Positions 1 through 12,066 of a DNA stretch of 12,066 nucleotides are shown here, one piece after another. A program made the translations under genes and the position numbers. Origin of the DNA: Longivirga aurantiaca (GTDB lineage: Bacteria; Actinomycetota; Actinomycetes; S36-B12; CAIYMF01); NCBI RefSeq assembly GCF_042660085.1, contig NZ_JBHSTI010000012.1, forward strand, positions 1-12,066. The letters run 5' to 3'. The notes beneath the pieces are model-generated. The model made no database searches. It was given only the letters and a program-made list of their open reading frames with translations, and was not told where the DNA came from. Every line of letters begins with the position of its first letter. Positions within the stretch are counted from its first letter, which is position 1.

Positions 1-92
1 ACGACGACGTCGACGACACGGGCCTGTCCGGACTCGCGCTCGTGCAGCGCGAGCTCGGCGGCACGGTCATGACCGAGTACGACAACGGCTGA
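1..92 (+). CDS. 3' end of an upstream CDS cut by the window edge (last 29 codons: [29 protein letters not shown]); product not identifiable. Actinobacteria usually have ybaB/ebfC at this position immediately upstream of recR.
   Basis: Reading frame 3 is open from the window edge to TGA at 90-92. 28 of 29 codons end in G or C, matching the third-position bias of the secure genes here. The stop lies 16 nt before the recR start. Any family call rests on synteny only. Confidence 0.55.
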
Positions 93-108
93 GCCGGACG
101 GGATCACT

Positions 109-708
109 GTGTACGAGGGCGTTGTCCAGGACCTGATCGACGAGCTCGGCCGACTTCCCGGCGTCGGGCCGAAGAGCGCTCAGCGCATCGCGTTCCACGT
201 GCTGCAGGCCGAGCCCACCGACGTCCGCCGGCTCGCGCACGCGCTCATCGAGGTGAAGGACAAGGTCCGGTTCTGCGCGGTCTGCGGCAACGTCGCCGAG
301 GACGTCGAGTGCCGCATCTGCAAGGACCCTCGTCGCGACCCGTCGGTGCTGTGCGTCGTCGAGGAGCCCAAGGACGTCGTGGCGATCGAGCGAACGCGGG
401 AGTTCCGCGGTCGCTACCACGTGCTCGGCGGCGCGATCAGCCCGATCGAGGGGATCGGGCCCGACGACCTCCGGGTGCGCGAGCTCATGATGCGCCTGGC
501 CGACGGCAGCATCACCGAGCTCATCCTCGCCACCGACCCCAACCTCGAGGGCGAGGCGACGGCGACCTACCTCGCGCGGCTGACCAAGCCGCTCGGGCTC
601 ATCGTCACCCGCCTTGCGAGCGGCCTCCCCGTGGGCGGCGACCTCGAGTACGCCGACGAGGTGACGCTCGGCCGCGCGTTCGAGGGACGTCGACGCGTCG
701 AGTTCTGA
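109..708 (+). CDS. recR: Recombination protein RecR (199 aa)
   Basis: GTG start. The N-terminus [30 protein letters not shown] is the RecR helix-hairpin-helix. A C4 zinc finger is present ([16 protein letters not shown]). The Toprim region ([26 protein letters not shown] ... [12 protein letters not shown]) and the C-terminal [19 protein letters not shown] are near-colinear with mycobacterial RecR as I remember it. Confidence 0.96.
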
Positions 709-720
709 CACGCTGTCCCC

Positions 721-1308
721 ATGAGCGACCAGGTGCACGACCACGACCTCGACGAGGATGCGGCACCCGCCGACCTCGCGGACCTCTCCGACCACATGGC
801 GGGCGCCGCCGCGCAGTTCGTGCGCAGCGTCGAGGCGGTCGCCGGTGCGGGCGTGCCGGACGAAGCGGTGTCGATCCTGCTGCTCGAACTGTCCTCGCTC
901 CTCGCGGCCGGTGCCCCGCTCGGCGCGATCGAGGACGTCGTCCCCGACGAGCGGTTCGAGCCCGACGCCGGTGCCGAGCCCGACGTCGACCGCCTGCGCA
1001 ACACGCTGCACGAGCTCCTCGGCCCGGTCGACGACTACGTCGAGGTCTTCGACCCGTACGCCGGCCCCGAGGTGATGGCCGCGCGGCTGTCCGACGACCT
1101 GTCGCAGATCACCTCCGACCTGCTGCACGGCCTGGCCCACCACGCGGCCGGCCGCCCGCTCGAGGCACTGTGGTGGTGGCAGTTCTCCTACCTGTCGACG
1201 TGGGGCCCGGCGGCCTCGGCAGCACTGCGCGCGCTGCAGTCGCTCGTCGCGCACGTGCGGCTCGAGGTGCCGATCGACGCCGACGTCGACGCCGACGCCG
1301 CGCTCTGA
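721..1308 (+). CDS. Acidic hypothetical protein, DUF5063-type (195 aa)
   Basis: ATG lies 12 nt after the recR stop. GC3 is high, the N-terminus is strongly acidic, and the C-terminal motif LEALWWWQFSYLSTWG matches my memory of the DUF5063 family. That family is commonly found directly downstream of recR in Actinobacteria. The family call has not been checked by HMM. Confidence 0.75.
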   Translation: MSDQVHDHDLDEDAAPADLADLSDHMAGAAAQFVRSVEAVAGAGVPDEAVSILLLELSSLLAAGAPLGAIEDVVPDERFEPDAGAEPDVDRLRNTLHELLGPVDDYVEVFDPYAGPEVMAARLSDDLSQITSDLLHGLAHHAAGRPLEALWWWQFSYLSTWGPAASAALRALQSLVAHVRLEVPIDADVDADAAL

Positions 1309-1332
1309 CGACGCCGAGAGATCACGCTCCGT

Positions 1333-1349
1333 ATGCGCGGTTCGCGCAT
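1333..1349 (+). terminator. Candidate intrinsic terminator hairpin after the recR/DUF5063 pair
   Basis: Perfect 7-bp stem ATGCGCG (1333-1339) / CGCGCAT (1343-1349) with a GTT loop, 25 nt after the stop at 1306-1308. There is no U-tract, which is common for actinobacterial terminators but lowers confidence. Confidence 0.3.
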
Positions 1350-1415
1350 CGGACAGCCTCCCGGCGCTCAAGCGGGGCCGTGGCATAGTCGATCCTCAGG
1401 AGGGGACCGTCCTCG

Positions 1416-1436
1416 CTCGTCACCGCCGGTGACGAG
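1416..1436 (+). promoter_or_regulatory. Perfect 9-bp inverted repeat in the leader of the M15 peptidase gene; function unknown
   Basis: CTCGTCACC (1416-1424) / GGTGACGAG (1428-1436) with a GCC loop, 24 nt upstream of the GTG at 1461. It could be an RNA hairpin or a protein operator. The inverted repeat is directly visible; the role is not. Confidence 0.2.
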
Positions 1437-1460
1437 GGCGGCCCGGGAGCGGGGAAGCCT

Positions 1461-3011
1461 GTGCGCGGACTGGCCCGGTCGGCAGCGGCCACGGCAGTGA
1501 TCGCGCTGTCGGCTGCGCTGCTCGTCGTGCCGGCAAGCGCCGTCGCCGTCCCGCCCTCAGCGGTCGACGACTCCGTCACCCTCCCCGGTCGCACCGTGGT
1601 CGTGGTGGACGTCCTCGGCAACGACACGTGGACCGGCACGCCCGACCTCGTCGTCCCCCGTCGCAACCAGACCGGCGGCCCGGAGCACGGCAGCGCCACC
1701 GTCACGACCACGACCGTCGACGGCGTCGAGCGGCCCGCGGTGTCGTACGACCCCGACAACAGCTGGTACGGCGTCGACACCTTCACCTACACGCTCACCG
1801 ACGGCTCGGGCCGGGACGCGGTCGCGACGGTCACGGCCACGACGACCCCGGTGCCCCCGACCGCCGGGCCCGACGCCGCGACCACTCCGCCCGGGGCCGA
1901 GGTGCGGATCCCGGTGCTCGGCAACGACAGCGACTCCTACGACGAGAGCCTGACCGTCACCTCCGTCGCCAACCCCGCGCGCGGCACGGCCGTCATCGAC
2001 GGCAGCGATGTGCTCTACACGCCGGACGACGGGTGGAGCGGCACGGAGACCTTCAACTACCGCATCACGTCGGCGACGGGCGCGACCGCGGTCGGACCCA
2101 TCACGGTGACCACGCTCGCCTCCACGCCCGGCCACTCCATCACGGTGTCGGCCACGCCGACCGTCATCGTCCAGCGCTACCTGGGCTTCAAGGGCGCCGT
2201 CGACCCGCTGGACGGCGGCCCCGTCACCGTCACCGTGCAGCGCAGGACCAGTGCCGGGTGGAAGACCGTCACGACCACGACGGCCAGGTCGAACGGGTCG
2301 TGGTACGTCCTCATCAAGCCGGACGTCGTGGGCACGATCTCCTGGCGCGCGCGTGCGGTCTGGGCCGACGGGTCGTCGTCCGTCGCGGAGACGCAGAGCA
2401 CCGTGACGGCCTCGGCCGACGCGGTGGTCTCGGGTCCGCTCACCCGCTCGTCCGTCCCGTACTCGTACCGCAACGGCTGCCCCGTCGGTCCGTCGCAGCT
2501 GCGCCGGATCTCGGTGAACTACTGGGCGTACGACGGCACGGTGAAGCGCGGCGACATCATCGTGCGCTACTGGGCCGTCGACACCATCCGCGCGGTGTTC
2601 AAGAAGTCGTTCGACGTGAAGTTCCGCTTCAAGACCATCCGACCGGTCGACTACTTCTACGCCGGCGGCACGCGCAGCCCGAGCGGCTCGGACATCGCGG
2701 CGATGAACGCGGGCAACACCTCGGCCTTCAACTGCCGTCCGGTCACGGGCAACCGCTACCGCATCAGCCAGCACTCGTACGGCAACGCCCTCGACATCAA
2801 CACCTTCGAGAACCCCTACGTCACCTGGTCGCGCGTGTACCCGGCGGCTGCTGAGTACCCCTACCACCGCTTCCGCAAGTACAACCTCGACGACCACGGC
2901 GTCATCTCGACGTACTCCGTCGTGGCCCAGACCTTCAAGGCGTTCGGGTGGGTGTGGGGCGGTCGCTGGTCGCCGCCGGACTACCAGCACTTCAGCAGCA
3001 ATGGCGGCTGA
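1461..3011 (+). CDS. Secreted multidomain cell-wall peptidase (516 aa): signal peptide, two cadherin/Ig-like repeats, a beta-rich middle domain and a C-terminal M15-family (VanY / D-Ala-D-Ala carboxypeptidase-like) zinc peptidase
   Basis: GTG start preceded by GGGGAAG. The signal peptide is MRGLARSAAATAVIALSAALLVVPASA|VA. The two repeats carry the VLxND ... YxPxxxxxGxDTFxY signature. The C-terminus has H438-x6-D445 (SQHSYGNALDIN, codons 2772-2774 and 2793-2795) and H510 (WGGRWSPPDYQHF, 2988-2990). This is the H-x6-D...H zinc triad of the LAS/M15 fold. Confidence 0.85.
   Translation: MRGLARSAAATAVIALSAALLVVPASAVAVPPSAVDDSVTLPGRTVVVVDVLGNDTWTGTPDLVVPRRNQTGGPEHGSATVTTTTVDGVERPAVSYDPDNSWYGVDTFTYTLTDGSGRDAVATVTATTTPVPPTAGPDAATTPPGAEVRIPVLGNDSDSYDESLTVTSVANPARGTAVIDGSDVLYTPDDGWSGTETFNYRITSATGATAVGPITVTTLASTPGHSITVSATPTVIVQRYLGFKGAVDPLDGGPVTVTVQRRTSAGWKTVTTTTARSNGSWYVLIKPDVVGTISWRARAVWADGSSSVAETQSTVTASADAVVSGPLTRSSVPYSYRNGCPVGPSQLRRISVNYWAYDGTVKRGDIIVRYWAVDTIRAVFKKSFDVKFRFKTIRPVDYFYAGGTRSPSGSDIAAMNAGNTSAFNCRPVTGNRYRISQHSYGNALDINTFENPYVTWSRVYPAAAEYPYHRFRKYNLDDHGVISTYSVVAQTFKAFGWVWGGRWSPPDYQHFSSNGG
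1560..2114 (+). other. Two tandem cadherin-like / bacterial Ig-like repeats inside the peptidase (about aa 34-127 and 134-218)
   Basis: Repeat 1 reads DDSVTLPGRTVVVVDVLGNDTW...VSYDPDNSWYGVDTFTYTLTDGSGRDAVATVTAT. Repeat 2 reads PDAATTPPGAEVRIPVLGNDSDS...VLYTPDDGWSGTETFNYRITSATGATAVGPITVTT. The pattern is the same in both copies. Boundaries are approximate. Confidence 0.7.
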
Positions 3012-3804
3012 CGCACGCCTCCTGCGACGCGGCGCCGTCTCGGTCCTGACCGCCGGCGTCGTGCTCGCCGTGGGCGGGTGCGGGGGCTCCCCGGAGCAGC
3101 AGGCTCCCGAGCCGACGCCCTCGGTATCGTCGGCCACGCCGTCCCCGTCGCCGTCTCCGAGCGCGAGCGACGCGAGCCCGTCGGCCTCGGCGACCTCCGG
3201 GACGCCGACCGCGTCGCCGTCCGGCTTCGACCGCACCGCGACGCCCGCGACCAGCAGCGGCCCGCTGTCGGGCAGCGCGCTCCCCGACCCGCAGGTTCTG
3301 GGGTCCGGCTGGGTGGCGCGCGTCGACCCCGGCAGCGCGGAGGACGGCTACACCGGCAACGGCACGCCCGTGATCGCCCGCGACCCGAAGGATCTCGCGC
3401 AGGCGATCCTGCCCATCGGCTGCGCGGACGCCTCGGTGTACGGCGTCGCGCCTCCCGTCGCCGAGCACGCGCTCGAGGTCGACTACGCCTACCGCGCGAC
3501 CGGCGCGCACGGCATCGCGCTCGCGCTCGACTTCGGTGACGAGGCCACGGCGCAGCGGTTCGTCTCGGTCTACACCGGCGCCCTGAAGCGCTGCACGCCC
3601 GGCGAGGGCGGATCGATGGTCGTGACCGTCGCGCCTGCGCCCCCTGGGGCGTTCGCGAGCGTGCAGACCGACGGGGCGTTCGGCACCACCTGGCGCGAGC
3701 TCGTCGTGCGGACCGGCGCGGTGGTGCGGCTCGTCGCCGTCGAGGGGAAGTCCACGCCCGCGCGCCCGTGGTCGCAGGTGCTGGCCTCGCTCCCCGCGCT
3801 CTGA
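3001..3804 (+). CDS. Putative lipoprotein (267 aa) with a Ser/Pro/Thr/Ala-rich linker and a Cys-containing globular C-terminal domain; possibly a PknH-like extracellular sensor fold (weak)
   Basis: The ATG at 3001 overlaps the peptidase stop (ATGGCGGCTGA, 11-nt overlap). The signal peptide has RR (LLRRGAVSVLTAGVVLAVGG|C) and a lipobox Cys27 at 3079-3081. A low-complexity SPSPSPSAS linker follows. The C-terminal domain has Cys in PIGCADA and LKRCTPG. GC3 is high throughout. Confidence 0.8.
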   Translation: MAADARLLRRGAVSVLTAGVVLAVGGCGGSPEQQAPEPTPSVSSATPSPSPSPSASDASPSASATSGTPTASPSGFDRTATPATSSGPLSGSALPDPQVLGSGWVARVDPGSAEDGYTGNGTPVIARDPKDLAQAILPIGCADASVYGVAPPVAEHALEVDYAYRATGAHGIALALDFGDEATAQRFVSVYTGALKRCTPGEGGSMVVTVAPAPPGAFASVQTDGAFGTTWRELVVRTGAVVRLVAVEGKSTPARPWSQVLASLPAL

Positions 3805-3892
3805 CCGTCCCAGCGGACCTGTGCGCGACCGTGAATCCTTCGCCCGGGACCCCCGGAGACCGCGTCTGCGAGGGCCGTTCGTCCGCCGTACC

Positions 3893-3913
3893 GGGATCCG
3901 AAACGGAGATCCC
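3893..3913 (+). other. Hairpin in the ask upstream region; function unknown
   Basis: GGGATC (3893-3898) / GATCCC (3908-3913) with a 9-nt loop whose ends can pair further. It is flanked by an 8-bp long-range inverted repeat, CGTACCGG (3887-3894) / CCGGTACG (3949-3956). Confidence 0.25.
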
Positions 3914-4009
3914 ACCATTCGGACGCGAGGGCTGTGCGATTTATCCCGCCGGTACGATGAGCGCGATTCCTGACCCTGTCGGCACCAGCACGTGAGGCGG
4001 ACCCCCACC

Positions 4010-6429
<2,420 letters not shown>

Positions 6430-6478
6430 CGCTGCTCGGCACGAGGAACGCGCTTCGGAGCCTCAGCCCCCGCCTCGG

Positions 6479-6498
6479 CCGGCGGCTCAGCCGCCCGG
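6479..6498. terminator. Candidate bidirectional terminator hairpin between convergent asd and the downstream minus-strand gene
   Basis: CCGGCGGC (6479-6486), loop TCA, GCCGCC(C)GG (6490-6498). This gives 8 GC pairs with a one-base bulge. The loop is the stop codon (TGA on the minus strand) of the 6487-7071 gene. There is no U-tract. Confidence 0.3.
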
Positions 6499-7071
6499 CG
6501 GCGTGCGGAGCTGCTCCGCCAGCCGGATGTGCCCAGTCAGCTGGGCGATCCCCTGCTCGATCCGGTCGGTCGTCATGGGCCTGACGGCATCCGCCACGGT
6601 GCCGCTGTCGACGTCGCCGAGGGCCTTCGCCAGCCACTCGAAGTGGTCCCAGAGGTCGGGTGATCCGTACTCCTCACGGCACGCCAGCACCTCGGGTGCC
6701 ATGGCGGCCCACCACCCGCACACGTGCGCGCCCAGCGTCATCTTCATGACGCGCAGGTTCATGTGTCCGCCCTGGGCGAGCGTGCCGACGTACTCCCAGT
6801 AGTTGCACGTCTCCCACGCCACGGATTCCCGCGGGATCCGGCCGTCGCGGATCTGTTCGTACGCCGTCCTCCTCATGCGCAGCATCTGCTCGCTGCCCCA
6901 TTCGCGGACGATCTCCAGCAGCTGCTCCCTCGCCACGGTGCTCGCCTGCAGCCTCAGCTGCTTCCAGATGGCGATGAAGGTCACGGCGGTGACGAGGCCC
7001 GTGAGGGCCGTCCAGAACCACTCCGAGCCCGGGCCGAGCAGGGACGCGCCGTCGGTGTTGATCACGTTCAT
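6487..7071 (-). CDS. Hypothetical single-pass membrane protein (194 aa from ATG 7071; upstream GTG at 7080 possible); pattern resembles DUF4760
   Basis: On the minus strand, GAGG (7080-7083) lies 8 nt upstream of ATG 7071. There is one N-terminal TM helix (EWFWTALTGLVTAVTFIAIW). The soluble domain is Trp/His/Cys-rich (CNYWEYVGTLAQGGHMNLRVMKMTLGAHVCGWWAAMAPEVLACREEYGSPDLWDHFEWLAKAL). Its spacing matches my recollection of DUF4760, but this is unverified. Confidence 0.7.
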   Translation of the reverse strand: MNVINTDGASLLGPGSEWFWTALTGLVTAVTFIAIWKQLRLQASTVAREQLLEIVREWGSEQMLRMRRTAYEQIRDGRIPRESVAWETCNYWEYVGTLAQGGHMNLRVMKMTLGAHVCGWWAAMAPEVLACREEYGSPDLWDHFEWLAKALGDVDSGTVADAVRPMTTDRIEQGIAQLTGHIRLAEQLRTPPGG

Positions 7072-7184
7072 GGCGACCACCTCGGGACTGGTGCCAGGAC
7101 CTCCCGCGGAGGTGCTGCTGGCTGCGCCGTCGATGCTGCCGCCTCGGCTCGGCGCTGCGCCGGGAAAGCCGGGAGTTGCTCGGC

Positions 7185-7679
7185 CTACCGGCGGCGAGCC
7201 GCCTCGAGGGCCTCACCGATGGCCACCGCACCGGCGCGCGATTCGTCGACGGTCACGGCGAACCGGCGGCCGCCCTCGAGCCCGAGCACGATGCCGGGCC
7301 CGCGCCGGATCACCGCTGCCGACGCGCGCGCCCACGGGATCCAGCGGTAGCCCCAGCCGCCCCACTCCATCGGATCGATCTGCCCGGCGCTGACCTCGCG
7401 GATGTCGGCGAGCGCAAGAGTGCGTCGCGGCCAGCCGAAGGGGCCGTAGGCGACGACGACGCGGTCGTCCTCGACGCGCATGACGAGAGAGCTGAGCAGG
7501 TAACCGGCGACGCCGACGACGACCGCGACGACCACGAGGAGCCAGCCGATCCAGGCGGGTGCGCCCGTTCCGCGGGTCGCGAGGAGGAGCGCCCCGCCGA
7601 CCCCGCCGATCACGAGCACGATGCCGAGGCTGAGGAGGGCGAGCCCCCGGCTCGCGCAGCGGCCCGTCCAACGCGTCAC
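7185..7679 (-). CDS. Small membrane protein (164 aa from GTG 7679) with two TM helices and a C-terminal bacterial PH-like domain
   Basis: The TM helices are GLALLSLGIVLVIGGVGGALLLA and WIGWLLVVVAVVVGVAGYLLSSLV. They are followed by VEDDRVVVAYGPFGWPRRTLALADIREV...GWGYRW...AVIRRGPGIVLGLEGGRRFAVTVDES, typical of bPH domains. The track start at 7832 would overlap the divergent MBL gene and adds a non-protein-like Arg/Pro-rich extension. GTG 7679 is the first plausible start. Confidence 0.7.
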   Translation of the reverse strand: MTRWTGRCASRGLALLSLGIVLVIGGVGGALLLATRGTGAPAWIGWLLVVVAVVVGVAGYLLSSLVMRVEDDRVVVAYGPFGWPRRTLALADIREVSAGQIDPMEWGGWGYRWIPWARASAAVIRRGPGIVLGLEGGRRFAVTVDESRAGAVAIGEALEAARRR

Positions 7680-7686
7680 GGCGTCG

Positions 7687-7692
7687 ACCCTA
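7687..7692 (-). promoter_or_regulatory. Candidate -10 hexamer TAGGGT (minus strand) for a leaderless transcript of the PH-domain membrane protein
   Basis: The TANNNT hexamer lies 7 nt upstream of the GTG at 7679. The same bases could instead act as a weak SD. Sequence pattern only. Confidence 0.25.
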
Positions 7693-7761
7693 CCGAGCGT
7701 GCGGCGACCACTCGTCCGGGGAACATCCCGATGATCGGCCGCACACCGGTGGGCTCGTGGG

Positions 7762-7767
7762 TAGTCT
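7762..7767 (+). promoter_or_regulatory. Candidate -10 hexamer TAGTCT for a leaderless transcript of the MBL-fold hydrolase gene
   Basis: The TANNNT hexamer ends 6 nt before the GTG at 7774, and there is no SD-like purine tract in between. This is the geometry reported for leaderless mRNAs in Actinobacteria. Confidence 0.3.
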
Positions 7768-7773
7768 GCGCCG

Positions 7774-8595
7774 GTGCGACTGATGCTGCTGGGAGTCCGA
7801 GGGTCCACCCCCGCGCCGGGCGAGGACTTCACCCGCTACGGCGGTCACACCTCGTGCGTGGCCGTGTTCCATGACGGCAGCGACGTCCCCGCCCTCGTGC
7901 TCGATGCCGGCACGGGGCTGCGCGACCTCACCAAGGTGCTCGCGGGGGCGCCGTACCGCGGATCGATCCTGGTGAGCCACCTGCACTGGGACCACGTGCA
8001 GGGCCTGCCGTTCTTCGTCGCGGGCGACCGGCCGGACGCCGAGGTCGACTTCTACGTGCCCGCACAGAACGCGCGGACAGGCCGCGATCTGCTGGCCGCC
8101 GCGATGGCGCCGCCGAACTTCCCGATCACGCCCGAGGGCCTGCAGGGGAAGTGGACCTTCACGGCGCTCGAGGCCGGCTACCACCAGGTCGCCGGCTTCC
8201 GGGTGCGCGCGACCGAGGTGAAGCACAAGGGCGGTCGCACGTTCGGCTACCGCGTGAGCGACGACACGGGCTCGATCGCCTACCTGCCCGACCACATCAC
8301 CTCCACCGGCGTCAGTAACGAGGTGAAGGACCTGATTCACGACGTCGACGTGCTGCTGCACGACGCGCAGTTCGTGGAGAAGGAGCGGGCGCTGTCCGAC
8401 GCCTACGGGCACTCGACGGTCGATGACGCCATTGCCCTCGCCCGCGAGTGCGGTGCGCGTCGGTTGGTGGCGTTCCACCACGGACCAGCTCGCACCGACG
8501 ACGCGCTCGACGCGCTCGTGGTCAACCACGCCGACGAGCCCTGGGTGTCGTTCGCCCGTCAGGGCGACGTCGTCGTCGTCGGCCGTCCCGCCTAG
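7774..8595 (+). CDS. MBL-fold metallo-hydrolase (273 aa), Lactamase_B_2-like; substrate unknown
   Basis: The N-terminus is MRLMLLGVRGSTPAPGEDFTRYGGHTSCVAV. The metal motif HLHWDH (H-x-H-x-D-H) is at 7978-7995. Later His/Asp ligands sit in TEVKHKGG, YLPDH, LLHDAQF and AFHHGP. Confidence 0.88.
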   Translation: MRLMLLGVRGSTPAPGEDFTRYGGHTSCVAVFHDGSDVPALVLDAGTGLRDLTKVLAGAPYRGSILVSHLHWDHVQGLPFFVAGDRPDAEVDFYVPAQNARTGRDLLAAAMAPPNFPITPEGLQGKWTFTALEAGYHQVAGFRVRATEVKHKGGRTFGYRVSDDTGSIAYLPDHITSTGVSNEVKDLIHDVDVLLHDAQFVEKERALSDAYGHSTVDDAIALARECGARRLVAFHHGPARTDDALDALVVNHADEPWVSFARQGDVVVVGRPA

Positions 8596-8618
8596 TCCGC
8601 GCCGGGGGTCGGCCGCTG

Positions 8619-11600
8619 TCAGGCGAGCAGGTCGCCGGCCTCGTCGAGGAGGGCCCGGCCCGCCTGGCGGCCGGACTCCACCATCCGGTCGAGCTGGTGG
8701 AACTCGAGCAGGCCGACGCCCATCGACGACGGCGTCACCACGATCGCACCGGCCGCCCGGGCGTGCGCGACGGCGCCGCCGCTGCCGATGAACAGCGAGC
8801 GCATGAGCGTCTCGCCGATCGCCGGCACGCGGATGCGCTTGGGTTCCGCCGGCACCGTGCCCGCCACGTGCGGCCGCGCGTCGCCGCCCATGCCGATGTT
8901 GACTGCGATGATCGGGCCCTCGTCGCGCTCGGTCAGGACGTGCACGGGCAGGTTGTCGAGCACACCGCCGTCGGCGAGCAGGCGCTGTCCGTCCGGCCGG
9001 GGCGGGAACATGCCCGGGATGCTGAGCGACGCCATCACCGCTGAGGTGAGGTCTCCCGTGCGGTGCACGTACGGCGTGCGCGATTGCAGGTCGGTGCTCA
9101 CGCAGCGGAACAGGATCGGCAGCTCCTCGATGCCGATGCCCGTGAGACGGCGGCGCAGCGCCTTCTCGGTCTTGCGGCCCTTCACGAGCGCCGCGGTGGG
9201 GAGCGTGTAGTCGTCGAACGGGTTGTTGCGCACGAACTCCTCGTGGCACATCTCGATCGCCGTGCGGGCGTCGATGCCGCGCGCATGCACCGCGGCCATG
9301 ATCGACCCCTGGCTCGCGCCGACGACGCGGTCGACGTGGATGCCGGCGTCCTCGAGCTCGAGCAGGATGCCGAGGTGCGCGAACGCGCGTGCACCGCCGC
9401 CGGCCATGACGATGCCGACCGACCGTCCGGCGATGCGCCCGGCGAGCGCGCGCGTGCCCACCGAGAACGGCGCCTTGGTCTGCGTGATCCGGTACGGCGC
9501 AAGCACTTCCTGCCAGGCGCGGATTCGCTCGCCGGGCACAGGGGCACCGACGAGCACGAGGTCGACGTCGGTGCGTCCGAGCGGTGCCTCGACCGGCACG
9601 GGGGCGTCGTGCGCGGCCACGAGCACGAGCAGGTCGGCCTGGCGCACGGCCATCGCCCACCAGGCGGCGTCCGGGTCCTCCGCCACGATCAGGACACGGT
9701 CGTTCTCCCGCTCGGCCCGCTCGAGCGCGGCCGGCTCGACCTGGCCGGGCCGGGCGACGCGCAGCGACGTGGCCGACAGGTGGCCGTCGATCGCGTCCGC
9801 CACTGCGGAGGCCGGTGCGCCGCGGTGCAGCGCCGCGACGGCGATGAGCCGCGGCTGGGGCGGCCGGCCGGCAGGTGCCGGGGCGGCGTCCTGAAGCTGC
9901 GAGGCGAGCACCCCGGTGAGGGCACGCAGCGCGCGCGGGTCGCTGCCGACGACCTCGTCGAAGGTCGACTGAGAGACGCGCAGCAGGTGGCTGTCGCGGC
10001 GCGCGCGGATGGACGCCGACCGCGTGCCGCCGGTCAGCAGCGCCAGCTCGCCGATGACAGCCCCGGCGCCGACCTGGCGGACGACGTTGCCGTCCTGCTC
10101 GACGTCGAGAAGGCCCGCGGTGACGACGTACACGTCGTCGGCGGGGTCTCCTGCGGTGAACAGCAGCGTGCCCGCGGCGAGGTCGAGCTTCTCGGCCCCG
10201 GCCTCGAGGCGGCCCCGGACGTCGTCGGGAAGCCGGGAGAGGAGCGGTGCGGCCGACAGCGCGCTCGCCGGGGCAGCCGAGGGTGCGGGGGGGTCGGGCA
10301 CCGAGATGGCGGGCGGACGCACGGAGTCGTCGTCGGCGTCGTCCTGGGTGTGAGGCGCGACCTTCCCGATGAAGAGCGCGATGAGGGCTGTGGCGACGAA
10401 GCAGATGGCGGAGAACACCCAGCCGTGGCGCAGGCTGTCGACAGTCGAGGTGGGCGACGGCGTTCCCACGATGACCACGAGGATCGCGATGCCGAGCACC
10501 GCCCCGATCTGGCGCGCGCTCGAGTTCACCGCGGACGCCGTTGCGAACCGACCGCCGGGAACCGCCGCGAGCGCTGCACTTCCGAGGACGGGCAGGGTGG
10601 CGCCGACGCCGATTCCCGAGAGGATCTGGCCCGGCAGCCACGCGCCCCAGAAGTCCGGTGTGACCTCCACCCGCGCGACGTACCAGACGTAGGCGAGCGC
10701 CCAGACGATCGCGCCGGGGATGATCACCAGCCGGTAGCCGCGGGTCTGCGCGATCGGCCCGAGTCGCGAGGCGAGGATCGCCGCGACGAGCGCACCGGGG
10801 ACGACGGCGAGGCCGGACACGACGATGCTGTAGCCCCAGACGTACTGCAGCCACAGGATGTTCGTGAGCAGGTAGGCGTAGAAGCCGACGCCCGCGACGA
10901 TCGTGGCGAGGTTGCCCACCACGAAGGGGCGGATGCGCAGCAGCGCCGGGTCGAGCAGGGGCGAGCGGTGCCGCTTCGAGCTCACGACGAAGGCCGCGCC
11001 GAGCAGGACCGAGCCGAGGAAGCAGCCGATCACCGCTGGGCTGGTCCACCCCCAGTCCTCGCCCTTGACGATGCCGAGGGTGAGGACGCCGAGCATGAGC
11101 GCCGAGATCGTGGCGCCCAGCAGGTCGGGGACGCGTCGGCGCCCCGGCGCCCGGCTCTCGACCAGGGCCCGCTTCGCAGCGATGACCGCCGCGATCCCGA
11201 ACGGCAGGTTGACGAGGAAGGCGAGGCGCCAGTTGCCGAGCTCGACGAGGGCACCGCCGATCGGCGGCCCGAGACCCGAGGCGAGGGCCGCGGACGCGCC
11301 CCAGAGGCCGATCGCGTGCGCCCGCTTCTCCGCGGGGAAGGCCTCGACCACGAGGGCCAGGGACGCAGGGACGAGCACCGCGGCGCCGAGGGCCTGCAGG
11401 ACGCGGAACGCGACGAGCACCTCGACGCTCGGTGCCACCGCGCACAGCACCGAGGCGAAGGTGAAGATCGTGACGCCGTTGATGAACGCGCGCTTGCGGC
11501 CGAGCAGGTCGGCCAGCCGACCCGACACGACGAGGAACGCCGCGAACACGATGCTGTAGGCGTTGAGGATCCACGACAGCGTCGAGATCGTGGAGTCGGG

Positions 11601-11762
11601 GAACGACTCCCGGATGTTGGGAAACGCGACGTTGACGATGGTCGCGTCGAGGAACGCGAGGAACGCCCCGAACGAGGCGACGAGCAGCACCGTGCGCGAG
11701 GAGACGCGTGGGCGCACCCTCGTCTCGGGCAGCGCAGCAGCGCCAGCAGCGGTCACGTGCAC
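8619..11762 (-). CDS. Tri-functional fusion protein (1047 aa): DHA2-family 14-TM MFS transporter + cyclic-nucleotide-binding domain + unassigned alpha/beta module + patatin-like phospholipase (NTE-family-like)
   Basis: GTG at 11762 is preceded by GGAGAGGG 8 nt upstream. One uninterrupted high-GC3 frame covers the whole gene. Motifs for each module are listed in the sub-features below. The gene ends 23 nt from the stop of the convergent MBL gene. Confidence 0.9.
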   Translation of the reverse strand: MHVTAAGAAALPETRVRPRVSSRTVLLVASFGAFLAFLDATIVNVAFPNIRESFPDSTISTLSWILNAYSIVFAAFLVVSGRLADLLGRKRAFINGVTIFTFASVLCAVAPSVEVLVAFRVLQALGAAVLVPASLALVVEAFPAEKRAHAIGLWGASAALASGLGPPIGGALVELGNWRLAFLVNLPFGIAAVIAAKRALVESRAPGRRRVPDLLGATISALMLGVLTLGIVKGEDWGWTSPAVIGCFLGSVLLGAAFVVSSKRHRSPLLDPALLRIRPFVVGNLATIVAGVGFYAYLLTNILWLQYVWGYSIVVSGLAVVPGALVAAILASRLGPIAQTRGYRLVIIPGAIVWALAYVWYVARVEVTPDFWGAWLPGQILSGIGVGATLPVLGSAALAAVPGGRFATASAVNSSARQIGAVLGIAILVVIVGTPSPTSTVDSLRHGWVFSAICFVATALIALFIGKVAPHTQDDADDDSVRPPAISVPDPPAPSAAPASALSAAPLLSRLPDDVRGRLEAGAEKLDLAAGTLLFTAGDPADDVYVVTAGLLDVEQDGNVVRQVGAGAVIGELALLTGGTRSASIRARRDSHLLRVSQSTFDEVVGSDPRALRALTGVLASQLQDAAPAPAGRPPQPRLIAVAALHRGAPASAVADAIDGHLSATSLRVARPGQVEPAALERAERENDRVLIVAEDPDAAWWAMAVRQADLLVLVAAHDAPVPVEAPLGRTDVDLVLVGAPVPGERIRAWQEVLAPYRITQTKAPFSVGTRALAGRIAGRSVGIVMAGGGARAFAHLGILLELEDAGIHVDRVVGASQGSIMAAVHARGIDARTAIEMCHEEFVRNNPFDDYTLPTAALVKGRKTEKALRRRLTGIGIEELPILFRCVSTDLQSRTPYVHRTGDLTSAVMASLSIPGMFPPRPDGQRLLADGGVLDNLPVHVLTERDEGPIIAVNIGMGGDARPHVAGTVPAEPKRIRVPAIGETLMRSLFIGSGGAVAHARAAGAIVVTPSSMGVGLLEFHQLDRMVESGRQAGRALLDEAGDLLA
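8673..9419 (-). other. Patatin-like phospholipase domain, about aa 782-1030
   Basis: The oxyanion-hole motif GGGAR is at 9387-9401 (VGIVMAGGGARAFAHLG). The nucleophile elbow is G-A-S817-Q-G (Ser codon 9312-9314). The catalytic Asp931 lies in LLADGGVLDNLP (8970-8972). All three are in canonical order and spacing. Confidence 0.85.
9897..10247 (-). other. Cyclic-nucleotide-binding (CAP effector-type) domain, about aa 506-622
   Basis: LLSRLPDDVRGRLEAGAEKLDLAAGTLLFTAGDPADDVYVVTAGLLDV follows the beta-roll pattern. The phosphate-binding cassette GELALLTGGTRSASIRA (10014-10052 covers G571-A583) retains Glu572 and the Arg581-Ser-Ala triad. Confidence 0.8.
10359..11702 (-). other. MFS transporter module, DHA2 (EmrB/QacA-like), about 14 TM segments (about aa 21-468)
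   Basis: LDATIVNVAFP in TM1 and motif A GRLADLLGRKR between TM2 and TM3. I count 14 hydrophobic segments by eye. With the usual N-in topology the C-terminal soluble half would be cytoplasmic. Confidence 0.8.
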
Positions 11763-11774
11763 GTGTATCGCCCT

Positions 11775-11797
11775 CTCCCCGGTTCCCCGGCGGGGAG
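11775..11797 (-). promoter_or_regulatory. Hairpin in the 5' leader of the fusion gene that can pair with part of its Shine-Dalgarno tract
   Basis: The minus-strand RNA reads CUCCCCG-CCGGGGAAC-CGGGGAG, then AGGGCGAUACAC-GUG. The 7-bp GC-rich stem has a 3' arm (GGGGAG) that forms the first half of the GGGGAGAGGG purine tract used as SD. Confidence 0.3.
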
Positions 11798-11922
11798 CAT
11801 GTCACCGTCACCCGTCCGCTACGCCGCGTTTCGGTGAATCGGGGTCTGTGTCGGGCCTCCGGTGACGGACGACGACGAAGTCGTCAGGTGCGGCGTCCGC
11901 GGCGTGTCGGCGTGCGGCGCAG

Positions 11923-12066
11923 TCATCGGTCGTACGGCGGCCTTCGGCCGCGGTCCCTGCGGTCGTACTCGGTCTCGGGGTGACAGGAGCCGTCCCGCGG
12001 GACCGCGGCGGGCGCCGGCGCCGCTGGGCAGCGGGCGCGGCCTTCGGCCGAGAGGGGCTGGCGCGG
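11923..12066 (-). CDS. Possible 3' end of a minus-strand CDS entering from the right edge (...CHPETEYDRRDRGRRPPYDR*); product unknown
   Basis: The minus frame is open from 12066 to TGA (complement of 11923-11925). 42 of 47 codons end in G/C, the best GC3 of the frames I checked here. The peptide is low-complexity and a plus-strand frame from GTG 11862 also shows elevated GC3 for about 30 codons, so the call is weak. Confidence 0.3.
   Translation of the reverse strand, partial: PRQPLSAEGRARCPAAPAPAAVPRDGSCHPETEYDRRDRGRRPPYDR

Follow-up and report, generated by a model that had tools for sequence, protein, structure and literature searches.

In the present study, a single gene of Longivirga (Actinomycetes) was found to encode an intact inner-membrane protein, chromosomal and inherited vertically, in which an MFS transporter, a cyclic-nucleotide-binding domain (CNBD), a P-loop-like domain and a patatin-like acyl hydrolase are joined. 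Direct support exists for the modules, for the intactness and invariance of their functional residues, for the topology, for conservation of the fusion and, in some lineages, for its linkage to cyclases. Herein, we propose that this protein may couple a lipid hydrolase gated by cyclic nucleotides to an MFS transporter that moves lipids, a plausible reading to which we give about an even chance. The features of the window, i.e. the whole stretch of 12,066 nucleotides analysed, are as follows.

8619..11762, minus strand: whole coding sequence, 1047 codons plus a TGA stop (8619-8621), GTG start at 11762
10377..11699, minus strand: DHA2-type MFS transporter domain, residues 22-462, 14 TM, N-in/C-in (Pfam MFS_1, TIGR00711, AF2)
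11619..11651, minus strand: MFS motif D1 in TM1, LDATIVNVAFP, residues 38-48, with membrane-embedded Asp39 (invariant in 50 homologues)
11490..11522, minus strand: MFS motif A in the cytoplasmic TM2-TM3 loop, GRLADLLGRKR, residues 81-91
11247..11276, minus strand: antiporter motif C in TM5, GLGPPIGGAL, residues 163-172
10233..10376, minus strand: flexible tether, acidic and Pro/Ala-rich, residues 463-510 (low pLDDT, poor conservation)
9888..10232, minus strand: CNBD, residues 511-625, a beta-roll with C-terminal hinge/lid helices (Pfam, PDB, AF2)
10014..10052, minus strand: phosphate-binding cassette GELALLTGGTRSA, residues 571-583, with Glu572 at 10047-10049 and Arg581 at 10020-10022
9423..9854, minus strand: degenerate SIMIBI-type P-loop-NTPase-like domain (NTE_Ploop-like), residues 637-780 (AF2, Foldseek)
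8622..9422, minus strand: patatin-like acyl-hydrolase domain with a C-terminal helical extension, residues 781-1047 (Pfam, PlpD)
9387..9401, minus strand: oxyanion-hole loop GGGAR, residues 788-792 (invariant; aligns with GGAAR of PlpD and GGGAK of VipD)
9306..9320, minus strand: nucleophile elbow GASQG, residues 815-819, with Ser817 at 9312-9314
8964..8972, minus strand: catalytic Asp motif DGG, residues 931-933, with Asp931 at 8970-8972
7774..8595, plus strand: convergent MBL-fold hydrolase gene (Pfam Lactamase_B_2, 5.5e-24)

The first-pass annotation had described an MFS, cNMP and patatin layout, and all three Pfam models scored above their curated cut-offs, with matches far beyond chance; every motif it quoted was located at the stated residues in the translation. 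First, the transporter half matched MFS_1 (1.4e-44, 152.9 bits; cut-off 33.4) and the NCBIfam model TIGR00711 for DHA2/EmrB (249.2 bits versus a cut-off of 230.2), and EmrB and EfpA were matched to this half by Foldseek with TM-scores of 0.76-0.82. The full-length AF2 model (pLDDT 82.6, pTM 0.71) contains 14 TM helices, and the Lys/Arg count (25 cytoplasmic versus 3 external) indicates an N-in/C-in topology, which places the soluble half in the cytoplasm, as had been expected of a 14-TM transporter. Across 50 homologues with identity down to 57%, MFS motifs D1, A, B and C stay invariant, including G81, R82, D85, L86, G88 and R89 of motif A and G163, L164, G165, P166, P167, G169 and G170 of motif C, and so do many Gly, Pro, Asp and Arg residues within the membrane. 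The invariant motifs point to a functioning antiporter rather than a mere membrane anchor; judged by sequence, the MFS half is probably a proton-coupled exporter of the DHA2 EmrB/QacA/EfpA type. The tether of approximately 45 residues that follows is predicted by the model to be disordered and is poorly conserved, so it cannot be claimed that the patatin active site is held in a set position relative to the MFS cavity.

Second, the CNBD matched Pfam cNMP_binding (1.2e-17, 64 bits; cut-off 27.5) and, in the PDB, PKA RI (1.6e-15). The cassette GELALLTGGTRSA aligns ungapped with GELALIYGTPRAA of PKA RI, and G571, E572, R581 and A583 show no variation among 50 homologues, placing Glu572 and Arg581 on functional columns, as had been claimed. 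Arg581 is followed by Ser582, where PKA RI has Ala. Residues of this type are found in cAMP- as well as cGMP-binding domains, and the identity of the nucleotide is not readable from the cassette. Third, the patatin domain matched Pfam Patatin (1.6e-28, 100.6 bits; cut-off 27.7) and resembles PlpD both by sequence (8e-25) and by fold (TM-score 0.84). The elbow GASQG aligns with GTSMG of PlpD and GASAG of VipD, with G815 and S817 invariant in 50 homologues, and the equally invariant DGG aligns with the DGG of both enzymes; the assignment of Ser817, Asp931 and GGGAR to functional columns thus stands. Fourth, a folded domain overlooked by the first-pass annotation occupies residues 637-780 (AF2 domain model, pLDDT 94.9) and was matched by Foldseek to MipZ, ParA, FleN, SRP54 and FtsY, although a Walker A GK[ST] is absent from it. 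Pfam NTE_Ploop gave E=0.1 on the query itself, below threshold, and matched 12 of 46 family members (best 7.9e-6), with relatives reaching up to 9e-34. This domain identifies the soluble half as a bacterial NTE-family module.

The fusion is not new but belongs to a widespread, annotated actinobacterial family with the same domain order, from which nothing structural sets it apart. The protein matches RefSeq WP_386768484.1 of Longivirga at 100% identity, and the name of that entry covers both halves; the family is labelled 'MDR family MFS transporter/patatin-like phospholipase family protein' by NCBI and 'NTE family protein' by JGI. Full-length relatives with 54-92% identity and the domain order kept were observed in at least 80 actinomycete species genomes of several orders, and the fusion is also present in clusters whose soluble half is just 37-43% identical. 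The stand-alone form of the soluble module ("NTE family"), not mentioned previously, is very common, with 2,159 clusters at E<=1e-30. Rv3239c and Rv3728 of M. tuberculosis are presumably members of the MFS-cNMP-patatin family. In the searchable literature, the two genes are mentioned by 36 papers, by none of them in its title or abstract, and no characterised member or mechanistic study of the family was found, in keeping with the earlier claim that the mechanism is undescribed. Both proteins have been listed as MFS pumps (PMC6300501) and as exceeding 800 aa (PMC10916221), and for Rv3728 one further listing gives a hypothetical esterase annotated for efflux and lipid (PMC10865251) and another the label 'two domain membrane protein' (PMC3908365); the parallel is thus only partly corroborated, indirectly, through literature listings.

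Several known systems resemble parts of this protein. The NTE family (PNPLA6/NTE, PNPLA7 and Drosophila SWS) is likewise membrane-tethered, with the same order of CNBD, P-loop-like domain and patatin and a Ser-Asp dyad (PMC6995513), and NTE_Ploop matches members of the fusion family. However, NTE has one TM helix and three CNBDs, whereas in the fusion protein a 14-TM transporter is combined with a single CNBD. The soluble half aligns end to end, with 36-47% identity, to stand-alone bacterial CNBD-(P-loop-like)-patatin proteins of approximately 540-600 aa, which lack the transporter and are presumably soluble or peripheral. We take these proteins to be Rv2565-like. EfpA, EmrB, QacA, Rv1410 and MHAS2168 share the 14-TM fold (TM-score 0.71-0.82), 24-29% identity and motifs with the MFS half, but none of them carries a cytoplasmic enzyme or sensor, whereas the fusion carries both. 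EmrB works with EmrA and TolC. The likeness to LplT-Aas, in which transporter and enzyme are sometimes fused, is conceptual, an MFS lipid transporter being paired with a lipid-modifying enzyme; however, LplT is a 12-TM importer/flippase of another MFS family, Aas builds lipids where the patatin of the fusion degrades them, and the pair lacks a second-messenger sensor such as the CNBD.

In the proposed mechanism, we infer which ligand binds, in which direction it regulates, which lipid is the substrate and how, if at all, enzyme and transporter are coupled. A cyclic nucleotide, probably cAMP from class III cyclases, would bind the CNBD and shift its C-terminal lid helix, and this change might be relayed via the P-loop-like domain and thereby activate or silence the patatin hydrolase on the cytoplasmic side of the membrane. 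The MFS joined to it by the tether would then move a lipid or amphiphile that is a substrate or product of the hydrolase (lysolipid, free fatty acid or deacylated headgroup), possibly from the inner leaflet outward, like EfpA. This mechanism is plausible because EfpA (1.5e-45, TM-score 0.82) is among the closest solved MFS homologues and because, in 15 of 80 loci (~19%), the fusion gene has a class III cyclase-AAA_16-TPR gene less than 4 kb away, a count that may be inflated by shared ancestry. EfpA has been shown by experiment to be a lipid transporter (PMC11536138, PMC11375168), and 8pnl, a homologue of the triacylglyceride transporter Rv1410, is also among the closest solved homologues. The cyclase-linked loci include Nocardioides, Marmoricola, Phycicoccus, Janibacter, Actinotalea and a Mycobacteriales MAG. 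An orthologue of the MBL-fold gene was observed within 4 kb in 24 of 80 species loci; it is a recurrent neighbour, and its membership in the fusion system is not claimed.

Four other functional readings were considered. A regulated efflux pump, exporting a non-lipid drug or metabolite, with transport tuned by the CNBD module and the patatin activity either unrelated housekeeping or vestigial, is unlikely, with several points in its favour: the DHA2 EmrB/QacA subfamily model was passed, and the DHA2 drug/metabolite pumps EmrB and QacA match as well as EfpA. Moreover, MFS-CNBD fusions have been reviewed as recurrent regulatory add-ons (PMC10710835), Rv3728 has been tabulated with rifampicin among efflux pumps and drug resistance of M. 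tuberculosis (PMC6300501), and MFS-CNBD proteins without patatin adjoin some homologues. However, BLASTP detected no similarity between the MFS of the patatin-less neighbour and that of the fusion. Family-wide, the patatin dyad and oxyanion loop are invariant together with the motifs around them, which indicates that the enzyme is under selection. In thousands of stand-alone proteins the CNBD is found with a P-loop-like and a patatin domain, which indicates that its ancestral partner is the lipase and not the MFS. In a second reading, transport has been lost and the MFS only holds an NTE-like (lyso)phospholipase at the membrane, the role of the single TM helix in eukaryotic NTE, since a TM anchor suffices for NTE (PMC6995513) and relatives of the soluble module mostly lack an MFS. 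This is improbable, as a decaying anchor would lose the invariant motifs, the intramembrane residues and the score above the curated DHA2 cut-off.

A third reading, quite improbable in our view, is that no ligand binds the CNBD, which would instead have a structural or protein-interaction role, as proposed for NTE/SWS, and that the hydrolase is constitutive or otherwise regulated. Direct cAMP binding has been shown for none of the CNBDs of eukaryotic NTE (PMC6995513), so an intact-looking CNBD is no proof of ligand control; in addition, the window contains no cyclase gene, nor do most of the loci. Against this, the invariant Gly-Glu...Arg-x-Ala matches the ligand-binding PKA RI column for column, and cyclases, further CNBD proteins and possible phosphodiesterases are found near the gene in several lineages.

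The fourth, very improbable, is an anti-phage abortive-infection effector in which a cyclase signal activates a membrane-destroying phospholipase, resembling the cyclic-nucleotide-activated effectors of Pycsar and CBASS (PycTIR, PycTM and the membrane-lytic patatin CapV). The best PADLOC match was the CNBD of PycTIR (3e-16), CBASS phospholipases were matched weakly (1.8e-4), cyclases are near in the 15 loci noted above, and the MBL neighbour in one locus (L001) carries a precomputed Apyc1 label. However, that label was not reproduced by Pfam scans, the PADLOC matches are domain-level only, without a system-level match, and the cyclase matches PycC weakly (~1e-5) versus 5.7e-21 for a generic class III model. 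The fusion gene is located in a conserved syntenic housekeeping region (recR, ask, asd) without defence-island or mobile context and is absent from phages; among plasmids, the full module occurs only on two Methylobacterium megaplasmids, under stand-alone-sized matches. An intact antiporter would also be out of place in such a system.

Finally, the reading that a sequencing or assembly error merged two or three adjacent genes is effectively refuted: although merging and splitting do occur at one related metagenomic locus (L086), one coding phase spans the entire ORF, the same full-length architecture is found in at least 80 independent genomes, cultured strains included, and the RefSeq annotation is identical. 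The third-position GC peak keeps one phase from approximately 8550 to 11700 across the ORF (codon-position GC 0.74/0.52/0.94), giving no sign of a frameshift, and the uninterrupted 1047-codon frame reported by the first-pass annotation is upheld; its coordinates were also correct, with the minus strand left unstated. Two overlapping longer ORFs (1373 aa on the same strand and 924 aa on the plus strand) were rejected as high-GC artefacts by their off-frame GC patterns. RefSeq/PGAP places the start at the GTG at 11754-11756, two codons downstream of the GTG at 11762, giving 1045 aa.

In the present study, the three modules that the first-pass annotation had assigned to the product of the minus-strand gene at 8619-11762 of the window, an MFS transporter, a cNMP-binding domain (CNBD) and a patatin, were all present, each with a significant Pfam match above its gathering score: MFS_1 (E=1.4e-44, well over that score), cNMP_binding PF00027 (E=1.2e-17, 64 bits against 27.5) and Patatin PF01734 (E=1.6e-28, 100.6 bits against 27.7). 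The quoted motifs all lie at the residues given, the numbering of E572, R581, S817 and D931 is correct, and none of the refuting conditions that came with the first-pass annotation was borne out. However, the three-module layout had missed a fourth folded domain at residues 637-780. An alignment of 50 homologues was used to build an AlphaFold2 model of the whole protein (pLDDT 82.6, pTM 0.71), in which 14 TM helices (residues 22-462) are followed by a tether of low confidence, a CNBD of beta-roll fold that ends in helices, a well-ordered alpha/beta domain at about 639-780 and the patatin fold. With the helix boundaries of this model, the predicted cytoplasmic side has 25 Lys and Arg residues, against 3 outside, suggesting an N-in/C-in protein; thus, the soluble half is probably cytoplasmic, as had been expected after an even number of TM segments. 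The tether of about 45 residues is disordered and poorly conserved, which argues for proximity between enzyme and transporter and not for a rigid channel.

The closest solved structure to the patatin domain by sequence is PlpD, which was also matched by Foldseek with a target-normalised TM of 0.84. The motifs GGGAR, GASQG and DGG aligned to GGAAR, GTSMG and DGG in PlpD and likewise to the motifs of VipD, so that Ser817 and Asp931 occupy the functional columns proposed for them. The GGGxR/K oxyanion loop, the GxSxG nucleophile and the catalytic Asp of DG[GA] are invariant in the 50 homologues. Patatin enzymes are Ser-Asp acyl hydrolases (PMC10865251), and acyl-hydrolase activity is predicted for the patatin-like phospholipase domain of the fusion protein. 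When modelled alone (pLDDT 94.9), residues 637-780 resembled SIMIBI-class P-loop NTPases in fold, including MipZ, ParA, FleN/FlhG, SRP54/FtsY, HypB and UreG. The sequence at the P-loop position is ALHRGAPAS (consensus ALHPGAP) and lacks GK[ST], and nucleotide hydrolysis by this domain is therefore unlikely. The Pfam profile NTE_Ploop (PF24179) stayed under its cut-off of 27 on the protein itself (E=0.1, 12.8 bits), matched 12 of 46 close homologues at E<=0.01 (best 7.9e-6), and reached 30.1 and 117.6 bits (up to 9e-34) on more distant relatives of the soluble module. Because of the SIMIBI-like fold and this graded support, the cytoplasmic half is probably a bacterial version of the NTE-family module, in which CNBD, P-loop-like domain and patatin follow one another on a membrane-tethered protein, as in the NTE family. 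NTE has the same soluble layout (PMC6995513), whereas the eukaryotic protein carries a single N-terminal TM helix and three CNBDs and the present protein a 14-TM MFS and one CNBD, which makes it a bacterial relative of the module and not an NTE orthologue.

Herein, we propose a mechanism by which the modules might act together. First, the binding of a cNMP to the CNBD would reposition its lid helix. Second, this change would be transmitted via the P-loop-like domain and would switch the patatin hydrolase at the inner leaflet. Third, the tethered antiporter would then move the lipid substrate or product. We infer this series of steps from the architecture and give it an even chance of being correct; the mechanistic hypothesis is reasonable, somewhat better grounded and unproven. 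A more ambitious version, which we put forward tentatively and regard as possible and not as probable, is a single-polypeptide, second-messenger-gated lipid-remodelling machine, in which hydrolysis and translocation would be obligatorily coupled under cNMP control in actinobacterial envelope homeostasis. Here, cAMP or another cNMP on the CNBD would switch the patatin on at the inner leaflet, and the lysolipid or fatty acid released would be expelled or flipped by the covalently tethered DHA2 transporter, which might instead deliver the substrate. If this version were true, two orphan Mycobacterium tuberculosis paralogues would also be explained; cAMP signalling and EfpA (PMC11536138), an MFS transporter related to the present one, are of medical interest in that species. 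If the coupling is real, the family would supply the first case in bacteria of a membrane-lipid hydrolase, tied to a lipid transporter, on which a cyclic-nucleotide signal acts directly, and a conserved actinobacterial family would gain a function. The protein might also become a tractable bacterial model for the control of an NTE-type patatin by a CNBD, a question that is unresolved for human NTE (PMC6995513).

The N-terminal half is classified by its sequence as an MFS transporter of the DHA2 (EmrB/QacA) subfamily, for which proton-coupled export is predicted only. Residues 26-432 matched the NCBIfam DHA2/EmrB model TIGR00711 with 249.2 bits against a curated cut-off of 230.2. The established MFS motifs D1 (LDATIVNVAFP, TM1), A (GRLADLLGRKR, loop 2-3), B (FRVLQALGAA, TM4) and C (GLGPPIGGAL, TM5, the antiporter motif) are present and are invariant among the 50 aligned homologues, whose identity goes down to 57%. 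The closest solved structures by sequence are EfpA, EmrB, QacA and an Rv1410 homologue, and EmrB and EfpA were also matched by Foldseek (target-normalised TM 0.76-0.82). The fusion of C-terminal regulatory domains, CNBDs included, to MFS transporters is recurrent (PMC10710835), and a nucleotide-regulated pump for a drug or metabolite would fit such a pattern; this reading is rather unlikely in our judgment. EfpA transports lipids (PMC11536138, PMC11375168). That the MFS portion would be a mere anchor for the soluble half is disfavoured by the invariant transport motifs, and we consider it quite improbable.

In a phosphate-binding cassette (PBC), the Glu contacts the ribose and the Arg contacts the phosphate. 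The cassette GELALLTGGTRSA of the fusion protein aligned without gaps to GELALIYGTPRAA of PKA RI, the closest solved structure to the CNBD by sequence (1.6e-15), with E572 and R581 on the ligand-contacting columns, where the first-pass annotation had placed them, and both residues are invariant across the 50 homologues. In the AlphaFold2 model, beta strands at 524-597 are followed by helices. The protein is thereby read as containing a CAP/PKA-R-type CNBD, and cNMP binding is predicted. Ser582 (window 10017-10019), which follows the PBC arginine, is nearly invariant (R-S-A) and is Ala in PKA RI; Ser or Thr is present here in cGMP-selective domains as well as in some that bind cAMP. CNBD-like domains may not bind, as no cAMP binding has been shown for NTE (PMC6995513), and to a CNBD that is free of ligand we allow a slim chance.

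The genes adjoining the fusion gene in the window are housekeeping genes, namely recR, DUF5063, an M15 peptidase with Big_9 domains, ask, asd, DUF4760 and a convergent MBL-fold hydrolase, and the same synteny adjoins the 92%-identical homologue (locus L001). Neighbours were counted in 80 species loci with 4-kb flanks, and the following genes are considered here:

Window, 7774-8595, plus strand: MBL-fold hydrolase, convergent with the fusion gene, 23 bp between the stop codons
L002, 2743-6534: class III cyclase-AAA_16-TPR gene (large, STAND-type)
L003, 327-4211: class III cyclase-AAA_16-TPR gene (large, STAND-type)
L023, L024, L036, L038, L039, L042, L046, L051: further class III cyclase-AAA_16-TPR genes
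L058, L061, L063, L064, L073, L077, L083: further class III cyclase-AAA_16-TPR genes
L002, 11177-12823; L003, 1-271; L051, L053, L056: MFS-CNBD proteins without patatin, about 545 aa, adjoining fusion genes

A class III cyclase-AAA_16-TPR gene lies within 4 kb in 15 of the 80 loci, and in Janibacter (L077) it directly follows the fusion gene on the same strand. This frequency (19% of loci, several orders) is by our estimate well above random expectation, with a count inflated by shared ancestry, and the linkage supports genuine cyclic-nucleotide control circumstantially. An orthologue of the MBL gene was observed in 24 loci, distant genera included; both genes occur together in 8 and at least one of them in 31. 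Some of the 80 loci also contain stand-alone CNBD proteins and unrelated MFS-CNBD proteins. The MFS-CNBD neighbour in L002 was considered as a truncated paralogue and rejected: only the CNBD is common (34% identity), and the MFS part has no BLASTP-detectable similarity to that of the fusion protein. Such neighbours thus represent independent CNBD-to-MFS fusions that share a genome with the fusion gene. In a precomputed table, the MBL counterparts in L001 and L002 are labelled 'Anti-Pycsar_Apyc1', a cNMP phosphodiesterase family; Pfam gave only Lactamase_B_2 and Lactamase_B_3 for the window, L001 and L002 proteins, the PDB search returned only weak RNase Z matches, and PADLOC returned nothing. 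The label is therefore unconfirmed, and a cNMP phosphodiesterase, RNase Z-like or lipid phosphodiesterase function is possible for the hydrolase. A role of the fusion protein as a defence effector is highly improbable despite domain-level PADLOC matches, since no system-level Pycsar or CBASS match (cyclase plus effector) was obtained, the context is housekeeping, the phage search did not find the gene, and the plasmid search found the full module only on two Methylobacterium megaplasmids; membership in a Pycsar or CBASS anti-phage system was accordingly rejected as weak.

The fusion is conserved over deep divergence. A protein search returned 1706 matches, of which the best 120 all contain the three Pfam domains and are nearly all full length (about 1030-1130 aa). 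Among species-representative genomes, 252 relatives were confirmed; the best 80 cover nearly the whole length with 54-92% identity and belong to Nanopelagicales-type MAGs, Nocardioides, Marmoricola, Phycicoccus, Janibacter, Nostocoides, Ornithinibacter, Tetrasphaera, Actinotalea and a Mycobacteriales MAG. With only the soluble half as query, an exhaustive search yielded 2,159 clusters (50% identity) at E<=1e-30; the top 150 are mostly stand-alone proteins of about 540-600 aa, with about 19 MFS fusions of about 1020-1140 aa, six of which were confirmed in architecture by Pfam. The RefSeq protein WP_386768484.1 (Longivirga, Sporichthyaceae), named 'MDR family MFS transporter/patatin-like phospholipase family protein', is 100% identical (1045/1045), and JGI names relatives 'NTE family protein' or 'EmrB/QacA subfamily drug resistance transporter'. 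The architecture has therefore already been recognised by annotation pipelines, and the protein is a member of a known, uncharacterised family. As it stands, the present result correctly describes a gene that had been annotated before, and its value is that of a well-defined experimental target, not of a discovery. In agreement with the earlier statement that no mechanism had been described, the literature search found no paper characterising the fused family, and the M. tuberculosis genes appear there only in lists. We take Rv3239c and Rv3728 of M. tuberculosis to be parallels of this family, which presumably includes these two orphan cAMP-binding proteins; published work supports the parallel indirectly. 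Two full-length fusion paralogues (L030 and L068) were observed in one bin, the Marmoricola sp. MAG DASTFI01, a pair that we assume to be comparable with the two M. tuberculosis paralogues.

One database protein, P0193, was considered as an independent 'circularly permuted' CNBD-patatin-MFS fusion and was rejected after inspection of its locus. In L086 (4001-9035), the frame of a stand-alone CNBD-patatin gene with a garbled C-terminus continues into the MFS-CNBD-patatin gene downstream, and a frame switch near 6700-7000 splits this second gene in turn. The merged pair is either a long-read indel artefact or a decaying tandem pair of pseudogenes, and this merging is the cause of the misleading 'permuted fusion' in the database.

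The fusion gene of the window reads from GTG at 11762 to TGA at 8619-8621 in the uninterrupted frame of 1047 codons originally described. Its codon-position GC (0.74/0.52/0.94) matches the coding signature of the Longivirga genome, and the GC3 peak keeps a single phase from about 8550 to 11700, which gives no hint of a frameshift; that the fusion would be an assembly artefact has a negligible probability. The window has a GC content of about 72%, long spurious ORFs are numerous in the ORF listing, and the length of an ORF alone says little at this GC. The following ORFs were noted:

7690-11811, minus strand: 1373-aa ORF in another frame overlapping the fusion gene, off-frame GC3 pattern
9063-11837, plus strand: 924-aa ORF in another frame overlapping the fusion gene, off-frame GC3 pattern
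7185-7832, minus strand: 215-aa ORF, coding-like GC3 of 0.87, no Pfam family
3001-3804, plus strand: 267-aa ORF between the M15 peptidase gene and ask, GC3 of 0.95 with a strong coding signal, no Pfam match

The 1373-aa and 924-aa ORFs are ruled out by their off-frame GC3 patterns as artefacts of the 72% GC. Rfam, tRNA, promoter and terminator scans of the surroundings of the fusion gene found none. Two in-frame GTG codons, two codons apart, lie at 11754-11762 on the minus strand; the first is used by the ORF listing and by the closest MAG homologue, P0001 (1047 aa), and the second by RefSeq (1045 aa). A Shine-Dalgarno-like GGAGAGGG run lies upstream of the first GTG and ends 9 nt from it. The 5' end of the 215-aa ORF, which is kept beside the MBL gene in 11 of the 80 loci, overlaps the annotated start of that gene by about 59 bp, and the start codon of one or the other is probably miscalled. 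For the 267-aa ORF, a 261-aa counterpart was observed at the same position in L001.
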